Source of the DNA: a virus
Direction: 5' to 3' (one strand)
Virus record (IMG/VR): IMGVR_UViG_3300020048_000110
Length of the DNA: 64,000 nt
A program made the position numbers and the translations under genes. Each line of letters starts with the position of its first letter. Positions within the stretch are counted from its first letter, which is position 1. Positions 1-64,000 of this stretch are shown here, piece by piece. The notes beneath the pieces were generated by a model, which made no database searches, was not told the DNA's origin, and saw nothing but the letters and a program-made list of their open reading frames with translations.

Positions 1-3000
1 CAAAATTAACATTTGAAGCACCAAATGAAAGTTTAGTATTCTGTAATTTTTTCAACGATACATACGAAGATTGTTCAGAAAACCCATTTGAAGGAATGGT
101 AGATGATAACGGATTTCCTATATGCAACACCCCAACAATAATAGGTACAGAATTAGTGGTATCAAGGGTAGTTGGAGAACAAACTACAAAAGTAGAAAAA
201 GTATTCCCTACGGAATATACAAGAATAACTACACAAAAGGGTTGCAACTTATATAAGAAAGATCCTAAGACAGACGATTTTATACAAGATCCGACTAACC
301 CATTAGGGTATGATCCAGACGCACCAATAGGTAGTCCTGCTAAACCAACTCCAATACCAGTATATTTAAGAGATTCTGATTTTACTAATGAAAATTGCAG
401 TTACGCTTCAGATATAACACAAATTGCAAAAGTAACATCAAATACCGCAATAGGATATTTCAACAACTATTACTTCGAAGATATAGCAAAAGAACTGCTC
501 ATAAACAAGACAGCTACTTTTGTAGATTATGTAGAAGAAATTACTTTTAAAGACGCAACTCCTGGACCAACTTCCGGAGATTTAACTGTAACTATAGGAG
601 TCTCTACATTTACACAAACCTATACTACAACCCCAACAGCATCAGCTTTAGCATTTTTTACAGCACATAAAGCCGCTATAGAAACATTAACAGGTGGAGT
701 TGTAACTATTTCTGGTCCAAAGGTAACTATAACCGATTCTACTCTTGCATATGTAGATTCTGTGATCACTACAGGTAACTTAGAGTATGAATTTAAAACC
801 AACGGTGGATTTACCAAAAAAATACATAAAGGGGCCCTTTGGTTCAATTTAGATTTTAACGGTAAAACAGACTTAATATTAGATATAGCTAAACAAAAAG
901 ATTCAGAAGGAGATGACGATATTTCTGTAGGAAGCCAAGTAAGAATTTCAATTTTTAAAAGCTGTTCAGATTCAAACGCAATATACAGCAAAGTTATAGA
1001 TTTAAATAGCCCTAGTATATACAAGATAAAAAAAGCTTCTAGTACATCATTAAATTTAGTTATTGAAGATGAAACAACAGGCTTAACACCAATAGTTATA
1101 ACTAATGGATGGAATCTAACTGAAAAGTATTATATAGCAGTAGACTGTCCTTTAGTAAAAACAGAAATAGATACAGATCCATTAGGAGTACAAATTACTG
1201 GAGGAATCCCACCCACATATACATATAACCGAGACTTTAAGGATGTATTCTATACATCACCTACAGATGGATGTTACACAATAACAAAAAGAGCAGTAGA
1301 GATAAAAAGAATAGATGTTACCTGGGATTCAATAGAGCTTGTAAAAAATATTAAAATGCAAGCTACCTGTACATTAAAACAACCAATACTACAAAACTGT
1401 AAAGCTATAGCCTATAGAAAAGGAGATTTTGCATATTGGGAAAGTACAGAAACTTATCCAGATAATAATGAACTTTACAATTCATCACTATTAGATATAA
1501 AACCGGCTGATCTAAGTGGGTTAACTATAGAAGAAATAGCAAAGTTTGAAAGTACTTTTACTGATGGTATAGAATTAGATGGAAATTATAAATGGAAAGA
1601 ATCTGAAAAAATAGAAGGAGATATATCAAGTTTACAACCAGTTGTTGACTATACTTGTAGACCGATAAGACACTTTAAATTTCCAGATAATAAAATTGCA
1701 CCATATACATACAACTCTTTACAAGTAAACTTTAATAAATCTGCTATTTTTCCATTAGGTATAACTTTGAATGAGAGTGTGATACTTAAATTTTTAGATG
1801 TAGCTGTTAAGAATGAGCTACTATCTTCAGAAGACAGAAATAAGATAAAAAGTTATGAAATTTTTAGAGGAGATCTTAATTTAAATAGAAGTATTGTAGC
1901 ATCTGGAATACTGTTCGATATGCGTAGTTACAAGGAAAATGAGAAGGATGTATTATATACAAACTATCCTTTTAACTCTTATTCAGATGACAAATTTAAT
2001 TTAGATAGTAGTAATAAGCCACTAGTAACTCCTAATTTTGGAGAGAGTAATTATAACTATACTTTCCATTCTCCAGAGACAGATTACTATAAACCAACAA
2101 TTCCTTCAGAACTATCTATACAAGGTTTCCTATTTGGAAACTCAAGAGGTAATGTAGAAGAAGTATTAAAGCATCCAAAATGGGTTATTTTAGGAGATGT
2201 AGCTAGATCTGATGCAGGTGATTTAGCAACGCTAGAGGTTTTTGCAGAAGTAACTATAATAATAGCTAATGCAGCTATACAAGCTTCTCATACTTATGAA
2301 ACTAGCTTTTTTGCTTTTGTAGCAGGAGCAGGAGGAGCTGCATCAACAACTTCAAATATAGCAGGAGCAACCACTTCTGGTATAGCTTTAGGAGCAATAG
2401 CTTTTCTTGAAATAGCAGAATCTGTTGTATATAAATGGGGAAAGTATAGATATGAGTGGCTTAAAATATTTAGAGATCTTGGAACTCCAAATAATTTTGC
2501 ATACTACTATCATGCAGAAGGCTTTTACAACTTTTTAAGAAATGATATACATACTGAAGGAGATAGTTTAAGAGGTTTAAATATAACCAAGTACATAAAA
2601 GACGCAAGGTATACTACTTTAAATGAAGTTACTCCAGAATCTATCACGATAAACAATATTGATAGAGAATATTCTGTATTTTTATCAACAGGAAAAAACA
2701 ATAGTATATCCTACCCGGACTACTACAAAAAATACGATAGCCTTCCAAATAACTCTAGTATTACATATTTAGGAGAAAATGGCATAGCGTCATCAAAAAA
2801 GAGTCCAGAAATAGTTAAACCAATTGCTTCACCATATGTACATTTAAAAAACTACATACCATCACAACATGGAACAATAAACTCTATAAAGTGGTTATCT
2901 ACTGGATTTAGAAGTAATTTTAATAATACTGGATGTTTATCTATTTTTGGAGGAGATACATATATTTCAAGACATACAGTTAAAAGGAAAAAACCTCAGT

Positions 3001-4925
3001 TCTTAGTTACAGCAATGGAACAAGCAGATCTGACACCTTTCAATTACTATTTCTATAATAATATTGGAGATAACCCAAAGTTTTATGTTAGTTATGAAAT
3101 ATCTAAGGATTTTGAAGCAGACAGTCAATTTTTTCCAGATATTCAGTATAATTATACTTTTGATAATGCGAGAGTTGTAAACTATTTTGGAGTGGATTTT
3201 ACGGCTAGTGGAAAGTATATTTCACCACCTAATAAGTTCTATTTGTATTATTACGGAGTACCAAACTATTTAGTTGAAACACGTATAAATACAAACTTTA
3301 GATACGCAGGTAAAGAGTTAAGAGATAACTTTTTTCCGCAAGTAGGAGATTTATCAAAATGGACACAAGAAAAGAATGTTCCTATAAATGAACCAGAAAC
3401 ATTTAACTATAACAATAGCTATTCAAAACAGACTAGTTTTGTAAGATCTAGAGTTTTCTCAAACACCTACAAAAAGGAAATAAACGATAAGACTCAAAAT
3501 TTACCAAACGGAGTAATCTCTAGTCTTTCAGATTCATCAGAGAATTCTACTATGGATCCTTGGTTAATATATAGGCCATTTGATTTATTTGAGTTCCCAA
3601 CTAACTTTGGAAAACTTAAAGACATTATAGACATTGAGAGCCAAGCAGTTTTAGCCAGATTTGAAAATACTTCTATGCTATATAATAAAGTAGATAGTAA
3701 GATAGATGACGGATCAACACCTACTTCTGCTTTCTTTGGAGGATCATCTTTATGGCAAAGAAGACCTATAACTTTTAACAATACGGATTTAGGTTATGGA
3801 GGTACACAAAACTTTGCAAAGATCTCTTGTGAATATGGACATTTTTGGGTAGATGCAAAAAGAGGACAAGTTCTTACAGTACAACCAAATGGAGGTACAA
3901 TGGAAGAAATATCTTCAGTAATAGGAGGTAAACCTAGCGGAATGAGAAACTGGTTTAAAGAACACTTACCATTCAAAATTCTAAAATACTTACCACATGT
4001 TAATACAGATAACCCATACAACGGAGTAGGTATAACAATGGGATGGGATAGTAGATACAGAAGAGTTTTTATAACTAAAAAAGATTACATTCCAAAGAGT
4101 TGTGTTGACTACGTACAAGGTAAAGGATTTGTATATAAACCTGCAGATTGTGATGGAAGTCCTACAGCGGAGCCAATCGCAATAGAAGCTGGAGATCCTC
4201 AATATTTTGAAGATGTATCATGGACAGTTGCTTACTCTCCAGTAATAGGTTCTTGGTTGAGCTACTACAGTTTCACACCAAACTATTACATAGGGCATAA
4301 CAACTACTTCCAAACAGGAATAAATAGTATAGTAAATACAAATGAGAATGGTCTTTGGTCACACCTCTTAACAAACAAATCTTACCAAGTTTTTTATGGT
4401 AAAAAAGAAGAGTTTATTTTAGAGTATCCAGTACAAGGAGATTATACTGAAAAGTATATAAACAACATAGAACTTTGGACTGAAGCAAAGAGATACCATA
4501 ATGATTACGACTACTACACTAATCCTGGGATTACGTTTAACAAGTCTGTACTCTATAATACAATACATTGCTCAGGAACGCTTAATCTAGTGCCGTTAAA
4601 AACGAACTATATGAGTGCAAAAGACTTCCCTAAAACTAACCTAAATAACACACAGGATATAGGTATAAGAACAGGAGGAACTTTAATCTGGACTTATGAT
4701 TATTTTTATAATAGAGTAAAGAATGGTACTAGTAATATACCATTTTTAATACAAGATTCAAATCAAATTAAGAAATATGTGAACAGTCAGATAGTGAGTT
4801 TTAAAGGCAAACCTCTACTTGAAAGGATGGTAGGAGATTGGTTTTTAAACAGACTTACCTACGATAAAGATAGTAGGTATAGTTTAAGTTTCATATTTTC
4901 TATCACAGATACTTCTAAAATTTAA
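1..4925 (+). CDS. Giant virion, tail or ejected structural protein. The ORF is open to the window edge, so it is 5'-partial and longer than 1640 aa
   Basis: The frame starting at nt 3 has no stop upstream of the ATG at 96. The protein is rich in N, T, Y and S and looks beta-rich, with no recognisable catalytic motif. It is the first of nine consecutive giant + strand ORFs. Confidence 0.6.
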   Translation, partial: KLTFEAPNESLVFCNFFNDTYEDCSENPFEGMVDDNGFPICNTPTIIGTELVVSRVVGEQTTKVEKVFPTEYTRITTQKGCNLYKKDPKTDDFIQDPTNPLGYDPDAPIGSPAKPTPIPVYLRDSDFTNENCSYASDITQIAKVTSNTAIGYFNNYYFEDIAKELLINKTATFVDYVEEITFKDATPGPTSGDLTVTIGVSTFTQTYTTTPTASALAFFTAHKAAIETLTGGVVTISGPKVTITDSTLAYVDSVITTGNLEYEFKTNGGFTKKIHKGALWFNLDFNGKTDLILDIAKQKDSEGDDDISVGSQVRISIFKSCSDSNAIYSKVIDLNSPSIYKIKKASSTSLNLVIEDETTGLTPIVITNGWNLTEKYYIAVDCPLVKTEIDTDPLGVQITGGIPPTYTYNRDFKDVFYTSPTDGCYTITKRAVEIKRIDVTWDSIELVKNIKMQATCTLKQPILQNCKAIAYRKGDFAYWESTETYPDNNELYNSSLLDIKPADLSGLTIEEIAKFESTFTDGIELDGNYKWKESEKIEGDISSLQPVVDYTCRPIRHFKFPDNKIAPYTYNSLQVNFNKSAIFPLGITLNESVILKFLDVAVKNELLSSEDRNKIKSYEIFRGDLNLNRSIVASGILFDMRSYKENEKDVLYTNYPFNSYSDDKFNLDSSNKPLVTPNFGESNYNYTFHSPETDYYKPTIPSELSIQGFLFGNSRGNVEEVLKHPKWVILGDVARSDAGDLATLEVFAEVTIIIANAAIQASHTYETSFFAFVAGAGGAASTTSNIAGATTSGIALGAIAFLEIAESVVYKWGKYRYEWLKIFRDLGTPNNFAYYYHAEGFYNFLRNDIHTEGDSLRGLNITKYIKDARYTTLNEVTPESITINNIDREYSVFLSTGKNNSISYPDYYKKYDSLPNNSSITYLGENGIASSKKSPEIVKPIASPYVHLKNYIPSQHGTINSIKWLSTGFRSNFNNTGCLSIFGGDTYISRHTVKRKKPQFLVTAMEQADLTPFNYYFYNNIGDNPKFYVSYEISKDFEADSQFFPDIQYNYTFDNARVVNYFGVDFTASGKYISPPNKFYLYYYGVPNYLVETRINTNFRYAGKELRDNFFPQVGDLSKWTQEKNVPINEPETFNYNNSYSKQTSFVRSRVFSNTYKKEINDKTQNLPNGVISSLSDSSENSTMDPWLIYRPFDLFEFPTNFGKLKDIIDIESQAVLARFENTSMLYNKVDSKIDDGSTPTSAFFGGSSLWQRRPITFNNTDLGYGGTQNFAKISCEYGHFWVDAKRGQVLTVQPNGGTMEEISSVIGGKPSGMRNWFKEHLPFKILKYLPHVNTDNPYNGVGITMGWDSRYRRVFITKKDYIPKSCVDYVQGKGFVYKPADCDGSPTAEPIAIEAGDPQYFEDVSWTVAYSPVIGSWLSYYSFTPNYYIGHNNYFQTGINSIVNTNENGLWSHLLTNKSYQVFYGKKEEFILEYPVQGDYTEKYINNIELWTEAKRYHNDYDYYTNPGITFNKSVLYNTIHCSGTLNLVPLKTNYMSAKDFPKTNLNNTQDIGIRTGGTLIWTYDYFYNRVKNGTSNIPFLIQDSNQIKKYVNSQIVSFKGKPLLERMVGDWFLNRLTYDKDSRYSLSFIFSITDTSKI

Positions 4926-4929
4926 TTAA

Positions 4930-4961
4930 TTTGGTAAAGTCTAAAATTTTAAGTAATTTTG
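4930..4961 (+). promoter_or_regulatory. Bacteroidetes-type sigma promoter upstream of the 1352-aa ORF
   Basis: TTTG at 4930-4933, a 20-nt spacer, then TAATTTTG at 4954-4961. This matches the -33 TTTG / -7 TAnnTTTG consensus and abuts the terminator hairpin. Confidence 0.5.
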
Positions 4962-4992
4962 CCCCTACATTGAGATAGTGTAGGGGTTTTTT
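4962..4992 (+). terminator. Rho-independent terminator after giant ORF 1
   Basis: Perfect 8-bp stem cccctaca / tgtagggg with a 9-nt loop, followed by TTTTTT. Confidence 0.7.
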
Positions 4993-5003
4993 AAATTAAT
5001 AAT

Positions 5004-8000
5004 ATGCCAATAGATAGAGAAGAATATTTAAGAAGGATAAAAGCCGCAGAAAGCGGAGGAAATCCTTATGCTAAAAGTCCGTTAAGTTCAGCATCTGGAC
5101 TTTACGGGTTTACAAAAGGTGCTTTTGAAGGACTAGGTTACAAGTGGGAAGACAGATTCAACCCTAAAGTACAAGAAGAGGCAGCAAGAAAACTTACAGA
5201 CCAAACTTATAACTACCTACAAAAGAAAGGTATTAAGGACCCAACATTTACAGATTTGTATGGAGCACATTGGTTTGGACCACAAGGCTACACAAAATTA
5301 GCTAGTACTCCAGACAACACGAGTATAGCAAACGTATTTTCAAGTGGTGTGTTAAAAGCAAACCCTAATCTGCTTAAAAAAGACGGTACACCAAAAACAG
5401 TAGGTGAAGTAAAAGGACTAATAGCACAAAAAGTAGGTGGCCAACCAACACAAGATAACTCTTCAATTGGCTATACAGACTATACGTTAGGGCTAGCACC
5501 TTTGCCTGGACAAATGGCAGGGTACAGAAGAGATGTAACTGAAGAAGTTAGTAATGATCCTTTTTCAAAATTAGCAGAAAAGCAACAAGAAGAAGATTTT
5601 ACAAACGAGGTTAGACAACAACAAGAACAACAAGAACGACCACAAGTTCAACCTAATCCACTATACGCTGCAGAGAACTACCAACTACAACAATTCCAAC
5701 CTACACAATACCAAGGACAGATTTTTTCTGAGGGATTTTTCCAAGAGGGTGGTATAAAAGGCAGTACTGGAAATAACCCAAAAAGATACAATGAATTAAT
5801 TATTGATACAAGTAATAAACAGGTAATGGATACCTTAAATAAGAAGTTCAATACCTTACATTACAAAAGTAAAATGTCATGTACTGCAGGATCTTTAAAT
5901 TGCTTAACTGATTTTGTGCAACCTATATTAAATTCAGACTCTGTTAGAACCTTGACACAACAAAATACTAGCAAGTATAAGATTCCAAGTAAACCTTACT
6001 CTTGGATTGGAGATACATATGTACCTAACAATTCAATAGATGCATGGGAGATACATAGCCAATTATCTGGAGAAGGTTTAGGAACTAACTTAATTAATCC
6101 TAAAAGTAAACTAACATACAAGAAAGATAAAAAAGGCACTAATATAAGTCAAATACCAGATCAATTAGACTATAAGAACTTACCTGTTGGTACAATTTTA
6201 GGACAAGGTGACAGTTCAAATGCCTATACAGACCCTAAATACGGCACTAAATCAAGACATGCCATGACTATAATAGGTTATGATAAAAAAGATGGTGAAC
6301 CTTTAGTCTATGACTACGGTGAAATAAGAAGACTATCTGATAATACAGGTATTTTAAAAAGTGCTCCTATAAACAATGTTACAATACCTAAAGGATATGA
6401 GAAATACACAATGGGTAATTTAGTAAGAGAGTATAATAATTACTCAACTAAATTAGGGTACGGTAAAAGTGTTCCTGTAAATTATAATTCAAAAAAAGAA
6501 CACATCCTAGCAATTCAAAATGGTGTTAATGATGTTAAAGATCAAATAGGTTTTGATTATAATATACCACAAACTGTAATAAATAAAATGGCACTTATGT
6601 TGCCAGGACTAGCATACCAAGAAACAGGTATTAACAACAATGAAAAACTTACTAAATCCGCCATAGCTGACAATATAGTAGGAAACTATGTAGGTAAACC
6701 TGGATTGAAAATCATAAAAAATACAGCTAATTTTATTGGTAATACATTTAAAGAAGAAGGCTCTAGAAAAAAAGGATATGAGTTAGAGATAGAAGCTTAT
6801 AAAAAGTATCCTAATGATCCGGCAAAAAGAAAAGCATACCAAAATCAATTAATAAATGAGAATAGTAATTTAAAAAATACTAACTACGAAGAGTTAACAT
6901 CATCTGTAGGACCATTCTCTGTTAAAAATATCCCTGCATATTCTGAAAATAAGCTGAAGGTTAAAAAAAGCGACATGTTTGGTGTTGATTTCAGCAATAA
7001 GTCAGAGTTAAAAAACGGTTCAAAAGTAGCCTTAAACATTCTAGCAGAAAATTATGCTAGAGCAAAGAAACAAAATCCTAATTTAGATCCAGATGAGTTA
7101 ATTGATTTAAGCTTAGCATCTTATAATAGTGGATCTAAATTAAAAGATAAGCGTTATATACAGTATTTTATAAATAAAGATACACGCACACTTAACGACA
7201 CATACTTAGAAAAGATTAAAAACTTTAAGTTACAAGATGGCGGAGAATGGTTTGGAGAAACTGTATTTGAAAAAGAACAGCCTCTAATGGCCGCTAAAGA
7301 TACCCAAGAGTATCAAGATGCAATGACAGGTATGATGAAGTCTAAAATAGGTATGGGTAACGCTTTAGGTAGCCCATCTATTAAAAGGATGTCAAGAGCT
7401 ATGCCTAAGACAGGCATGACTCCAGAAGGTATGGGTACACATTATATGGGATCTGTTGATAATTATGCTAGACCATTTTTACAAGATACAGGAAAAGATC
7501 AACTAGAATATTTTGAAAATCCAAGACCTTCTAGAGAAGACATTAGATTTAATTCTCCAGAAGAAGCACAATACTTTGCAGAACGTTACAAAGAAGTGGC
7601 ACCTATGTCTACAACTTACAGTGGTTTACAAGAATATCAAGATGGTGGATTAAAAGCTAAAGCCGATAGAGCATACGCTCAAGAAATATACGATCAAATA
7701 CGCCCTAGTGACTATACATCACTTAATAACTATGCTAGATATATTTTTAGTGTAAAACGTGATGATTATGATGATGCAAGAAGCGAGGAGGCATTTAAAC
7801 AATACTTAGGTCTAAATGACAAACCGAAGTATTTAAGTCCATCAAAATACGCACCGTCAATAAAAGCAAAAGGCAAAGAGGGTGAATATTATAGAGTAGA
7901 CCCAGAATTAGAGAACGACATATTTCATTCATACAAAGATAAAGTAAAATTGAATGAAGTAGTTCCAGTAGATGAGATCAATATAAAAAGTGAATGGCCT

Positions 8001-9062
8001 GTAGGAACACCTTTAACTCAGGATGGATATGTAAAATTAGATCCTTATGATGATAACATAATCGTTGGTAGACCAATGGCAAGTAGAGCAAGGATGTTAG
8101 GTAGATTTACTGTAAGTAGAGGAAAAGATAAAAAAGGAGAATACTTATCATACTCTGATCAATATGACTTTCCAGATACATTTCAAAATAAAATGAAAGG
8201 GAAGCCATACAATGTTTACAATAGGATCTACTACAAGGACATGAAACAGATGGGTGGTACAATTGAAAACAACGAAAAGTCTTTTTTACAAGAGTACCAA
8301 GTAGGTGGGCCATTTAGCAAAGCAAAAACAAAAAAGGTTAAACCTTACAACTCTAATAAGATAGAGAAAAGTATAATGGATAACCTAGGGGTAAATGACT
8401 TTAGAGATAGTGTAGAAGAAGAAGCAGAAAAACAAGGCATAAGCGGAGTACATAATGGAGGCTTAGACGCAATAAGACACGCATCTTCTGCCGCAAAAGT
8501 TTCATCACAAATCCCACTTGGCCTTGGAGTATTATCAGCAAACGTATTAGGTTTAATTCACGAAATATCTCCAGAGAGTAATTGGAGAGAAACAAAATCA
8601 GATTTGTATAATAATTTTGCAGGAAGTTTAGTAGGCGGTATTCCTTTTATAAGTGACAAAACTAGAAGTAACATACTAATAGAAGCACAAAAAAGAGGAT
8701 ATTTGAGCGATTTAGGAGAGAAAGATGAACCTTTAAATACAAAAAGACCTACTTTAAAAAAGAAAAGTGAAGGAGGTACTATCACAGATAATGAAAAAGC
8801 TTTCTTACAAGAATTTCGACAAGGAGGTACAATACCAGTATCAAGCAATGGAGTTTATGATTATCCCGGACAAGAAGTTATCGTACCAACTAACTCTGGT
8901 AGAATTACCATGAAAAATGTACCCTACGATATTTTAGGTATAGATGAATACGGTAATCAGCAAATGATGCAATCTAACGGTGAATACCAATATCCAGGAA
9001 AAATTATACACGAGATACCACAAACAAAAAAGAAAATTTCAATAAAAAGTAAATTAAAATGA
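5004..9062 (+). CDS. Giant internal or ejection protein with an N-terminal lytic transglycosylase (SLT-like) domain
   Basis: Residues 15-40 read AESGGNPYAKSPLSSASGLYGF, which fits the SLT family ES..N..A.S....GLMQ signature. Two internal copies of GGTI(E/T)(N/D)NEK(S/A)FLQE. The ATGA overlap links its stop to the next ORF. Confidence 0.6.
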   Translation: MPIDREEYLRRIKAAESGGNPYAKSPLSSASGLYGFTKGAFEGLGYKWEDRFNPKVQEEAARKLTDQTYNYLQKKGIKDPTFTDLYGAHWFGPQGYTKLASTPDNTSIANVFSSGVLKANPNLLKKDGTPKTVGEVKGLIAQKVGGQPTQDNSSIGYTDYTLGLAPLPGQMAGYRRDVTEEVSNDPFSKLAEKQQEEDFTNEVRQQQEQQERPQVQPNPLYAAENYQLQQFQPTQYQGQIFSEGFFQEGGIKGSTGNNPKRYNELIIDTSNKQVMDTLNKKFNTLHYKSKMSCTAGSLNCLTDFVQPILNSDSVRTLTQQNTSKYKIPSKPYSWIGDTYVPNNSIDAWEIHSQLSGEGLGTNLINPKSKLTYKKDKKGTNISQIPDQLDYKNLPVGTILGQGDSSNAYTDPKYGTKSRHAMTIIGYDKKDGEPLVYDYGEIRRLSDNTGILKSAPINNVTIPKGYEKYTMGNLVREYNNYSTKLGYGKSVPVNYNSKKEHILAIQNGVNDVKDQIGFDYNIPQTVINKMALMLPGLAYQETGINNNEKLTKSAIADNIVGNYVGKPGLKIIKNTANFIGNTFKEEGSRKKGYELEIEAYKKYPNDPAKRKAYQNQLINENSNLKNTNYEELTSSVGPFSVKNIPAYSENKLKVKKSDMFGVDFSNKSELKNGSKVALNILAENYARAKKQNPNLDPDELIDLSLASYNSGSKLKDKRYIQYFINKDTRTLNDTYLEKIKNFKLQDGGEWFGETVFEKEQPLMAAKDTQEYQDAMTGMMKSKIGMGNALGSPSIKRMSRAMPKTGMTPEGMGTHYMGSVDNYARPFLQDTGKDQLEYFENPRPSREDIRFNSPEEAQYFAERYKEVAPMSTTYSGLQEYQDGGLKAKADRAYAQEIYDQIRPSDYTSLNNYARYIFSVKRDDYDDARSEEAFKQYLGLNDKPKYLSPSKYAPSIKAKGKEGEYYRVDPELENDIFHSYKDKVKLNEVVPVDEINIKSEWPVGTPLTQDGYVKLDPYDDNIIVGRPMASRARMLGRFTVSRGKDKKGEYLSYSDQYDFPDTFQNKMKGKPYNVYNRIYYKDMKQMGGTIENNEKSFLQEYQVGGPFSKAKTKKVKPYNSNKIEKSIMDNLGVNDFRDSVEEEAEKQGISGVHNGGLDAIRHASSAAKVSSQIPLGLGVLSANVLGLIHEISPESNWRETKSDLYNNFAGSLVGGIPFISDKTRSNILIEAQKRGYLSDLGEKDEPLNTKRPTLKKKSEGGTITDNEKAFLQEFRQGGTIPVSSNGVYDYPGQEVIVPTNSGRITMKNVPYDILGIDEYGNQQMMQSNGEYQYPGKIIHEIPQTKKKISIKSKLK

Positions 9063-11611
9063 AAAGAAAAGTAAATACATTACAAGGTTTTAAAAAAGGA
9101 GGTAAAAAGCAGGATTGGGTATCTGAAAAGATTTCAATGTTGATGAAGGAAGGTCGCCCTCAAGATCAAGCAATTGCCATGGCACTAAGTATGTGGAGCC
9201 AAAAACATGAAGATGGTGGATACCAACTTCCAATGTACGAAGGTGGAGATATTTTTGGTGAACAAGATAGTTCTACAGGCACAATAGACCCAAACTTTAA
9301 TTTTTCAAGCCCTGTACTTCCAACCTTTAATTTCTCAAGTAAAGTAGCTCCAGATTATAAATTTGGTGAGGCAAGTAAACAAAGTGCATTTCCTACAACA
9401 ACAGGATTTCCTAGTTCAATGAATTTGTCTGCAGTAAATCCAAATAATAAACACCAACAGTTTTTTGCTAACAAATTAGCAGAATCTAGCAACATGGGAA
9501 CTTCTATAGACGGTTCTAAACAAGATAAAAAAAGAGAGGAAGCAAAAAATACTATAACTAGCTGGCAAACACCTCAACTTTATGGAGGAAAAGACATAGC
9601 AAGTTCTGCATATTCATTTGGTAACTACGCAAAAAATAAAGATGTGCCTGGCATGATATTTTCAGGGTTAAATGCCGCTTTACCACTAGTTAGAGCAGGT
9701 GCTGCTGGATATGCCACAGCAAATAGGGATAATTATATCCAGAAAAGTTTTTCAGAAAATTTAAAAGATGCTTTTACAGGAAGAGGAAGTGAAGAAGCTC
9801 TAGGAGCAAATGGAGGATACTATAGCCAAGGAGCAATCTTACCTATGTATCAAGACGGAGATATTTATGGCGACCAAGAAGGTTATAAAAATGACTTAAT
9901 TAGTAAATATGATAGATCTAAATCTTATCCAATGAATCAACAAGAGGAATCAGTTGACGCTGGAGTAGTTCCTGCACAAGAGACTTACATGGGACAAATA
10001 CCTTTGCAACAAAGATATAGTACACCAACTATAGATCCTAACTCAGCAAGAGATGTTTGGACAGCTAAAACAGGATTATCTTGGGCAGAAGCTAAAAAGA
10101 GAGGTTATACAGACGGTTCAGCAAGTGGAAACAAAGCTTTATTAGATAGATTCGGAAAAGAGAATGTTGCAAGCATCTTAGAAAACAAACCTAAAAGAGC
10201 TAGCACTAGAGTAGCAAGAGCAACACAAAATAAAACACAAACAGCACCAAAATCTACGCAAGCACCTTATACTGATAAACAAGCCGCAACTGATTATGCG
10301 AATTATATGGCAGAAAATAAAGCAAAGTATGCAACTGCTAAAAAAAGAGATATGGGAGAGATAAGAGCTGCCCCAGAAGGCAATATGATTACTAGAGCTG
10401 GTGAAATACTAGCCAATCCTATTCAAAGTTTTGGACATCTTGCAAAATATGGTGAAATGCCAGCAGAAGGCTTTTCTAAAAATAATAAAAATGCTTATGA
10501 TCAAGTAATAGGCCTTGCAAATCCACTTTATTGGGCAAATGCTGTAGGAAATGCTGCAGATTATGCTTCAGAAGGAGAATATAAAAAAGCAGCATTTGAG
10601 GCATTAGATGCTTTACCAGCTGCAGGAAAAATTAAATATGTAAGATACTTACCACTTGACAAAGCTAGTAAACTAGCAGTAGAAAAAGCAATACCACTTT
10701 TATCTAAAAAAGGAGCCTTGACTGCTGCAGAAAAAGCAATTGTATATGAAGCAAAAACAGTTAGTGATGTAGCTATAAGACAAGCTGCTAAACCTATTAC
10801 AGGAATGGCTAAGTATTATCCAAAAGGAGCTAACCAAATTGGACAAGGGCCTTTAAATATGTACTACGATCCACTACAACTTGCATCAGGAGCAAGACAA
10901 TTAACTTCCGGAGCAAAACAATTAGGTTCAGGAGCACCTCAACTTTCACAAGGAGCAAGAAGATTAGGCTTTGAAGAAGGAGGATACTATCAAGAAGGAG
11001 GTATGCAACCAGGTCCAGAAGAACAAATGGAAGGACAAATGTCAAATCCACAAGAAGAGGGTACTGAACAACAAGGAGGAGATCAAATGCAACAAATTAT
11101 GCAAGAAGTTTCTCAAGCTCTACAACAAGGAGCTAATCCACAAGAAGTTGTACAGCAACTTGTACAAATGGGAATGCCTGAGGAACAAGCAACTCAAATT
11201 GTGCAACAAGTACTGGAAATGATGCAACAACAAGAAGGCCAACAAGCTCCACCTCAATTAAGAAGAGGCGGTTACTACCAAGAGGGTGGTGAAATGATGG
11301 ATGAAGGTGCAGAAGGAGAAACTCCAAACATGGAACAAATTGAAGGACAAGTTGAACAAGCTTTAAAACAAGGAGCTGATCCACAACAAGTTTTACAACA
11401 ACTTGTTCAAATGGGTATGCCAGAAGAACAAGCAGTACAAATGATACAAGAGATTTTACAAGAAATTCAAGGTGGAGAAACAGAACAAGAAGCTCCAGAA
11501 CAACCTATGATGAGAAATGGTGGAAATTACCTTTCTGCATTAAAAGGAAAAACTATAAAAAACTACACATACAATTCAAAAACAGGAAACTATGATGTCG
11601 AATTCGAATAA
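9059..11611 (+). CDS. Giant Gln-rich repeat protein, virion-associated by context
   Basis: Internal tandem duplication in the C-terminal third: QGA(N/D)PQ(E/Q)V(V/L)QQLVQMGMPEEQA occurs twice and GGYYQEGG twice. LPMY(E/Q)(G/D)GDI(F/Y)G(E/D)Q also occurs twice nearer the N-terminus. Confidence 0.5.
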   Translation: MKRKVNTLQGFKKGGKKQDWVSEKISMLMKEGRPQDQAIAMALSMWSQKHEDGGYQLPMYEGGDIFGEQDSSTGTIDPNFNFSSPVLPTFNFSSKVAPDYKFGEASKQSAFPTTTGFPSSMNLSAVNPNNKHQQFFANKLAESSNMGTSIDGSKQDKKREEAKNTITSWQTPQLYGGKDIASSAYSFGNYAKNKDVPGMIFSGLNAALPLVRAGAAGYATANRDNYIQKSFSENLKDAFTGRGSEEALGANGGYYSQGAILPMYQDGDIYGDQEGYKNDLISKYDRSKSYPMNQQEESVDAGVVPAQETYMGQIPLQQRYSTPTIDPNSARDVWTAKTGLSWAEAKKRGYTDGSASGNKALLDRFGKENVASILENKPKRASTRVARATQNKTQTAPKSTQAPYTDKQAATDYANYMAENKAKYATAKKRDMGEIRAAPEGNMITRAGEILANPIQSFGHLAKYGEMPAEGFSKNNKNAYDQVIGLANPLYWANAVGNAADYASEGEYKKAAFEALDALPAAGKIKYVRYLPLDKASKLAVEKAIPLLSKKGALTAAEKAIVYEAKTVSDVAIRQAAKPITGMAKYYPKGANQIGQGPLNMYYDPLQLASGARQLTSGAKQLGSGAPQLSQGARRLGFEEGGYYQEGGMQPGPEEQMEGQMSNPQEEGTEQQGGDQMQQIMQEVSQALQQGANPQEVVQQLVQMGMPEEQATQIVQQVLEMMQQQEGQQAPPQLRRGGYYQEGGEMMDEGAEGETPNMEQIEGQVEQALKQGADPQQVLQQLVQMGMPEEQAVQMIQEILQEIQGGETEQEAPEQPMMRNGGNYLSALKGKTIKNYTYNSKTGNYDVEFE

Positions 11612-13397
11612 AGTATCAATACCAAAAGAAGTTTTTGAAAACATTTTCTTTAAAGAAGGTGGTCAAAAAACAACTTCTGATAAAGAACGTTTACACAAAT
11701 CATTGACAGGGGAATATCAATTCCCCTTAGATGAAAAAAATCCTATTACGGAACCTAATGCAGAGATTGAAAAAGGAGAGTATCTTTTTGATTCTAAAGG
11801 TATTAGAAAAGCCATGGGTAAAACTCATGAAAAAGGAGGAACACCTGTAAGCCTAGAAGATGGTACCAGAATACTAAGCGACCATTTAAAAATAGGAAAC
11901 ACTTTAGCTAAAGAGTTAACTAAAAACTTTGGTATAAAAGCAAATGCTACAGACACTTATGCAAAGATACTAGATAAATTTGGTAAAAAAATTGGGCTAG
12001 ATAAAGCCAATGAAGAGTTGGAAGAATATATTGCAGCTTTAGATAAACAAAAGGTAAACATCAAAGAAGAAGAAACCTATAGTTTAAACAAAGAATACTT
12101 GACAAAAGAAATAAATGAGTATTCTAAGAAAAAAGAACCGTTAGAAAAACAAAGAGAGCAGTTTTTTAACTATATTTTCTCAAAACAAGAAGACGGTAAA
12201 AAGCAAGAAAGTGCTTCTAAAATGCAATTTGGTGGAGAGTTTATGGACTTAGCTAATAAGTACGGTATCTCCAAAGAAAGAGCTATGGAGTTAATGCACA
12301 CTTTACCAAAGCACCAAACTGGTACAGCAGGTACAATAGATGGAGAAAATCCAGAATTAGTACTTAAAGCAAACGAACAAGCAAGTTGGGAGAAAAAACC
12401 TTTTGGAGAAGGGAGATTACCACACACTACAATAGAAACTTCCGATAATGATGTATGGAAAGGAGAAAACTACGGTAAAGTATGGAAGCCATGGGTGGAG
12501 ACTTCCTTAGCAGATCCAGCAAAAGCTAAAAAAGTAGATGACTACTTGACTAATTATTCCGGAGAGTATGCAGATAGAGTTAAGTCTAACTTAAAAGGTC
12601 TAACAGGACAAGCAAGAATAGACAGAATTAGACAACTAGCTACAGATTCAAAACCGGGGCCATTTCATAATGCAGTTTTAGCAGCCTTGAGATCTACACA
12701 AAAAGCTCCTCCAACAGAAGGTGTAGTAACACCTGAAGCACCAGATCCTTTTCCAGATGTAAATGTAGTAAAGAAGAGATACGCATTAAACTTACCAGAT
12801 CAAACTCCATTATTTCCATCTTCTGCGGATATGCACTATATGGCAAACAGAGAATATGGTTTTGTAGAACCTAGCCTTATCTCTCCAGAGAAGCAATTAG
12901 AAGAGATGGATAGAAATAGGTTAGCAGCTGAAGCTAGAAGCCAAGACTTACCAGACTATCTAAGAGCTGGACAAGGAGCTGCATTAACAGCAAACGCAAA
13001 CGAAGGAACAAATAAAGTAATTGCTGATGTAAACAAATTTAATGCTCAAGCTAAACACTCTACTAATATCTTTAACCAAGGGCAAAGAGATAGAACTACA
13101 GACGCAAAAGCTGCAGATGCTATGGACTTAGAGAGAAAAACCCTTATGGCTAAAAATATTACAGAACAAAACCGTATAGGTTTCTATGACAGGTTAGCAG
13201 AAAATCAATCTAGAAATTGGGACACAGTTAATAAGTTCAATGCTTACAATGCTTTAAATCCAGATGTACAGTTCACCGGAGAAGGTTATGAGGTAAACCC
13301 ATTAAAAATTACAGCTAATCAAAAAGACTGGTTAGAAAAACTTTATGGACAAACTAAAACACCAAAAGTAAAGTTCGGAGGAAGATTTAAAAAATAA
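11592..13397 (+). CDS. Large hypothetical structural protein, 601 aa
   Basis: Long ORF whose start overlaps the previous stop. No motif recognised. Confidence 0.5.
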   Translation: MMSNSNKVSIPKEVFENIFFKEGGQKTTSDKERLHKSLTGEYQFPLDEKNPITEPNAEIEKGEYLFDSKGIRKAMGKTHEKGGTPVSLEDGTRILSDHLKIGNTLAKELTKNFGIKANATDTYAKILDKFGKKIGLDKANEELEEYIAALDKQKVNIKEEETYSLNKEYLTKEINEYSKKKEPLEKQREQFFNYIFSKQEDGKKQESASKMQFGGEFMDLANKYGISKERAMELMHTLPKHQTGTAGTIDGENPELVLKANEQASWEKKPFGEGRLPHTTIETSDNDVWKGENYGKVWKPWVETSLADPAKAKKVDDYLTNYSGEYADRVKSNLKGLTGQARIDRIRQLATDSKPGPFHNAVLAALRSTQKAPPTEGVVTPEAPDPFPDVNVVKKRYALNLPDQTPLFPSSADMHYMANREYGFVEPSLISPEKQLEEMDRNRLAAEARSQDLPDYLRAGQGAALTANANEGTNKVIADVNKFNAQAKHSTNIFNQGQRDRTTDAKAADAMDLERKTLMAKNITEQNRIGFYDRLAENQSRNWDTVNKFNAYNALNPDVQFTGEGYEVNPLKITANQKDWLEKLYGQTKTPKVKFGGRFKK

Positions 13398-13410
13398 AAA
13401 GTTTAATTAA

Positions 13411-13442
13411 TTTGCATATAAGTAAAAAAAGAGTTACTTTTG
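13411..13442 (+). promoter_or_regulatory. Bacteroidetes-type sigma promoter upstream of the 899-aa ORF
   Basis: TTTG at 13411-13414, a 20-nt spacer, then TACTTTTG at 13435-13442. A TTTGCATAAAATT motif is shared with the 31.5 kb intergenic region. Confidence 0.55.
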
Positions 13443-13459
13443 CATAAAATTATTAATAA

Positions 13460-16159
13460 ATGGCTAACGCATATTCAGCACCGATAAATTACGGAAGATA
13501 TATAGAACATGATAGTGTCCAACTAATAGGACAGGTACAAACAGCACTACAACAAAGATATGATGCAAATACCGCTAAGGTAGATGAAATGATATCTATG
13601 GTGTCAAATGTTCCATTGATAAGAGAAGAAGATAAAAAGTACCTTGGAGAAAAAATCCAAGGTCTTTTGTCTATGGTTGATGCCAATTCAAAAATAGATC
13701 TTACAAGCAATAACATTACTAGACAAATAACTAACTACATTAGTACAGCAATAGACGGCAATGTAAAAAAACAAGTAGCTAATTCTCAAAAGATAATGTC
13801 TTTCCAAAAAGACATGGAAGACTTACTCACTAAAGACCCAAAATTATACAACGAAGGTAATGTAGCTTATGCTCAAGATAAAGCTGGATACTCTGATTAT
13901 ATTAGTGGAAAAACTAACGACTTAGGTAACCTTTCCTACAATCCATACGTAGACTATAAAACTACAACTATGGAGAAAGCTATAAAACTAAAGCAGTTAA
14001 AAGGTGATCAAGAGATAGAGACCGTAATGAATGACGAGGATGGGAATCCTACAATCAAGCAAAAAGTTAAAATCAGCGGTTTAACACCAGAGGAAATTAT
14101 CAAATACTTTCCAGAGATGTTGACAGCACAAGAAGAAAAACAGATGGCTATAGATGGTTGGAATTCATTAAGAGGAGCTAAACCAGACCAAATAAAAAAA
14201 ATAGCAGATGACTACTTTAGCAAAATGAAGTCGGGTGTATCTGAGAAAATAAAAGAATTAGATAATATTATAAATAGCGGAAATACTTTTTCTCAAGCAA
14301 AAAGAGAAGAAGCAGCTAGGATAAAAAAACAATACGAATCAGACTTAACAAACATAGGGAGTAAAGAGAAAAACGTAGATAAGTCTAATCCAGAAGCAGT
14401 TGGTTATATGGTCAATAGGTCTGAGTTTATGAATTCTGCAACAGGTTTATTCTCAGGAAGACAATCTGTAACTTATGAAACAAATGAAGTATACTTTAAG
14501 AAGCAAGATTTAGAAATAAAAAGAGAAGAGTTAGCTCAAAAGAAAATAGAGCACGCTGCTAAAATGAAGAAGGAGTATGGACAAGCCGCTGATGGATCTA
14601 CTTTACCTTCAGCAGATTCTGGAAGTTTTGTAAGCTCTGCTATTGCAAATCAAGAAGTTGCACCTTCAGATTTTTATGCAACTACAAAAGAAGCTTTTAA
14701 TAAAGCATATGATACAATTGTATCTACAGGAGAAGCAGTATATAATGACCCAACTATAAACGCTAGTAATAAAGATGCTTATAAAAAAGGTTTAGAGAAG
14801 TTTAACTATACCATAAAAGGTGGAAAGGTTGTTTCAACACTACCAGAAGGTCAAAATAAAAATTCAAAAGCAGCAGCTATAGAAATAGCTTTTCATGAGA
14901 GTGGTATAAGTAAAATTAATAATGGTTACGATAAAGTAATTAGTGACGCTAGTGAAGTAAGATCTCATTTATCAGATGCTTTAGTGAAAGCAGAAAAAAA
15001 TATAGGAAAAGATTTTGACACAGATGATTATGTAAGTAGTTTTGAAGATGTATATAAGAAAATGAATTTCCAAAACACAGAAGGAGGATTCTTATCATCT
15101 CTATACAAAGATACTCCTGAAGAAAAAGCAAAGTATTCTCAAAAATTTAAATCTTTTATAGACAGCCATGGAGGAATAGAAGGTATTAAAAAAAGAGCAA
15201 AAACTGATAGAAGTCTTTTAGTAACTATGAAAAACTTATGGGATGAAGCAGCAGATAACTTAAAAGAGGTTACTAACATATTTGCTCCAGACCCAACAAA
15301 AACTACAAATAAAATAGGAGAAAGCTTGCAAAACTCAGGTATAAAAAATTATGTTGATGCTAAAAAAAGCGTAAATATAACTACTGAAGATTCAAGAGCT
15401 AAATTAATAAACATGTTGCCTCAACAAATTAGAGATATCAAAGGGAATGTGACTGCTTCAGGAGTAGGAGATTTTGACCCTAAATCAGGTATGACTATAG
15501 AAAAAGGAACTGATTATTATGATATCATACAAGACAGAGGTACCAAAACAGACATTAAAGGAAGTACAGTAGGGGTACCATCTGCAACAGCTAGAGTATA
15601 CAAAGGTAGTGAAGCTTACAAGTATATAGAAGCAAACACTGAAAAACCAGGGTATAAAATAGATGTTAAAGGAGTAAATGACAGCTATAGAATAAAACCT
15701 CTAGTAAAACCAGAGTTTTATAGCAGTAATGATAGGGAGATTGTATCAGAAATGAAGGGTAAATATAATGACCATGTGAATAATGAAGTAAAAACAGCTT
15801 TAACAAACATGGTAGGTATTAACCCTACAGTATTTTTAACTAAAGAAAGTACAAGAGCCTACATGGAAAATATGTTTAATGGTAGAATAGAGCCTGCTAA
15901 AATAGAGATTTTATTAAATAAGATAGAAGCAAATTTTAGTAAATATAAAGTAGAGCTTTTACCAAATAGAAGTAAAGATTGTTGGTCAGTAAGTTTTAAA
16001 TCTCCATACGCAGCTTCTGCTTATATTAGTAATTTTAACGATAAGCCAGAATTAAATTCTGATTTTGCGTATGTTTTAAAAACTATGCCACAAATACCTA
16101 TTATGATAGAAGTTGTAAAAGTATTGAATAGAGATGTAAAAAATATAGATAAGATATAA
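13460..16159 (+). CDS. Large hypothetical structural protein, 899 aa
   Basis: Long ORF preceded by a promoter. No motif recognised. Confidence 0.5.
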   Translation: MANAYSAPINYGRYIEHDSVQLIGQVQTALQQRYDANTAKVDEMISMVSNVPLIREEDKKYLGEKIQGLLSMVDANSKIDLTSNNITRQITNYISTAIDGNVKKQVANSQKIMSFQKDMEDLLTKDPKLYNEGNVAYAQDKAGYSDYISGKTNDLGNLSYNPYVDYKTTTMEKAIKLKQLKGDQEIETVMNDEDGNPTIKQKVKISGLTPEEIIKYFPEMLTAQEEKQMAIDGWNSLRGAKPDQIKKIADDYFSKMKSGVSEKIKELDNIINSGNTFSQAKREEAARIKKQYESDLTNIGSKEKNVDKSNPEAVGYMVNRSEFMNSATGLFSGRQSVTYETNEVYFKKQDLEIKREELAQKKIEHAAKMKKEYGQAADGSTLPSADSGSFVSSAIANQEVAPSDFYATTKEAFNKAYDTIVSTGEAVYNDPTINASNKDAYKKGLEKFNYTIKGGKVVSTLPEGQNKNSKAAAIEIAFHESGISKINNGYDKVISDASEVRSHLSDALVKAEKNIGKDFDTDDYVSSFEDVYKKMNFQNTEGGFLSSLYKDTPEEKAKYSQKFKSFIDSHGGIEGIKKRAKTDRSLLVTMKNLWDEAADNLKEVTNIFAPDPTKTTNKIGESLQNSGIKNYVDAKKSVNITTEDSRAKLINMLPQQIRDIKGNVTASGVGDFDPKSGMTIEKGTDYYDIIQDRGTKTDIKGSTVGVPSATARVYKGSEAYKYIEANTEKPGYKIDVKGVNDSYRIKPLVKPEFYSSNDREIVSEMKGKYNDHVNNEVKTALTNMVGINPTVFLTKESTRAYMENMFNGRIEPAKIEILLNKIEANFSKYKVELLPNRSKDCWSVSFKSPYAASAYISNFNDKPELNSDFAYVLKTMPQIPIMIEVVKVLNRDVKNIDKI

Positions 16160-16160
16160 T

Positions 16161-19100
16161 ATGCCAGACTATAATAAAAAAGATGTTTATTTACAGAATT
16201 TTGATGCGGAAAATGCCGCAGCAAGTGGCTTTACAGGGCTTGATAATTTTAGCACAAATGATGTAGCACAAAGTATAAGAAATTCTTATCTTCCACAAAA
16301 AGACAATAGACAAAAGAAAAACAAGGAAGTACTAAATGACTTCCTTTCTATACAACCTGCTAGTTCATATACCTATGGAGCACCAGTAAAAGTAGAAGAG
16401 AAAGCAGGATTCACAGAAAAGAATTATAATGTTGGAGAGCTTTACACTACACTTAGAGATGGAGAAGTAGTAAAAAACTTTGAAACTTATACTCCTGGGA
16501 TAGACAACTACGAAAACCATGCACAAAACCAATCTACTGCTGAAAAGTGGAAGAATGGTGCTATTAAATTTGCAGGGCAAACTGTTACAGGTATAATAGG
16601 TGGAACATTAGGTACGGTCTATGGAATAGAAGAAGGTATAAGACAAGGATCTTTTAGAGCTACTTATGATAATGACTTTGGAAACTACTTAGATGACTTA
16701 AATGAAAAGTGGAACATAGAACTCCCTAATTATTACAAACAGTCTGAAAAAGAAATGGGATTTGTAGAAAGTATGGGTACTGCTAATTTCTGGGCTAAAG
16801 ACGTACTTGGTGGTGCAGCTTTTACAGTTTCTGCAATTGGTTCAGAGCTTATATGGGATTATGCTACAGGAGGTGCTGCTTTAGCTACTTCTGCAGCTAG
16901 ACTTGGTGCTAAATTTGAAAGATATTTAGGAAAAGGAGCAAGTGCATTAGGAAAACTTGATGATGTAGCGAGAGCTAAAAATCTAACTATTGCACCAATA
17001 AGGAATACCTTTAACAAAACAACAGAAACTGCTAAGATGTTTTCCACAGCAAAGATGCCTACATGGTATGCTACAGCTTTTGGTAAAGCCGGTGCTTTAG
17101 CTAATACAGCAAGGTTTGTATATACTTCTGCAGGATTTGAAGCAGGATTCGAAGCAAGACATTATATAAGAGAAGAAGAAGATAAGTTCTTTGCGGATTT
17201 TGAAAAAAAGAACGGCAAGAAACCTGAAGAAGCAGACATAGCAGAGTTTCAAAAAAACTTGACAGATTCAGCAAATTCACTTTACGGTTTTAATTTAGCA
17301 GTAGTAGGTACTTCTAACTTAGCAACAATCGGTAAAATCTTTAATTTTAAGAGCCCACTTAAAGCTCCTAGTTCATGGGTTAATTCAAAACTATTCGGTG
17401 TTGGAGCAAAAGCAGAAGCTGGAGAAATTATTGCAAAACAAGCAACAAAAGCTCAAAAGATAAGTCAGTATGCTTATAGTATAACTAAACCTATGTTTGT
17501 TGAAGGTTTATATGAGGAAGGTATGCAATCAGTAGGTAGTAACACTGCTAAAAAATGGATTGAATCAAAATACGATCCTAAGTTAACAGAAGGAACTTAC
17601 AGTTTAGGTAACGCTTGGAATGATAGTCTTTCACAAACTTATGGCACTAAAGAAGGGTTCAAAGAAGTTGGTATAGGTATGATTGTCGGTATGATTGCTG
17701 GACATGGAGTAAACTTAGTAAAAGGAAGAGGTTTAAATGCAGAGTTCTCTAACGAGAAATACAAAGCAGAAGCATTAGCAAACATGTCTAAGTACTATTC
17801 TCCTAAAAAAATGGCAGAGACTTTTGCATACGGCAATAGAGTGCAGATGGCCACAAATTCAGAAAGTACTGCAAAGAGAAAAGGAGATTTTACAGGGGAG
17901 GAATTAGCAAGACAGTCTTCAGTAATAGCACAAATGAACTATGCATATAACTTAGACTATTTTAAAGAAGTAAAAGAAGACTCTATTATAGCAATAAAAA
18001 ATATTGATAATGAGACTTTAATGGACCAATACGGAGTAGACGAATCTGGAGCAGAGGCCCTTAAAAAGTCTATGATAGAGGAGTATAAAGAAACTGCCGA
18101 TACTTATAAAAAGTATAGAGACTTTGCAGAATACTATGTAGGAGACAACTTAAAAGCCGAAGAATCTTTAATAGGAAAAGGTGGTACTTTAGGAGAACAT
18201 GATTCAAAAAGCATAAAAGAGGCTATAGCTTACGAACTTACTTTAGGAGAAAAAGCACACAGTTTTTCTGGAGATCTTCTTCAAGCTATAAAAGAGAAAG
18301 TAGCTAGTACTATTGTTGGAGAAGGTATATCAGAAGCATTAACTATTGATGATATCTTAGCAAAAGCTGGAAAAGATGCAAAAATTCAAGCAGACAATAA
18401 AATAAATCAAATTGAAAAAGTCAATAAGGAAGTAGAAACTATAGAAAAAGACTACAAGCAACTTAAAAAGACTTATGATGATTCTGTTTCAGAAGAAGAA
18501 AAGAAATCTATTCTTGGTAAATTAGATGCTTTAACTTCTAAAAAACAAGAACTTACTCAAGAAAAAGAGCAGTTGAGAAAAGAGTTTGAAATTTTAGTAA
18601 ATACTTCTAAAATGAAAAATCCTTTTGGTAAAGACAAAGGTACTGTAATGATATCTGGAGATACTCTAGATAACTTTAGAAGTAGAACTCAACAAGTAAA
18701 AGATTTAATAGATGGTTATGATAAGATAAACCTACAAGACTCTTTACAACTAAAGAAATTAATACAAGAGTACGGAAAGTCTTTAAATGCTTTTCAAAGA
18801 TACTCAGACCTTTCAAAACAGCTATCTGATCCTAAATTAGGGCTTAGAGGTAGAAGAAACTTAATTGCAGAAATAAGAAGAGATAAAACTCCTTCAGAAG
18901 CAACTGTAGAGACATTACAAGGCCTACTAGACAAAGATAGATTAACTGAGAGAGGAGAACAAGCTTTAGTAGAAAGAGCTGGGGAAATCGAAGGATTAAA
19001 AGCAGAAGTAGAAAAGATAAAAGAAGCAGCTAAAGCTGGTGCCTCTATTCCTAAACCTACTGCTGAACAAATACAAGTTACCAAAGAAGAAGAAATACAA

Positions 19101-22100
19101 GCTATAAAAGATGAGTATGATGTAAAGATAGCAGAACTGTCTAAATCTACTGTTAATACAAACCAGCCTGGTAAAATAATTAATGGGCAGTTTATTCCTG
19201 ATAATTTAGGTACACAAATGGCTGAATCTATGGTTGCAGGACTTTCAAGACTTTCGATAGTTGCTAAACTAAGAGAGCAAGAAGAAAAAGAGCTACTTTC
19301 AAAAATACCAAATGCAAAAAATGCTTTAACAAATGGCGTTGTAGACAAAAACAAACTAACTGATCCAGAAGATATAGCTAAGTTTGAAGAAATCTACGAT
19401 AAATACGATAATTTAATAACTCCTTTACTAGAATATCAAAAAAATATTGATATAATATCTACTCCAGTAGCTGATATAGTAGAAGAGTTAAGTACATTAA
19501 GTACCTTAGAAGAAAAACTAAATTGGTTAAAAGATAATAATTTATTATCTACAATCAATGTTAAAGGCAAAGAGTACAATGTAGTTGATTACTCAGATAG
19601 AGTAATGGTAATGATGAAAATAGGTCAATACAATATACCTTTTTACATTAGCACCGGTCAAGCAGGTAAGAAAAATGTAAAAGCAGGTAATTGGTATGCT
19701 GTTTTTGGTATTGGAGTAGAAGCTGGATGGATAAATAAAGGTTCAGAAGAGCAGATAAACGACAGTTATGGATTTAAATTATTTGAAAAACTATCTAAAA
19801 TACTTAACGAAGGTATAGGTACTATAGAGAGTAGAGAAGATAATGGTAATGGTAGATTAAAAGATGGAATAGGTTTTTTAAGCGACTCTAAACAAGATTT
19901 AGAAGCCTTTAACGATATCATGAACTTACCTACAAAACCAGCTGGAAGAAATACTTATGTTAGTGAATTCTATGACCATGTTAACAGTACGTTATCTTTA
20001 TTAAATAATGAGTTATCTAAAATAGGTACACCTACAAAAACAGTAGATAACAATAAAGAAATTAACGAACTTAAAAAAGAGAGACAAGCTAAACTTGCAG
20101 AAGTAGAGAAAAAATACCCTAAGTCTACAGAAGAAAGAAAAACTCTTACAGAAGAGATAGTTGATATTTTAGAAAACAGTCCTTACTTAGTAGAATATGT
20201 AGGAACTAACGTATCAGAATTACAACCTACAGAAGAAGAGATAACTGAGTTTAGAGATTTAGCAGAAAAAGCAATAAACGATCCAAAAGTAAAACTTGAT
20301 GCTATTGCTTTTAAAAATCCTTACGGAGTTAGTGATTTACCAATGGGTAGAAAAATCATATCACTTTCTAAAGAAGAAGTTAATAGATTACAAGAGCTGA
20401 ATAACAAAATGGCCAATTGGCAACTTTTACAAGCTGCTGCAAATCAAGCCGGGGTTTCAATAAAACAAATTATTGAACAAGACATAGCTAGAAAAGCAAA
20501 AGCTGCAGAAAAAGGTATAGGTACAAAGTTAACAGATACTGAATTAGTAACTAATACTACTATTCAAGAAGACGAGAGTAACTTAGATAAAGAAGGAGCT
20601 AAAAATAGAAATGAGGAAGTTCTACAAGTAGCAGAAGGTTCTTTTATAAGTAGAGGAAGAGGTGGAAAAATGAATATTCATTACCACACTTTGCCAGGAC
20701 TTTTAAAAAGAATGGTTGATGTAAAACCTAGAATTACTGTTTTTAAAACTGAAAAAGTAGGGAATAAAGAAGTAGTAGTAGATAGTACAAGAAAAGAAAT
20801 ACTAAATACAGAACTGTCAAATTATCTAGTCCCAGGATACCACTATCAATTAGCTTTTGAAGATGGTACATCAGTAGAGATTACAATGGAAAAGAGTTCT
20901 GCTCTTTCTTTCAAAAACAGAGAAGATCTAGAAAAAGTTTTATATAGTGCTGATTTAGAGTATGTAGAAAGCACTTTAAATAGAAACGGTGGATATATAC
21001 CAATCTATGACACTCTTACAGGAAGAAAAGTAGCTACAGATTTTCAAGTAGAAGATAACTACTCTCCAGGCCAAATTTACGATATAGCTTCTGGTGAATC
21101 TGTATTCTTTAACTTAGATATGTCAGACCCATACAATTTACAATTGTTAGAGGAGTACAATCAAGAGATTAGAGATAACGTAAGAGATCCAAAAGAAGTA
21201 TTGTCCGATTTCAAAGATTCTATAAAAGTAAATATTACAGACTCTTCTGATAATTCATTAGGGATATTAAAAGCAAATTATGATACTAGAGATCTAAGTA
21301 ACTTCTTAATCCTTAGAGAAAAAGCAGCAGAGTTAGCTTTGGAACCGGCAAATCTTGGTAAAAAAACTGCGATACCTTATACAACAACTGTTAAACATAT
21401 ATTCTTAGGAGCACCTAATCATTCTTTTGAAGATGGTATCTTGAAATATTACGATATAAAACCAGAGTTAGTAAAAGGTTACGGTTATATAAGCAATGGA
21501 GAATTAGTATTAAAAGGAGTTAAAGCATCAACTGTAAGAAAAGAGTATGTTAAAAAACTGTATAATAGAGAAGGTACTCCAGTAGTAGTTTTACAACAAG
21601 GTAAGTACTTAGTAGCTTTTCCTTTGAACTTAATAGAGACAGAAGCAAATCTTGGAGATGAATTCAAAGAGAAACTTCTAGAATCTACTAATATAGCAAA
21701 TACAGTTTTAGAACTAAACCAAAAATTATTAGAGAAAGGCTTATCTCCTAGAAAATACAATTTGTATTTTGTTAGTGAAGAAAACCAAACACTCTTCGAT
21801 GAAAATGGGGATAGTTCAGAAAAGCTAACAGAAGCTATTAATGACCTTAATGCTATAAAAGAAACTGCCGATGTTAAGACTTGGATGGATAGAAATCATA
21901 CAGCCAAAGATTTAGCAGAACAAGCAAATATAGGACTAGATATGACTAGAGACGCATTCTCTTCTCCTAAGCCGATAATTGATTTTATGGGAGATACTTT
22001 TGTAGCTACAGAAGTAGACCAAGATTATTCTGATACTCAGAAAGCATTAAATGCAGCAGAAGTAGTATTGGCAATAGCAGAGAAATCTACAGCTACTACC

Positions 22101-22343
22101 AGAGAAGAAGCAGAAAAAGCAGCAGAAAAGAAAGCAAAAGCTGCAGCTGCTAAAAGAGCTAGAGCTAGGGTAAATAAAACTAAACAAGAAGTTCAAGATA
22201 TGGCAGAACAACAAGAAGAAACACAAGATGTAAATGAAGAAATTATTAATGATTTTGATATAGAAGCTGCAGCAGATGAAATTGCAAAAGAAGATAAATC
22301 TTCAGAAGACTATAGAAAAAATAAACCTAAATTTGACTGCTAA
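16161..22343 (+). CDS. Giant structural or ejected protein, 2060 aa, with Gly/Ala-rich hydrophobic N-terminal segments and a long charged coiled-coil-like middle
   Basis: ORF with a long run of E, K, A and L-rich heptad-like sequence. No catalytic motif seen. Confidence 0.5.
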   Translation: MPDYNKKDVYLQNFDAENAAASGFTGLDNFSTNDVAQSIRNSYLPQKDNRQKKNKEVLNDFLSIQPASSYTYGAPVKVEEKAGFTEKNYNVGELYTTLRDGEVVKNFETYTPGIDNYENHAQNQSTAEKWKNGAIKFAGQTVTGIIGGTLGTVYGIEEGIRQGSFRATYDNDFGNYLDDLNEKWNIELPNYYKQSEKEMGFVESMGTANFWAKDVLGGAAFTVSAIGSELIWDYATGGAALATSAARLGAKFERYLGKGASALGKLDDVARAKNLTIAPIRNTFNKTTETAKMFSTAKMPTWYATAFGKAGALANTARFVYTSAGFEAGFEARHYIREEEDKFFADFEKKNGKKPEEADIAEFQKNLTDSANSLYGFNLAVVGTSNLATIGKIFNFKSPLKAPSSWVNSKLFGVGAKAEAGEIIAKQATKAQKISQYAYSITKPMFVEGLYEEGMQSVGSNTAKKWIESKYDPKLTEGTYSLGNAWNDSLSQTYGTKEGFKEVGIGMIVGMIAGHGVNLVKGRGLNAEFSNEKYKAEALANMSKYYSPKKMAETFAYGNRVQMATNSESTAKRKGDFTGEELARQSSVIAQMNYAYNLDYFKEVKEDSIIAIKNIDNETLMDQYGVDESGAEALKKSMIEEYKETADTYKKYRDFAEYYVGDNLKAEESLIGKGGTLGEHDSKSIKEAIAYELTLGEKAHSFSGDLLQAIKEKVASTIVGEGISEALTIDDILAKAGKDAKIQADNKINQIEKVNKEVETIEKDYKQLKKTYDDSVSEEEKKSILGKLDALTSKKQELTQEKEQLRKEFEILVNTSKMKNPFGKDKGTVMISGDTLDNFRSRTQQVKDLIDGYDKINLQDSLQLKKLIQEYGKSLNAFQRYSDLSKQLSDPKLGLRGRRNLIAEIRRDKTPSEATVETLQGLLDKDRLTERGEQALVERAGEIEGLKAEVEKIKEAAKAGASIPKPTAEQIQVTKEEEIQAIKDEYDVKIAELSKSTVNTNQPGKIINGQFIPDNLGTQMAESMVAGLSRLSIVAKLREQEEKELLSKIPNAKNALTNGVVDKNKLTDPEDIAKFEEIYDKYDNLITPLLEYQKNIDIISTPVADIVEELSTLSTLEEKLNWLKDNNLLSTINVKGKEYNVVDYSDRVMVMMKIGQYNIPFYISTGQAGKKNVKAGNWYAVFGIGVEAGWINKGSEEQINDSYGFKLFEKLSKILNEGIGTIESREDNGNGRLKDGIGFLSDSKQDLEAFNDIMNLPTKPAGRNTYVSEFYDHVNSTLSLLNNELSKIGTPTKTVDNNKEINELKKERQAKLAEVEKKYPKSTEERKTLTEEIVDILENSPYLVEYVGTNVSELQPTEEEITEFRDLAEKAINDPKVKLDAIAFKNPYGVSDLPMGRKIISLSKEEVNRLQELNNKMANWQLLQAAANQAGVSIKQIIEQDIARKAKAAEKGIGTKLTDTELVTNTTIQEDESNLDKEGAKNRNEEVLQVAEGSFISRGRGGKMNIHYHTLPGLLKRMVDVKPRITVFKTEKVGNKEVVVDSTRKEILNTELSNYLVPGYHYQLAFEDGTSVEITMEKSSALSFKNREDLEKVLYSADLEYVESTLNRNGGYIPIYDTLTGRKVATDFQVEDNYSPGQIYDIASGESVFFNLDMSDPYNLQLLEEYNQEIRDNVRDPKEVLSDFKDSIKVNITDSSDNSLGILKANYDTRDLSNFLILREKAAELALEPANLGKKTAIPYTTTVKHIFLGAPNHSFEDGILKYYDIKPELVKGYGYISNGELVLKGVKASTVRKEYVKKLYNREGTPVVVLQQGKYLVAFPLNLIETEANLGDEFKEKLLESTNIANTVLELNQKLLEKGLSPRKYNLYFVSEENQTLFDENGDSSEKLTEAINDLNAIKETADVKTWMDRNHTAKDLAEQANIGLDMTRDAFSSPKPIIDFMGDTFVATEVDQDYSDTQKALNAAEVVLAIAEKSTATTREEAEKAAEKKAKAAAAKRARARVNKTKQEVQDMAEQQEETQDVNEEIINDFDIEAAADEIAKEDKSSEDYRKNKPKFDC

Positions 22344-25318
22344 TGGCATTTTGTGAAGTAAAACCAGAACATTTAAAATGGGTCATGGGCTATGCTCATA
22401 CTCTGATGAAAGAGGGTAAAACAATAGAACAGATTATCTCGGAAGTAAGACAAGAACTTCCGGGAAATCAACCCTTTTTGACTAATACATTATTATCTAA
22501 GATTCCAGCATTTATGCAAATGCTAATGTCTAAAAATTCAGTTTTAGGCAGACAGTACGGAGCAAACTTTTTAGAGATTCAAGACATAAAGGATAGATTT
22601 GAAGGACCTGAAGGATACAATGAAGTAGCTAAATTCAACAACAACGTACAATTAAAAGACGAAGTAGAAGCTGAGATATTAGATATCAAAGAAGAAGTCG
22701 AAGAAGAAGTAACTCCTGAAAAAGAACCTGTTACTCTATTAAAACCTAAAGTAAAAAGAAAATCACCAGGACTATCTAGAGAAGCTAAAAAAGCCATGAG
22801 CTATGAAACTTTTGATCCTTATGGAGAAACTATTAAGTATTTCCTATTAGGGGGTAAGTTACATGAAAGTGGATTATTAGATATATTCAAAGATAATGTT
22901 TTAGCAGAAAAGAACGCCAGAATTAAGTATATATCTTCAGATAAAAAACTGTTAAAAAATGGAGATTTAGAGTCAGCAAGTGGAGTAGACTCATTAGCAC
23001 ATTATTTGTGGGAAGGTACAGATTTAAGACAAGAAGACGGATTTCCAATATATAGCACAGAAGATTATAAAGCAGCCGTTATAGAAATAGTTAGAGGAAC
23101 TACAGATCTAAAAGAACTTGCACTTGACTTTATAGCTATAAATAATATGAAAGCTGCGGAAGAAGAGTACTACAGATCTAGACTAGGAGAACTTACAGAA
23201 GAAGAGCAAGACAGAGAAGATTTTCCAGATGCATATTTAGAAACCTACTTTAGAGAAAGACAAGCCGCAGAAAAAGAGTTAGGAGTTCTCATTGAAATAG
23301 GAGATGGGATAAAATTAGAAATTAAAACACAAACTTATGAAACAAAACAAGAAAAAGGAGAAACTAGAGAAGGTGAAAAAGACTCTGGAAAACAAAATGG
23401 TCAAAGAGTTATACAAGACTTCGGAAAGAATTTCCAACCCAAATTTAGCAATGCAGTACCTTATGGGCTTGAGGGAAAACTAGCAGATCACCAAAAAACA
23501 GGTGTAAATGCAATAGTTCAAGCAGTTTCAAGTAATAATAGTTTCTTATTAGCAGATGGTGCCGGAGCTGGAAAAACCAGAATCTTACTTACTTCAGCTA
23601 GAGTCCTTAAAGAAAGAGGAAGAAAAGTTATTATTGTAACCCAAAACAAGGATATTATACAAGGTAGTTTTAAAGCTGATTCAGCAACTCTTGGTATGTC
23701 TTTTATAAAAGGTAAAAATGATGCTGTAGAAATAGGTGGGGTGCCTGTTGTAACTATTGATAATTTCTCTAAAGTTTTAGATCCTAGAGGTTTTGATACC
23801 ATAATATTAGATGAGAGTCATAAAGCTAGCGGTCTTGTAAGTGAAGCTTCAAAGAAACTTAGAGGTTTTGAAGGGCAAGTAGTTTACGCTAGTGCTACAC
23901 CATTTGATACAGAAAGTAAGACTTTATACATACTTCCTAGATTATTAGGTATGAATGAAGAGTCTTATTTAGAAACAATAGGTGGTAAACTTAAAAAGAT
24001 TCCTAGAAGGGCCGAGCCAGATTTGATATATGATACTGCCAAGTTTAATTCTTTGATGAATACAGTTCACTCTAGATTTATATCTGAGGGTAAAATGTTA
24101 CATAGAAGATTTGAATTTTATGGAAATGACAAGCTAGACTTGAACACAATAGGTAATGCAGATGAGTTTGGAGGAGGTTACTCTATAGAGGAATTAGAAG
24201 AAAGAATCAGAGAATTAGCTAGAGAAAAAGCCAAAAAGGTATTCTTGACAGACGCAGATGTAAGAGCAGGAGAAACCGTAGAATCCAAAAAAAGGAAAGT
24301 CTATGAACAAACTGCTAACCAAATTAAGTCGGTACCAGAAACTTTCAAAGCTAACAATGATATGATAGCCCAAGTACAAAAAGATTTAGCAGATGGGAAA
24401 CAAGTCATAATCTACAGTGTAAACGTAAAAGAAGATGGAATGTCTTATAAAATTCTAAACCGAGAAGGAGAAGAAGAAACGGTAAATAGGCCTGCTATGA
24501 TTACACAAATGGAAAAAAAGCTGAAAGATAGAAATATAGACTTTGGAGTTGTAACTGGAAAAATAAGAAACAGACCGGCTATTGTAGATAAGTTTCAAAA
24601 AGGAGAACTAAAAGTACTCTTGATAAACGAGTCTGGAACAACAGGTATTAACTTAAACGATACAGTAGGTAACGCACCAAGAAAGTTATATATTGCAGGA
24701 GCTTTACCAAGTGCTATTCAATTAGAACAAGTTAAGGGTAGGGTAAGTAGGATCAATAATGCATCTGCTGCAGAAGTTTCTTATGTATCCGTAAACTCAT
24801 CAGCAGAAGGTAGAAACAGAGAAAAATTAATAGCTAAAATGGCTATTATGAATAGTATCTTAACCGGAGAGCAATTAAACAATGTTATTGGAAAACAGAA
24901 TAAAATCGAAGAGATTAAAAAAACTGTTAAAGATGGGTTCATAGAACCTTATCTAGAAGATACTGATGGTGGTGCAAAGTTCTTAGTAAAAGGAAGTACT
25001 CAAGAAATAAAAGACATACTTAAAACATTAGGAGCTAGAGGTATATACAGTGCACCTAAAGTATTTTCTGGATGGGAATTTCCAGCTATAAGAAAGCAAG
25101 AGATTCAAGATTTTCTTAATACTACATTTAACAAAGTTGCGGATATAAATAAAGGTATAGGAAGAGTAAATGAAGAGATCAGTGCGATAGGACAAGAGGC
25201 TCCAACTACAACTAAACCAGAAGTACCAAACAGAATACAGAATATATTAGGCGATATAGTTTCTCCAAGCGAAGAGATGATTAGAAAATCTCAAGACGAA
25301 CAAAATAAAAGATGCTAA
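22343..25318 (+). CDS. SF2 (DEAD/DEAH-like) helicase-domain protein, 991 aa, embedded in the giant structural block
   Basis: Motif I LADGAGAGKT at about 23548-23579. Motif II IILDESHKA at about 23800. Motif III YASATP. Motif VI QVKGRVSRI at about 24730. Confidence 0.65.
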   Translation: MAFCEVKPEHLKWVMGYAHTLMKEGKTIEQIISEVRQELPGNQPFLTNTLLSKIPAFMQMLMSKNSVLGRQYGANFLEIQDIKDRFEGPEGYNEVAKFNNNVQLKDEVEAEILDIKEEVEEEVTPEKEPVTLLKPKVKRKSPGLSREAKKAMSYETFDPYGETIKYFLLGGKLHESGLLDIFKDNVLAEKNARIKYISSDKKLLKNGDLESASGVDSLAHYLWEGTDLRQEDGFPIYSTEDYKAAVIEIVRGTTDLKELALDFIAINNMKAAEEEYYRSRLGELTEEEQDREDFPDAYLETYFRERQAAEKELGVLIEIGDGIKLEIKTQTYETKQEKGETREGEKDSGKQNGQRVIQDFGKNFQPKFSNAVPYGLEGKLADHQKTGVNAIVQAVSSNNSFLLADGAGAGKTRILLTSARVLKERGRKVIIVTQNKDIIQGSFKADSATLGMSFIKGKNDAVEIGGVPVVTIDNFSKVLDPRGFDTIILDESHKASGLVSEASKKLRGFEGQVVYASATPFDTESKTLYILPRLLGMNEESYLETIGGKLKKIPRRAEPDLIYDTAKFNSLMNTVHSRFISEGKMLHRRFEFYGNDKLDLNTIGNADEFGGGYSIEELEERIRELAREKAKKVFLTDADVRAGETVESKKRKVYEQTANQIKSVPETFKANNDMIAQVQKDLADGKQVIIYSVNVKEDGMSYKILNREGEEETVNRPAMITQMEKKLKDRNIDFGVVTGKIRNRPAIVDKFQKGELKVLLINESGTTGINLNDTVGNAPRKLYIAGALPSAIQLEQVKGRVSRINNASAAEVSYVSVNSSAEGRNREKLIAKMAIMNSILTGEQLNNVIGKQNKIEEIKKTVKDGFIEPYLEDTDGGAKFLVKGSTQEIKDILKTLGARGIYSAPKVFSGWEFPAIRKQEIQDFLNTTFNKVADINKGIGRVNEEISAIGQEAPTTTKPEVPNRIQNILGDIVSPSEEMIRKSQDEQNKRC

Positions 25319-25332
25319 AAAGTTTTAATCTA

Positions 25333-25364
25333 TTTGGTAATTACAGAAATAATCCATAAATTTG
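25333..25364 (+). promoter_or_regulatory. Bacteroidetes-type sigma promoter upstream of the 2014-aa ORF
   Basis: TTTG at 25333-25336, a 20-nt spacer, then TAAATTTG at 25357-25364. Confidence 0.55.
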
Positions 25365-25384
25365 CGTATTAAAAAAATATAAGA

Positions 25385-28300
25385 ATGGCAATAGAATGTA
25401 GAATTTTAAGAAACGAGTACGGAGAGATTGATCATGTTATAGCTAATAACGGAGAAAGAAGCGAACTATTCGACAACTTAGTAGATATATCGGGCGGTAA
25501 TAAAGATACCGCCCTAGATCTTTATGCACTAACTGAAACAGAAGAGTTTAAAGAACTTACTGAACTAAAAAGTAACGAAGAAAGAGTAAAATTTCTAAAG
25601 GAATTTCAAAAAGAGAAACCTTTTTTTGGCAAAGATGTAAAATTCCAGAAAACGGAAATAAAAAAGACAGCTATAACTCCAGAAGAACAAAAACAAGAAA
25701 TCATAAACCAACTTAAAAAGACAGGTTTAGCAGGTAATGTTTTTGAGATGTCTAACGATGAAATAGAGTCAAAACTGCAAGAGATTGGGGTAGATTCTGA
25801 AGTAGCAAAACAAGTATCAAAATATCATAAATCAAGACTTTTTGTACCTAATGTTAGAGGGGGCTGGACAAAAGAAAAGATAGTAAAGTACTTCAAATCT
25901 AAAAGTAGTCAAACTGTTACTGACTACGGTATTATACAAATGATTTCTGAATTTGACTCATTTGATGATTTTAAAAAGAATGTATTTTTTCACGGTACAA
26001 CAAATTTCATAGAGAAGGGGCTAAAACCTTCTATCACTATGAGTGAAAGAGATGCAGAAAGATATGGAGGAGGAGGTTATGGAGAAAGATATTTTGGAAT
26101 CTCCCTAACAAAGGATAAAAAAATAGCAGAATCATTTTCTGGAACAAGCAGTAGTGTTAAGGTATACCCAGTTATCTTAAAGAAAGACGCAAAGGTAATA
26201 AACAGAGAAGATTTACAAGACGCTTCTGATGTAGAAGATATAATAGTAGAACTATATGAACAAGGGGTAGATGCTGTATGGATAGGTGGAGGAGAACAAG
26301 AATTAGTAGTTGTGAACCCTTATGCTGTAAGTTTATATAAGAATGGATCAGAAAGTTTTCAAGTATATGGTGGATTCAAAAGCGTACAACCAACTGATAA
26401 AAAACTTTCACAAATCTTCAATAAAGCTAAAAAAGAAGCAGTTGGGTTAGAAAAAGAGTTTAATTCTATTTCAGGTAAAGAGAATAAAGATACCTTTTTA
26501 AGCAACATAGGTAAAACACAGTTTTCAAAAAACCTATCAGAAAAAGGTATAGGGGTAACTACTTCTGGATTTACTTTTAAAGGAGATGTATACTTAAATA
26601 ATGAATCTGCTACTGAAAATACTTCTATACATGAGTTTCAACATTTACATTTAGATTATCTAAAAGAGAATAGAAAACAAGTATATGAGCAAGGTTTATC
26701 ATTAATTCAAAATGAGTTAGCTCTTGGTGAAAATAGTGAAATAAAAGATGTAATAGATTTTGTTAATAGTACACAACCAGACCTTACAGGTGAAAAACTA
26801 CATAACGAGATACTAACAGAACTACTTGGTAGAAAAGGTCTTGACTTAATAGAAGAAACAAAAGATACAGTTAAAAAAGGAGGTATATTAGAGTGGTTGA
26901 AAAACGTATGGGCCGATATAAAATCTATGTGGGGAATCTCTAAGATGAGTAACTCTGAAGTTAAAAAGTTAACATTAGGTAAATATGTTAGAGCTATGAA
27001 CATAGATATCTTAGGTGGAGAAAAATTAATTGGAGATCAAGCACAAGAGTATTTTGCAAGAAATGCAGATAGGCTTCCTCTTACACTTTCAGTATTCCGA
27101 AGACCAGAATTTATAAAACTACAAGGCAAAGAGATTAATCCTATCACGGTTTTAAATTCATTAAATCAAACAGGTATTAAGCAGATTGAAAAAGAACTTA
27201 TAAAAAACGTAATAGAAAAAAACTATCAAGGGCAAAATAAAATATCATACGATGAATTAGAAGCAACTGTAAGAGCAAATATAATGCCTTTAGAGAGGAT
27301 ATTTACAACCAGTTATTCAGATTATGGTATGGAGAGGCTTAGTGATGGAAATTATGGAGAGGCAACTACTATAATATTAAACTCTCCAATAGATCATGGT
27401 ATTGTAGGGCATTTTTCAGGGTCTTTTGTAACATCTGGAAGAAAGAATATAAAATATATGCCAAAACAACTTAATGGTAGTACTTGGGTGGCAGTTGAAG
27501 AAGGATATGAAAGCCAAGCAAATGATAATAACATTTACCAATTTGTAGGAACAGCTGGTACAAAAGAAGCTGTTGATGAGTGGATTAGCAAGTATAAAAA
27601 CCCAAATAACTTATTAAGTATAGATGACAAATCTCTTATAATAGAAGTTTCTGAAGTATCTCAAAGTACAAAAGAACAGTTTCCAGATTCGGACATAGTA
27701 GATGTACAGTTATTAAGAAATGGAGAAGTTTTAAAAACATCAAGAAGAATGCTTAGGAATTCTGAAGAGAATATGAGAGCTAATATAATTGATAATTATA
27801 ACATAGAAAAAGATTCATTATCAGAAACAACTATAAACAAAGGAATGTTTGGTCATATACGTGTATGGCAAGATGGAGATATATTTAATGTTGCAGAACT
27901 TCAATCAGATTACTTTCAAAAAAGTAATGCTAAAAAAGAGATAGTACCTAACGCACCTGAATATACTAAAAAACTAATAGAATTACAAAGTAAGTATAAA
28001 AAAATAGCGGTAGAGAATCTTAGAAGAATAGGTATTACAACTAGGGAAGAAGCGTTAACTTCACTAAATTTATCAACACCTTTGCAAATTAGAAGAGCAG
28101 TTGAAGCTAAAACTATAATAATAGATAAAAATAGTGAAATACAAAAACTTTTAGACACAATAGAGGAAGGGCTTAAAAGCAATGATATTGAAGTACGTAG
28201 ACAGATAGATAAAGATGTATCTAGAGTTATTGAAATAGTTGGTAAAAATCCTGACATTACATCTAATGATAGTTACATAAAAGAGTTAAATCAATTAAAA

Positions 28301-31300
28301 GATAACTATCTCTCACTACAAGAAAAGCAATTTATAGCATCTCAAAAAGAGTTTGAAAAAAGAATGGTTAGAGAAGCAATAAAAGAAGCATCTCTATCAG
28401 GGGCCACAGAACTCCGTTTTCCTACACCATATACCTTGAGTGTTATTGAGGGATACCTATCAGAAAATGGTGGCATGCCTTATGAAATAGAAAGTGCGGA
28501 AGATAGTAGTCGTTTAGAATCTGGTGACACAATTTACTATGCAGGAGAAGAATACACTGTATTAAATTCTTGGTATGAAAATATAGAAGTAGCACAAACT
28601 AGCTCCTTATATTCAACAGAAATAGATTCTTTTATAGAAGAACAAGTTAGTTCTGAAGTTGATGAAATTATGGACTACGGACTTGATGTTGATATTACAA
28701 AATTTTATACCCAAGAAGAGTGGGACAATGAAGATAAATATCGTGCACTAGAAGACACACAATTAGAAGATTTAGGAAAAGAGATTGAAGACGGTGTATA
28801 CGAATTATCAGAAACTAAAATAAGAAATTTAATAGAAGAGGATAAGAGAGATTACTACAATTCAGAGAGTATAGAAAGTATACTCGAAGATATGGGATAT
28901 GAGAATGTAGTTGTAAAGGGAGATACCGCATATTACACACCATACGGAACATCAACAGAAACTTTTGGACAACCTGATACATACGATAATGAAAGCGACA
29001 AAGAATCTTTTACTATAGAAGGCAGCCTAGATGACACACAACAAACAGTTGCTCGTAAGTACGAACAAATTGCTAAAATTCTAGAACAAGAAAGAGGAGA
29101 AGATAACTTTGAGATAATTACAGATGACAGTGGTTTTGATTGGTACTCAACAAAAATAGATCCGAGTGAAACAGACAACCCTGTAGTAGCTTTCCAAAAA
29201 CAAGAAGAAAAACCAACTGTAACCTATAAAAACTCTAAAATATATTCTGCACAAAGAACAAATCCTATTACAGGAGAGCCAACTGGAGAAATAGAATTAA
29301 AAACAATAGAAACTGATAAATTATCTAGAGGTAAAGGTCAAGCAAGAGCAGCTTTAAAGGAATTCCTTAATTATACAGACGCTATAGGAAAAGATGTTTA
29401 TTTAGTAGTTACTCCTAGAGATAGCAGTACTAGATTCACTAGCCTAGTAGACTTTTACAAATCTGAAGGTTTTGAAATGGAACCTACAGAATTCGAAATG
29501 GTAAGGAAAGCAAAACGTGTTAAGGCAGCTAATTTTGATGTTAATGGAGAACCAGATATAAAAACTGTTCTAGACTTTTCTAACAGAAGTAGTGATGGAC
29601 TTACCTCAGAAGAGAAAGTACAAGCCATGAATTTCTTAGTTAGTACAGGATTAAAAACTTCTACAGAACTTCTTTCTAAGCTAGAAGATACGTTTTTCAA
29701 GAATGGTCTATTTGTAGCTAACAAAGTTAAGATGTCTAAAAGCGGATTATACAACAAGTTTGAAATATCTGAAATTACACAATCTCCTATTTTACAGAAA
29801 GAGATAAAAGAATTAGTACTTGCACTTAGGAATACAGAAGAGATGTCAATAGATTATGACAGCAAATTTGTAAAAGGCGAAACTACCAGTTTAAATAATT
29901 TTGGAAAACAGACAGTATCTAATCCTTACATCTTAGAAAAGGAAATTGCTACAGAAATCGCAGGAGTACCTTTAGAGGATGTAAGACAGTACTTATCTTC
30001 TGATATGTCATCTAAATATAAAACTGATTCTGCTTTTAAAAAGGTAGTAGATAGAATTGCTACAGAAAATAAATTAGCAAGTGTTAAGAAGATAGTTAAT
30101 GGAGAATTAGTAGATAAAACTTCAGATACTTCTGAAAAACTAAACCTTACTTTAATAAAAGAAATAGATCAAGAGTTATTAGAAAAGTTATATTATCTGA
30201 CAAACTCTATTTCTGAAAACGTATGGAATCAAAACTTGGATTTAGTATCTAAGTCAATAGAAGATGTATCAAGTTTAGCTAAACAAAACGGTATAGATTT
30301 TTCAAACTTATCTACAAAAGTATATAGCATACCAAGACAAGAAGTAGTAAATTTACTGAACTCTTTTGTAGAGCTAGTTGCAAGTGAAGATAGTCAGAAT
30401 TTAGAAGAGTTTTCTAGTTTATATGACAACATGTTTGATACAACTCAGCCACAAAAAGAGTTGATTAAAACAGATAGTGAATTCGATGTTGTATTAGATA
30501 CTAATTTATCAGAGCAAGAATTATTTTCTAGTTATGATTTAGTAAAAAAAGCAGATGGTATCTACAGAAAAATAGACCCTACTACTTTAGACGATTTATA
30601 CGACTCTTTCTTCAACTATAAAAATTTATTCCCTAGCAGTATAGCTGATATAGAACAATTAAAAAGCTACGTACAAGAAAAGTCTATAGACAACGTAGAA
30701 AACGGTTTTTCTATAGAAGAGGGAGATATGGAGAAAATGTGGATGTACAAAAAGTTCTTTAACTTTCCGATGAATATTTCAAAAGAAAGAGTAGAAGTAG
30801 AGAGGACTAAAAATATAACCCTTGATTCTGAGTATCTGACCGGGGATTTTATAAAAGATTTCAATGTGTACTTACTAGAGTCTGGAAACAAGTATTTCAA
30901 AGTTACAGAAAAAGGTATTGAATTAGAGAATAATGATCCAATATCAAAAGAGGAAGCTAAATTGTCTCTTTCAGAAGAACTAACAGAAGTACTAGCTCAA
31001 TACGATGCGTTATCTAGACATTTAAATTTAGGATTAGAATCTAAGTTGGATACCTATGAAGATTTTAACACTGAAAACGCACAAAGAGTTAACGCTGTAA
31101 ATAACCCTGATTCTGTGCCTAAATTAACTGGAGAGTATACTTATGTAGAAGAAGGCATTTTAGCAGCTAAGAATGAAGCTAATGCGTTTGTAAGGACTCC
31201 AGTGGGGGTATTTGAATTAGTCTATGAAGTGAACAATGTAAAATTCTTCAATAAACTTCCAGATGCAGATCCTAACTACAAATTGTACGAGTTAGAAAAG

Positions 31301-31429
31301 CCACTAACAAATGTAGATTTCAACAATTACTTCTACCTACAAAATTCAGTAGAAGTGTTCAAAGAGGCTAAAAAGAATTATAATAAAAAAGAATTAGAAA
31401 AAATCAATAAAGATTATTTCGACTGTTAA
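25385..31429 (+). CDS. Giant multi-domain protein, 2014 aa, with a zincin HExxH motif and a GNAT-like motif. Candidate ejected effector
   Basis: HEFQH at residues 416-420 (nt 26630-26644). RGKGQARAAL at about residue 1313 (nt ~29321-29370) fits the GNAT motif A (Q/R)xxGx(G/A). FFHGTT at residues 201-206. Confidence 0.45.
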   Translation: MAIECRILRNEYGEIDHVIANNGERSELFDNLVDISGGNKDTALDLYALTETEEFKELTELKSNEERVKFLKEFQKEKPFFGKDVKFQKTEIKKTAITPEEQKQEIINQLKKTGLAGNVFEMSNDEIESKLQEIGVDSEVAKQVSKYHKSRLFVPNVRGGWTKEKIVKYFKSKSSQTVTDYGIIQMISEFDSFDDFKKNVFFHGTTNFIEKGLKPSITMSERDAERYGGGGYGERYFGISLTKDKKIAESFSGTSSSVKVYPVILKKDAKVINREDLQDASDVEDIIVELYEQGVDAVWIGGGEQELVVVNPYAVSLYKNGSESFQVYGGFKSVQPTDKKLSQIFNKAKKEAVGLEKEFNSISGKENKDTFLSNIGKTQFSKNLSEKGIGVTTSGFTFKGDVYLNNESATENTSIHEFQHLHLDYLKENRKQVYEQGLSLIQNELALGENSEIKDVIDFVNSTQPDLTGEKLHNEILTELLGRKGLDLIEETKDTVKKGGILEWLKNVWADIKSMWGISKMSNSEVKKLTLGKYVRAMNIDILGGEKLIGDQAQEYFARNADRLPLTLSVFRRPEFIKLQGKEINPITVLNSLNQTGIKQIEKELIKNVIEKNYQGQNKISYDELEATVRANIMPLERIFTTSYSDYGMERLSDGNYGEATTIILNSPIDHGIVGHFSGSFVTSGRKNIKYMPKQLNGSTWVAVEEGYESQANDNNIYQFVGTAGTKEAVDEWISKYKNPNNLLSIDDKSLIIEVSEVSQSTKEQFPDSDIVDVQLLRNGEVLKTSRRMLRNSEENMRANIIDNYNIEKDSLSETTINKGMFGHIRVWQDGDIFNVAELQSDYFQKSNAKKEIVPNAPEYTKKLIELQSKYKKIAVENLRRIGITTREEALTSLNLSTPLQIRRAVEAKTIIIDKNSEIQKLLDTIEEGLKSNDIEVRRQIDKDVSRVIEIVGKNPDITSNDSYIKELNQLKDNYLSLQEKQFIASQKEFEKRMVREAIKEASLSGATELRFPTPYTLSVIEGYLSENGGMPYEIESAEDSSRLESGDTIYYAGEEYTVLNSWYENIEVAQTSSLYSTEIDSFIEEQVSSEVDEIMDYGLDVDITKFYTQEEWDNEDKYRALEDTQLEDLGKEIEDGVYELSETKIRNLIEEDKRDYYNSESIESILEDMGYENVVVKGDTAYYTPYGTSTETFGQPDTYDNESDKESFTIEGSLDDTQQTVARKYEQIAKILEQERGEDNFEIITDDSGFDWYSTKIDPSETDNPVVAFQKQEEKPTVTYKNSKIYSAQRTNPITGEPTGEIELKTIETDKLSRGKGQARAALKEFLNYTDAIGKDVYLVVTPRDSSTRFTSLVDFYKSEGFEMEPTEFEMVRKAKRVKAANFDVNGEPDIKTVLDFSNRSSDGLTSEEKVQAMNFLVSTGLKTSTELLSKLEDTFFKNGLFVANKVKMSKSGLYNKFEISEITQSPILQKEIKELVLALRNTEEMSIDYDSKFVKGETTSLNNFGKQTVSNPYILEKEIATEIAGVPLEDVRQYLSSDMSSKYKTDSAFKKVVDRIATENKLASVKKIVNGELVDKTSDTSEKLNLTLIKEIDQELLEKLYYLTNSISENVWNQNLDLVSKSIEDVSSLAKQNGIDFSNLSTKVYSIPRQEVVNLLNSFVELVASEDSQNLEEFSSLYDNMFDTTQPQKELIKTDSEFDVVLDTNLSEQELFSSYDLVKKADGIYRKIDPTTLDDLYDSFFNYKNLFPSSIADIEQLKSYVQEKSIDNVENGFSIEEGDMEKMWMYKKFFNFPMNISKERVEVERTKNITLDSEYLTGDFIKDFNVYLLESGNKYFKVTEKGIELENNDPISKEEAKLSLSEELTEVLAQYDALSRHLNLGLESKLDTYEDFNTENAQRVNAVNNPDSVPKLTGEYTYVEEGILAAKNEANAFVRTPVGVFELVYEVNNVKFFNKLPDADPNYKLYELEKPLTNVDFNNYFYLQNSVEVFKEAKKNYNKKELEKINKDYFDC

Positions 31430-31435
31430 GAAGAG

Positions 31436-31466
31436 AGGCTGTCAAAAAAAGGCAGCCTTATCTTTT
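31436..31466 (+). terminator. Rho-independent terminator after the 2014-aa ORF
   Basis: Stem aggctgtc / ggcagcct (8 bp with one G-U pair) around an aaaaaaa loop, followed by tatctttt. Confidence 0.6.
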
Positions 31467-31480
31467 AATTAATTTTTTTA

Positions 31481-31504
31481 TTTGAAAAAAAAGGTTTAAA
31501 TTTG
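31481..31504 (+). promoter_or_regulatory. Putative promoter for the 1915-aa ORF. The -7 element is canonical and the -33 is weak
   Basis: TAAATTTG at 31497-31504. The only TTTG upstream lies 12 nt away instead of about 20. It shares TTTGCATAAAATT with the 13.4 kb promoter. Confidence 0.35.
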
Positions 31505-31524
31505 CATAAAATTTTAGTAAAAAT

Positions 31525-34500
31525 ATGAATTGTACAATTAAGTTTAATAAAGATAGGAGCATATACAATGTACTTACTCCAGAAGGAAAAGAAAGTAGGC
31601 TATTTAAAAGCATAGCTAAACTTCCACATGTAAATAATTTAGAAGAGGCGTTAGAACTGTTTAAGAATGTATATTCAGATGCTGTAAAAAAAGATGCAGT
31701 GGAACCTATTTTAGCATTTAAATCTGATAAAGGTGTTTCTGCTAATTCTTATAAAGAAGCTCTTAAAAATTCTTCAGGTGGAGATATTCAAATAGGATTA
31801 GATAGCCCAGAAAAAGGCTTTGTTTCTATTTTAGCAGTATCATCTAATACAAACCCATCTACAAAAGAAGGTTTTATAAATAATATGATCTCTGAAGGGA
31901 TTATGTCTGATGAAAAACTTATACAAGATGGTAAGTCTTATCATAAAGCTGCAGGTAATGACCAAAAATTACAATTGGCCAATGAGGTAGTGATGTATAT
32001 AGAGGGTCTAGAGAGTTTAGGTAAAAGTGGTATTAGTATAGCAAAAGATGGTAGAGTCGAAATAAGTGATAAAATCAAATCTGTTACAGTAAATGGTGTA
32101 GACTTAACCATAGAAGAAATAAGAAGTTCATCTTATAGAGAACTTGTTGAAAAAGTAGGAGAGCCAGATGCTTTATCTTTAGCAATAAACAACGCAACAA
32201 AATCTGTAATTGACACAAAATTAGAGACTGAGAAACTCACAGTAAATGATAAAGACCTAAAACTAAAGCTTTTAGATTTACTAAAAAAGATGAATGTCTC
32301 TACAATGTCTATAAATGACTACGTTAAGAAGTTTACAGACAAGAATGGAGTAGAACCTTCTGCAGCAGCTTTGGTAGATATAGCGAACCAAGTAGTAGCT
32401 TTTAGAGATGGGGTTATCGGATTAGAAGACTTGGCAGAAGAAACTGTACACTTCGTGGTAGAGACTTGGGACCAAGCAGAGATTGAAAACTTAGTTAGAA
32501 ACGCACATAAAACTGATGCTTACAAGGAATTTTCTGCAATATATAGAGATATCTATACAAGAGAAAATCCAGGAATGACAGAAGTGGAAATTGAAAACTT
32601 AGTTAGAAGAGAGATTCTAGGAAAAGAGTTGGCTAAATCTTTAAGAGAGAATTTCAATTTAGAAGAAAAAACAGAAATACAAAAAAGTATTCTTCAAAAT
32701 TTATTTGATAGGTTTGTAAACTTCTTTAGATCTTTAATAGTAGAAGATAGTTTTTACAAAGACTTAGCTAATCTATCTACTAAAGTTCAAGATTTAGTTT
32801 TAACACAAGACATTTCTAAGTACCTTGATTTGAATCAAGCAGCTACAAAGAAATTTAGAATGTACAACCAAAATAGTGGTGATCCAGCTATAGATACTAA
32901 ATCAGTAGTAGCCAAGCAGTTAGTTTCAACACTGTTAGAACAAGAGAAAAACCTTAGAGCCACAGGTAGAGGTTCAGCAGCACAGATACAAAGGTTAAAC
33001 ACCCTAGCTACAAAAGCACTTACTGCAAACTCTACATTAGAGATTTTAAAATTAGCAAAAAGACAAGCTAGATACATAGAGGAGTCTATTACCTCTGCCA
33101 CTAAAAAAGGTAGAACTCTTAACAACGAAGAGTCTATTGTATTTGAAGGATTGAAAGAACATGTTGCACCTCTTTTAGAAAGACTAAAAGTTATAATTAA
33201 AGATGATGCAGAACTTTCAAACTTATATCCAGATATCGAAAAAGTATTGTCTGAAATTGGGTGGGTAAAAGGTAAAGTGTTAGATACAGAAAATCAAATT
33301 TTAGAAAGTATCATTGATAGGATTATAGTTAGGGATAACTTACCAGAAACTATAATGGAGGATGGAAGAGAAGTCAACGTTAGATCTAGACTTTTAAATT
33401 CTATTAGTAACGCAACTAAAGACACCAATTACCTATATGCTTTATATGGACAACTTACACATGCTAGTGACCCTTTATTGGGTGCATTGGGATCTGTCAT
33501 ATCAGATATGTCAGTTATTGCTTCACAGAATTTTAATACTAGAGCAAAAACTTTTCAAAAGAAAATAAGAGAATTAGGTTTTGATGAAAAAGATCTATCT
33601 TCTTTTTATGACAAAGATGGGTATATTTTAAGCATGTATGATTGGAGTAGGTTTGAAGAAGATATCAATCAAATTAAAGCAGAAGAATACAAAACTATAA
33701 CTGGCAATACATCTTCTATTGAAGAGTTAAAAGTTATGGTTAAAGCTGGAACACTTCCAGAAATAGCCGATTCAACACAAGCACAAGAGTACCAAAACTC
33801 TGTAACTAAAAAGACTAATGAAAAAATCGAAAGAAGTTTTACAGAAGAATTTTATGAGCAAAGAGAACAAAGGTATAAGGATTTAGGTATATCAGAAGCA
33901 ACTAAAATAGAATTAAGACTTTTAGGTATTGACCTTGGACAAATTATCGCTAGATCAAAAACTGAAGATGGTAAAGTAAAATACTCTTTTCAAGATAAGT
34001 ATGATTTAGATGGTTACAACCTAAAAAGAAAAAGACTTAAATCTCTTTATGACGAATTCGGAGAACTAAAAGCAGGGATAGAAGTATCTGATTTTGCAAC
34101 CCAAGACAGCTTAGAGATAAACGGACAGTTTTATTCTCTTATACCGGGAACACCTAATGAAGAAGCCATTGTAGCAATGGACATAAATAAGCTGGACCAA
34201 AAAGTATTAGAAGAGAAAAAGGCCGAAGCTTTAAGATCTGGATTTAGTGTAGATACAGAAAAACTTTCTGCAAACTTCTTGAAAGAGTTAGAGAAAATAG
34301 AAGACGGAGGAAACAGAGAGGAAGCCCTTGAGTTTTTCATGATGAATACAACAGTTGGTTTTTCTAACAACTTCTGGAACAATTTTGACAATTCTACTAC
34401 CTTCTCATCTGTAATAGATAGAGTAGAAAAAGACAGTAAGACTGAAATGGATACGCTAATGGCGATCTCTACATTCAAAAAATACAGTAACCAAAGAAAA

Positions 34501-37272
34501 GCTATTTTAAAACAATATCAAGATTCTAGGAACTATACTAATACGATGGCAGAAGAAATGCCAGAGAATGTAAAACTTGAAGTTATAAGACTATCTGAAG
34601 ATATTGATAGACTGTACAACGGTTTGTACAACAAGTTTAAAGATGAACTTCCAGAAAGAGATGTTGAAGTACCCCTAGCTTACGAATCAAAACCTAATCA
34701 AGCTTATTACGAAGCATTAGATGACGAAAGAATAACAGGAGATAAGGAAAAGGAATATGATTTTATTCTGAAGCATGTAACTAAAGATAACAAACAAAAA
34801 ATAGCTAATTTTTCTGAAGCTATTGGTCTTTTAAGAAGAGGAAGATTCTTGACTGAATCACAAAGGTTCATGATTGAAAATGTTACAGGGCTTGCTGCAG
34901 AAGAGATTTTACCAGAAGAATTTGATAACATTAAGTTAGATTATGCTAAAAAGAAATTGGCTCCTTATTACAGAGCTTTTTCTCCAAAAGGTATAGAAGA
35001 GTTTTACGACAAACTTAAAAATTCAGACGAAAATATTCTTGATTTAGCAAAAGAGTTAAATGAGAATGAGAATGTAAAACTAAGTAATAACTTTTCTTAC
35101 TATGAAGTTGGTGAGGTAAAATTCAAGAATAAGAATTACATAGATAGTTTTGAGGGAGGAATGAAACAACCAAAACTAAAACAGTACTTAAACCAAAAAT
35201 TTGTAGATACCTTTGGTCCAATATTAGATGTAGAGAATAACCCTATCCTTAAAGATGGAGAAATTCAAGTAACTAAGAATCAAAAAATGTACGATCTATA
35301 TAAAGAGTATATCTCTTTCCAAAAAGACACTATGAAGTCTTATAAAGAAGAGAACATGCAAAATATATATTTAGCACCACAAGTTACTAGAACTGGAATG
35401 GAGAGAACAGAGAAGTTCTTGAAGGATGAAAACAAGGCTAAAGTAGTAAAAGATATTTGGAAAGATATAACTCAATATAGAGTTGACGAACAAGTGTTTG
35501 GAGAAGAGGTTAACGGAGAGTCTTTGATTAAAAAATCTGGATTTAGAGTTATACCTAAATACTTCTTAAAGAAACTAGAAGATAGCTCTTTTGTTTCTAC
35601 AGATTTATTTTATAGTTCTATGTTAATGGCACAACAATCAGAGTTGTATAAAGCCAGAAGAGAGAAGTATTCAGAGTTTGCTACCTTACATGATAAAGTA
35701 TTATCTAGAAGTTATCCAAACGGTAAAGCAGCTTCTTCTACTAATACGTACAAAATGTTTAAGTCTTTCTTAGATAGTAACTTATTCGGTGTTGTAGAAT
35801 CAAGACAATGGAGGGTAGATTTGCCAGTAATAGGACAAGTAGATATGTCAAAATTAATTACGGTTTTACACAACTGGGTTAAAAATACATCTTTGGCTTT
35901 GAACCCTATTATTCCATTTACTTCTTGGCTTACCGCAGAATCTCAAATTTTAATGGAGAGATTGATAGGACAGTATGTAGATAAAAACTCTATGAAAAAG
36001 GCAAACAGTGAACTTAGAAAAATTTCAACTGCTGCTGTAAAAGAGAATCTTGAAATTAATTCTACTTCTAGATTATCACTATTAGGAGAATGGTTTGGAG
36101 TATTTGATTTGAAAAATAGATATGAGAACTCTAAGTACAGTAAGACTACTAGATTTTTAGGAAAAGCAGGTTATGCAATGCATACTGCAGGTAACTTCTT
36201 ACCTCTTTCAAGAGTTATGTTGTCTGCACTGTACGGAAATAGAGTTTACAAAGGAAAAATAGTAGATTTTAATTCTTTCTCTAGATTATCAAAATTAGAG
36301 AATAAAAATGCATCAGATAAAGATATCGAAATTGCTTGGGAATCAATATCTGACAAAGCTATATACAACTATCTACAAACTGATAGTGGAGTAGTAACTT
36401 ATAACTATGATCAATTAGCTACTGATATGGGTAGAGTAAATGATGACAAGTTTAAAGAAGATTTCAAGAATATAGAGTTAGGAGTAATGTCTAAGATCAA
36501 AAAGATAGTAGAAAGAGTAGACGGTCAAATCAAAGAAGAGGAGAGAACTTTATTACAAAGGGATGTACTTGGTAGATTTACCATGACACACAAAGGTTGG
36601 ATGTCAATCGCTTTATCAAACAGGTTAAAGAATAGACATATCAGTTTTGCTACTGGAGATGTAGAAGAGGGAAGTTATAGAACTCTATTAAGAGTTATAA
36701 AAGAGTCTGTAAATAAAGGAGTATCACAAAAAAGCTTTTCAGCTTCTATCAAGAATATTAGAGAAGCTTATTCTGGTGCACAAACAGAACTTGAAAGAAC
36801 TAACCTTAGAAGAACACTTATAGAATTTTCTTTCTTACAAGCATTATTCTTAGTCAGTTTAGCTCTAGGTAAATGGGCCGATGATGACAAAGACGAGGGA
36901 GTAGCAGGATGGACTGCACAAATGGTAGCCTACTTAGCAGAAAGAACCGCTAGTGAAACATCTTCTTCTCAATTCGGAGTATCTGGAGAGATCTACAAGA
37001 CTATCAAAGAACCTCTAGTAGGTTTAAACAAAATAGAAAACCTTGTAAAAGTAGGAAATCTATTTGATTTTGATACTATCCAAACAGGTCGATTTGCAGG
37101 ATTAACAAATAGCCAAAGCTACTTAATTAAAAACGTAGTTGGACTTAAATCTTTTTATGACTTAGCTAATGCTAAAAATTTAAGATCTTTACGAGATACA
37201 TACGACTTTTTCGATGATCAAGAGATCTATACTTTAATAGCATCATTTATAGATGAAGAAGATTTAGAATAA
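31525..37272 (+). CDS. Giant hypothetical structural or ejected protein, 1915 aa
   Basis: Long ORF with no recognisable motif. It is the last gene of the + block. Confidence 0.5.
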   Translation: MNCTIKFNKDRSIYNVLTPEGKESRLFKSIAKLPHVNNLEEALELFKNVYSDAVKKDAVEPILAFKSDKGVSANSYKEALKNSSGGDIQIGLDSPEKGFVSILAVSSNTNPSTKEGFINNMISEGIMSDEKLIQDGKSYHKAAGNDQKLQLANEVVMYIEGLESLGKSGISIAKDGRVEISDKIKSVTVNGVDLTIEEIRSSSYRELVEKVGEPDALSLAINNATKSVIDTKLETEKLTVNDKDLKLKLLDLLKKMNVSTMSINDYVKKFTDKNGVEPSAAALVDIANQVVAFRDGVIGLEDLAEETVHFVVETWDQAEIENLVRNAHKTDAYKEFSAIYRDIYTRENPGMTEVEIENLVRREILGKELAKSLRENFNLEEKTEIQKSILQNLFDRFVNFFRSLIVEDSFYKDLANLSTKVQDLVLTQDISKYLDLNQAATKKFRMYNQNSGDPAIDTKSVVAKQLVSTLLEQEKNLRATGRGSAAQIQRLNTLATKALTANSTLEILKLAKRQARYIEESITSATKKGRTLNNEESIVFEGLKEHVAPLLERLKVIIKDDAELSNLYPDIEKVLSEIGWVKGKVLDTENQILESIIDRIIVRDNLPETIMEDGREVNVRSRLLNSISNATKDTNYLYALYGQLTHASDPLLGALGSVISDMSVIASQNFNTRAKTFQKKIRELGFDEKDLSSFYDKDGYILSMYDWSRFEEDINQIKAEEYKTITGNTSSIEELKVMVKAGTLPEIADSTQAQEYQNSVTKKTNEKIERSFTEEFYEQREQRYKDLGISEATKIELRLLGIDLGQIIARSKTEDGKVKYSFQDKYDLDGYNLKRKRLKSLYDEFGELKAGIEVSDFATQDSLEINGQFYSLIPGTPNEEAIVAMDINKLDQKVLEEKKAEALRSGFSVDTEKLSANFLKELEKIEDGGNREEALEFFMMNTTVGFSNNFWNNFDNSTTFSSVIDRVEKDSKTEMDTLMAISTFKKYSNQRKAILKQYQDSRNYTNTMAEEMPENVKLEVIRLSEDIDRLYNGLYNKFKDELPERDVEVPLAYESKPNQAYYEALDDERITGDKEKEYDFILKHVTKDNKQKIANFSEAIGLLRRGRFLTESQRFMIENVTGLAAEEILPEEFDNIKLDYAKKKLAPYYRAFSPKGIEEFYDKLKNSDENILDLAKELNENENVKLSNNFSYYEVGEVKFKNKNYIDSFEGGMKQPKLKQYLNQKFVDTFGPILDVENNPILKDGEIQVTKNQKMYDLYKEYISFQKDTMKSYKEENMQNIYLAPQVTRTGMERTEKFLKDENKAKVVKDIWKDITQYRVDEQVFGEEVNGESLIKKSGFRVIPKYFLKKLEDSSFVSTDLFYSSMLMAQQSELYKARREKYSEFATLHDKVLSRSYPNGKAASSTNTYKMFKSFLDSNLFGVVESRQWRVDLPVIGQVDMSKLITVLHNWVKNTSLALNPIIPFTSWLTAESQILMERLIGQYVDKNSMKKANSELRKISTAAVKENLEINSTSRLSLLGEWFGVFDLKNRYENSKYSKTTRFLGKAGYAMHTAGNFLPLSRVMLSALYGNRVYKGKIVDFNSFSRLSKLENKNASDKDIEIAWESISDKAIYNYLQTDSGVVTYNYDQLATDMGRVNDDKFKEDFKNIELGVMSKIKKIVERVDGQIKEEERTLLQRDVLGRFTMTHKGWMSIALSNRLKNRHISFATGDVEEGSYRTLLRVIKESVNKGVSQKSFSASIKNIREAYSGAQTELERTNLRRTLIEFSFLQALFLVSLALGKWADDDKDEGVAGWTAQMVAYLAERTASETSSSQFGVSGEIYKTIKEPLVGLNKIENLVKVGNLFDFDTIQTGRFAGLTNSQSYLIKNVVGLKSFYDLANAKNLRSLRDTYDFFDDQEIYTLIASFIDEEDLE

Positions 37273-37277
37273 AAGAA

Positions 37278-37317
37278 AACCCCTAAGGACCTAAAAATCC
37301 AAGGGGGTTATTTTTTG
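37278..37317 (+). terminator. Rho-independent terminator ending the + strand block
   Basis: aacccc ... ggggtt stem followed by attttttg. Confidence 0.6.
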
Positions 37318-37335
37318 CTTAGAAATTACTAGACA

Positions 37336-37379
37336 TAAAAAATCCCTGCTTTCACGAGAGTATCGTTACTAACAGGGAT
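37336..37379 (-). terminator. Rho-independent terminator ending the - strand array. It faces the + terminator
   Basis: 7-bp stem atccctg / cagggat. On the - strand it is followed by TTTTT (the plus-strand a-run at 37337-37341). Confidence 0.55.
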
Positions 37380-37384
37380 CTTTA

Positions 37385-38683
37385 CTAAGAGTTAAACCAA
37401 TACGGAATTGTAATTCTTATATTTTCGTCTCTACTTATATTATAAAATCTAAATCCAGACTTGCTTTTGCCAAAGTTGGTCTTTACCCAATTCGATGGAG
37501 GACTAAAAGCAGGGTAATTATAATAATGAAAATCATTACTAGTAGTATCATCATAGATAGCTTGATGACTATCCCCTTTAGAAAACTCGATAAAATTACC
37601 ATTGTAAAGCTTATGTTCTTTACAGTACTGATCTATCTTGTCTGCTTGTACAGCATCTAGCTTAGGTTTTAGGCCAAACTTCATTTCTCCGCCATCTTTT
37701 CCATGACAGAGTATAAAAGTATGCTTACCTACACTATAATGGTCCATAAACCTCTTAATAGAGTTTACAGTAACTATTCCAGGATATCTTTGTTCTAGAA
37801 TGCTTTTTGTAGAAGAAGATACAAAATAAGAAAAAGCACCACTATGATTATCATTAGTGATATTATTACAAATAATAGTATCATAAATACCCACAAGTGA
37901 ATCTATTAATTTTATTTTAAACTCCAAAGCTAAATCAAAAGCTTCTAAATCATTCATATTTTGAGGCAATTCATGACCTTTTCTAGTGGTTTGTCCACCA
38001 AGACCATCCATAAAATCACCTAAGTCATCAATAACAAGTGTATTAGATCTCCTATAAACGATAGCATGGTTTATCATAACATCTAACCTCTTTAAAATTT
38101 CTTCTTTATCCCACTTACCATCATATAATGGATCCCCATCTTTACCTTGTACATCCATAGCGATGTGTACATCTGAATAAACTAATCTATCAAAAAATAC
38201 AGACTCAGAAAAGTTATTTTTACTTTTATCTAAAGTTATTGGCTTTACATATTTTTGAACTATCTTCTCAAAATTATTTTCTATATCTAATATAGCTTCT
38301 TCCTCATCCGTAAAAAATGCAATGTTATAAACCATATGAGAAGCATTGTGAGATACAAGCTTAGAGCTTTTAACAGAGTTTTTATCTAACCCATAAGTAT
38401 CACAATATTCTTCTATTGTATAGAATCTATTTTTTTCAGAAGACCATGCAGATGGCATAGCAGCTAAATTTATCGACTTTTCATATTGATTTGTTTCAGT
38501 AGAAGTTACAATATCTAAATCTGGATCCCTAGAACGCTCTTCTTTTATAATAATAGCATTTGCCTTTTTACGAAAAGTTTCATCATACAAAATACCTAAT
38601 TCTTCACAATAAGCTTTAGCTGCTAAAGTCTTACTTTGTTCTTGCTCATATAGCTCTATGAGTCTTACTTTGTTAAATTCCAT
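37385..38683 (-). CDS. Calcineurin-like metallophosphoesterase, 432 aa
   Basis: Motif order DVH (SDVHIAMD), GD (DDLGDF), NH (NDNHSG), H (LCHGKD), GDSH. Confidence 0.5.
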   Translation of the reverse strand: MEFNKVRLIELYEQEQSKTLAAKAYCEELGILYDETFRKKANAIIIKEERSRDPDLDIVTSTETNQYEKSINLAAMPSAWSSEKNRFYTIEEYCDTYGLDKNSVKSSKLVSHNASHMVYNIAFFTDEEEAILDIENNFEKIVQKYVKPITLDKSKNNFSESVFFDRLVYSDVHIAMDVQGKDGDPLYDGKWDKEEILKRLDVMINHAIVYRRSNTLVIDDLGDFMDGLGGQTTRKGHELPQNMNDLEAFDLALEFKIKLIDSLVGIYDTIICNNITNDNHSGAFSYFVSSSTKSILEQRYPGIVTVNSIKRFMDHYSVGKHTFILCHGKDGGEMKFGLKPKLDAVQADKIDQYCKEHKLYNGNFIEFSKGDSHQAIYDDTTSNDFHYYNYPAFSPPSNWVKTNFGKSKSGFRFYNISRDENIRITIPYWFNS

Positions 38684-38818
38684 TTATTTATTTTAGTTGG
38701 TTCAAATTTACAATCCATGCAAAGTAGCACAAATTTGTTGTCTTCTTTTTTCTTGTTAAAAATCTCTTTTAAATCCATAGTGTAAAATTATAAAAAATTA
38801 TTCAATCTACCAAAAAGG

Positions 38819-39721
38819 TTAATCATTCGCTAGGTATAATGGACTTGTCATTCCCTTTTTTAACATCTCAGAGGCTGTTTTTTTATAACCTCTTATGTTT
38901 TTAGAGCAATAATCACTAGAATCTATCAAGTCATACAATATATCTAACATTTCATCATGTTGGTAATATCCTGCAGCAACATAACCTCCAGCTGATAATG
39001 CTGTTGATCTAACTATAGGATGTCCAGAGTCTTCTATTCTGCTCATGGATTTAGTCACTATATGTCTGACCCTCTTTTTATCATGCTCTGTTATATTTTC
39101 TGCTTCTACAATATCCCCAACATAGGATTTAAATTCATCTATCTTCTTACCTCTTCTTCTCCAAATTTTAGCATCTTCTCTGTATAACATATCTGGATCC
39201 CAACTTATAAAAAGTGGCAATGAAGGGTTTTGTGCAGACAAATCATATCCCGGCAATCTAGAAAGGTAGTAAGAAAGACCGTAAAAATACTCTTTAAATT
39301 CTTCTACACTTTTAACAACAGGTATTTTAAATAAAAATTTAACACCTTTTCCACTAGGAGATAGATAAGCACAGATACAACTCTTAAAGAAATTAAAGAC
39401 TTCATGTTTTAATTCATTAGCGTTTTCTAACTTATCAAAATCCATAACTAGCAGACCCGTAAATCCAGTTATGTTATTATAACTTCTACCTTTACCATCC
39501 GTAATAATACAAGGGTTAAAATAAAACAGTTTACTTTGCTTTAACTCGTCTTTTTTCTTTATATCTCCTATAGAGACAGCTTCAAATATCTGTTTAAAAA
39601 CATCTTGTATTTCTTTCTTAGGACTCTTATTAGCCAAGATAAATCTCTCTAAAGATATTTCACCTAAAGGTTCAGTGATGTAAACATTTGCTGGATAATA
39701 TTGAAATTTAATATCCTTCAT
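38819..39721 (-). CDS. Putative DNA primase of the archaeo-eukaryotic primase (Prim-Pol / BT4734-like) fold
   Basis: LLVMDFD matches the hhhDhD motif. SPSGKGVKFLF matches the sGxGxH-type motif with K in place of H. It lies in the replication module. Confidence 0.4.
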   Translation of the reverse strand: MKDIKFQYYPANVYITEPLGEISLERFILANKSPKKEIQDVFKQIFEAVSIGDIKKKDELKQSKLFYFNPCIITDGKGRSYNNITGFTGLLVMDFDKLENANELKHEVFNFFKSCICAYLSPSGKGVKFLFKIPVVKSVEEFKEYFYGLSYYLSRLPGYDLSAQNPSLPLFISWDPDMLYREDAKIWRRRGKKIDEFKSYVGDIVEAENITEHDKKRVRHIVTKSMSRIEDSGHPIVRSTALSAGGYVAAGYYQHDEMLDILYDLIDSSDYCSKNIRGYKKTASEMLKKGMTSPLYLAND

Positions 39722-39985
39722 TTACTCTTCACAAAATTTAGGAGATACACCTAGCATAACCGTATTTCTAATTTTTACCTTAGATAATTTTGTTAAACGC
39801 TTACCCTTTAAATTCCTTTCAATAATCTCTTCCGACTTTTCAATTGGTATACATAAGTCATTCCAAAAAGGGATACCTGTACCAGCATACAATAATACCA
39901 TTTGATTAAAATCTCTAGGTGGGTTAGCATTCTCGTACATTTCTTTGTAGATCTGTTTTATTATTACTTCTAATTTATCACTCAT
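39722..39985 (-). CDS. Hypothetical protein, 87 aa
   Basis: ORF contiguous with the neighbouring genes. Confidence 0.45.
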   Translation of the reverse strand: MSDKLEVIIKQIYKEMYENANPPRDFNQMVLLYAGTGIPFWNDLCIPIEKSEEIIERNLKGKRLTKLSKVKIRNTVMLGVSPKFCEE

Positions 39986-40042
39986 AACGTATTTATTTTT
40001 GACAAAGATACAAATTTATATCGAATAAAAAAACTTTATAAC

Positions 40043-40073
40043 AAAAAAAACGACAACTATTTCTAATTGCCGT
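40043..40073 (-). terminator. Rho-independent terminator on the - strand after the Cys-rich gene
   Basis: acgacaa / ttgccgt stem (6 of 7 bp) with a T-run on the - strand (plus-strand a-run at 40043-40049). Confidence 0.45.
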
Positions 40074-40086
40074 TTTAATAACTATT

Positions 40087-40389
40087 TTAATCTTTATACC
40101 TATAATCTAACTCTTCATCATAAATCTTCATAAACTCTTCTTTTTTGCCAAACCAATTATTCTTTTCTAGCAGGTCCCAAAATCTCTCAAAGGAACGATA
40201 GCCCAATTTAAGATCTGCTGTATAAGTCTTTGGGTATTGGCAAAGGATATTGTCCGGGGTGCAGTTTATTGGACCACAACAACCAGATTCTCCACAACCA
40301 TTGCATACTGGACAGTAAGGATTATAATCTTCAATATTTCCCTCTTCTTCCAATAAGTAGCTTTGTTCTAACGATTCTTCTTCTGTCAT
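40087..40389 (-). CDS. Small Cys-rich protein, 100 aa, probably metal-binding
   Basis: Ten Cys within the 24-residue stretch CPVCNGCGESGCCGPINCTPDNILC. Confidence 0.45.
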   Translation of the reverse strand: MTEEESLEQSYLLEEEGNIEDYNPYCPVCNGCGESGCCGPINCTPDNILCQYPKTYTADLKLGYRSFERFWDLLEKNNWFGKKEEFMKIYDEELDYRYKD

Positions 40390-40658
40390 TATTTTTTTCT
40401 TATTAATTTATACTCCGAATTTTCTGTCTTGAATGTGACAGTATACTTTGTCTTTCTAATTATTTTTGTAACTAAAGTTGTTTGCCAAGTGAAAGAGGAA
40501 TCAAAAGGGCTCATTAACAGACTTCTTCCGATTGCTGGTTCTAAAAATTTCTCTTTGAATCTACCTTTATCTTCAAATGTAATCCATAAAACATTCTCAG
40601 ACTCTTTTACTAAGCCATCTGACTTTCTAATTAATCTATAATTCATATTAGTGTACAT
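40389..40658 (-). CDS. Hypothetical protein, 89 aa
   Basis: ORF overlapping its neighbours by 1 to 11 nt. Confidence 0.45.
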   Translation of the reverse strand: MYTNMNYRLIRKSDGLVKESENVLWITFEDKGRFKEKFLEPAIGRSLLMSPFDSSFTWQTTLVTKIIRKTKYTVTFKTENSEYKLIRKK

Positions 40659-42660
40659 CTTTATAAGTTTTTCCTATTTTATAATCAATCTCAATTGGAA
40701 CCGGTGGGTTAAACATTTTATTCAAGGAGGTTACACTATTTTTCAGTATCTCCATGTGCTTATCTACATCTTCCTCTTTACAATACCAAAAAGCCTCATC
40801 ATGCCATTGGCCTGAAATAGGAATACCCCTATCCATCAATATCCATAACCAAACATCAAAAATCTTCACACCAAAGTTTTGATTACAAGCTGAAAATCTA
40901 TCTTTATCATTCTTCAAGAATAACCATAGATTAGAGTACTCATTCCAAACCCAATTGGTAGTTTTAACTTCTACTAAACCTCCTGCTTTTTTATGTAACC
41001 TCATCCAGTTAGTGCCGTTTACTGACTTTACATTTCTAGTTTTAGCAAATTCTTTAACGGACCAATTCATATCCCAATAACCAGTGTGCAGTTTCTTAGC
41101 ATCTTTTAAGGGCATATCTGCAGACTCAGCTATCTTAGGAGCCCCGGCTCCATAAGTACAAGCATAATTAGTAGTTTTAGCAACAGCTCTCCTTTTATCT
41201 AAAGCATGATATAAATGATCCATTTCCTCTTCATTCATAGAAGTAATAGATTCTGGACAAACATAAGGATTATCTGCTTTAGATTTATTTTTGAACCATT
41301 TATAAAACTCTACTTCATCCTCAGTAAACATACCTGATTTTAATCCTAGAGCTAAGTGTGCATCCCAACCTTTTGTATTCATGGAATGTACATACTCAGG
41401 ATCTAAATTGTAGATAGAAATTTGCTTACATTTATCCTCTATAGAAGACAAATCTGCTCCGATACATACATAACCCTCAGGAGCTATCATAACGCCTCTT
41501 ACAAGCTCTCCATATTGTGCAGAAGGCTTAGGCAAGTTAACAAAAGGATTACTATGTTTTAATCTTAGTGTTCTTGTATAAGAATGTGCCCAAGCTTTAG
41601 CATAACCTTTTTCATCAGAGTTACTTAAAAATGCTTTAAGGTATCCAGATCTATGTTGTGCTACAGAAAGACCATCTAGTGCTTTTAATTCAGGATGCGT
41701 TTCAAATAGCTTCTGAATACTAGGGCATAGATTTTTATCATCATCCCTAAGTTGAGCAACTTTACCATTAGCACCATCTTTAAATATTGTAGGCTTCCAT
41801 CCTAGAGAAAGTAAAAAATCTTTCATTTGACTACTACTCTGACAATTTGGTTCATCGTATCCTAGAATAACTTCTATATCCTCAGTGTGTGTTTTAGGGA
41901 GGCCACAATGCTCTAGTAAGGTAATCCACTTTTCTCCATTTGTAGAAAGGGTACCGTCTTTTTTAAACATAACCTTTGGCATCGACTTTTTACCTTTTAT
42001 AGGGACTTTTGGAAGAATACCGTTTAGCTCTGTTTCTTTTTCTTTAATAATGTTTTCTAAAAAGTCTAAGTTTTTATTACACTGCTCTATATCAATAAGA
42101 ATAGGATTTTGATCTTGAGAAAAAAGAGTATTTGCTTTATGATTCAGATATTTTATAGTATTTATGATTTTAATATCATCATTATCATACAACTCTCTCA
42201 GATATTTTAACATCATTACCCAAAGGTTAGTATTAATCTTGACATCTTCTTCACATCTAACTTTATACTCCTCAAAAGACAGCCCTTGCCAATCTTTAAT
42301 CTTAGGTTTTGGCACACCAAAATATTCACCCCATGATTCAAGACCGTGCTTATCTCTTTCACTGTATAAATAATAACTTAATGCCAGAGTATCTATTATC
42401 TCAGCATTAAATTCTAAACCCATTTGTTTTAAAGCTGGTTTATCATAACAAATACCATTATGAAAAACTAAGATGTTATCTTTATTACCTATGATTTTTT
42501 GAATATCTTCTCTTTTATTGGTACTAATAATAGTCCATTTACCTTCTTTATTTTTATAAGAGCAAGATAGTACATGTAAATCATCAAAAGACTTGATTAC
42601 ATCTAAAAAACCTTTGGTCTCAATATCCGCTACATAAACACTATCTAAATTATAACTCAT
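40648..42660 (-). CDS. DNA polymerase, family A (Pol I / T7-like), with a 3'-5' exonuclease domain
   Basis: Exo I VADIETKG, Exo II VFHNGICYD, Pol motif A GADLSSIEDK, motif B RRAVAKTTNYACTYGAG, motif C QWHDEAF. Confidence 0.85.
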   Translation of the reverse strand: MSYNLDSVYVADIETKGFLDVIKSFDDLHVLSCSYKNKEGKWTIISTNKREDIQKIIGNKDNILVFHNGICYDKPALKQMGLEFNAEIIDTLALSYYLYSERDKHGLESWGEYFGVPKPKIKDWQGLSFEEYKVRCEEDVKINTNLWVMMLKYLRELYDNDDIKIINTIKYLNHKANTLFSQDQNPILIDIEQCNKNLDFLENIIKEKETELNGILPKVPIKGKKSMPKVMFKKDGTLSTNGEKWITLLEHCGLPKTHTEDIEVILGYDEPNCQSSSQMKDFLLSLGWKPTIFKDGANGKVAQLRDDDKNLCPSIQKLFETHPELKALDGLSVAQHRSGYLKAFLSNSDEKGYAKAWAHSYTRTLRLKHSNPFVNLPKPSAQYGELVRGVMIAPEGYVCIGADLSSIEDKCKQISIYNLDPEYVHSMNTKGWDAHLALGLKSGMFTEDEVEFYKWFKNKSKADNPYVCPESITSMNEEEMDHLYHALDKRRAVAKTTNYACTYGAGAPKIAESADMPLKDAKKLHTGYWDMNWSVKEFAKTRNVKSVNGTNWMRLHKKAGGLVEVKTTNWVWNEYSNLWLFLKNDKDRFSACNQNFGVKIFDVWLWILMDRGIPISGQWHDEAFWYCKEEDVDKHMEILKNSVTSLNKMFNPPVPIEIDYKIGKTYKDVH

Positions 42661-42666
42661 ACTTTT

Positions 42667-42840
42667 TTATTTTATTAAATTTTTAAAGAGTTTATAAAAC
42701 TCTACTTTATTCCTTACATACCTTCTGCCACTCTCTAGAGAAATGTAAATAATACATTCTTCCCATTCTCTAGTTTGTGGATTCTTCATCTCCGCTTCTT
42801 CTACAATGTAATAATCTTTTGACTTGTATGTATATTTCAT
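42667..42840 (-). CDS. Small hypothetical protein. The ORF track extends it to 42876; a start at the internal MKYTYK avoids overlap
   Basis: The downstream Met gives a tight junction with the next gene. Confidence 0.35.
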   Translation of the reverse strand: MKYTYKSKDYYIVEEAEMKNPQTREWEECIIYISLESGRRYVRNKVEFYKLFKNLIK

Positions 42841-42841
42841 A

Positions 42842-43126
42842 TTACTTACAAAAAACCTTGAGTGTAGTTCCACCATCTTGGTATTGGAGCTCTACCTCTG
42901 TTGCAAAACGGTTTGTGTATGCTCTACCATTATATGGGGGGGAGTGTTGTATTAATTCTACCCTAGAAACTTTTTCAGCAGCTTTTAGAGCCATCTCAAA
43001 GCCTCTCATATAACCTTCACGAAAATCCCTTTCTCTTCTCTTTTCGATTATTTTATTTAAGAATTCACTTTCCTGCCAAGTTTCTTTCCAATTATCAAAC
43101 TCTTCGTTTATTGCTATATATTCCAT
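42842..43126 (-). CDS. Hypothetical protein, 94 aa
   Basis: ORF. Confidence 0.45.
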   Translation of the reverse strand: MEYIAINEEFDNWKETWQESEFLNKIIEKRRERDFREGYMRGFEMALKAAEKVSRVELIQHSPPYNGRAYTNRFATEVELQYQDGGTTLKVFCK

Positions 43127-43851
43127 TATTTTTTAATTATATTTTCAGTTATTAAAATAGTTCTTACTTTTTGTACTAATTCTTCTATTGTACCATCGTT
43201 ATTTATTGTGTAATCAAAATCAGCTTTATCAAGAGATGTTTCTGATGGATGTAATCTTGCAATATTTTTACTCTTTTCAACAGGTCTTGTTACCCTAATG
43301 GTAATACCCCCTCTTTTAACTATGGCTTCCATCTCATTTGGAAATCTCAAATCCGTAATGATCCAACTAGGGTATTCTCTATATTTAGGATTATATTTAT
43401 CTTCTTTAGAAACAGGAATCATTTTTCCACCAATACATTTATAATCAGCAAACAAAGCATTTACCCAAACATTTATATGTAAACCATCACGCATTGCATC
43501 TGTACCAAGCTTTTGTAGAAATTCTCTATATGTCATTTTATGATGATGGTCGACTTTTCCAATACCTTCTAAAAGAGTACTATTAAAATAATCCCACTCT
43601 TCTCCCATATTAAGTTTCTTAAACTCTTGATCTTCAAAACTTTCTGTATCAATTCCTGTGAGAAGTGAAGCAGTTTGTTTTAACTTTCCAGCAAACTTCT
43701 TAATTTCAAAGTTGGGGCCTTCATTTGTAGCACACAGCTTTTGAATAATCTCTCCTACGGTATCTTTACCTGACCCGATCCTACCACTAATCCCAAAGAG
43801 ATTAGGTGGATAACTTCTGTTCTGTTTTTCCATGCTGTTAATTTTTAACAA
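43126..43851 (-). CDS. P-loop nucleotide kinase, dNMP-kinase-like
   Basis: GISGRIGSGKDT matches the GxxGxGKDT Walker A typical of T4 gp1-type dNMP kinases. Confidence 0.5.
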   Translation of the reverse strand: MLKINSMEKQNRSYPPNLFGISGRIGSGKDTVGEIIQKLCATNEGPNFEIKKFAGKLKQTASLLTGIDTESFEDQEFKKLNMGEEWDYFNSTLLEGIGKVDHHHKMTYREFLQKLGTDAMRDGLHINVWVNALFADYKCIGGKMIPVSKEDKYNPKYREYPSWIITDLRFPNEMEAIVKRGGITIRVTRPVEKSKNIARLHPSETSLDKADFDYTINNDGTIEELVQKVRTILITENIIKK

Positions 43852-43954
43852 AGATATAAATAAGTTTTTGTTACTGCAAGTTTTTGTTCAAAAATTTAAC
43901 TAATTTTTTTAATCTATTTTTTATTCATAATTTTGTGAACAAATAAATTATGCT

Positions 43955-44404
43955 ATGTGTGATAAAATAAATTGCTCAAAATGTGGGCTAGACAAAGAAA
44001 AAGGCTTTTTTAGGAAAAGGCCATCATTAAAAAGAGGATACCAGTCTTGGTGTAAAGATTGTGAAAGTTTTGCTAGTAAATCTAGATATATCCCAAAACC
44101 TAAAAAAGAGGTCATAGAAAAAGAAAAAAAACTCTCCGAAAAAAAGAGGCAATTAAAGATAAGATATGATTTGTCTTATGAAGAATACTTGTTAATGTAT
44201 GAAAAGCAAGAAGAAAAATGCCTAATATGTGAAAAAAATAAAGTATTAGGTACTAAAAAAGGGTTATTTGTTGACCATTGTCATACTACAGGTAGAGTTA
44301 GAGGATTACTATGCTCTAGATGTAATACTTTACTTGGTTATATAGAAAACAGTGATAATATATTAGATAACATAAAAAAATACTTAACAAAAAAACCCGA
44401 CTAA
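43955..44404 (+). CDS. Endonuclease VII-like (T4 gp49 family, HNH-related) nuclease
   Basis: CLICEKNKVLGTKKGLFVDHCHTTGRVRGLLCSRCNTLLG matches the DH.H...G.VRGLLC..CN..LG signature. It is the only + strand gene inside the - array. Confidence 0.75.
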   Translation: MCDKINCSKCGLDKEKGFFRKRPSLKRGYQSWCKDCESFASKSRYIPKPKKEVIEKEKKLSEKKRQLKIRYDLSYEEYLLMYEKQEEKCLICEKNKVLGTKKGLFVDHCHTTGRVRGLLCSRCNTLLGYIENSDNILDNIKKYLTKKPD

Positions 44405-44417
44405 GTTAATAGCCGGG
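44389..44417 (-). terminator. Rho-independent terminator on the - strand after the helicase gene. It overlaps the 3' end of the + strand nuclease gene
   Basis: cccgact / agccggg stem (6 of 7 bp) with a T-run on the - strand. Confidence 0.4.
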
Positions 44418-44464
44418 CTTACAATATAATGCACAATAAAGTAGACTGGTTTATTACCACTTTA

Positions 44465-45577
44465 TTAAAACGGAGCATTTTCATCTCCAAAAGCATCTTG
44501 AAGAGTACCTAATGGAACAGGAGCCTCTACTTCTACAACCATAGGTTTAGCAAATAAATCAGAAGGTATTTCATATACTCTTTTAGGAGCATCTGATTCT
44601 TCAGGTATATCTCTATATTTCTCTTTATCTTTAACACCTACATCTTCTATAAAGATATCTTTGAACATAACATCTGACTCCCTGCTCTTTAACACTATAT
44701 AAAACATTTTGCCTAGAGTATCAAAAGAAGCTTTTCCATTCTTCTCTTCACAGAAATGCTTTTCTAGATAATCATAAGCTTCAGAGTTAACTCTAGAGAA
44801 TTGTTTAATACCAAGTCTATATGGATTATGACAAACATAAAGATAGTCAGAGATAAAGAACATCGAGTCTGATTGGAAAATATCGGATCTATTTGGCATA
44901 GCATTTATATCCTTATCTTTTATTCTCCCTAGAATATTTCTATTCATCTGAGTTAAAACAATCCAATAAGTATTTGGGTACAGTTTCTTTAACCGGTTTA
45001 TGATCTCAATAATATTATCAACCGTATTTTTCTTCTCTCCATTTTCATCCATAGCTAAAGCAATGTGGTCAATAGATATAAATACAGCTTTTTTATCTTT
45101 GTGGTTGTCTAAAAACTCTCTGGCCTCTCTCTCGAATACCTTTGGAGTTATAGTTTCTTCGTTTATAAAAAATCTACCATCAGATAAATTATCAGAATAG
45201 TTTTTAACTAACTCTTTTTCTTCTTCTGTAAACTCTTTTGTAAGAATCTCTTTTTTAGTCTTTTTTAAATCTCTGTTTAGATCACGTAAGATATTAGACA
45301 TGAAACGCATCTCCCAAGCATAGTCTAACCATATATATTCTTCAGCTTCTTCATTCTTCTCTACATTCATTACAAAGTTTTTAACTCTTTGTACTTCAAA
45401 TGATTTACCACCACCACTCGCTCCAGCTATTGTAGTAATATCTCCCGGAAGAAGTCCTCCAAAAATATCATCTAACCATTCTCTGCCAGTCTTAACAGGT
45501 TTGTTTTTACCTAATTGATATTTTTTTAAGTCTTTAAATGACTGTAATGCTACTTCTCCTAAAGGTCTAATCGCCAT
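44465..45577 (-). CDS. DnaB / gp4-like replicative helicase, RecA-fold C-terminal domain
   Basis: KTGREWLDDIFGGLLPGDITTIAGASGGGKS matches the DnaB pattern TG...LD...GGL..G.L..IA..P..GKT. Confidence 0.6.
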   Translation of the reverse strand: MAIRPLGEVALQSFKDLKKYQLGKNKPVKTGREWLDDIFGGLLPGDITTIAGASGGGKSFEVQRVKNFVMNVEKNEEAEEYIWLDYAWEMRFMSNILRDLNRDLKKTKKEILTKEFTEEEKELVKNYSDNLSDGRFFINEETITPKVFEREAREFLDNHKDKKAVFISIDHIALAMDENGEKKNTVDNIIEIINRLKKLYPNTYWIVLTQMNRNILGRIKDKDINAMPNRSDIFQSDSMFFISDYLYVCHNPYRLGIKQFSRVNSEAYDYLEKHFCEEKNGKASFDTLGKMFYIVLKSRESDVMFKDIFIEDVGVKDKEKYRDIPEESDAPKRVYEIPSDLFAKPMVVEVEAPVPLGTLQDAFGDENAPF

Positions 45578-46166
45578 CTTGTTCTATTTTTGCAAATTTG
45601 TTATCAAAATCTTCTTGGTATTTAATATAGTACTGATATAATCTAGACTGCTCTAAATCAAATCTTACTGAAAAGCTATTACTAGGTTTAAAAAATAAAT
45701 ACTCTAACCTTTTAGACCACTCAAATTGACTACTGTCATTCATGAATGTCTTACAGAGAAGAGCTAATTTATTTCTATCAATACCTGAGTTAGCCCTAAA
45801 CAAAGAAACATAAAGTTTAGTCTTCTTCCTGTTACCAAGTTCTTTACCCTCTTTTTTATAAGTAGCTTCTAGCCAATTATAAAGCTTTAAATCATCTTCG
45901 TTAATCTCAGGAACTTGTAGGTCTTCTAATAAATCATGCCCTTTAGAACTTAGTCTAATTCTATTCTGTATAGAATCTCTTTTGTTTTTAGCTTTTATTA
46001 ATACCACAAGTCCCCGATCTTGATAACTATCTAAAGTACCTAAACTAATACTCTCAGTTATAATCTCCTCTAGACTTTCATTCTTATTCTGGGAAATAAG
46101 TTGTAAGTTAACTACATCTGTCAATGTTAACTCTTTCTTTTTTACAAGATCAAAATTTATATACAT
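45567..46166 (-). CDS. Hypothetical protein, 199 aa
   Basis: ORF. Confidence 0.45.
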   Translation of the reverse strand: MYINFDLVKKKELTLTDVVNLQLISQNKNESLEEIITESISLGTLDSYQDRGLVVLIKAKNKRDSIQNRIRLSSKGHDLLEDLQVPEINEDDLKLYNWLEATYKKEGKELGNRKKTKLYVSLFRANSGIDRNKLALLCKTFMNDSSQFEWSKRLEYLFFKPSNSFSVRFDLEQSRLYQYYIKYQEDFDNKFAKIEQDGD

Positions 46167-46316
46167 ACAATTAAATATTTTTTATAATCCAATAAATACC
46201 ATATATTTCAATTGCTATAAGCAACAAATATGGAATTATCATTAATACTGTTTTTGCTAATCTTTTTGCTCGGTAAAGGTACAACTTATTTTTCACTTAA
46301 TATAATTAAATTTTAT

Positions 46317-46808
46317 TTATTTTCCAGTACTACCATACCCACCATTTCCACGCTCTGTAGAAGATAATTCTGGAACCTCTTCAAACGTTATTTGAGGGTA
46401 AGGCATAATGATAATTTGACCAACCCTATCACCTACTTCATACGCATCAATACTGTAGGTATTAATACCTTGTACTTTTGAATTTTCCTCGTGAGAAACA
46501 AGGTCTGATTTAAAGTCATAAAATTTAGCAGTCGGTTTAAATTTAAACATTACTTCCCCTCTATAGCCACTATCAATCACACCTACTGAATTAGTCAGGG
46601 TCAATCCTTTTTTAGCATTAGAGCTTCTAGGAAACAACAAACCTACATAACCTTCTGGAATCTCGAAAGCTAATCCTGTTCCATAGACTATATTTCCATC
46701 TGAGTCAAATATTTTACTGGTACAAGTAAGATCTTGTCCAGCATCTCCTGGTTTTCCATAAGCAGGTACTACTGCATTTTCTAATAATTTTTTTACTTTT
46801 ACTTCCAT
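46317..46808 (-). CDS. dut: dUTP pyrophosphatase
   Basis: DAGQDL (motif AGxDL) and GVIDSGYRGEV (dUTPase motif III). Confidence 0.85.
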   Translation of the reverse strand: MEVKVKKLLENAVVPAYGKPGDAGQDLTCTSKIFDSDGNIVYGTGLAFEIPEGYVGLLFPRSSNAKKGLTLTNSVGVIDSGYRGEVMFKFKPTAKFYDFKSDLVSHEENSKVQGINTYSIDAYEVGDRVGQIIIMPYPQITFEEVPELSSTERGNGGYGSTGK

Positions 46809-46809
46809 C

Positions 46810-47235
46810 TTAGATTATTTTTTTTTCTATTAATAATTGTTCTACTTTTTCCCAATCTACAAAAGGTCTATGTGAGATGCTTGTATCATACTTCAATGGA
46901 CAGCCAAGAGCTGAATCATCAATCATTAACTCTGCATAACTTTTAGGACTCTCTGTCCAATTATGTTGGTCCGGATTAGACTGTACACCGTATAAAGGAA
47001 TATCATTGTCTATAAACCATTGTATTGCATCATTCAAGAATGTACCCTTTGTATCTGGTGTTATATGCTCACCAATACTTTTAAATGTGATCCTGTTACT
47101 TCTCATAGTAAAAAGGATTAATTGGTGTCCAGCACGAACTAACTTTTTTAACACAGGTGCTGCACCTATGCTATTACCAATCTTTGGAAAACTATGTGTT
47201 ACACAAGTTCCATCAAAATCTATGTTTATTGTCAT
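46810..47235 (-). CDS. HAD-superfamily phosphatase / 5'-nucleotidase-like protein
   Basis: N-terminal INIDFDGT matches the HAD motif I DxDGT. Confidence 0.4.
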   Translation of the reverse strand: MTINIDFDGTCVTHSFPKIGNSIGAAPVLKKLVRAGHQLILFTMRSNRITFKSIGEHITPDTKGTFLNDAIQWFIDNDIPLYGVQSNPDQHNWTESPKSYAELMIDDSALGCPLKYDTSISHRPFVDWEKVEQLLIEKKII

Positions 47236-47257
47236 ATAATTTAATTTTTTTGCAAAG

Positions 47258-47431
47258 TTAAGAATTACTTTTTAGTTCCACAAGCTTTTCTTCTAAAACT
47301 TTTATTTCTTTTTCTAGAGCAAAGATTCTCTGGTTATCAAAATGAGATTTACCCATTTTTGGCTGGTTTAAAAAAGACAGTTCTGATTTCAAATGATTTA
47401 ATCTATCTCTTACTGTTTTGATGCTATCCAT
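47258..47431 (-). CDS. Small coiled-coil-like ORF of 57 aa, not in the ORF track
   Basis: MDSIKTVRDRLNHLKSELSF... fills an otherwise empty 170-nt gap. Its start overlaps the 3' end of the upstream gene by 22 nt. Confidence 0.3.
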   Translation of the reverse strand: MDSIKTVRDRLNHLKSELSFLNQPKMGKSHFDNQRIFALEKEIKVLEEKLVELKSNS

Positions 47432-47925
47432 TCTTCAAATTTATGTTTAAATTTAGTTTCTTCTTTTACCAATGGTAATAACAATCTCATTCTACCTTTA
47501 GCAGAAGCCCAAGCATTTGGGAACTCATCCTCTAACTTCTCGAATTCATGACTGTATAACAACTGATCAAACCTTGTATGCTCATCTAAAGTCAAGTAAA
47601 CAAAGTTTGTTAAATTACTCTGTACACTTGGGTGCCGGGCCTTATCAAAAAGATGACAACAGTTAGCTCTAGTAGGGATAACAATAGGAAAACCACTTTC
47701 TTGTGAACTGCTACAATTAGCTATGTGGTACTCAAAGTAAGTATCTCGTATCTCAGATTGCGATTTACGATATAGTTTGTTCTTTTCAGTTTGTTTCTTA
47801 ATAGTAGAACCCCTTTTAAGGGGCTTACTGTCTTCTATTGTCGCACAGTTTTTACAACGTTTTTTTGAGAACCAAGGTTGGTCATCTCTTCCACAAGATG
47901 TACATTTTTTACATTTTTGTAACAT
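47410..47925 (-). CDS. Cys-rich zinc-ribbon-like protein, 171 aa
   Basis: N-terminal CKKCTSCG...CKNC, then ANCCHLFDKARH. Confidence 0.4.
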   Translation of the reverse strand: MLQKCKKCTSCGRDDQPWFSKKRCKNCATIEDSKPLKRGSTIKKQTEKNKLYRKSQSEIRDTYFEYHIANCSSSQESGFPIVIPTRANCCHLFDKARHPSVQSNLTNFVYLTLDEHTRFDQLLYSHEFEKLEDEFPNAWASAKGRMRLLLPLVKEETKFKHKFEEWIASKQ

Positions 47926-48997
47926 TATCTACTATGTATCTGTAAGGAATAAATCCTTTAAAGTTATTACACCAACCTAAAGCTTTTTCTTCACAAGCTC
48001 CACTTAAAGGAGTATAGCCAGTCATTGCAGCAAACTCAGTCTGGAATTCTCTATCATTTATAAGATTAATTTTTCCTTTAATATTGCCCCTATATTCATC
48101 TTCACTCATAGCTCTAGCACAATGCTCTAAAGGAGAGCTATGAGGAGGGTCCCAAGCAAGAAGTCTATCATGTAAGCCTATTAAAGCATGAGCATTAAGC
48201 TCTTTTTCTTCTCCTACTACAGTATAAGAAGTTCTAGCTGCCATAGCTACAGACATAAAAACTTTATCTTCTGTAGTACACTTTTCTTTATAATCTAACC
48301 CATCATCAGTATATGCTACTTTTAAAGTAGGTAATTTATTTTCAAAAGGAATATGCCACTCTTCAGCTTTTAATACTTTAGGAGTACTTTCATTATAAGC
48401 ATCATAAATCTTTTCAGCTAAGTCCATAATGTGAATTTCAGCTTGACCTTTATTAATATTTCTTAATTCTTCTATGTTCCAGTCTCTTCCTGTAGCTTTA
48501 GATAAATCTATTGCAGATTTAAAAATACCATTACCCATAACATACTGAGGGCATCTTAAATTAAAGAAATTATCCCAACCTGATTTAGGTCCTGTAATTA
48601 ACATAGTAGTCCACATAAAAGGTTCTAACAATCTGTTAGCTAATTGCTTAGTTACTCCTGTTTCAGTTAAAAATTTAGCAGAAGATATAGCTTGTTCTCT
48701 TGCTCTTAACCAATCTTGTTTAAGACTTTCTACATTTTCACCCTCAAAATACTCAGTACCTTGCATACCTGAGTGTGCTTTTTGCCATGCAATAGGAATA
48801 AAAGTATCATTCTGGACAGATTCTACCATTTTAGCAAATGGAATAGCTCTTGAGCTAGATGTGTTCTTAGAAAGCATCCTGTGAGTATTTACCTCAGCTA
48901 AGATAATTCTAGGAAATGTAGCAAGGACTGAGATTAACTCATCTCCTTGTGTGTTTACAGAGTGTGCCACTATTTTGGCATTAATTGTTGTTTTCAT
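47909..48997 (-). CDS. thyX: Flavin-dependent thymidylate synthase
   Basis: NTHRMLSKNTSSSRA matches the ThyX signature RHRxxSxxxxSxR(Y). Confidence 0.65.
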   Translation of the reverse strand: MKTTINAKIVAHSVNTQGDELISVLATFPRIILAEVNTHRMLSKNTSSSRAIPFAKMVESVQNDTFIPIAWQKAHSGMQGTEYFEGENVESLKQDWLRAREQAISSAKFLTETGVTKQLANRLLEPFMWTTMLITGPKSGWDNFFNLRCPQYVMGNGIFKSAIDLSKATGRDWNIEELRNINKGQAEIHIMDLAEKIYDAYNESTPKVLKAEEWHIPFENKLPTLKVAYTDDGLDYKEKCTTEDKVFMSVAMAARTSYTVVGEEKELNAHALIGLHDRLLAWDPPHSSPLEHCARAMSEDEYRGNIKGKINLINDREFQTEFAAMTGYTPLSGACEEKALGWCNNFKGFIPYRYIVDNVTKM

Positions 48998-49164
48998 TTT
49001 TTAAACGGGTTTTTCTTTCCTAAGTACTTACTTTTTACTCCTTTATTTTTCTCAAACCTCTCTTTGGCTCTTAAAGCATTTCTCTCTGTTTTACCATCTC
49101 CAAATTCAACTTTGTCTTTTTGGGATTGTGTATTATCCATATCGTGTCTTAAATCTACTCTCAT
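48994..49164 (-). CDS. Small basic ORF of 56 aa, not in the ORF track. Its stop overlaps the thyX start as ATGA
   Basis: MRVDLRHDMDNTQSQKDKVEFGDGKTERNALRAKERFEKNKGVKSKYLGKKNPFKK fills the gap. TGA at 48996-48994 overlaps the ATG at 48997-48995. Confidence 0.35.
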   Translation of the reverse strand: MRVDLRHDMDNTQSQKDKVEFGDGKTERNALRAKERFEKNKGVKSKYLGKKNPFKK

Positions 49165-49169
49165 ACTAT

Positions 49170-49352
49170 TTACTCTTTTTTATCATCTTCAATATACGCA
49201 AAAACAATTGCACAAACTAAAGCCCATAACCAAGAAAGTAAATTCCAGTATAGAGGAATTCTTTTATTTGTGTATTTTTGGTGGTTACCGTACTCTGATA
49301 AAAGTAGGGCCACGGTTACTCCAGAAAGGTAAATTAAAATTGTAGTTAACAT
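49170..49352 (-). CDS. Small membrane protein. The ORF track gives 49170-49424; the internal Met start avoids a 70-nt overlap
   Basis: MLTTILIYLSGVTVALLL... has one or two TM segments. Confidence 0.4.
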   Translation of the reverse strand: MLTTILIYLSGVTVALLLSEYGNHQKYTNKRIPLYWNLLSWLWALVCAIVFAYIEDDKKE

Positions 49353-49353
49353 A

Positions 49354-49536
49354 TTACTCTGATTTAGGTGTTCTCTTTTTATAAGTTCTCTTTTTCTTCT
49401 TTGCAGGAACCTCTTCTGCATCAATCACTTCAATAGATTCTACAGTATCATCAATACGATAAGATCTAACTATAGCAACGATTAAAAATAAAAATAGTGC
49501 TATACTCAGTATAACTTCAAAAATTGTTTGTATCAT
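49354..49536 (-). CDS. Small single-pass membrane protein with a Lys-rich tail, 60 aa
   Basis: IFEVILSIALFLFLIVAIV is a TM segment. The C-terminal KKKKRTYKKRTPK is basic. Confidence 0.45.
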   Translation of the reverse strand: MIQTIFEVILSIALFLFLIVAIVRSYRIDDTVESIEVIDAEEVPAKKKKRTYKKRTPKSE

Positions 49537-49555
49537 AGTATTTAATTTATTTGTT

Positions 49556-49669
49556 TAAAAGCCAGTAGTTTGAAAAAGGATTCTGGCAACCTCTCAATAT
49601 TAGTAAAAATAGAATTGTTATTATGACAGCAGTGATAATACTATCTGTTATTTTTTGACGATCTTTCAT
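49556..49669 (-). CDS. Tiny TM peptide of 37 aa, not in the ORF track
   Basis: MKDRQKITDSIITAVIITILFLLILRGCQNPFSNYWLL. Its ATG lies 2 nt after the upstream stop. Confidence 0.3.
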
Positions 49670-49671
49670 GA

Positions 49672-50037
49672 TTAAACTCTAAACTCTACATAATCATCCT
49701 GTATGTATATTCTAAACTTATTTACATAAAGACGAAGTATTACAATCTTACCAGTGTTTTCTTTAATACACTCTACTATCTGGTAACTATCTCCATTTTC
49801 ATCTGTACCTTTTTCGGAGTTAGAAATTTGAAAATAACGTACAGTAGCTTCGTTAACATTTACTATTATCTCCCCCCTACCACCGGGATGAAATATAACA
49901 ACAGTTTTAGACTCTTCAAAATCAGTTTTTACACCTTCTATCTCTGTAACAAATCCTTTATAGACTTGTACAGAAGTGTCGTTCTGACAAAAAACTTGAC
50001 TGCTAACTAATAGCAGTACTAAAATTAATTTCTTCAT
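49672..50037 (-). CDS. Secreted protein with an N-terminal signal peptide, 121 aa
   Basis: MKKLILVLLLVSSQVFCQ signal-like N-terminus. Confidence 0.45.
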   Translation of the reverse strand: MKKLILVLLLVSSQVFCQNDTSVQVYKGFVTEIEGVKTDFEESKTVVIFHPGGRGEIIVNVNEATVRYFQISNSEKGTDENGDSYQIVECIKENTGKIVILRLYVNKFRIYIQDDYVEFRV

Positions 50038-50098
50038 ATCTTATATATTTTTTTCAAAGGTAATACAATAATTTGAATAATCCTAGTACTTACTAAAA

Positions 50099-50671
50099 TT
50101 ATTTTATTGTTACGTTAATTTTATTCTTAATCCTATCATCTACAGAGCTATCTACTGTTGCACTAGACCTAGTAGGATTTAATTTCCAAAACTCATGCCT
50201 AATAACTTGTATAAGATTAAATGCTTCTCTACAAGATTCATCAACTTTATCATTATAGATACCCCAACTACCATTTGTACCAACAGAACGATCTTGTATT
50301 AAATGATTTCTAGCATCTGTAAACATTACATCTGCTACATCTCTAATATGATGGTATTTACTATAATCAGTTGATAGTTCAACATCTTTTAGTTTTTTCC
50401 ATTCTGTTTTATCACACCATCCACCTTTCTTTTTATCAATAGAACCATTAATTAATGCTTTACCATCTTTAATTTCAAGTATATTACCTTGTGGTGTTCT
50501 ATCACCCACTTCTGGTGTTTTGTCTGGGGCACACACTTTATACAAATGATTTTCAAATGTAGGATGTTCTTTAATTACAGTAAATTGTCCTATACCTACT
50601 CTACTATAAAAGTCTAAAGCTCTTTGGATTAATTGTAATTGTTCTTTGTTACATTCTATTGTACAGTCCAT
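50099..50671 (-). CDS. Hypothetical protein, 190 aa
   Basis: ORF. Confidence 0.45.
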   Translation of the reverse strand: MDCTIECNKEQLQLIQRALDFYSRVGIGQFTVIKEHPTFENHLYKVCAPDKTPEVGDRTPQGNILEIKDGKALINGSIDKKKGGWCDKTEWKKLKDVELSTDYSKYHHIRDVADVMFTDARNHLIQDRSVGTNGSWGIYNDKVDESCREAFNLIQVIRHEFWKLNPTRSSATVDSSVDDRIKNKINVTIK

Positions 50672-50964
50672 TATTTTTCTACATTAATTTTTAGTTCTAT
50701 ATCTGAGTTCTTTGCATGGAATTTCATATAGTTTATAATATCTACTGCTTGGCTGTACTGTTCTGCCTCATTATCCATTAGTAGTACTACTTCTCTTCTA
50801 ATCTTTCCATTTTTTTGTTGTAGTTTGATAGCTTCAATATGTCCAATCTCTTTTCCTTTGAAGTACAATACGTTCTCTTTAAATTTGTAATCTGCATTAC
50901 TAATTCCACTTGTTGATCCACATGATGCGAATATCAACACTAACATTATAAATAATTTTTTCAT
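50671..50964 (-). CDS. Putative lipoprotein, 97 aa
   Basis: MKKLFIMLVLIFASCGS is a signal peptide with a Cys lipobox. Confidence 0.45.
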   Translation of the reverse strand: MKKLFIMLVLIFASCGSTSGISNADYKFKENVLYFKGKEIGHIEAIKLQQKNGKIRREVVLLMDNEAEQYSQAVDIINYMKFHAKNSDIELKINVEK

Positions 50965-51215
50965 AGCCCTTTTTCTTTTTTATATATTTCTAATAGTTCT
51001 TCTCTTGTATATGCATCATCGTGAATTTCATTATCTCTAATAAAAAATAAAGATTCTGAACCCATAACTAAATAACAGTTTTTGTCTTTCCACTTTGTAA
51101 ATCCAATAGCAAAATTATCTGCAACATATGCTAAATTAGTTCCAATGTCATCAATCACCTCATCCATAATTGATAAATCCATTATCTCAACTTGTAACTT
51201 ATCTTTTAGTGTCAT
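50961..51215 (-). CDS. Small hypothetical protein, paralog of 51776-51994
   Basis: MTLKDKL... ...EELLEIYKKEKGL, compared with MTLKEKL... ...DELLNIIKKEKGL in the paralog. Confidence 0.5.
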   Translation of the reverse strand: MTLKDKLQVEIMDLSIMDEVIDDIGTNLAYVADNFAIGFTKWKDKNCYLVMGSESLFFIRDNEIHDDAYTREELLEIYKKEKGL

Positions 51216-51427
51216 AATTTTTCTATTTCTTGTTTAACTTCTAAATAGAAATCTTGTATCTCAAAATTATCAATACTTTCTAATATCTCATTAACGGCTA
51301 TCAATGCACATTGCTTAGCTTCTTCATACCTTCTTGTAGTACTATTTAGTCCTTCTGTACTTCCATTATTAGGAAGTGAATAGTAGAATGTATTTACTAA
51401 GTCTTTTGCTTTTTGTTTAGGTGTCAT
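51212..51427 (-). CDS. Small hypothetical protein, 71 aa
   Basis: ORF with the conserved AAAAAAGAAAAAAGATTATG upstream motif. Confidence 0.45.
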   Translation of the reverse strand: MTPKQKAKDLVNTFYYSLPNNGSTEGLNSTTRRYEEAKQCALIAVNEILESIDNFEIQDFYLEVKQEIEKL

Positions 51428-51531
51428 AATCTTTTTTCTTTTTTATAAAACAATTTTGCAATAGTAAATCCAATAAAACCACTAAGCAAAGATAATATTA
51501 TTAAGTTTATAATTGTATTATATTCATTCAT
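51424..51531 (-). CDS. Tiny TM peptide of 35 aa, not in the ORF track, coupled by ATGA
   Basis: MNEYNTIINLIILSLLSGFIGFTIAKLFYKKEKRL has the same upstream motif as its neighbours. TGA at 51426-51424 overlaps the ATG at 51427-51425. Confidence 0.4.
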   Translation of the reverse strand: MNEYNTIINLIILSLLSGFIGFTIAKLFYKKEKRL

Positions 51532-51548
51532 AATCTTTTTTCTTTTAA

Positions 51549-51779
51549 TTAAAATACTTCAACGATAATTCCTTCTTTTAAGCAGTCATCAATATTTCTT
51601 GAACATCCATTGTCATCTACAAAAAAAGGGGCAGAGCATTTAGCTTGTTTATCCCAGTATTTTGTATCTTGTTGTGTATATATTTTACCTTCAATTAATT
51701 GGTCAGCTTCAAAAGTTATACCAGATGTTCCGAAATCATCTCTTCCTTTTTCGCTCTTTAATGCTTTGAATTTTCTCAT
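51549..51779 (-). CDS. Small hypothetical protein, 76 aa
   Basis: ORF. Confidence 0.45.
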   Translation of the reverse strand: MRKFKALKSEKGRDDFGTSGITFEADQLIEGKIYTQQDTKYWDKQAKCSAPFFVDDNGCSRNIDDCLKEGIIVEVF

Positions 51780-51994
51780 AATCCTTTTTCTTTTTTAATA
51801 ATATTTAATAACTCGTCTAAACTATAATCTCCTTGACTTTGTTTATATTGTAAAGCTTTATTACTTATATAAGTTCTCAAAACTTCTTTAGCGAAATCAT
51901 CTGCTATTTTTTCTACTTCAGGTATTATTCTGTCTTCTTTGTGTTCCCAAAGGTTATCAAATATTACATTGAATAATTTTTCTTTTAATGTCAT
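51776..51994 (-). CDS. Small hypothetical protein, paralog of 50961-51215
   Basis: Shares the N- and C-terminal peptides. It is preceded by an SD-like AAGGAGGAG rather than the A-rich motif. Confidence 0.5.
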   Translation of the reverse strand: MTLKEKLFNVIFDNLWEHKEDRIIPEVEKIADDFAKEVLRTYISNKALQYKQSQGDYSLDELLNIIKKEKGL

Positions 51995-52093
51995 AAGTCT
52001 CCTCCTTTTCTAATTAAATAATTCCATAACCAAATTGCTTTTGGCCTTACTACTTCGTAACCTAACCATAGTAATACTATCTTTAACATAGCT

Positions 52094-52315
52094 CTATTTT
52101 AATATTGTTACTTTATCTTCAGTTTCTATCCAAACATGAGCACCACAACTTAGTGGTTTATCAGGAGAATAGCATACTTTGCTTATACCTAATATTTCAA
52201 CTTCATGTGCGTAGGTATTACTTTTATAAGTCTTAACAGTTAATACTGGATTATTAGTTCCATTCTTTCTGTTAGCTTTTATTACATGCTGATTTACGTG
52301 TATGATTGTTTTCAT
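52094..52315 (-). CDS. Small hypothetical protein, 73 aa
   Basis: ORF. Confidence 0.4.
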   Translation of the reverse strand: MKTIIHVNQHVIKANRKNGTNNPVLTVKTYKSNTYAHEVEILGISKVCYSPDKPLSCGAHVWIETEDKVTILK

Positions 52316-52714
52316 TTACTCTATTATTATTTTATATCCTGTTTTTATCCATTCAAAATCTTTAACTTTAGTACCTTTAAAACCAAAACTACTTAAATAC
52401 ATACCCCTTGAAATATAAGGTCCTCCAGAAGGATCTACCATTTCAATTTCATCTTTTAAAGAATCTACCATCTTAACATACTTATCACTTAAAATATATT
52501 CTCTTTTTATATCATCATACTGATGCACTGCTTTTTTAAACTCTTCTAAAGAAAGTTTAGGTTTTTTATCAGCACAATACTCAGCATAAGCTCTTGTGTA
52601 GTCATTTGGCATACCAATTCTACAATACTCAAAATTTCCTTCCCACAAAATATTTCCATCTTCGTCTGGAGTAAATGTGTATTTATCTCCGTACCTATTT
52701 ATATACTTTTCCAT
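52316..52714 (-). CDS. Hypothetical protein, 132 aa
   Basis: ORF. Confidence 0.45.
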   Translation of the reverse strand: MEKYINRYGDKYTFTPDEDGNILWEGNFEYCRIGMPNDYTRAYAEYCADKKPKLSLEEFKKAVHQYDDIKREYILSDKYVKMVDSLKDEIEMVDPSGGPYISRGMYLSSFGFKGTKVKDFEWIKTGYKIIIE

Positions 52715-52717
52715 ATT

Positions 52718-52909
52718 TTATCCTACTTTAATTCCAGCCTTTTTAAGGATTTGCATTATTTTTTGATACTCTTCTTCTTTTTCTCTAATATATTCATAAT
52801 CACTTAACATAGCTTTAGCCATATTCATAAATTCATCAGATACTTTTATTCTTGCTACACTGTAATCTTCAGCCATAATTAAAGATTTCATTATTTCTCC
52901 TACTGTCAT
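52718..52909 (-). CDS. Small hypothetical protein. A start at the internal MTVGEIMK avoids the 80-nt overlap implied by the ORF track
   Basis: The downstream Met abuts the stop of the next gene. Confidence 0.35.
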   Translation of the reverse strand: MTVGEIMKSLIMAEDYSVARIKVSDEFMNMAKAMLSDYEYIREKEEEYQKIMQILKKAGIKVG

Positions 52910-52913
52910 ATTT

Positions 52914-53225
52914 TTATTTTTCAATTGTGTTAAACCATTTATCAAAAATTTCTTCAGCCTCATCTGTATTGTCAGTAACACACCTACACACATTATGACC
53001 TTCCATATATGCTTCTTTTATAATTTCTATTATATTAAAAGGATTTTCTAAATATAAAGAATCGTATTTATCTCTACAGCCCCATTTACCTTCTACCGTA
53101 TAAGAAGCCCAACCATCTACTAATATTGGATAATTTATAGTATCACTTATACTTGTCACTTTGGCATATCCTGTCTGTATAGTCCATACAGTATCACCAA
53201 CTTTTAAATCTTTAAATTTACTCAT
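52914..53225 (-). CDS. Hypothetical protein, 103 aa
   Basis: ORF. Confidence 0.45.
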   Translation of the reverse strand: MSKFKDLKVGDTVWTIQTGYAKVTSISDTINYPILVDGWASYTVEGKWGCRDKYDSLYLENPFNIIEIIKEAYMEGHNVCRCVTDNTDEAEEIFDKWFNTIEK

Positions 53226-53385
53226 AATTTTTATTTTTCATTAATAGCGTTACCCAGAATATCATTAAAAGTAACATACCGGTCATATATACTTTATTTT
53301 CTAGTGTAAAAGCTGGGGCACAATTAGGATGGCCTGGGTGCTCTATGCACCAACAATCACTTTTCGGAGGACAAGGTGGTTTCAT
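53218..53385 (-). CDS. Small Cys-rich membrane-anchored ORF of 55 aa, not in the ORF track, coupled by ATGA to the phosphoesterase gene
   Basis: MKPPCPPKSDCWCIEHPGHPNCAPAFTLENKVYMTGMLLLMIFWVTLLMKNKNYE. ATG at 53385-53383 overlaps the TGA at 53384-53382. Its own stop overlaps codons 2-3 of the next gene. Confidence 0.4.
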   Translation of the reverse strand: MKPPCPPKSDCWCIEHPGHPNCAPAFTLENKVYMTGMLLLMIFWVTLLMKNKNYE

Positions 53386-53855
53386 ATTAACTCTGTTATT
53401 AATTTTGGTGTATAATCTACTACTTCACAAGATACATTTACATACCTTCCATCATCAAGACTGTTCTCATGAACATGTCCGTGTATATTGTAAGAGTATC
53501 TAAACTCTAATTGTGATGGATGTACTGGGCAGTGTGTTAAAATGTAGTTGTCTTTAAAATCAATCATTCCTGCTACACTGTTTACGTATTTAAGCAGTTC
53601 TGGAATATCTTGTCTTCTATCGTGATTTCCTAAGATCACATTAATAACACCGTTCAATCTACTTAGAATAGGATAGAAGTTCTTTGTTTCCATAGCTACA
53701 TCTCCTAGTAGGTAAGTAACATCCTTTTTATTTACAACAGAATTCCATTTTGTTACAATGTATTCAGTCATTTCACCTGCTGAGGAAAAACCTCTTTTTA
53801 TTGCCATGTTTTTATGGCCAAAGTGTGTATCACTTATAAATCTTACATTTCCCAT
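53382..53855 (-). CDS. Calcineurin-like metallophosphoesterase / Ser-Thr phosphatase-like, 157 aa
   Basis: Complete motif set: SDTHFGH, LGDV, LGNHDRR, THCP, HGHVHE. Confidence 0.8.
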   Translation of the reverse strand: MGNVRFISDTHFGHKNMAIKRGFSSAGEMTEYIVTKWNSVVNKKDVTYLLGDVAMETKNFYPILSRLNGVINVILGNHDRRQDIPELLKYVNSVAGMIDFKDNYILTHCPVHPSQLEFRYSYNIHGHVHENSLDDGRYVNVSCEVVDYTPKLITELI

Positions 53856-53858
53856 AAT

Positions 53859-54062
53859 TTATTTCTTTTTAAATGTTTTGTTGTAGTATTGTTCCTCGTC
53901 TGGACTTTTGCCATTTCTTTCATCAAAAAAACCTTGTTCATAAGCATCAATAATCTGCTGTTTTTCCATTTCTTTGGCTTTATCGAGTAATTTATTTGCA
54001 AACTTTTGGTCTTTATTTGGATTATTAATCATTAAGAATAACCATTCTACTGCTGTCTTCAT
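53859..54062 (-). CDS. Small hypothetical protein, 67 aa
   Basis: ORF. Confidence 0.4.
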   Translation of the reverse strand: MKTAVEWLFLMINNPNKDQKFANKLLDKAKEMEKQQIIDAYEQGFFDERNGKSPDEEQYYNKTFKKK

Positions 54063-54067
54063 AACTA

Positions 54068-54598
54068 CTATAATTTATTTAATTGTATTACTTTTTTTAA
54101 TAATGTACTATATTGTGGGCCTGTAGCATAAGTTTGATCTAAATAAGAAAAGTACTGTTCTCTAGAAAGTTTAGATAGGTACTGTGCTTCATATAAGGCT
54201 CTGTCAGCCACACAATCCTTCCAGCTATCATAATAGGCATGATTTAAATTTGAGCCCTGTGCAGTGGTTATTCTGACCATTGCTTGTTTCATACCAAACA
54301 TATTGTGGTTTTGCTTAAAAACAGGAGATTTAAAATAACCGCTCTCTACAAAAGCCTGAGCCATTACAATATCTGGATATTTAAAAGAGTACTTTTGTAC
54401 CTCTACTAATAGTTTATCTCTAGAGAACTCTTCGTTTGTTTTTAGAGTAACCTCCGCTTCTGCTCTTACTACTATAACCTCTTTAAATACAAAAGAGCTA
54501 AGTGTAATTACCAATACTAATAGAAATGACATCATCCCGATGTATTTCCAAATGTTAACTTTTTCATAAGCTAACAAATCTTTGTTAAATCTATACAT
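54068..54598 (-). CDS. Peptidoglycan hydrolase (glucosaminidase / FlgJ-like domain) with an N-terminal TM anchor. Candidate signal-anchor-release endolysin
   Basis: MAQAFVESGYFKSPVFKQNHNMFGMK matches the glucosaminidase family AQAALESGWG.S...NNLFGIK. It is preceded by the hydrophobic KYIGMMSFLLVLVITLSSFVF. Confidence 0.7.
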   Translation of the reverse strand: MYRFNKDLLAYEKVNIWKYIGMMSFLLVLVITLSSFVFKEVIVVRAEAEVTLKTNEEFSRDKLLVEVQKYSFKYPDIVMAQAFVESGYFKSPVFKQNHNMFGMKQAMVRITTAQGSNLNHAYYDSWKDCVADRALYEAQYLSKLSREQYFSYLDQTYATGPQYSTLLKKVIQLNKL

Positions 54599-54602
54599 AA
54601 TT

Positions 54603-54687
54603 ATTTATTATCTTTTTTTACATAACCTACTAAAATAAACTTTCCATAACACCATTTATAATATGGTACTGTCTCTTCTTTTTTCAT
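54603..54687 (-). CDS. Tiny ORF of 28 aa, not in the ORF track, coupled by ATGA
   Basis: MKKEETVPYYKWCYGKFILVGYVKKDNK. ATG at 54687-54685 overlaps the upstream TGA. Confidence 0.2.
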
Positions 54688-54998
54688 CTTATTAATTTTT
54701 CTACGTTTTCTAATTGATCCATTAACCTATGACGCTCATCTGTTAAACTTTCTACATCTCTGTGTAATTCATTACCCCAATCCCTAAGTTCCTTATTAGC
54801 ATCTCTGATATCTTCTATTAAAGAGAATACTATTTCAAAATCGTACTCATTATCATCGTTTAAAAAGTCTCTTTTAAATCCTTCTAAGTACATTAATAAC
54901 TCGTTAATACTCGGACAAGTATTTTTTACTGGTGCTTTATCAATCATAATTTCTAATTTTATTTCAGCAAAGATATAATTAAAATACAATATACGCAA
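54684..54998 (-). CDS. Hypothetical protein, 104 aa
   Basis: ORF. Confidence 0.45.
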   Translation of the reverse strand: MRILYFNYIFAEIKLEIMIDKAPVKNTCPSINELLMYLEGFKRDFLNDDNEYDFEIVFSLIEDIRDANKELRDWGNELHRDVESLTDERHRLMDQLENVEKLIR

Positions 54999-55021
54999 GA
55001 AAAAATAAAAAAATTTTTAAA

Positions 55022-55048
55022 AATAAAAAACCCCCCATTTCTGGAGGG
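55022..55048 (-). terminator. Rho-independent terminator on the - strand after the RNR large subunit gene
   Basis: cccccc / ggaggg stem with one G-U pair, followed by a T-run on the - strand. Confidence 0.45.
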
Positions 55049-55078
55049 CTAAAAACAAAAATAATAAATGATAAAAAA

Positions 55079-56725
55079 TTAGGCTTCACATGAACTACAA
55101 TTCATAAGATCCCTACTAACTTCCTGTGCTATATTTACACTTCTTTGATAGTAAAGAGTCTTAATTCCCAAATTCCACGCTTCAAAAAATAAAGCATTCA
55201 CATCTTTTAACGATGCGTCTGGGTGAATCATTAAATTTAACGATTGTCCTTGATCTATAAAAACTTGTCTTTGGGCAGCTTGTTGTACTATCTCTAATTG
55301 GCTTATTTCACCAAAAGTTTTAAATACACTACGCTCTCTTTCATCTAAAAATTCTAGATGTTGTACAGAACCTCCTTTAGACAAAATGCTTCTCCATGCC
55401 TCTGGAGTATCTTGATCCTTATCTTTTAACAACTGTTTCAAGTAAGGGTTTACATATACAAATTTACCTTTAGCTAAATCTTTAATGAAATAGTTTGAGT
55501 GTAAAGGCTCAATACTAGGGCTAACTTGTCCAAGGATGAAAGAAGAACTAGTAGTTGGTGCAATAGCTACTCTAGTAGTAAACCTCTCTCCATAACCCTC
55601 TAACATCTTAGGCTCTCCAAACATAGTAGCTAATTCTTTACTAGCATTTAACGTTTTTTGATTGATAGTTTTAAAGATACCGTTGTTTAACATCTTAGCT
55701 TCTAATCCTTCAAAAGGAATTAACTTAGACTGTAAAAAACTATGCCATCCTAAAACTCCAATACCAATACTTCTATGCTCTTTAGCAAAAAGAAGAGCTT
55801 TTTCCATGAATAAAATCCCTTCAGCTTTCTCTATAAACTCAGAATAAACTGCATCTAAGAAATACGTTAAAGTTTCAACTGCATCCGTTTCTTTAATCTC
55901 ATCCCAATGTAATAAGTTAACTGAAGATAAACAACAAACAAAAGATTTAAACTCATCTGTATATTCTAGAATCTCACTACACATTTGACTGTGATTGATC
56001 TCCATATCTTTATCTACATAAACTTTTGGTTTGCTTTTATTAACGTTACCGGTAAAGAAGATATAAGGAAACCCTGTTTCAGCTCTCTTTTGGTGTATCT
56101 TAGCTAAGATCTTTCTTTTGTCTTTATCTCCATTCTGAACTGCTTCCATCCATTCATCTGAGATACAAACTCCTAAAGCAATATCTTGGATCTCGTTACC
56201 CTCTTCTCTACATTGTAAAAACTCTTCAATATCTGGCCCATCTACTGGGTAGTATGCTGCAAAATAACCTCTTCTAGCTTGACCTTGAGTAATAGTATTT
56301 GTAGTAGTTTGAAACAATGTCATAAAACTAACTGCTCCATTAGATACCCCATTATTTTTAATAGGTGCACCTCTACCTCTAAGTTTACCAAAATACCCTG
56401 CTGTACCACCTCCCATTTTAGTAAGTGCTCCAATCTCAGCAGTAGATCTTAAAATGTCTAGTGTATCATCTTGTATGTCTATTCCGTAACAAGAAATAGG
56501 TAATCCTCTATCTAATCCAAAGTTCATCCAAACTGGTGTAGCAAGAGAGTAAAAACCTTTCTCCATGTAACCCTCAAACTTATCTGCGAAACCTTCTATC
56601 TTTAATATTTTTTCTGCGGTTTCTGCTATCTCTCTAACTCTTTGTTCTGGTGTGACTCCTTCAATTAAGTAATCTTTACTTAAAAAAGCTCTGGAGTCTT
56701 GGTTTAACCAATAATATTTTTCCAT
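55079..56725 (-). CDS. nrdA: Ribonucleotide reductase large subunit, class I, with no ATP-cone
   Basis: Catalytic NHSQMCSEI, C-terminal Cys pair CSSCEA, and an adjacent small-subunit gene. Confidence 0.8.
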   Translation of the reverse strand: MEKYYWLNQDSRAFLSKDYLIEGVTPEQRVREIAETAEKILKIEGFADKFEGYMEKGFYSLATPVWMNFGLDRGLPISCYGIDIQDDTLDILRSTAEIGALTKMGGGTAGYFGKLRGRGAPIKNNGVSNGAVSFMTLFQTTTNTITQGQARRGYFAAYYPVDGPDIEEFLQCREEGNEIQDIALGVCISDEWMEAVQNGDKDKRKILAKIHQKRAETGFPYIFFTGNVNKSKPKVYVDKDMEINHSQMCSEILEYTDEFKSFVCCLSSVNLLHWDEIKETDAVETLTYFLDAVYSEFIEKAEGILFMEKALLFAKEHRSIGIGVLGWHSFLQSKLIPFEGLEAKMLNNGIFKTINQKTLNASKELATMFGEPKMLEGYGERFTTRVAIAPTTSSSFILGQVSPSIEPLHSNYFIKDLAKGKFVYVNPYLKQLLKDKDQDTPEAWRSILSKGGSVQHLEFLDERERSVFKTFGEISQLEIVQQAAQRQVFIDQGQSLNLMIHPDASLKDVNALFFEAWNLGIKTLYYQRSVNIAQEVSRDLMNCSSCEA

Positions 56726-56726
56726 G

Positions 56727-57704
56727 TTAAAATAATTCTTCTTCGTTATACGCTTTCATTTTCTTACTATAATCTATTGGCTTTTTGTGGAAAAAATCTG
56801 TCAAAGCACTTGCGTAAACTTCTTCTTCCATCCATAAAGTTTTATCTTTGATTTCAGAGTCAACTTCAAAAGCCGGAACCATTCCAATTTTAGTCAAGGA
56901 ATCGTTTAATCTTATCTTAATGTAACCCTTTAAGATTGCAGGGGACAAGAACTCATTTTCATATCCAGATAAAATCCAATCAATCAAATCAGATTCTGCT
57001 TTAAAAGCTTCTTGAACTTCATCTTGGATCTTTTGTGAAAACTCCTCATCAAATAATTCTGGGTGCTCTAATCTAATTTGATTAAGTAAAGCAATACCAC
57101 CCTCTGCATGTAAATTCTCTTCTTTTGATGTGTACTGTACAACATTAGCTACATCTTTTAATACACCTCTAAATCTATTGAACCCTAAGATAGTGTAGAA
57201 CTGAGAAAAGAGTGCTGTGTATTCTGTAAATAGGGTAAACAAAACCAAAGAGTAACAAATATTCTTATGGTCGTTTTTATAAATCTTGTTGATATACTTA
57301 GATAAATAATTTACTCTACCTAATACAACCGGCTCGTTAAAAATATCATTAAATTGATCTTCTAAACCTAACTTAGATAAAATCTCTGCATACGCTTTTG
57401 AATGTACAACTTCTACACCACCAAATACTGCTCCCATATCAGCTATCTCTGGCTTAGGCAAAAGCTTCCCAATATTAGCCCAATAAGATTTCACAGCTAC
57501 CTCTACTTGAGAAGTTAATAATATAGCTCTTTTAATCACTTCTTGCTCCTCTGGAGACAACTTTGTTTTGTAATCTTGGACATCATTTAAAAAATTAAAT
57601 TCGTTGTGAGTCCAATGTCCTGCCCACATTGCGTTAATTAGTGGATCTGTAATACCATTATATTCAAATGGTTTGTAGTTTTTTCTTTCTGTAAAAATGC
57701 TCAT
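56727..57704 (-). CDS. nrdB: Ribonucleotide reductase small subunit (di-iron / tyrosyl radical)
   Basis: E..H ligand pairs (EVVHSKAY, EENLHAEGG) and an FTEYT region. It lies immediately downstream of nrdA. Confidence 0.75.
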   Translation of the reverse strand: MSIFTERKNYKPFEYNGITDPLINAMWAGHWTHNEFNFLNDVQDYKTKLSPEEQEVIKRAILLTSQVEVAVKSYWANIGKLLPKPEIADMGAVFGGVEVVHSKAYAEILSKLGLEDQFNDIFNEPVVLGRVNYLSKYINKIYKNDHKNICYSLVLFTLFTEYTALFSQFYTILGFNRFRGVLKDVANVVQYTSKEENLHAEGGIALLNQIRLEHPELFDEEFSQKIQDEVQEAFKAESDLIDWILSGYENEFLSPAILKGYIKIRLNDSLTKIGMVPAFEVDSEIKDKTLWMEEEVYASALTDFFHKKPIDYSKKMKAYNEEELF

Positions 57705-57727
57705 TTTTTGTTTTTTATAATTAGAGA

Positions 57728-57760
57728 TAAAAAAAGTACCTCCTAATTAAAAGAGGTACT
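57728..57760 (-). terminator. Rho-independent terminator on the - strand upstream of the RNR operon
   Basis: Perfect 8-bp stem agtacctc / gaggtact with a T-run on the - strand. Confidence 0.6.
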
Positions 57761-57793
57761 CTGATCTTAAAGTGCAAAGATATAAAAAATATA

Positions 57794-58105
57794 TTATTTT
57801 TGCAAATTGGTTAAATCTTTTATTAATAATTTAACCTCTTGTATTTTCATTAAAATACCTTCAATACTTTCGACATCTTCTATTTCTAAAGACAAAAACT
57901 TGTTAAGACACTGCTCTACAGTACTATAGTAGTAAATATCTTTAACAACATAATCTACTATTTTACCTGTTTTAACTTTGTCTACGACCTCTTCTTTCTG
58001 TTTTGTATGTACTGCTACTAAAGAGCAACCGTCTCTCGATGTATTTATCGAGTAATTTTCATTAATTTTTATCATGGTTTTTGTTTTTAATTTGTAGTTG
58101 GCCAA
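57794..58105 (-). CDS. Hypothetical protein, 103 aa
   Basis: ORF. Confidence 0.45.
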   Translation of the reverse strand: MANYKLKTKTMIKINENYSINTSRDGCSLVAVHTKQKEEVVDKVKTGKIVDYVVKDIYYYSTVEQCLNKFLSLEIEDVESIEGILMKIQEVKLLIKDLTNLQK

Positions 58106-58143
58106 ATCTACACTTTTTATACATCATTTGGCTGATGTTATTG

Positions 58144-58215
58144 TGGTCCCGGAGGATTACGATACCCCGACCTTGTTCTTATGAGGAACCTGCTCTTCCG
58201 CTGAGCTACGAGACC
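58144..58215 (-). tRNA. tRNA-Met (CAU)-like, 72 nt, with a degenerate T-arm
   Basis: The - strand reads GGTCTCG-TA-GCTCAGCGGAAGAGC-A-GGTTC-CTCATAA-GAACA-AGGTC-GGGGTATCGTAATCCTC-CGGGACC-A. The acceptor stem has 7 pairs including one G-U. The D-arm is perfect. The anticodon is CAU. The T-stem has a closing T-T in place of G53-C61. Confidence 0.45.
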
Positions 58216-58527
58216 AAAGTAGGGAGATTTCGCTCTCCCTAGGCGTGGTTAAGCTGCAATCCTTTGCACCCCACCAATGTTAAAAACGTTGCCGTTTGTG
58301 TTTAAAGTATATTCTCCTTATTACCTACTTATTGCCAGTCAAAACCAGTCACCCCCATAAAAGATTGTTTAAAGTACAACCAGTAAAACTTATAAGGTCA
58401 ACTGATAAATCAGTAGACTCCACCAGACTGTTTCTTAATTCAAGCATACAGACAAACAAACGTGGAGGTGCCGAGAGTCGAACTCGGGTGTTGGTCAACT
58501 TCAATAATATATCAACGAACTACTTCG

Positions 58528-58675
58528 TAATCAGGACAGGACTCGAACCTGTAAATAAGAGAGGTCACTTAACACTAATGGGACTCATACCATTACCCTC
58601 TGTATTGCCATACCGTGTTGCGTCTACCACGAGCAGGGACACCCCACTCCTTTCGCCACCTGATTATTTACTTGT
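58528..58675 (-). ncRNA. Oversized tRNA-like element E1, about 148 nt, homologous to E2
   Basis: 5' AATCAGG pairs with 3' CCTGATT. It has the GGTGGCG...GTGGTAGACGC D-arm with an inserted hairpin GGGGTGTCCC. At the 3' end, ACAGG-TTCGAGT-CCTGT forms a T-arm. Confidence 0.4.
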
Positions 58676-59007
58676 CTTTCCAAGTTGTCAATCCGTTTTA
58701 ATCTCTCGGTGGACCTCCCATCAACCTACATACAGATTACAGTTGTAGATATTTTATCTATAATCCTCTGTCTTTCCAGTGTCCACAACTTATGTGTTAG
58801 CCTCACACATCAATCACTAGGTTGTCAGCTTTGCAACCAAGACAGGATTTGAACCTGCAACCCTTTCTGCCTTTCGACAAAATGTTATACCTCTTTAACT
58901 TACTTGATCTCCAGGTACTCTATAAGCTACTACCCTTGGAGCTACGAATCGTATCATTGAATCTATTCTAGACTAGAGACAACAACATCTTATAGAGTTT
59001 TATTTCG

Positions 59008-59123
59008 TGATTGAGACAGGACTCGAACCTGTAATTCATACTGTTAACTATATGGTGTGTTTATACTTCACACTCTGCTTTTACCCTCTTCGGGTGTGTG
59101 TCTAGCCGTTTCACCACTCAATC
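59008..59123 (-). ncRNA. Oversized tRNA-like element E4, about 116 nt
   Basis: Acceptor GATTGAG / CTCAATC (7 bp). D-arm TG-GTG-AAACGGCTAGA-CAC. A 66-nt insert with hairpins ACCCGAAGAGGGT and GTGTGAAGTATAAACACAC. T-arm ACAGG-TTCGAGT-CCTGT. Confidence 0.4.
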
Positions 59124-59217
59124 ATTTCCCCTCGGGTGAGGGCACTCGTCAGTTTCGGTAGCATCCCCTAGACTACTCTAATTAAATCAAAGTAGATGGG
59201 GTCGAACTGTAAATACC

Positions 59218-59499
59218 TTACAAAGGTTTTTTAGAACCTATTTCATATTCACTTGGAGTATTGATCAACTTCAATAAGATGTATATATACTCTGCTTCAC
59301 TATAATCCATTCTATTTTTCTCTGCAAATTTAGTTAGAAGACTTAAACCGTTACCGTCATCCTCTATTTGAAATGCGATCCTATCTCTTATATGACTTGA
59401 CCAACTACTATCATTAGAAAAGTACAGTGTGTGTTTAGTATCATCTACTATTTCATAGTCAAAATCATATCTACCATCTACAAAAATCTGCTGTTTCAT
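59218..59499 (-). CDS. Hypothetical protein inside the tRNA-like cluster. Start set at the internal Met, because the ORF track N-terminus overlaps element E2
   Basis: MKQQIFVDGRYDFDYEIV... The longer ORF would run into the tRNA-like gene. Confidence 0.4.
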   Translation of the reverse strand: MKQQIFVDGRYDFDYEIVDDTKHTLYFSNDSSWSSHIRDRIAFQIEDDGNGLSLLTKFAEKNRMDYSEAEYIYILLKLINTPSEYEIGSKKPL

Positions 59500-59519
59500 T
59501 TTTATCTGTTTTAAATTTG

Positions 59520-59668
59520 TTGTCAGGACAGGATTCGAACCTGCAATTGTGGATTTCCAAGTAAGGACTCGTATGGGCTTTTTCCATTCCACACCCACGA
59601 TGAAACTATCCTTATCTTTTTGCGTCTACCACGTCAGGGAGAAACCCCTAACCTTCCGCCACCTGACT
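59520..59668 (-). ncRNA. Oversized tRNA-like element E2, about 149 nt
   Basis: AGTCAGGTGGCGG-AAGGTTAGGGGTTTCTCCCTGACGTGGTAGA-CGC ... GCAGG-TTCGAAT-CCTGT-CCTGACA. The D-loop carries a GGGG..CCC hairpin as in E1. It is alignable with E1 over its full length. Confidence 0.4.
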
Positions 59669-59675
59669 GTAAAAT

Positions 59676-59894
59676 TTACTTTTTAAAAGAAAACTTTTGC
59701 CCTAAAATCTCCAATCTTTGACCTAAAACTTGCAAATACTCATTCATCAATCTTGATTGTTTGTAAAGTAAATCTTTGTTTTGACGGTCTAAATCAACAA
59801 ATGCTTGAGTACGCATAAAATCGTTTAAGGCATTTGTCTTTATTGCTAATTCCTGTGCTTCAATAAGAAGTCTTTCGTAAAATGATTCTCCCAT
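59676..59894 (-). CDS. Small hypothetical protein, 72 aa, between tRNA-like genes
   Basis: ORF. Confidence 0.4.
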   Translation of the reverse strand: MGESFYERLLIEAQELAIKTNALNDFMRTQAFVDLDRQNKDLLYKQSRLMNEYLQVLGQRLEILGQKFSFKK

Positions 59895-59915
59895 TTTTAT
59901 TTAATTTAAAGTTAG

Positions 59916-60002
59916 TAGTCAGAACAGGATTTGAACCTGTATTGTTGAATTACCCAGCTTCAACTGCATAAGTATAGCGTCTACCAATTCCGCCACCTGA
60001 CT
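59916..60002 (-). tRNA. Class-II-type (Leu-like D-arm) tRNA or tRNA-like gene, 87 nt. I could not fold a canonical anticodon arm
   Basis: AGTCAGG-TG-GCGGAATTGGTAGACGC matches the bacterial tRNA-Leu D-arm, which I recall as GGUGGCGGAAUUGGUAGACGC (not checked here). It has a GTTGAA/TTCAAC hairpin with a 9-nt loop, T-arm ACAGG-TTCAAAT-CCTGT and acceptor 3' strand TCTGACT-A. Confidence 0.5.
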
Positions 60003-60009
60003 ATTTTTC

Positions 60010-60550
60010 GCTAATGTTAAAAACTGATTCAATCCTCCTAAAACACATTAACTTGGTACTTACTCTATATAGGCTCCCCAATCCTTTATATATCTTTACC
60101 TGAAACTTCTTTGGGTTGTTGATTGACCACTCCCACTTACTCAAGTAGTTTTTATTTAGCACCCTTTCTTATAGCTTACCGAGTTATCAGTTACGGAGCT
60201 TGTATAAGAGTAGGGTCACGTAGCTATACTAAATGTAAGGGTCTCTTACTAACTACTTGCTGAGAACTCATTTGTGTTAGTCTTTACTAGTTGTCGCAAC
60301 AACCTTGTAGCCACTCTATTTTCCTTTCTCAAGGGAACAACACATCTACCATTACTGATAGTATCTTTATGTAAAGTAGTCGCTCGAGGGCCTTTACTCC
60401 TATGGAGACTCAAGTGTTATTTTTAAGTTACCGACTTTTTACAAAGGATCAATGTTTAGCCTTTTATTAAAGCATTCTAGCTACATTGGGAGAACTGCCT
60501 TTCCCACGTTATTTAAGAGTATATCTTGCAGCGTATCTCACTAGGTTATG
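60010..60550. ncRNA. Candidate structured non-coding RNA: 540 nt with no ORF over 30 aa on either strand, and more GC-rich than its surroundings
   Basis: No ORF in six frames. It lies next to the tRNA-like cluster and is flanked by - strand genes. Confidence 0.25.
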
Positions 60551-60552
60551 CT

Positions 60553-61356
60553 TTATTTTACATTCTTTACAAACGGTAAACTACTTCCGGCAAATGTTGT
60601 TGGTAATACACCATTCCATTTGTTGATTGCTTTTTCTTGCATAATCTCTGCTGTTAAACCTCTTGAACGGATAACCAACTGTTCGGTTTTTAGTAACTCT
60701 AATTCATTCTTCTTACGTTGCTCTGAAATCTGTTGATCAAGTACTGAGATATTAGTATTTACTTCATTCCTACTATCAATCTTAGCTTTTACTTTGCTAG
60801 AAAAATCTAAATTCAAACTGAAACTCACTAATTCTAAACCAGCTTTATCAAATTCTTTCTTAACAATATCTTGAACATATTGTTCAAATTTTAAACTGCC
60901 ACCATTAACCATTAATTGGTCAGTAGTATAACCTCTTGAAGCTTCTTTAATAATATCATAAATTCTAGGCTCTAGTACGTTATCTTGTAGTGCAGTCATA
61001 AAATCTGATCCTGATCCTAACCTTGCGTTTTGGAATACTACATCTACTACTCTATTTTCCATTACTTTAAAAGAATAAATAGGTTTTGATGTGAATGCGG
61101 TATTATCTGCCGCTTTGATCTGCAAAACTCTGTCTGTACCCTCATCAGTAGTAAACTGCCCTCTTTGTTCCCAGGCCGGTACTTGAAATAACTCTGTGCC
61201 CGGTGGGAAGGTGCTAACCTTACCTTGTTGTTTGGTGTAATCAGATTTACCATTTTTACCATAATCTTCCATTAATACACCATAATAATTTGGTGCCACT
61301 CTCTCACAAGAAGTTAGTAATACAACTCCTAAAACCAATAATGCTAATTTTTTCAT
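60553..61356 (-). CDS. SPFH (band-7 / prohibitin-like) domain lipoprotein
   Basis: Signal plus lipobox LLTSC. The central region is consistent with the SPFH fold and has a C-terminal coiled coil (EQRKKNELELLKTEQL). Confidence 0.45.
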   Translation of the reverse strand: MKKLALLVLGVVLLTSCERVAPNYYGVLMEDYGKNGKSDYTKQQGKVSTFPPGTELFQVPAWEQRGQFTTDEGTDRVLQIKAADNTAFTSKPIYSFKVMENRVVDVVFQNARLGSGSDFMTALQDNVLEPRIYDIIKEASRGYTTDQLMVNGGSLKFEQYVQDIVKKEFDKAGLELVSFSLNLDFSSKVKAKIDSRNEVNTNISVLDQQISEQRKKNELELLKTEQLVIRSRGLTAEIMQEKAINKWNGVLPTTFAGSSLPFVKNVK

Positions 61357-61360
61357 TCTT

Positions 61361-61518
61361 CTATTTTTTTGTTTTAAATATTAATTTTGCTGAGATATAT
61401 AATCCTAACACAAAAACACCAATCCCAACCCAAGCGTTTATGTGGTTAAAAGTCCAAACTGTAATGTACAAGTAAATAGGTACTGATACGATCCTTAAAA
61501 AAAATCTCTCTATATTCA
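61361..61518 (-). CDS. Small two-TM membrane protein of 52 aa, not in the ORF track, immediately upstream of the SPFH gene. NfeD-like partner by position
   Basis: MNIERFFLRIVSVPIYLYITVWTFNHINAWVGIGVFVLGLYISAKLIFKTKK. Its stop lies 4 nt before the SPFH ATG. Confidence 0.35.
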
Positions 61519-61788
61519 TATTGTTTATTTATTAAAAAATCACACAATCCATCAAGATTGGTACACTTCCACTCTATCTTGTTACGCAGTTTTAGATACT
61601 GTTTTACTCAAAGTTGCTTCATATAATACTCAACAAACATAACACTTCTTGATAGTGTTTAGAATCGTCACATTATAGGCAAATGCTATAATAGGGCGTG
61701 ATTAAATCAATTTTAATTCTATTGTTTATTTTTCTACTGTGTGATTTATTTCTGCAAAGATATAATATTTATTTTAATCCTGCAAGTC

Positions 61789-62484
61789 TTATCCAAAAAA
61801 CTTTTTATAAACTTTATAATACTCCTCGATATTTTTTGCGGTCTTATCGAAAGACTTTAAGAAAGTTTCTGCTCTTTTCTTTGAGTAAGGTGTTGGAATG
61901 TATTCAATCTCTCCCGTTAATCGAAGCGGATACTTTTCTTGACCGTTCCCTTTTCTATCAAGTAGGATCACTCCAGAGTAAGCAATATGCTCTCCCTCTA
62001 ATTCTCTTTGATAAGCATACAACGTTGTTTGTTGATACTCCGGACCTCCATAAAAATCTTTTTTAGACTTTATAGCACCGGTTTTTAAATCATCAATAAC
62101 AAGATTTCCTTCGGCATCTAAATACTCCCTATCTATAAATCCTTGGATAACATAAGAACCTCTGTCAACTACGATCTCAACCTCATACAGGCTATTTGCA
62201 GGCCTGCCTATACGTTTAATAACATCTGTATCAAACTCAGAAAGATCTGAGCCATCCGTGTCTGTTTCAAACAATTTACCACACTTACCTCCAAAGTCTG
62301 TGAAGATATTACCTTCACCTCTTATTCCTAAGAAATAGTTAGCAAAGAACTCTCCTTTATATGCGTCTTCGTTAAACGAATTGTAGGCAGAGTAACTCAA
62401 TTTAGGTTTTCCTACGTGTTGTGGGTATTTGCCACCCTCATTCTCATAGACTTTTGGTAAGTCTAACATTTTTACTTCTGCCAT
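61789..62484 (-). CDS. PD-(D/E)XK nuclease of the RecB / lambda-exonuclease / Cas4-like family
   Basis: EVEIVVDRGSY... VIDDLKTG (hhDhK motif) ... EYQQTTLYAYQ (QxxxY motif). Confidence 0.5.
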   Translation of the reverse strand: MAEVKMLDLPKVYENEGGKYPQHVGKPKLSYSAYNSFNEDAYKGEFFANYFLGIRGEGNIFTDFGGKCGKLFETDTDGSDLSEFDTDVIKRIGRPANSLYEVEIVVDRGSYVIQGFIDREYLDAEGNLVIDDLKTGAIKSKKDFYGGPEYQQTTLYAYQRELEGEHIAYSGVILLDRKGNGQEKYPLRLTGEIEYIPTPYSKKRAETFLKSFDKTAKNIEEYYKVYKKFFG

Positions 62485-63554
62485 TATAGTGTATTTAAAA
62501 TTTCAATAATTTCTCCTCTTTTAGTCGCTTGTAACTCAGGTTTGTCTGACTTGAACATCTCCTGATTAATATAAAGATTGATCAAAATGTCTTCTAAAAT
62601 AGTCTTGTCCTTTTTAGTAGGTTTTTTCTTTTTTAAGATTACACTTAACTCTTCTTTAGTTTCATCGGTCATCTCAGTAGCATTTAAGATCTTATGTAAG
62701 ATTGGTAGTTTTCCAAACAATACATCCTCAGGCTCTCTAGTGTCTACTTTCTCTTCTTTTTTGATATTTGGTTTAGGTGCAGTTGGTTTTAAAGATACCT
62801 TTTCCTCTTCTTTCTTAGCTTCTTTTACTTCTACCGCTTCATCAAACCCAAATACTTTTTCTCCCTTAATCCTACGAATCACATTGAATGTAGCAATAGT
62901 ATCTAAAGTACAATACTTTGCAATTCTTTCTACTTCTCCTCGGTAATAGGCAGATCCTACTTCATCTCCAACTAAATCTACTTTACTAATAGGTATTGCC
63001 AATGCAGTACACAATGCTTGTAAAGAACTTCCGGAACCAGATCCTCCCATCTTCCAGATGTCTTGATTAGTACAAAGGTTTCTACTTTCCCATGGCTTTA
63101 AGTGAGCTGTATCTAACAATGTAGGTATTGTTAAACTGTTAATAATATACCTTTTGCATAAGAAAGGGAAATCAAAATACTTTGAAGCATGACCTACTAA
63201 TCTATAATTCTTACCCTCTACTCCTTCTGAGATCCTTTGTAAAAAAGCACCTAAGTCTTTAAGAAGAGTTGTTTCATCCTCTCCATAAAATTCTTTATAC
63301 TTAATCTTATCTTCGCCTACCATGAACACAAGACTAACCGCACATACTTTACTAAACTCTGCATACAATGATGCTGTCTTTTCCCAAGAATCAGATAACT
63401 CTTCAAAGAACGGTACTTCTCCTGATTGTTTATTTTTATACTCCCAAGCAGATTTCCATTCCGGAGATAAGTTCTCATACTTTTCTACAATTCTAACTGT
63501 TTCAATGTCAATCGCTACAAAGTGTTTTGTAGGAATGTCTCTTAATAATTTCAT
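62484..63554 (-). CDS. DEDDh 3'-5' exonuclease (DnaQ / RNase T-like) with a Lys/Glu-rich C-terminal extension
   Basis: Exo I AIDIETVR, Exo II LVGHASKYFDFPFL, Exo III YCTLDTIATF. Confidence 0.6.
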   Translation of the reverse strand: MKLLRDIPTKHFVAIDIETVRIVEKYENLSPEWKSAWEYKNKQSGEVPFFEELSDSWEKTASLYAEFSKVCAVSLVFMVGEDKIKYKEFYGEDETTLLKDLGAFLQRISEGVEGKNYRLVGHASKYFDFPFLCKRYIINSLTIPTLLDTAHLKPWESRNLCTNQDIWKMGGSGSGSSLQALCTALAIPISKVDLVGDEVGSAYYRGEVERIAKYCTLDTIATFNVIRRIKGEKVFGFDEAVEVKEAKKEEEKVSLKPTAPKPNIKKEEKVDTREPEDVLFGKLPILHKILNATEMTDETKEELSVILKKKKPTKKDKTILEDILINLYINQEMFKSDKPELQATKRGEIIEILNTL

Positions 63555-63570
63555 AGTTTTATATTTGTTT

Positions 63571-63891
63571 TTAAATTACTTCCCAAAGTGTTGCTGGTGT
63601 GCAATGTGCTTTAACGTTCTTTACGTTTTTAAATCCTTTTCTTTTAATTACTCCGGCTTTTGATGCCTTTACTACAATTCCTCCCCATGCTCTAGTGCTA
63701 GGAGGTACAGGTACAGTGCCTTGAGATGCTTCTCTAAGATCTTCTACCATAAACTCTTTATGGTTTTTAATGTAATGTAGTAAAAAGTTGTAAGCTTGGT
63801 CTGACCAACCATTTACTTCTACATTTGCGTGTTCAACCGCTTTTTTAATTCCTAGCTTCATTAGAAGACTACCTGTAATTTTTTTAAACAT
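63571..63891 (-). CDS. Hypothetical protein, 106 aa
   Basis: ORF. Confidence 0.4.
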   Translation of the reverse strand: MFKKITGSLLMKLGIKKAVEHANVEVNGWSDQAYNFLLHYIKNHKEFMVEDLREASQGTVPVPPSTRAWGGIVVKASKAGVIKRKGFKNVKNVKAHCTPATLWEVI

Positions 63892-64000
63892 ATCTAATTA
63901 TTTTAATTTTGACAAATGTACAATCTTTATTTTACTTATGCAAGCTTTTTATTAGAAATTATAATCGTAATGGTAAATAGGGTTGTTTGACATTATGAAA

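Follow-up and report, generated by a model that had tools for sequence, protein, structure and literature searches.

The window analysed here, a 64,000-nt stretch of viral DNA, very probably carries on its minus strand, at 60156-60464, a gene for a highly structured RNA in which eight helices (H1 to H8) are joined by invariant segments, with one hairpin capped by a GNRA loop and a likely pseudoknot. The wider reading of this locus, as the gene for a stable, trans-acting non-coding RNA of an undescribed family that acts in the way proposed below, is favoured, though not strongly. Its functional part, which names the translation or RNA-processing machinery as the target, is a tentative inference, and nothing shows function. 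Comparison of relatives shows that compensatory changes have preserved the predicted fold across about 140 phage contigs, and the family occurs widely among environmental relatives of the crAss-like phages. Large structured RNAs of strong conservation but unknown function are rare, and RNase P, tmRNA, group I and group II introns, OLE, ROOL and GOLLD each opened new biochemistry.

An ORF-free stretch at the head of an RNA gene cluster

The window is phage DNA. Its plus strand codes for giant virion proteins, and its minus strand has the genes for replication and nucleotide metabolism, with DNA polymerase, DnaB helicase, thymidylate synthase, RNR and a small protein resembling crAss001_48; the structural and giant virion proteins give only distant matches to flavobacterial phages. 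A sequence-only reading of the window had picked out some 540 nt next to a tRNA-like gene on the minus strand as free of ORFs, with stops in all six frames and a GC content above that of the flanks, and had proposed that it encodes a large structured non-coding RNA. The descriptive part of this reading is borne out. At 658 nt, 59895-60552 is the longest part of the window that has no ORF of at least 70 aa on either strand, the next longest being the adjacent tRNA cluster (469 nt); within 60003-60552 no ORF exceeds 54 aa, and TAA, TAG and TGA stops occur in six of six frames. The rise in GC content is genuine but small (0.369, compared with a window mean of 0.324 and a standard deviation of 0.028 for 550-nt windows, which is the 93rd percentile). 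The tRNA-like gene does adjoin the stretch (Table 1), and its anticodon region is aberrant. As for the RNA itself, conserved blocks and compensatory changes uphold a structured RNA, but one of about 310 nt and not 540 nt.

A 2.3-kb cluster, made up of tRNA-like genes, small ORFs, tRNA-Met and a sequence like a permuted tmRNA, starts with the RNA gene, which has the same sense as the neighbouring tRNA genes. The tmRNA models RF00023 and RF04321 match at 58249-58520, outside the RNA element. A terminator scan of the minus strand from 61356 to 58241, that is from the SPFH gene into the cluster, found no terminator-like site, and the tRNA-like gene at 59915-60002 is inferred to be probably co-transcribed with the RNA gene.

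Extent and architecture of the RNA

Read on the minus strand, the RNA gene consists of invariant sequence blocks interleaved with hairpins whose length varies among relatives. Six blocks, YUAAACAUUGA, AUAAAGAUAC, CUUGAGAAAG, AAUGAGUUCUCAGCAAGUAG, ACGUGACCC and GGGUGCUAA, lie in this order at 60156-60458, and the element that these six ordered anchor blocks delimit in 62 full-length relatives has a length of 255-498 nt (median 338 nt). A covariance model of the RNA core, R1 (139 positions, 34 pairs), has its sole match in the window at 60155-60374 (105.7 bits, E 5e-18).

Table 1. Features of the RNA gene and its immediate surroundings (window coordinates; motifs given as RNA)
Feature	Coordinates	Strand	Remarks
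SPFH/Band-7 gene	60553-61356	minus	267 aa, Pfam PF01145; borders the ORF-free stretch, 5' of the RNA gene
5' flank, SPFH stop to H1	60465-60552	minus	Outside the conserved family; similar in L093, L058, L089 and L105 only
Whole conserved RNA gene	60156-60464	minus	About 309 nt, single copy; anchored blocks in 62 full-length relatives
H1 hairpin	60444-60463	minus	Near-invariant loop YUAAACAUUGA; 4/4 pairs changed on both sides (GG/CC to CC/GG and others)
H2 stem	60371-60442	minus	GUAAA with UUUAC; 5/5 pairs changed on both sides; 93% of cells paired
J2/3	60362-60370	minus	Conserved single-stranded block within (C)AUAAAGAUAC; columns invariant or nearly so in alignment A1
H3 hairpin	60346-60361	minus	GNRA tetraloop cap (GUAA); 6/6 pairs changed on both sides; 99% of cells paired
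H4 long-range stem	60273-60344	minus	5' strand 60338-60344 (UGUGUUG), 3' strand 60273-60279; encloses H5 and H6
H5 hairpin	60321-60337	minus	UUCC-CUUGAGAAA-GGAA; 4/4 stem pairs changed on both sides
H6, variable hairpin region	60280-60320	minus	No sequence conservation
Invariant 20-mer AAUGAGUUCUCAGCAAGUAG	60253-60272	minus	Exact in 104 IMG/VR stretches
H7 stem	60220-60256	minus	GUAGUUA with UAGCUAC, variable interior; 95% of cells paired; 2 pairs with two-sided changes, 4 with one-sided G-U changes
J7/8, GUGA	60216-60219	minus	Last two nucleotides (G-A) invariant, first two (G-U) at least 90% conserved (A1, A2)
H8 stem	60162-60215	minus	CCCU with AGGG and UCUUAU with AUAAGA, internal loop, variable interior; 7/10 pairs with two-sided changes
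3' tail, UGCUAA	60156-60161	minus	Central CUA invariant; flanking U and G and final A at least 90% conserved
3' spacer, RNA to tRNA-like gene	60003-60155	minus	Conserved in close relatives L089, L009, L047 and L105 only; no Rfam match
Downstream tRNA-like gene	59915-60002	minus	ARAGORN: 88-nt 'tRNA-His(atg)'; Rfam tRNA 37.2 bits

The loop block of H1 was seen by blastn in more than 35 loci. H2 encloses a variable insert (60376-60437) that is 7-122 nt long among relatives, and one pair of H3 appears as U-G in 28 cells of the alignment and as G-U in 6. In the long-range stem H4, two-sided changes affect six of the seven pairs and pairing is kept in 99.3% of cells, as when UGUGUUG/CAACACA is replaced by ACGUGAG/CUCACGU; the last H4 pair is a G-U wobble in the window copy and G-C in most relatives. 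The H5 loop, UUGAGAA (60326-60332), is nearly invariant and provides the 5' strand of the proposed pseudoknot, the 3' strand of which, UUCUCAG (60260-60266), lies inside the invariant 20-mer. Between the H5 loop anchor (UUGAGAAAG) and this 20-mer, a span that takes in the end of H5, H6 and the 3' strand of H4, relatives have 32-120 nt. A two-sided change in H8 is exemplified by CCUUAAUCAUUA with UAAUGAAGGG. Base pairs are defined for H1-H5, H7 and H8. The window copy forms every listed pair, two of them as G-U (in H3 and H7) and one as U-G (in the pseudoknot). Beyond the 3' tail, conservation persists in close relatives only.

Compensatory changes and the proposed pseudoknot

Fifty proposed base pairs were scored in an alignment (A1) of the 62 full-length relatives. 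They are paired in 94.2% of cells, compared with 38-49% for structures slid by one to three columns. Changes on both sides were found for 34 pairs (233 cells), and none of 500 column shuffles reached any of the five measures. Aligning relatives for covariation, a check that the sequence-only reading had suggested, thus gave a strongly positive outcome in both conserved blocks and abundant compensatory changes. The RNA sense must be the minus strand, because many of the U-G and G-U cells would be A-C mismatches on the opposite strand. Inter-block lengths are spread evenly modulo 3 among relatives; a decayed or recoded protein gene is ruled out, as all three stops occur in every frame and the indels have no 3-nt periodicity. 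The folding energy of the single sequence, computed for both strands and for the trimmed element, is no better than that of shuffled sequences (z = -0.28 to -0.46). The case therefore rests on covariation and is comparative, not thermodynamic.

An H-type pseudoknot between the H5 loop and UUCUCAG is likely but thinly supported. The two strands are complementary over seven positions and 97.7% paired; however, the central pairs are almost invariant, and this is why support from covariation is thin. In the first set of relatives the pseudoknot block had been fixed by the search, and the second set was found by way of a different block. The independently found set contains one compensatory change in the pseudoknot, from G-C to A-U (L161). 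Three one-sided changes keep the pairing, among them U-A to U-G and U-G to U-A. Disruptive changes are almost absent from uninterrupted copies of the standard type; partial, interrupted and variant-core copies deviate at the terminal pairs of the pseudoknot.

Distribution among phages

A blastn comparison of the region with 29 loci that share the SPFH gene gave matches on the minus strand only. These were short blocks, identical at up to 100% of positions, with unrelated sequence of differing length in between, and such a pattern is the signature of a structured RNA. The block AATGAGTTCTCAGCAAGTAG is present exactly in 104 IMG/VR stretches and a second block, ACGTGACCCTACTCTTAT, added 41 loci; in total, 147 loci have the element. 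Exact 20-mers are kept whilst the adjacent SPFH protein drops to 42-87% identity, and the RNA is conserved far more strictly than the neighbouring proteins. Only 12 of the 29 SPFH-syntenic loci contain the RNA, which must therefore be dispensable in some relatives.

Bacterial and archaeal genomes (596 Gb), scanned with a 17-mer, yielded 15 matches, no more than expected by chance, and three loci amongst these, on two MAG contigs, have further blocks and match R1. Cellular genomes are thus essentially without the element and its distribution is restricted to phages. Amongst GenBank phages, Cellulophaga phage phi14:2 is the only carrier.

A transcribed homologue in Cellulophaga phage phi14:2

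The phi14:2 (Crassvirales, Steigviridae) homologue lies on the plus strand at NC_021806 2911-3359. All conserved blocks and helices are present, and R1, from whose seed alignment this sequence is absent, scores it at 72.7 bits. At about 450 nt it is the longer variant and has one more hairpin (UAAUCCUGAAUUGACAGGAU) as well as an insert in front of H3. In RefSeq it sits in the gap between g004, which ends at 2904, and g006, which starts at 4602. The GenBank record KC821624 has three tiny antisense 'hypothetical proteins' over the region, later removed by RefSeq; the present analysis corrects that annotation, in that the three small ORFs over the RNA are spurious.

The g004-g005 and g005-g006 intergenic regions of phi14:2 give rise to abundant early transcripts, at levels above those of most mRNAs (bioRxiv 10.1101/2020.03.07.982082). 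These transcripts stay high late, unlike other early transcripts (Drobysheva et al., bioRxiv 10.1101/2020.03.07.982082), and the region was called a "long non-coding RNA" of unknown function, a term applied to whole intergenic regions with unmapped ends (bioRxiv 10.1101/2020.03.07.982082). The reported transcription has the same sense as the element. By its blocks, helices and match to R1, the phi14:2 locus belongs to the same RNA family as the window element; the phi14:2 paper deals with intergenic transcription only and gives no boundaries, structure, conservation or family (bioRxiv 10.1101/2020.03.07.982082). Of the two regions, the first contains the RNA element and the second a tmRNA-like gene (4031-4502), some 670 nt downstream of the element, which was called by ARAGORN and scores 46.0 bits with Rfam, just below the gathering score of 47.

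RNA-seq had been put forward in the sequence-only reading as a further check, and transcription is indeed documented, in the literature and for the homologous phi14:2 locus only. The findings that would have refuted that reading, namely a region that is neither conserved nor transcribed, or one that is merely a promoter region, were not made. In the sole cultured system examined, the RNA locus is among the most abundant phage transcripts. As phi14:2 and Cellulophaga baltica are available as a cultured pair, together with an RNA-seq data set, the function of the RNA is directly testable.

Catalogued RNA families

Rfam 15 was scanned at gathering score over the window and at E≤10 over 3 kb and the 341-nt element; 36 related loci were also scanned, 13 of them permissively (E≤1). 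No family matched the element in any scan, and the scans picked up nothing but tRNA, tmRNA and unrelated group I introns. Since tRNAs, tmRNAs and group I introns were detected in the related loci, the negative result is not a technical failure. At the sensitivity of Rfam, GOLLD, ROOL, HEARO, group I introns, RNase P RNA and tmRNA are excluded. The candidates that the sequence-only reading had named for comparison (GOLLD, ROOL, HEARO and group I/II introns) were all negative in the Rfam scan. Its remark that an RNase P P4 motif and tmRNA features are lacking agrees with the scan of the region, which gave no match to either.

GOLLD (RF01998) gave no match at gathering score, at E≤10 (3 kb and 341-nt element) or at E≤1 (13 homologous loci), nor did ROOL (RF03087) in the same scans. 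HEARO, the IscB omega RNA (RF02033), was likewise without a match, and the HNH ORFs found in some relatives are NUMOD4+HNH_3 homing endonucleases of about 130-180 aa and not IscB/HNH-RuvC ORFs. The group I intron model (RF00028) matched neither the window nor the homologues, with positive controls of 51.6-90.9 bits in L184 and L050; the sequences that would have to be exons belong to complete genes, SPFH on the upstream side and tRNA-like or tmRNA on the downstream side, and are not the same from phage to phage. RNase P RNA (RF00010/RF00011) had no match at E≤10, the P4 sequence GGAAAGUCC and the motif ACAGAA..GGCUUA are absent, and manual mapping of P4 and CR-I/V failed. The tmRNA models match genes beside homologues, as they do the sequence in the window cluster, and never the element. 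The literature on crAss-like and Cellulophaga phages held no described family beyond the phi14:2 transcriptome remark, and no later paper was found. Barring that one-line remark, the RNA family is apparently undescribed in Rfam 15 and in the literature searched.

Genomic neighbours

A tRNA or tmRNA gene lies within 600 nt downstream of the RNA, on the same strand, in 13 of the 62 copies (a tmRNA in seven), and some of the tmRNAs start about 40-100 nt past the element. In about eight of the 62, a tRNA or tRNA-like gene is placed directly upstream and ends 2-5 nt before H1. Adjacency to tRNA or tmRNA thus holds for about one-third of copies. No tmRNA was found at the Rfam gathering score in 17 further loci; the linkage is frequent, but an obligatory linkage to tmRNA is unsupported. 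The neighbourhoods of the 147 loci revealed no consistent protein partner, SPFH being present in 17 and others in fewer.

Possible antisense targets of the H1 loop and the 3' tail within the window were no more numerous than expected by chance. The H1/H2 region was considered as a Bacteroidota -7 box (TAnnTTTG) and rejected, as variants without the TA retain pairing. A scan for sigma-70-type promoters, with a tool that does not cover Bacteroidota promoters, found nothing in the element on the minus strand.

A homing endonuclease cassette within the RNA gene

In at least three lineages (L153/L166/L175/L179, L151/L184/L190 and L182), the RNA gene is interrupted inside the invariant 20-mer, between GAGUUCUC and the A that follows it, by a cassette of 390-680 nt; the uninterrupted sequence at this site is GAGTTCTCAGCAAG. 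The cassettes of the two larger lineages contain a NUMOD4+HNH_3 homing endonuclease gene of about 130-180 aa, recognised by Pfam, and in the shorter L182 insertion no ORF was detected. The cassette also contains a terminator-like hairpin and another, diverged H3-H4-H5 core, whose loop is GUAUGAGAUAU (a UGAGA loop). Immediately after the cassette come (G)UUCUCAGCAAG and the regular 3' half of the RNA gene. R1 matches both halves of the interrupted genes. GAGUUCUC is repeated directly at both ends of the cassette, the non-coding parts amount to about 125-175 nt, and Rfam recognised no group I intron in it.

The short non-coding parts, the direct repeat and the absence of an Rfam group I match favour a free-standing homing endonuclease that carries a cleavage-immune replacement core and leaves the recipient's 5' half behind, although the cleavage specificity is inferred and a novel intron is not excluded. 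Homing endonucleases typically target highly constrained sequence, and an endonuclease directed at this segment fits with the segment being under stronger constraint than any other part of a functional gene. Free-standing homing endonucleases occur in phage RNA-gene clusters, an example being SegB in the tRNA cluster of T4. The present cassette resembles the T4 SegB type in the combination of a NUMOD4/HNH_3 gene, in or beside a conserved RNA gene, with a diverged and presumably cleavage-immune allele; it differs in interrupting the RNA gene itself and in carrying a replacement 5' core of its own. It would thus be a case of a homing endonuclease that targets a non-coding RNA gene whilst supplying a substitute core.

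Possible function and alternative explanations

How the RNA acts can at present only be inferred. It would be made within the phage tRNA/tmRNA gene array, and its release by the tRNA-processing nucleases RNase P and RNase Z is probable. In several phages the RNA starts 2-5 nt past a tRNA 3' end, and in others it has a tmRNA or tRNA within about 40-100 nt downstream. The invariant unpaired and pseudoknot nucleotides may serve as a core, binding or catalytic, through which the RNA contacts some conserved component of the host. The likeliest target is judged to be the machinery of translation or RNA processing because of the neighbouring tRNA and tmRNA genes and the early timing, and the RNA could then aid phage takeover, or the protection, of translation beside the tRNAs and tmRNA. 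More specifically, the RNA may represent a new class of large functional RNA peculiar to Bacteroidota phages, a ribozyme or RNP core that, along with the phage's own tRNAs and tmRNA, reprogrammes or protects host translation or RNA processing from the first minutes of infection; this remains speculative. If it is true, activity or binding would reside in the invariant pseudoknot core, which is also the target of the homing endonucleases and the replacement half-gene that they bring.

Other roles for a structured RNA can be imagined. It could be a self-assembling 'ornate' RNA of the ROOL, GOLLD or OLE type, a multi-copy scaffold or cage without a catalytic or base-pairing target. Occurrence in phage genomes, a place beside tRNA genes and high abundance would be a shared habit, the pseudoknot strands could pair between molecules too, and the T-loop-like and GNRA motifs on variable arms are typical of tertiary and quaternary contacts. 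However, the element has no similarity to these families and is half their size or less, and multimerisation is only conjectured; this role is unlikely. That the RNA is a ribozyme or the domesticated remnant of a self-splicing element, with a pseudoknot core that cleaves or ligates and HNH versions that are mobile ancestors or true introns, is quite unlikely, even though the invariant junction nucleotides resemble a catalytic core. The cassettes lend this idea some weight, as they occupy an identical site in each lineage and place a second diverged H3-H4-H5 core, with its UGAGA loop, directly before UUCUCAGCAAG. Yet the Rfam group I model that finds true introns in L184 and L050 finds neither the RNA nor the cassette, whose non-coding parts are too short for a group I core and whose terminal repeats suit recombination better than splicing. 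Flanking exons are also lacking, the tRNA-like genes upstream and the tmRNAs downstream being complete.

The position of the element at the head of the RNA-gene cluster of the window, on a strand without a terminator-like site from the SPFH gene (61356) to 58241, would suit a cis-acting role, be it as leader or processing platform of the tRNA/tmRNA array downstream or of the gene upstream, or as no more than a promoter region. Such a role is very unlikely in view of neighbours that vary widely between phages (ORFs, tRNAs, tmRNA or nothing), and the phi14:2 transcript remains abundant, unlike other early mRNAs. Eight covarying helices over some 300 nt are not promoter-like, and a sigma-70-like promoter is missing from the minus strand of the element. 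A location in the replication module (with DNA polymerase, helicase and RNR) and an AT-rich composition might suggest a DNA-level element such as a replication origin or packaging site, if not a decayed or recoded protein gene. Neither is credible: among the compensatory changes are many G-U cells, which make valid pairs on just one of the strands, the homologous locus is transcribed in phi14:2, and the stops of three kinds in every frame and aperiodic indels speak against a protein gene.

Comparison with known RNAs

A stable, trans-acting RNA of a separate family, the preferred reading, has points in common with several known systems. With RNase P RNA and tmRNA the element shares a size class of about 300-400 nt, a place among tRNA genes and, if the proposed pairing holds, a long-range pseudoknot, but it has no match to their models and no P4 or CR-I/CR-V, and the same phages have a separate tmRNA gene. 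Like group I introns, it has a core that is probably pseudoknotted, invariant junctions and, with some copies, an HNH homing endonuclease. In contrast to group I introns, its order of helices, with H4 enclosing H5 and H6 and a proposed pseudoknot that involves a hairpin loop, has no correspondence to P3-P9.

The setting is that expected of GOLLD, with the tRNA-like gene 153 nt downstream in the window and tRNA or tmRNA adjoining about one-third of relatives. GOLLD and ROOL are roughly 580-800 nt in size. Like them, the RNA described here is a large multi-helix RNA of unknown function that has variable arms and a likely pseudoknot and that occurs in phages or prophages, often beside tRNA genes. 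It departs from them in size, at about 310-450 nt, and in hosts, which are Bacteroidota with phages of the Crassvirales type.

Insertions and variable arms of the RNA gene

The conserved RNA gene is interrupted in several relatives by a NUMOD4/HNH_3 homing-endonuclease cassette, which lies within the invariant block, between GAGTTCTC and the A that follows. Upstream of the cassette the original 5' half of the RNA gene is kept, and the cassette itself carries a replacement H3-H4-H5 core (helices of the RNA), which is diverged. In L158, a related phage locus, the same site holds a 33-nt insertion that separates AAATGAG from GTTCTCAG and forms a small two-hairpin expansion; this junction therefore tolerates insertions. 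Genuine group I introns are also present in related phages, in other genes (Rfam 51.6-90.9 bits, above gathering), with a third, weaker match (27 bits) in L184. Elsewhere, the variable arms of homologues contain inserted hairpins with T-loop-like sequences such as GUGGUUCAAAUCCAC and CAGGUUUGAAUCCUG (L011 and L085 in H7, L030 in H8, L099, L048), which suggest tertiary-contact modules.

Features of the window and of related phage loci
Feature	Source	Coordinates	Strand	Remark
Cassette-interrupted RNA gene	L153	3655-4454
Cassette-interrupted RNA gene	L184	12325-13210
Cassette-interrupted RNA gene	L166/L179, L151, L190, L182, L175
Group I introns	L184	9468-10120, 8614-8765	-	Rfam
Group I intron	L050	5769-6047	-	Rfam
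Flank of RNA gene	Window	60003-60155	-
5' flank of RNA gene	Window	60465-60552	-
Over-long tRNA-like genes	Window	59915-60002, 59527-59668, 58527-58665	-	Family, 88-142 nt
Additional tRNA matches	Window	59008-59123, 58834-58909	-	Rfam only
Non-coding stretch	Window	59130-59210	-	GC-richer
tmRNA-like sequence	Window	58249-58520	-	Permuted
phi14:2 gp007-gp009	KC821624.1	3106-3431		Antisense to RNA

Flanks and neighbouring RNAs

Conservation of the two stretches flanking the RNA gene in the window is limited to the closest relatives (L089, L009, L047, L105; and L093, L058); they might serve as leader, spacer or promoter. The 5' flank holds a hairpin, UGGGA-AAGGCAGUUC-UCCCA. Two non-coding modules recur directly 5' of H1 in relatives (L005, L018, L031, L052, L055, L096, L120, L133; and L047, L055, L112, L121, L008, L018), one a hairpin of ~50 nt (AUAGCUAAGCUGUGUAAAGC...GAAGCUAU) and the other a block of ~90 nt (AGUGGUCUUACAUCCAC...UGGUCUCUGAUGUUAGAGAAC...), and these may be additional small RNAs.

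The over-long tRNA-like genes, with further members in L030, L044 and L125, are nearly identical in the acceptor stem and in the T arm (AGUCAGG ... CAGGUUCGAAUCCUG ... CCUGACUA); their interiors differ, are non-canonical and lack a proper anticodon arm, and in one of them ARAGORN forces a 49-nt 'intron'. These genes could encode tRNA-scaffolded RNAs, or they could act as processing signals. ARAGORN made no tRNA call at either additional Rfam match, the first of which spans 116 nt with a large insertion. Between this 116-nt gene and a small ORF lies the non-coding stretch, for which no match to anything was found.

Flanked by a long tRNA-like gene and tRNA-Met, the circularly permuted (two-piece) tmRNA-like sequence scores 44.8 bits (E 6e-07) against Rfam tmRNA_permuted, slightly below the gathering score of 47, and was not called by ARAGORN.

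In Cellulophaga phage phi14:2, RefSeq dropped gp007-gp009 in June 2020, and the homologous RNA is still without annotation there; these three 'hypothetical proteins' of 34-39 aa in the GenBank record are almost certainly spurious ORFs.

Follow-up and report, generated by a model that had tools for sequence, protein, structure and literature searches.

A phage gene pair encoding a predicted SPFH-domain lipoprotein and a conserved two-helix membrane hairpin

SPFH proteins in cells and phages

The SPFH proteins, which include prohibitin, stomatin, flotillin, and HflK/C, are universal membrane organizers, and the structures of their cages have been solved only recently. To our knowledge every SPFH protein with a solved structure forms a ring or a dome. 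SPFH genes can form operons with genes for NfeD proteins, and stomatin-NfeD operons are found in archaea and flotillin-NfeD operons in B. subtilis. In the E. coli pair QmcA-YbbJ the SPFH protein QmcA faces the cytoplasm.

SPFH genes have been noted in phages since 2006 (PMC1524935), and a paper from 2026 states that the reason phages carry them "remains unclear" (PMC13239085). PM0222, an SPFH protein from a prophage island of P. multocida, was reported in outer-membrane vesicles (PMC9872710). The literature found on phage SPFH proteins consists of genome notes and speculation, with no functional study of any member. The closest described family is PHROG 200, annotated as 'lipoprotein', which includes Escherichia phage N4 gp20, Kayvirus MbpS, LoVEphage 'HflC', Cellulophaga phi4:1 gp165, and lipoproteins of SSU5-like phages and PVP-SE1.

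The protein described here matches PHROG 200 with an E value of 9.2e-29 (101.7 bits; protein residues 4-263 against profile positions 87-357 of 379), showing that it is a member of a known phage family and not a new one. It shares with the other members a length of about 260-296 amino acids, the same architecture, and a small membrane ORF upstream, and like the Gram-negative members it carries a lipobox. Its sequence identity is about 60% to the LoVEphage protein and 23-32% outside the phages of Bacteroidota. At the DNA level no close relative was found among cultured phages, as megablast of positions 58000-64000 gave no match. Full-length homologues were identified by tblastn in 329 of 50,697 cultured-phage records, N4 gp20 among them, and they are also present on 543 IMG/VR contigs. 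Staphylococcus phages account for 141 of the 329 records, and the annotated Kayvirus MbpS is among them. With PHROG 200 and these counts, the original prediction's view of SPFH proteins as uncommon among phages is misleading. The SPFH gene was already catalogued, and the useful result of this analysis is that a tiny, often unannotated gene for a membrane hairpin that is not NfeD lies beside it almost constantly.

The lipoprotein and its hairpin partner

The window, a stretch of 64,000 nucleotides from IMG/VR record IMGVR_UViG_3300020048_000110, contains both genes on the minus strand (Table 1). The SPFH gene encodes 267 amino acids plus a stop codon. The N-terminus of its product is MKKLALLVLGVVLLTSC, followed directly by ERV, and combines a basic n-region with a hydrophobic core and the lipobox L-T-S-C. 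Cys17 is the predicted site of lipid attachment. The signal and lipobox (LLTSC) first proposed for this protein were confirmed from the sequence, the cysteine is invariant in alignments A1 and A2, and a lipobox-like motif is present in 78 of 80 related viral loci.

Table 1. Features of the SPFH lipoprotein gene and the hairpin gene in the window
Feature	Position	Strand	Evidence
52-aa two-helix membrane hairpin CDS (with stop)	61361..61519	-	ORF list, conservation, AF2
Turn motif F24-N25-H26-I27-N28-A29-W30	61430..61450	-	alignments A3, A6; AF2
SPFH-domain lipoprotein CDS	60553..61356	-	ORF list, Pfam Band_7, PHROG 200, AF2 and Foldseek
Signal peptide and lipobox, residues 1-17, MKKLALLVLGVVLLTSC	61306..61356	-	read from sequence
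SPFH alpha/beta domain, about residues 18-185	60802..61305	-	AF2 secondary structure, Pfam match 20-215
Single long helix, residues 187-231	60664..60798	-	AF2 H187-231, full-length Foldseek alignments
C-terminal region, residues 232-267	60556..60663	-	alignments A1, A2

The sequence profile and the predicted fold place the lipoprotein in the SPFH / Band 7 superfamily. The match to Pfam PF01145 (Band_7; E=4.2e-11, residues 20-215) scores 43.7 bits, above the gathering score of 23.6 bits. A sequence search of the PDB with phmmer gave only chance-level matches (E about 0.9), and a fold search was therefore needed. The AF2 model has a mean pLDDT of 79.6 and consists of an alpha/beta domain at residues 17-185 (pLDDT mostly 79-95) and then the long helix. 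Foldseek found 59 matches to this model in the PDB at E<=1e-3. The top matches are prohibitin, HflK/C, stomatin, erlin, flotillin, and QmcA-YbbJ (E=1e-9 to 1e-6), and each alignment spans about 240-275 columns. The SPFH fold that had been proposed from the sequence is thus borne out by both the profile and the model, while the proposed coiled coil turns out to be one long helix. As modeled, this helix corresponds to the one that forms the wall in SPFH cages.

From the membrane anchor through the SPFH domain and the long helix to a short conserved tail, the layout of the SPFH protein is complete. The SPFH domain begins immediately past the predicted lipidated cysteine with its first strand and no linker, and the anchor directly before it is a lipid, without a transmembrane helix. 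The motif at the start of the domain, CERVAPNYxG, is invariant in alignment A2. The C-terminal region has low pLDDT in the monomer model and contains the invariant residues G233, T235, W247, and P252 (G-LT ... KW-G-LP). G233, T235, and P252 are invariant from the studied phage to N4 gp20 in alignment A1, and W247 is additionally invariant within alignment A2.

The hairpin ORF lies 4 nt upstream of the SPFH gene, its TAG stop codon being followed by aaga and then by the ATG. The original prediction had this ORF and its two transmembrane segments right but ended it at 61518, one base short of 61519. The product has two hydrophobic segments, and in the AF2 model (pLDDT 92.2) its 52 residues are wholly occupied by two helices, at residues 3-26 and 29-47, with the turn at residues 27-28. 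N25 and H26 are invariant in alignments A3 and A6, and the turn motif [FY]NH[IV]N[AP]W is specific to Bacteroidota. Both termini are basic, so by the positive-inside rule the turn probably sits in the periplasm.

The hairpin ORF is a real conserved gene under moderate purifying selection. Its dN/dS is 0.18-0.68, and its relatives comprise 162 protein clusters in one search and 431 representatives among 1.84 billion proteins in another. The best 150 of the 431 are 44-127 amino acids long. The ORF had been described as unannotated, which is fair because it was left uncalled on contigs with an identical SPFH protein; the family consists of small genes that are routinely overlooked in gene calling. 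The hairpin matches nothing in Pfam (to E<=1) or PHROG, including the PHROG holin families. Neither protein has a match at E<=1 in NCBIfam, including its HflK and HflC models, or among the defense HMMs of PADLOC-DB v2. A weak PHROG endolysin match (E=0.016) was dismissed.

Conservation and genomic surroundings of the pair

The SPFH and hairpin genes stay paired, 4 nt apart or overlapping, in hundreds of phages. The hairpin ORF directly precedes the SPFH gene at all of 29 loci examined and, in a set of 80 viral loci, at 72-77 of them. The objection named in the original prediction, a small ORF that is not conserved, thus does not apply. A small membrane ORF, unannotated in several cases, is also found upstream in all twelve distant phage lineages that were checked. 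These are N4 (gp19/gp20), P88, Stx2_95, PVP-SE1 (with one intervening gene), Cellulophaga phi4:1 (gp164/gp165), Kayvirus (MbpV/MbpS), Burkholderia vB_RY5, Stenotrophomonas Paxi, Cyrano, Leptolyngbya Lbo-JY46, Salmonella 7t3, and Klebsiella P12620-1. The hosts are Bacteroidota, Proteobacteria, and, according to its record, a cyanobacterium; phages of Firmicutes have a variant partner with one transmembrane segment. Profiles of the Bacteroidales-type and Flavobacteria-type hairpins match each other in hhalign with a probability of 87%. The enterobacterial hairpins have no detectable sequence similarity to those of Bacteroidota (hhalign probability 0.3-2.6%), and at the hairpin the two sets of pairs have only position and architecture in common. 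A common origin of the pairing is for this reason left unproven.

The surroundings of the pair differ among phages. The window encodes PHROG virion structural proteins, a DNA polymerase, a DnaB-like helicase, thymidylate synthase, ribonucleotide reductase, and an endolysin-like protein, and close relatives of the SPFH protein are found on IMG/VR viral contigs of up to about 130 kb, in agreement with the phage context first proposed. The pair belongs to the DNA-metabolism block, with the sole endolysin-like gene about 6 kb away, and it is likewise among DNA-metabolism genes in phi4:1, LoVEphage, P88, and Stx2_95. In the temperate phages P88 and Stx2_95 the region around the SPFH gene is accessory or early, with integrase or replication genes nearby. 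The N4 pair is beside the RNA polymerase genes, early in the genome. It adjoins a gene annotated as superinfection exclusion, as does the SPFH gene of the Vi01-like phage PhiSH19, the function of both neighbors being given by depositor annotation. In Kayvirus the pair directly follows the endolysin gene lysK and precedes tgl.

The SPFH protein and the hairpin define a minimal two-protein system in tractable phages such as N4, the P2-like P88, and Kayvirus, and the pair is also present in the abundant gut Bacteroides phages related to LoVEphage. Exclusion, lysis timing, and protease control are all open to direct tests with it.

Possible roles and expression signals

The two genes may encode a membrane cassette in which an SPFH assembly surrounds the hairpin in the inner membrane and serves superinfection exclusion, a reading that we put forward tentatively. 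The SPFH protein would be exported and lipidated, which would place its SPFH domain on the periplasmic side of the inner membrane, as in HflK/C, but held there by a lipid in place of a transmembrane helix. It would then oligomerize into a ring or dome enclosing a patch of membrane with the hairpin, whose conserved turn would face the periplasm and contact the SPFH protein. Since the cassette is in the DNA-metabolism block and not in a lysis cassette, it is supposed to be made before lysis and to change the inner membrane of the infected cell. Our guess is that its most likely purpose is to block the entry of DNA from later phages, possibly by sequestering an inner-membrane entry factor; the best guess covers another change to the cell envelope as well. 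Superinfection exclusion and membrane remodeling had both been suggested at the outset, and they are reasonable guesses.

The lipobox, together with the residue at position +2 in several proteobacterial homologues, points to an inner-membrane assembly that faces the periplasm. In E. coli, aspartate at +2 is the established signal for retention of lipoproteins in the inner membrane, a sorting rule that holds for Enterobacteria and is not established for Bacteroidota. Aspartate follows the predicted lipidated cysteine in six homologues from enterobacterial phages or plasmids (P88, Stx2_95, Cyrano, 7t3, P12620-1, and the Yersinia/Kluyvera loci) and in Burkholderia vB_RY5. The +2 residue is tyrosine in N4 and glutamate in PVP-SE1 and in the protein studied here.

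Known exclusion proteins such as T4 Imm, TP-J34 Ltp, T5 Llp, and phi80 Cor are small inner-membrane proteins or lipoproteins that are made by the phage and block later infection. The placement of the cassette by annotated exclusion genes in N4 and PhiSH19 fits this class, but there is no sequence or fold relation to these four proteins, and none of them has an SPFH domain. A weak PHROG Cor match (E=0.13) covers only residues 1-23, the signal peptide, and was dismissed. The position of the Kayvirus pair counts against exclusion and favors lysis or secretion. A bolder version, possible but rather doubtful, is that the SPFH protein and mini-hairpin are a distinct and ancient phage module that builds a closed cage on the periplasmic side of the inner membrane, a membrane nanodomain made by the phage that would either seal the cell against further DNA injection or shield the membrane from depolarizing abortive-infection effectors. 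We know of no SPFH protein to which either function has been assigned.

Other roles for the pair would lead away from exclusion. It may control membrane integrity or the timing of lysis, with a holin-like or membrane-active hairpin and an SPFH scaffold that corrals or stabilizes the hairpin or the energized membrane and so prevents early lysis or depolarization. The predicted architecture of the hairpin does fit that of the small class II holins, with two transmembrane segments, N-in/C-in topology, and a charged, basic C-terminus, and the authors of the Kayvirus work liken MbpV, encoded between lysK and tgl with MbpS, to holins. In addition, two reports describe bacterial SPFH proteins as acting in membrane-stress responses (PMC8581546; bioRxiv 10.64898/2026.02.06.704340). 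However, the hairpin gene has no endolysin-like neighbor in the window, the DNA-metabolism setting recurs in four other phages and the N4 pair is early, and a 52-residue hairpin with a conserved polar turn under moderate purifying selection is not specifically holin-like, making this role unlikely. A two-component spanin consists of a small outer-membrane lipoprotein and an inner-membrane protein with one transmembrane segment and a periplasmic coiled coil. This identity was rejected for the pair, as the lipoprotein is large and helix-bearing, its membrane partner lacks a periplasmic domain, and homologous pairs occur in the Gram-positive Kayvirus, without an outer membrane. That the SPFH protein is a component of the virion is barely credible. 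The GenBank note on phi4:1 gp165 begins 'part of structural ...', and three SPFH-lipoprotein peptides were detected in a preparation of a Vi01-like phage (PMC10892097), but these counts are very low compared with true structural proteins and are more simply explained by membrane-vesicle contamination. Capsids are assembled in the cytoplasm, while a signal peptide and lipobox mark an exported and lipidated protein, and the reading was rejected on this logic.

The similarity to cellular SPFH systems suggests two further possibilities. The lipoprotein could mimic HflK/C, assembling on the periplasmic side of the inner membrane around a membrane protease such as host FtsH, or joining the host's HflK/C complexes, and thereby altering the turnover of host or phage proteins. 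It shares with E. coli HflK/HflC-FtsH the SPFH fold, the long wall helix, and a topology that would face the periplasm on the inner membrane, as inferred for HflK/C. The Foldseek matches include the FtsH-HflK/C complexes 7wi3, 7vhq, and 9cz2, and several depositors name its relatives HflC, 'regulator of protease activity', or 'serine protease'. These names are inherited annotations, however, and chain identity is only 9-15%. Prohibitin, stomatin, and erlin match equally well, and there is therefore nothing specific to HflK/C. The phage protein has a lipid anchor where HflK/C have an N-terminal transmembrane helix, it is encoded by a single gene and not a K/C pair, and its partner is a hairpin and not FtsH, a dedicated partner that mimicry does not explain. 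We consider this quite improbable and claim no protease link for the phage protein. The pair could also be a captured NfeD-SPFH operon with the small ORF as a short NfeD, since a small membrane protein and an SPFH protein are encoded together in a two-gene operon, QmcA-YbbJ (8z5g) is among the structural matches, and one JGI record gives a relative the COG title used for NfeD (P0260). Membership of an SPFH operon does not single out NfeD, though, and the hairpin has no PF01957 match at E<=1. Its 52 residues are too short for the defining OB-fold, hhalign of profile A3 against E. coli YbbJ gave a probability of 0.3%, and none of the best 150 of its 431 relatives has a C-terminal extension with room for such a domain. 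The phage SPFH domain would be on the opposite side of the membrane from that of QmcA, ybbJ is downstream of qmcA while the hairpin gene is upstream, and only 62 genome loci were matched, mostly from Bacteroidota. A captured operon is thus highly improbable and NfeD is already refuted as a homology; of the resemblance to NfeD operons noted at first, the loose analogy of a small membrane gene beside a gene for an SPFH scaffold holds.

Signals for expression of the pair were sought in the window. Sites of the sigma-70 type are not above the shuffled expectation, and no minus-strand terminator was found past the SPFH gene. For the two-box Bacteroidota pattern TTTG-N17-23-TAnnTTTG the window has 14 occurrences compared with 4.8 expected, an enrichment that fits a Bacteroidota host; none is immediately ahead of the pair. 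On the minus strand, a lone TATCTTTG at 61755-61762 is a candidate promoter element.

SPFH lipoprotein and its family

The larger of the two adjacent genes encodes a member of the SPFH superfamily, as originally predicted, that is not an orthologue of any named bacterial SPFH protein. The protein scores 43.7 bits against Pfam Band_7 (gathering score 23.6) and matches PHROG 200, a phage family annotated as "lipoprotein", with E=9e-29. An AlphaFold2 model with 51 homologues as input (mean pLDDT 79.6) has an N-terminal signal helix, an alpha/beta domain (residues 17-185), a single long helix (187-231), and a short C-terminal helix. Foldseek finds 59 matches to the model in the PDB at E<=1e-3. The best are the human prohibitin complex, E. 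coli HflK/C (alone and with FtsH), stomatin, erlin, flotillin, and QmcA-YbbJ, and each of the top alignments covers about 240-275 columns. Many Band 7 proteins of phages and giant viruses are also matched in a viral structure library. A sequence search of the PDB gave no match and an NCBIfam search gave no match to HflK or HflC, which argues for superfamily membership without orthology.

The protein adds a member to a known phage family and is neither rare nor new in kind. SPFH proteins had been thought uncommon in phages, but tblastn finds full-length homologues in 106 cultured-phage records at E<=1e-5 and in 329 at E<=1e-3. Staphylococcus phages account for 141 of the 329 records (Kayvirus MbpS where annotated), and others come from N4-like (gp20), SSU5-like, PVP-SE1-like, Burkholderia, and Stx2a-converting phages, P88, Cellulophaga phi4:1, and LoVEphage. 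Relatives number more than 2000 in the protein database, and the family motif occurs on 543 IMG/VR contigs. SPFH genes were already listed for T4-like phages in 2006 (PMC1524935) and for Vi01-like phages in 2011. No functional study of phage SPFH proteins was found in the searchable literature. The Kayvirus paper offers only the speculation that MbpS might aid Sec export of Tgl, and according to a 2026 paper the reason phages carry an SPFH gene "remains unclear" (PMC13239085).

The upstream hairpin partner

The small ORF upstream of the SPFH gene is a real gene, and the predicted two-TM partner is thus genuine. The original coordinates were correct overall, with the upper end off by one base; 4 nt separate the stop codon of this ORF from the SPFH ATG. 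An ORF of 49-69 aa lies directly upstream of the SPFH gene in all 29 IMG/VR loci of one scan and in 72-77 of the 80 loci of a second (SPFH identity to the query 42-87%, gap -26 to +33 nt). The exceptions among the 80 are contig ends, variant motifs, or loci where the scan picked the wrong candidate; one counted exception (locus L069) has the upstream ORF in the 29-locus scan. The conserved ORFs have two hydrophobic segments and a basic C-terminus, and the turn carries the motif W-x-[FY]-N-H-[IV]-N-[AP]-W-x-G-I, with N25 and H26 invariant. Pairwise dN/dS is 0.18-0.68 in ten comparable pairs, and AlphaFold2 predicts a helical hairpin (residues 3-26 and 29-47, pLDDT 92.2). The family forms 162 clusters in a 90% database, and a search of 1.84 billion proteins yields 431 representatives at E<=1e-3. 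Of these, the 150 best are 44-127 aa long, the longer ones having N-terminal extensions from alternative start calls.

The pair had been likened to the NfeD-SPFH operons of bacteria, but NfeD was rejected as the identity of the partner. A Pfam search of the small ORF gave no PF01957 match, hhalign assigns 0.3% probability to similarity with E. coli YbbJ, and 52 aa leave no space for an OB-fold. None of the best 150 of the 431 relatives has space for a C-terminal domain. In E. coli the NfeD gene comes after qmcA, not before it. A captured NfeD operon is therefore highly improbable. The two systems have a common logic, a scaffold with a small membrane partner, but no common descent.

Coordinates and lengths of window features and of ORFs upstream of SPFH genes in other lineages
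Source	Feature	Coordinates	Strand	Remarks
Window	SPFH lipoprotein CDS	60553-61356	-	267 aa, N-terminus MKKLALLVLGVVLLTSC-ERVAPNYYG
Window	hairpin CDS	61361-61519	-	52 aa, MNIERFFLRIVSVPIYLYITVWTFNHINAWVGIGVFVLGLYISAKLIFKTKK
Window	Rfam tRNA	58144-58215	-	
Window	Rfam tRNA	58834-58909	-	
Window	Rfam tRNA	59008-59123	-	
Window	Rfam tRNA	59916-60002	-	
Window	tmRNA candidate	58249-58520	-	
Window	PF21825 protein	59676-59894	-	72 aa
Window	endolysin-like protein	54068-54598	-	
Window	nine giant ORFs	96-37272	+	
Window	interval without convincing ORF	61520-61788		269 nt
Window	-7 box match	61755-61762	-	TATCTTTG
N4	gp19			68 aa; overlap with gp20
P88	upstream ORF			67 aa; 4-nt overlap
Stx2_95	upstream ORF	L120:1759-1947		62 aa; absent from deposited annotation
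PVP-SE1	gp115			67 aa; one gene in between
Cellulophaga phi4:1	gp164			56 aa
Kayvirus MSA6	MbpV			102 aa; single TM segment
Burkholderia vB_RY5	upstream ORF	L184:1004-1153		49 aa; absent from deposited annotation
Stenotrophomonas Paxi	upstream ORF			58 aa as annotated; 70 aa with upstream GTG start
Cyrano	upstream ORF			66 aa
Leptolyngbya Lbo-JY46	upstream ORF	L187:978-1160		60 aa; absent from deposited annotation
Salmonella 7t3	upstream ORF			61 aa as annotated; 74 aa with upstream ATG start
Klebsiella P12620-1	upstream ORF	L189:953-1147		64 aa; absent from deposited annotation

A lipobox-bearing SPFH fold and a hairpin are demonstrably inherited together. In each of the 12 distant lineages opened, and in 51 of 62 bacterial genome loci (mostly from Bacteroidota), the SPFH gene has a small membrane ORF just ahead of it. 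The partners fall into three sequence types: Bacteroidales/Sphingobacteria, with an NH turn; Flavobacteria/Cytophagia (F-R-S-x-x-P ... FPY-K-F-F); and enterobacterial (L-V-P-x-L-I-S-x-K-D). The first two align over their full length (hhalign probability 87%). Profile comparison detected no similarity of the enterobacterial type to either; there, conservation is of position and architecture, and a shared origin is unproven. In Lbo-JY46, whose host is Leptolyngbya according to its record, the partner shows the F-R-S-x-x-P motif of the Flavobacteria type, and the SPFH protein resembles those of Cellulophaga phages most closely.

Consistent pairing with a non-NfeD mini-hairpin, together with the inferred periplasmic lipid-anchored topology, is a variant of the SPFH-partner theme of which no description was found in the searchable literature. 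The variant is concrete and widespread and could be tested directly in N4 and E. coli; it would not surprise a specialist.

Topology and proposed role

We expect both proteins to reside at the inner membrane, on its periplasmic leaflet. Because lipobox proteins are exported and lipidated, the SPFH domain should lie outside the cytoplasm; its start directly after Cys17, the predicted lipid-attachment site, should keep it flat against the membrane in which the lipid sits. Six enterobacterial-phage or plasmid homologues (P88, Stx2_95, Cyrano, 7t3, P12620-1, and Yersinia/Kluyvera loci) and that of Burkholderia vB_RY5 have Asp at +2 after the Cys, which in E. coli is an inner-membrane retention signal. 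Under the positive-inside rule, the basic residues at the two ends of the hairpin probably leave its conserved turn facing the periplasm.

To our knowledge every solved SPFH protein is a ring or dome, and the natural model is that the lipoprotein would form a cage around a membrane patch containing the hairpins. Such a patch might serve superinfection exclusion or a related envelope change before lysis, a guess that we hold tentatively. It is favoured by location. The pair lies among DNA-metabolism genes in the window, phi4:1, and LoVEphage; in N4 it is beside RNA polymerase genes and adjoins a gene annotated as superinfection exclusion. The PhiSH19 cassette also adjoins an annotated exclusion gene, and temperate phages carry the cassette in accessory regions. 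That the pair controls the timing of lysis or the integrity of the membrane, as the position of the Kayvirus pair next to lysK suggests, is unlikely. The HflK/C cage around FtsH is built on the periplasmic side of the inner membrane, the same side as inferred for the phage pair; an HflK/C-like effect on FtsH is somewhat more doubtful still. That the pair is a virion component is the least probable reading.

Host and other window features

The source of the window is a large phage, so the phage context originally described holds. Very large virion structural proteins are on the plus strand. The minus-strand block near the pair encodes a PolB-type 3'-5' exonuclease, a PD-(D/E)XK nuclease, tRNAs, a crAss001_48-related protein, both ribonucleotide reductase subunits, and an endolysin-like protein; thymidylate synthase, a DnaB-like helicase, dNMP kinase, and DNA polymerase are farther along. 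The host very probably belongs to Bacteroidota, since the nearest relatives are phages of Bacteroides and Phocaeicola together with Bacteroidota genomes, and a two-box Bacteroidota promoter pattern is enriched (14 matches versus 4.8 expected, reached in 0 of 100 shuffles).

The interval between the PD-(D/E)XK nuclease and hairpin genes contains a lone match to the Bacteroidota -7 promoter box; phi4:1 has two tiny annotated genes in the equivalent interval. The nine consecutive giant ORFs span 37 kb (1609, 1352, 850, 601, 899, 2060, 991, 2014, and 1915 aa). The six of 601 to 1609 aa were scanned: three match PHROG virion structural proteins, and the others have an N-terminal transglycosylase-like region, helicase-like regions, and no informative match. 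The endolysin-like protein matches PHROG endolysin families, and a relative at locus L005 matches Pfam Glucosaminidase. Its hydrophobic N-terminal segment IWKYIGMMSFLLVLVITLSSFVF suggests that it may be membrane-anchored or have a signal-anchor-release sequence. Next to its gene there is no obvious holin gene.

Rfam finds four tRNA genes in 58144-60002 (-) and ARAGORN only two, one being a tRNA-His with the odd anticodon ATG (59915-60002). At 116 and 87 nt, two of the Rfam tRNAs are longer than usual, suggesting that they carry insertions or introns. A two-piece "tRNA-His" also lies just past the downstream end of the LoVEphage SPFH gene. Inside the cluster is a full-length, near-threshold match to the permuted tmRNA model RF04321 (44.8 bits versus gathering score 47, E=8e-7, positions 1-213 of 213), which may be a phage-encoded tmRNA-like gene. 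A small protein matches PF21825 (E=2.4e-15), named crAss001_48-related protein in the searched Pfam copy and "Sequestin" in precomputed annotation, and this connects the phage with crAss-like phage gene families.
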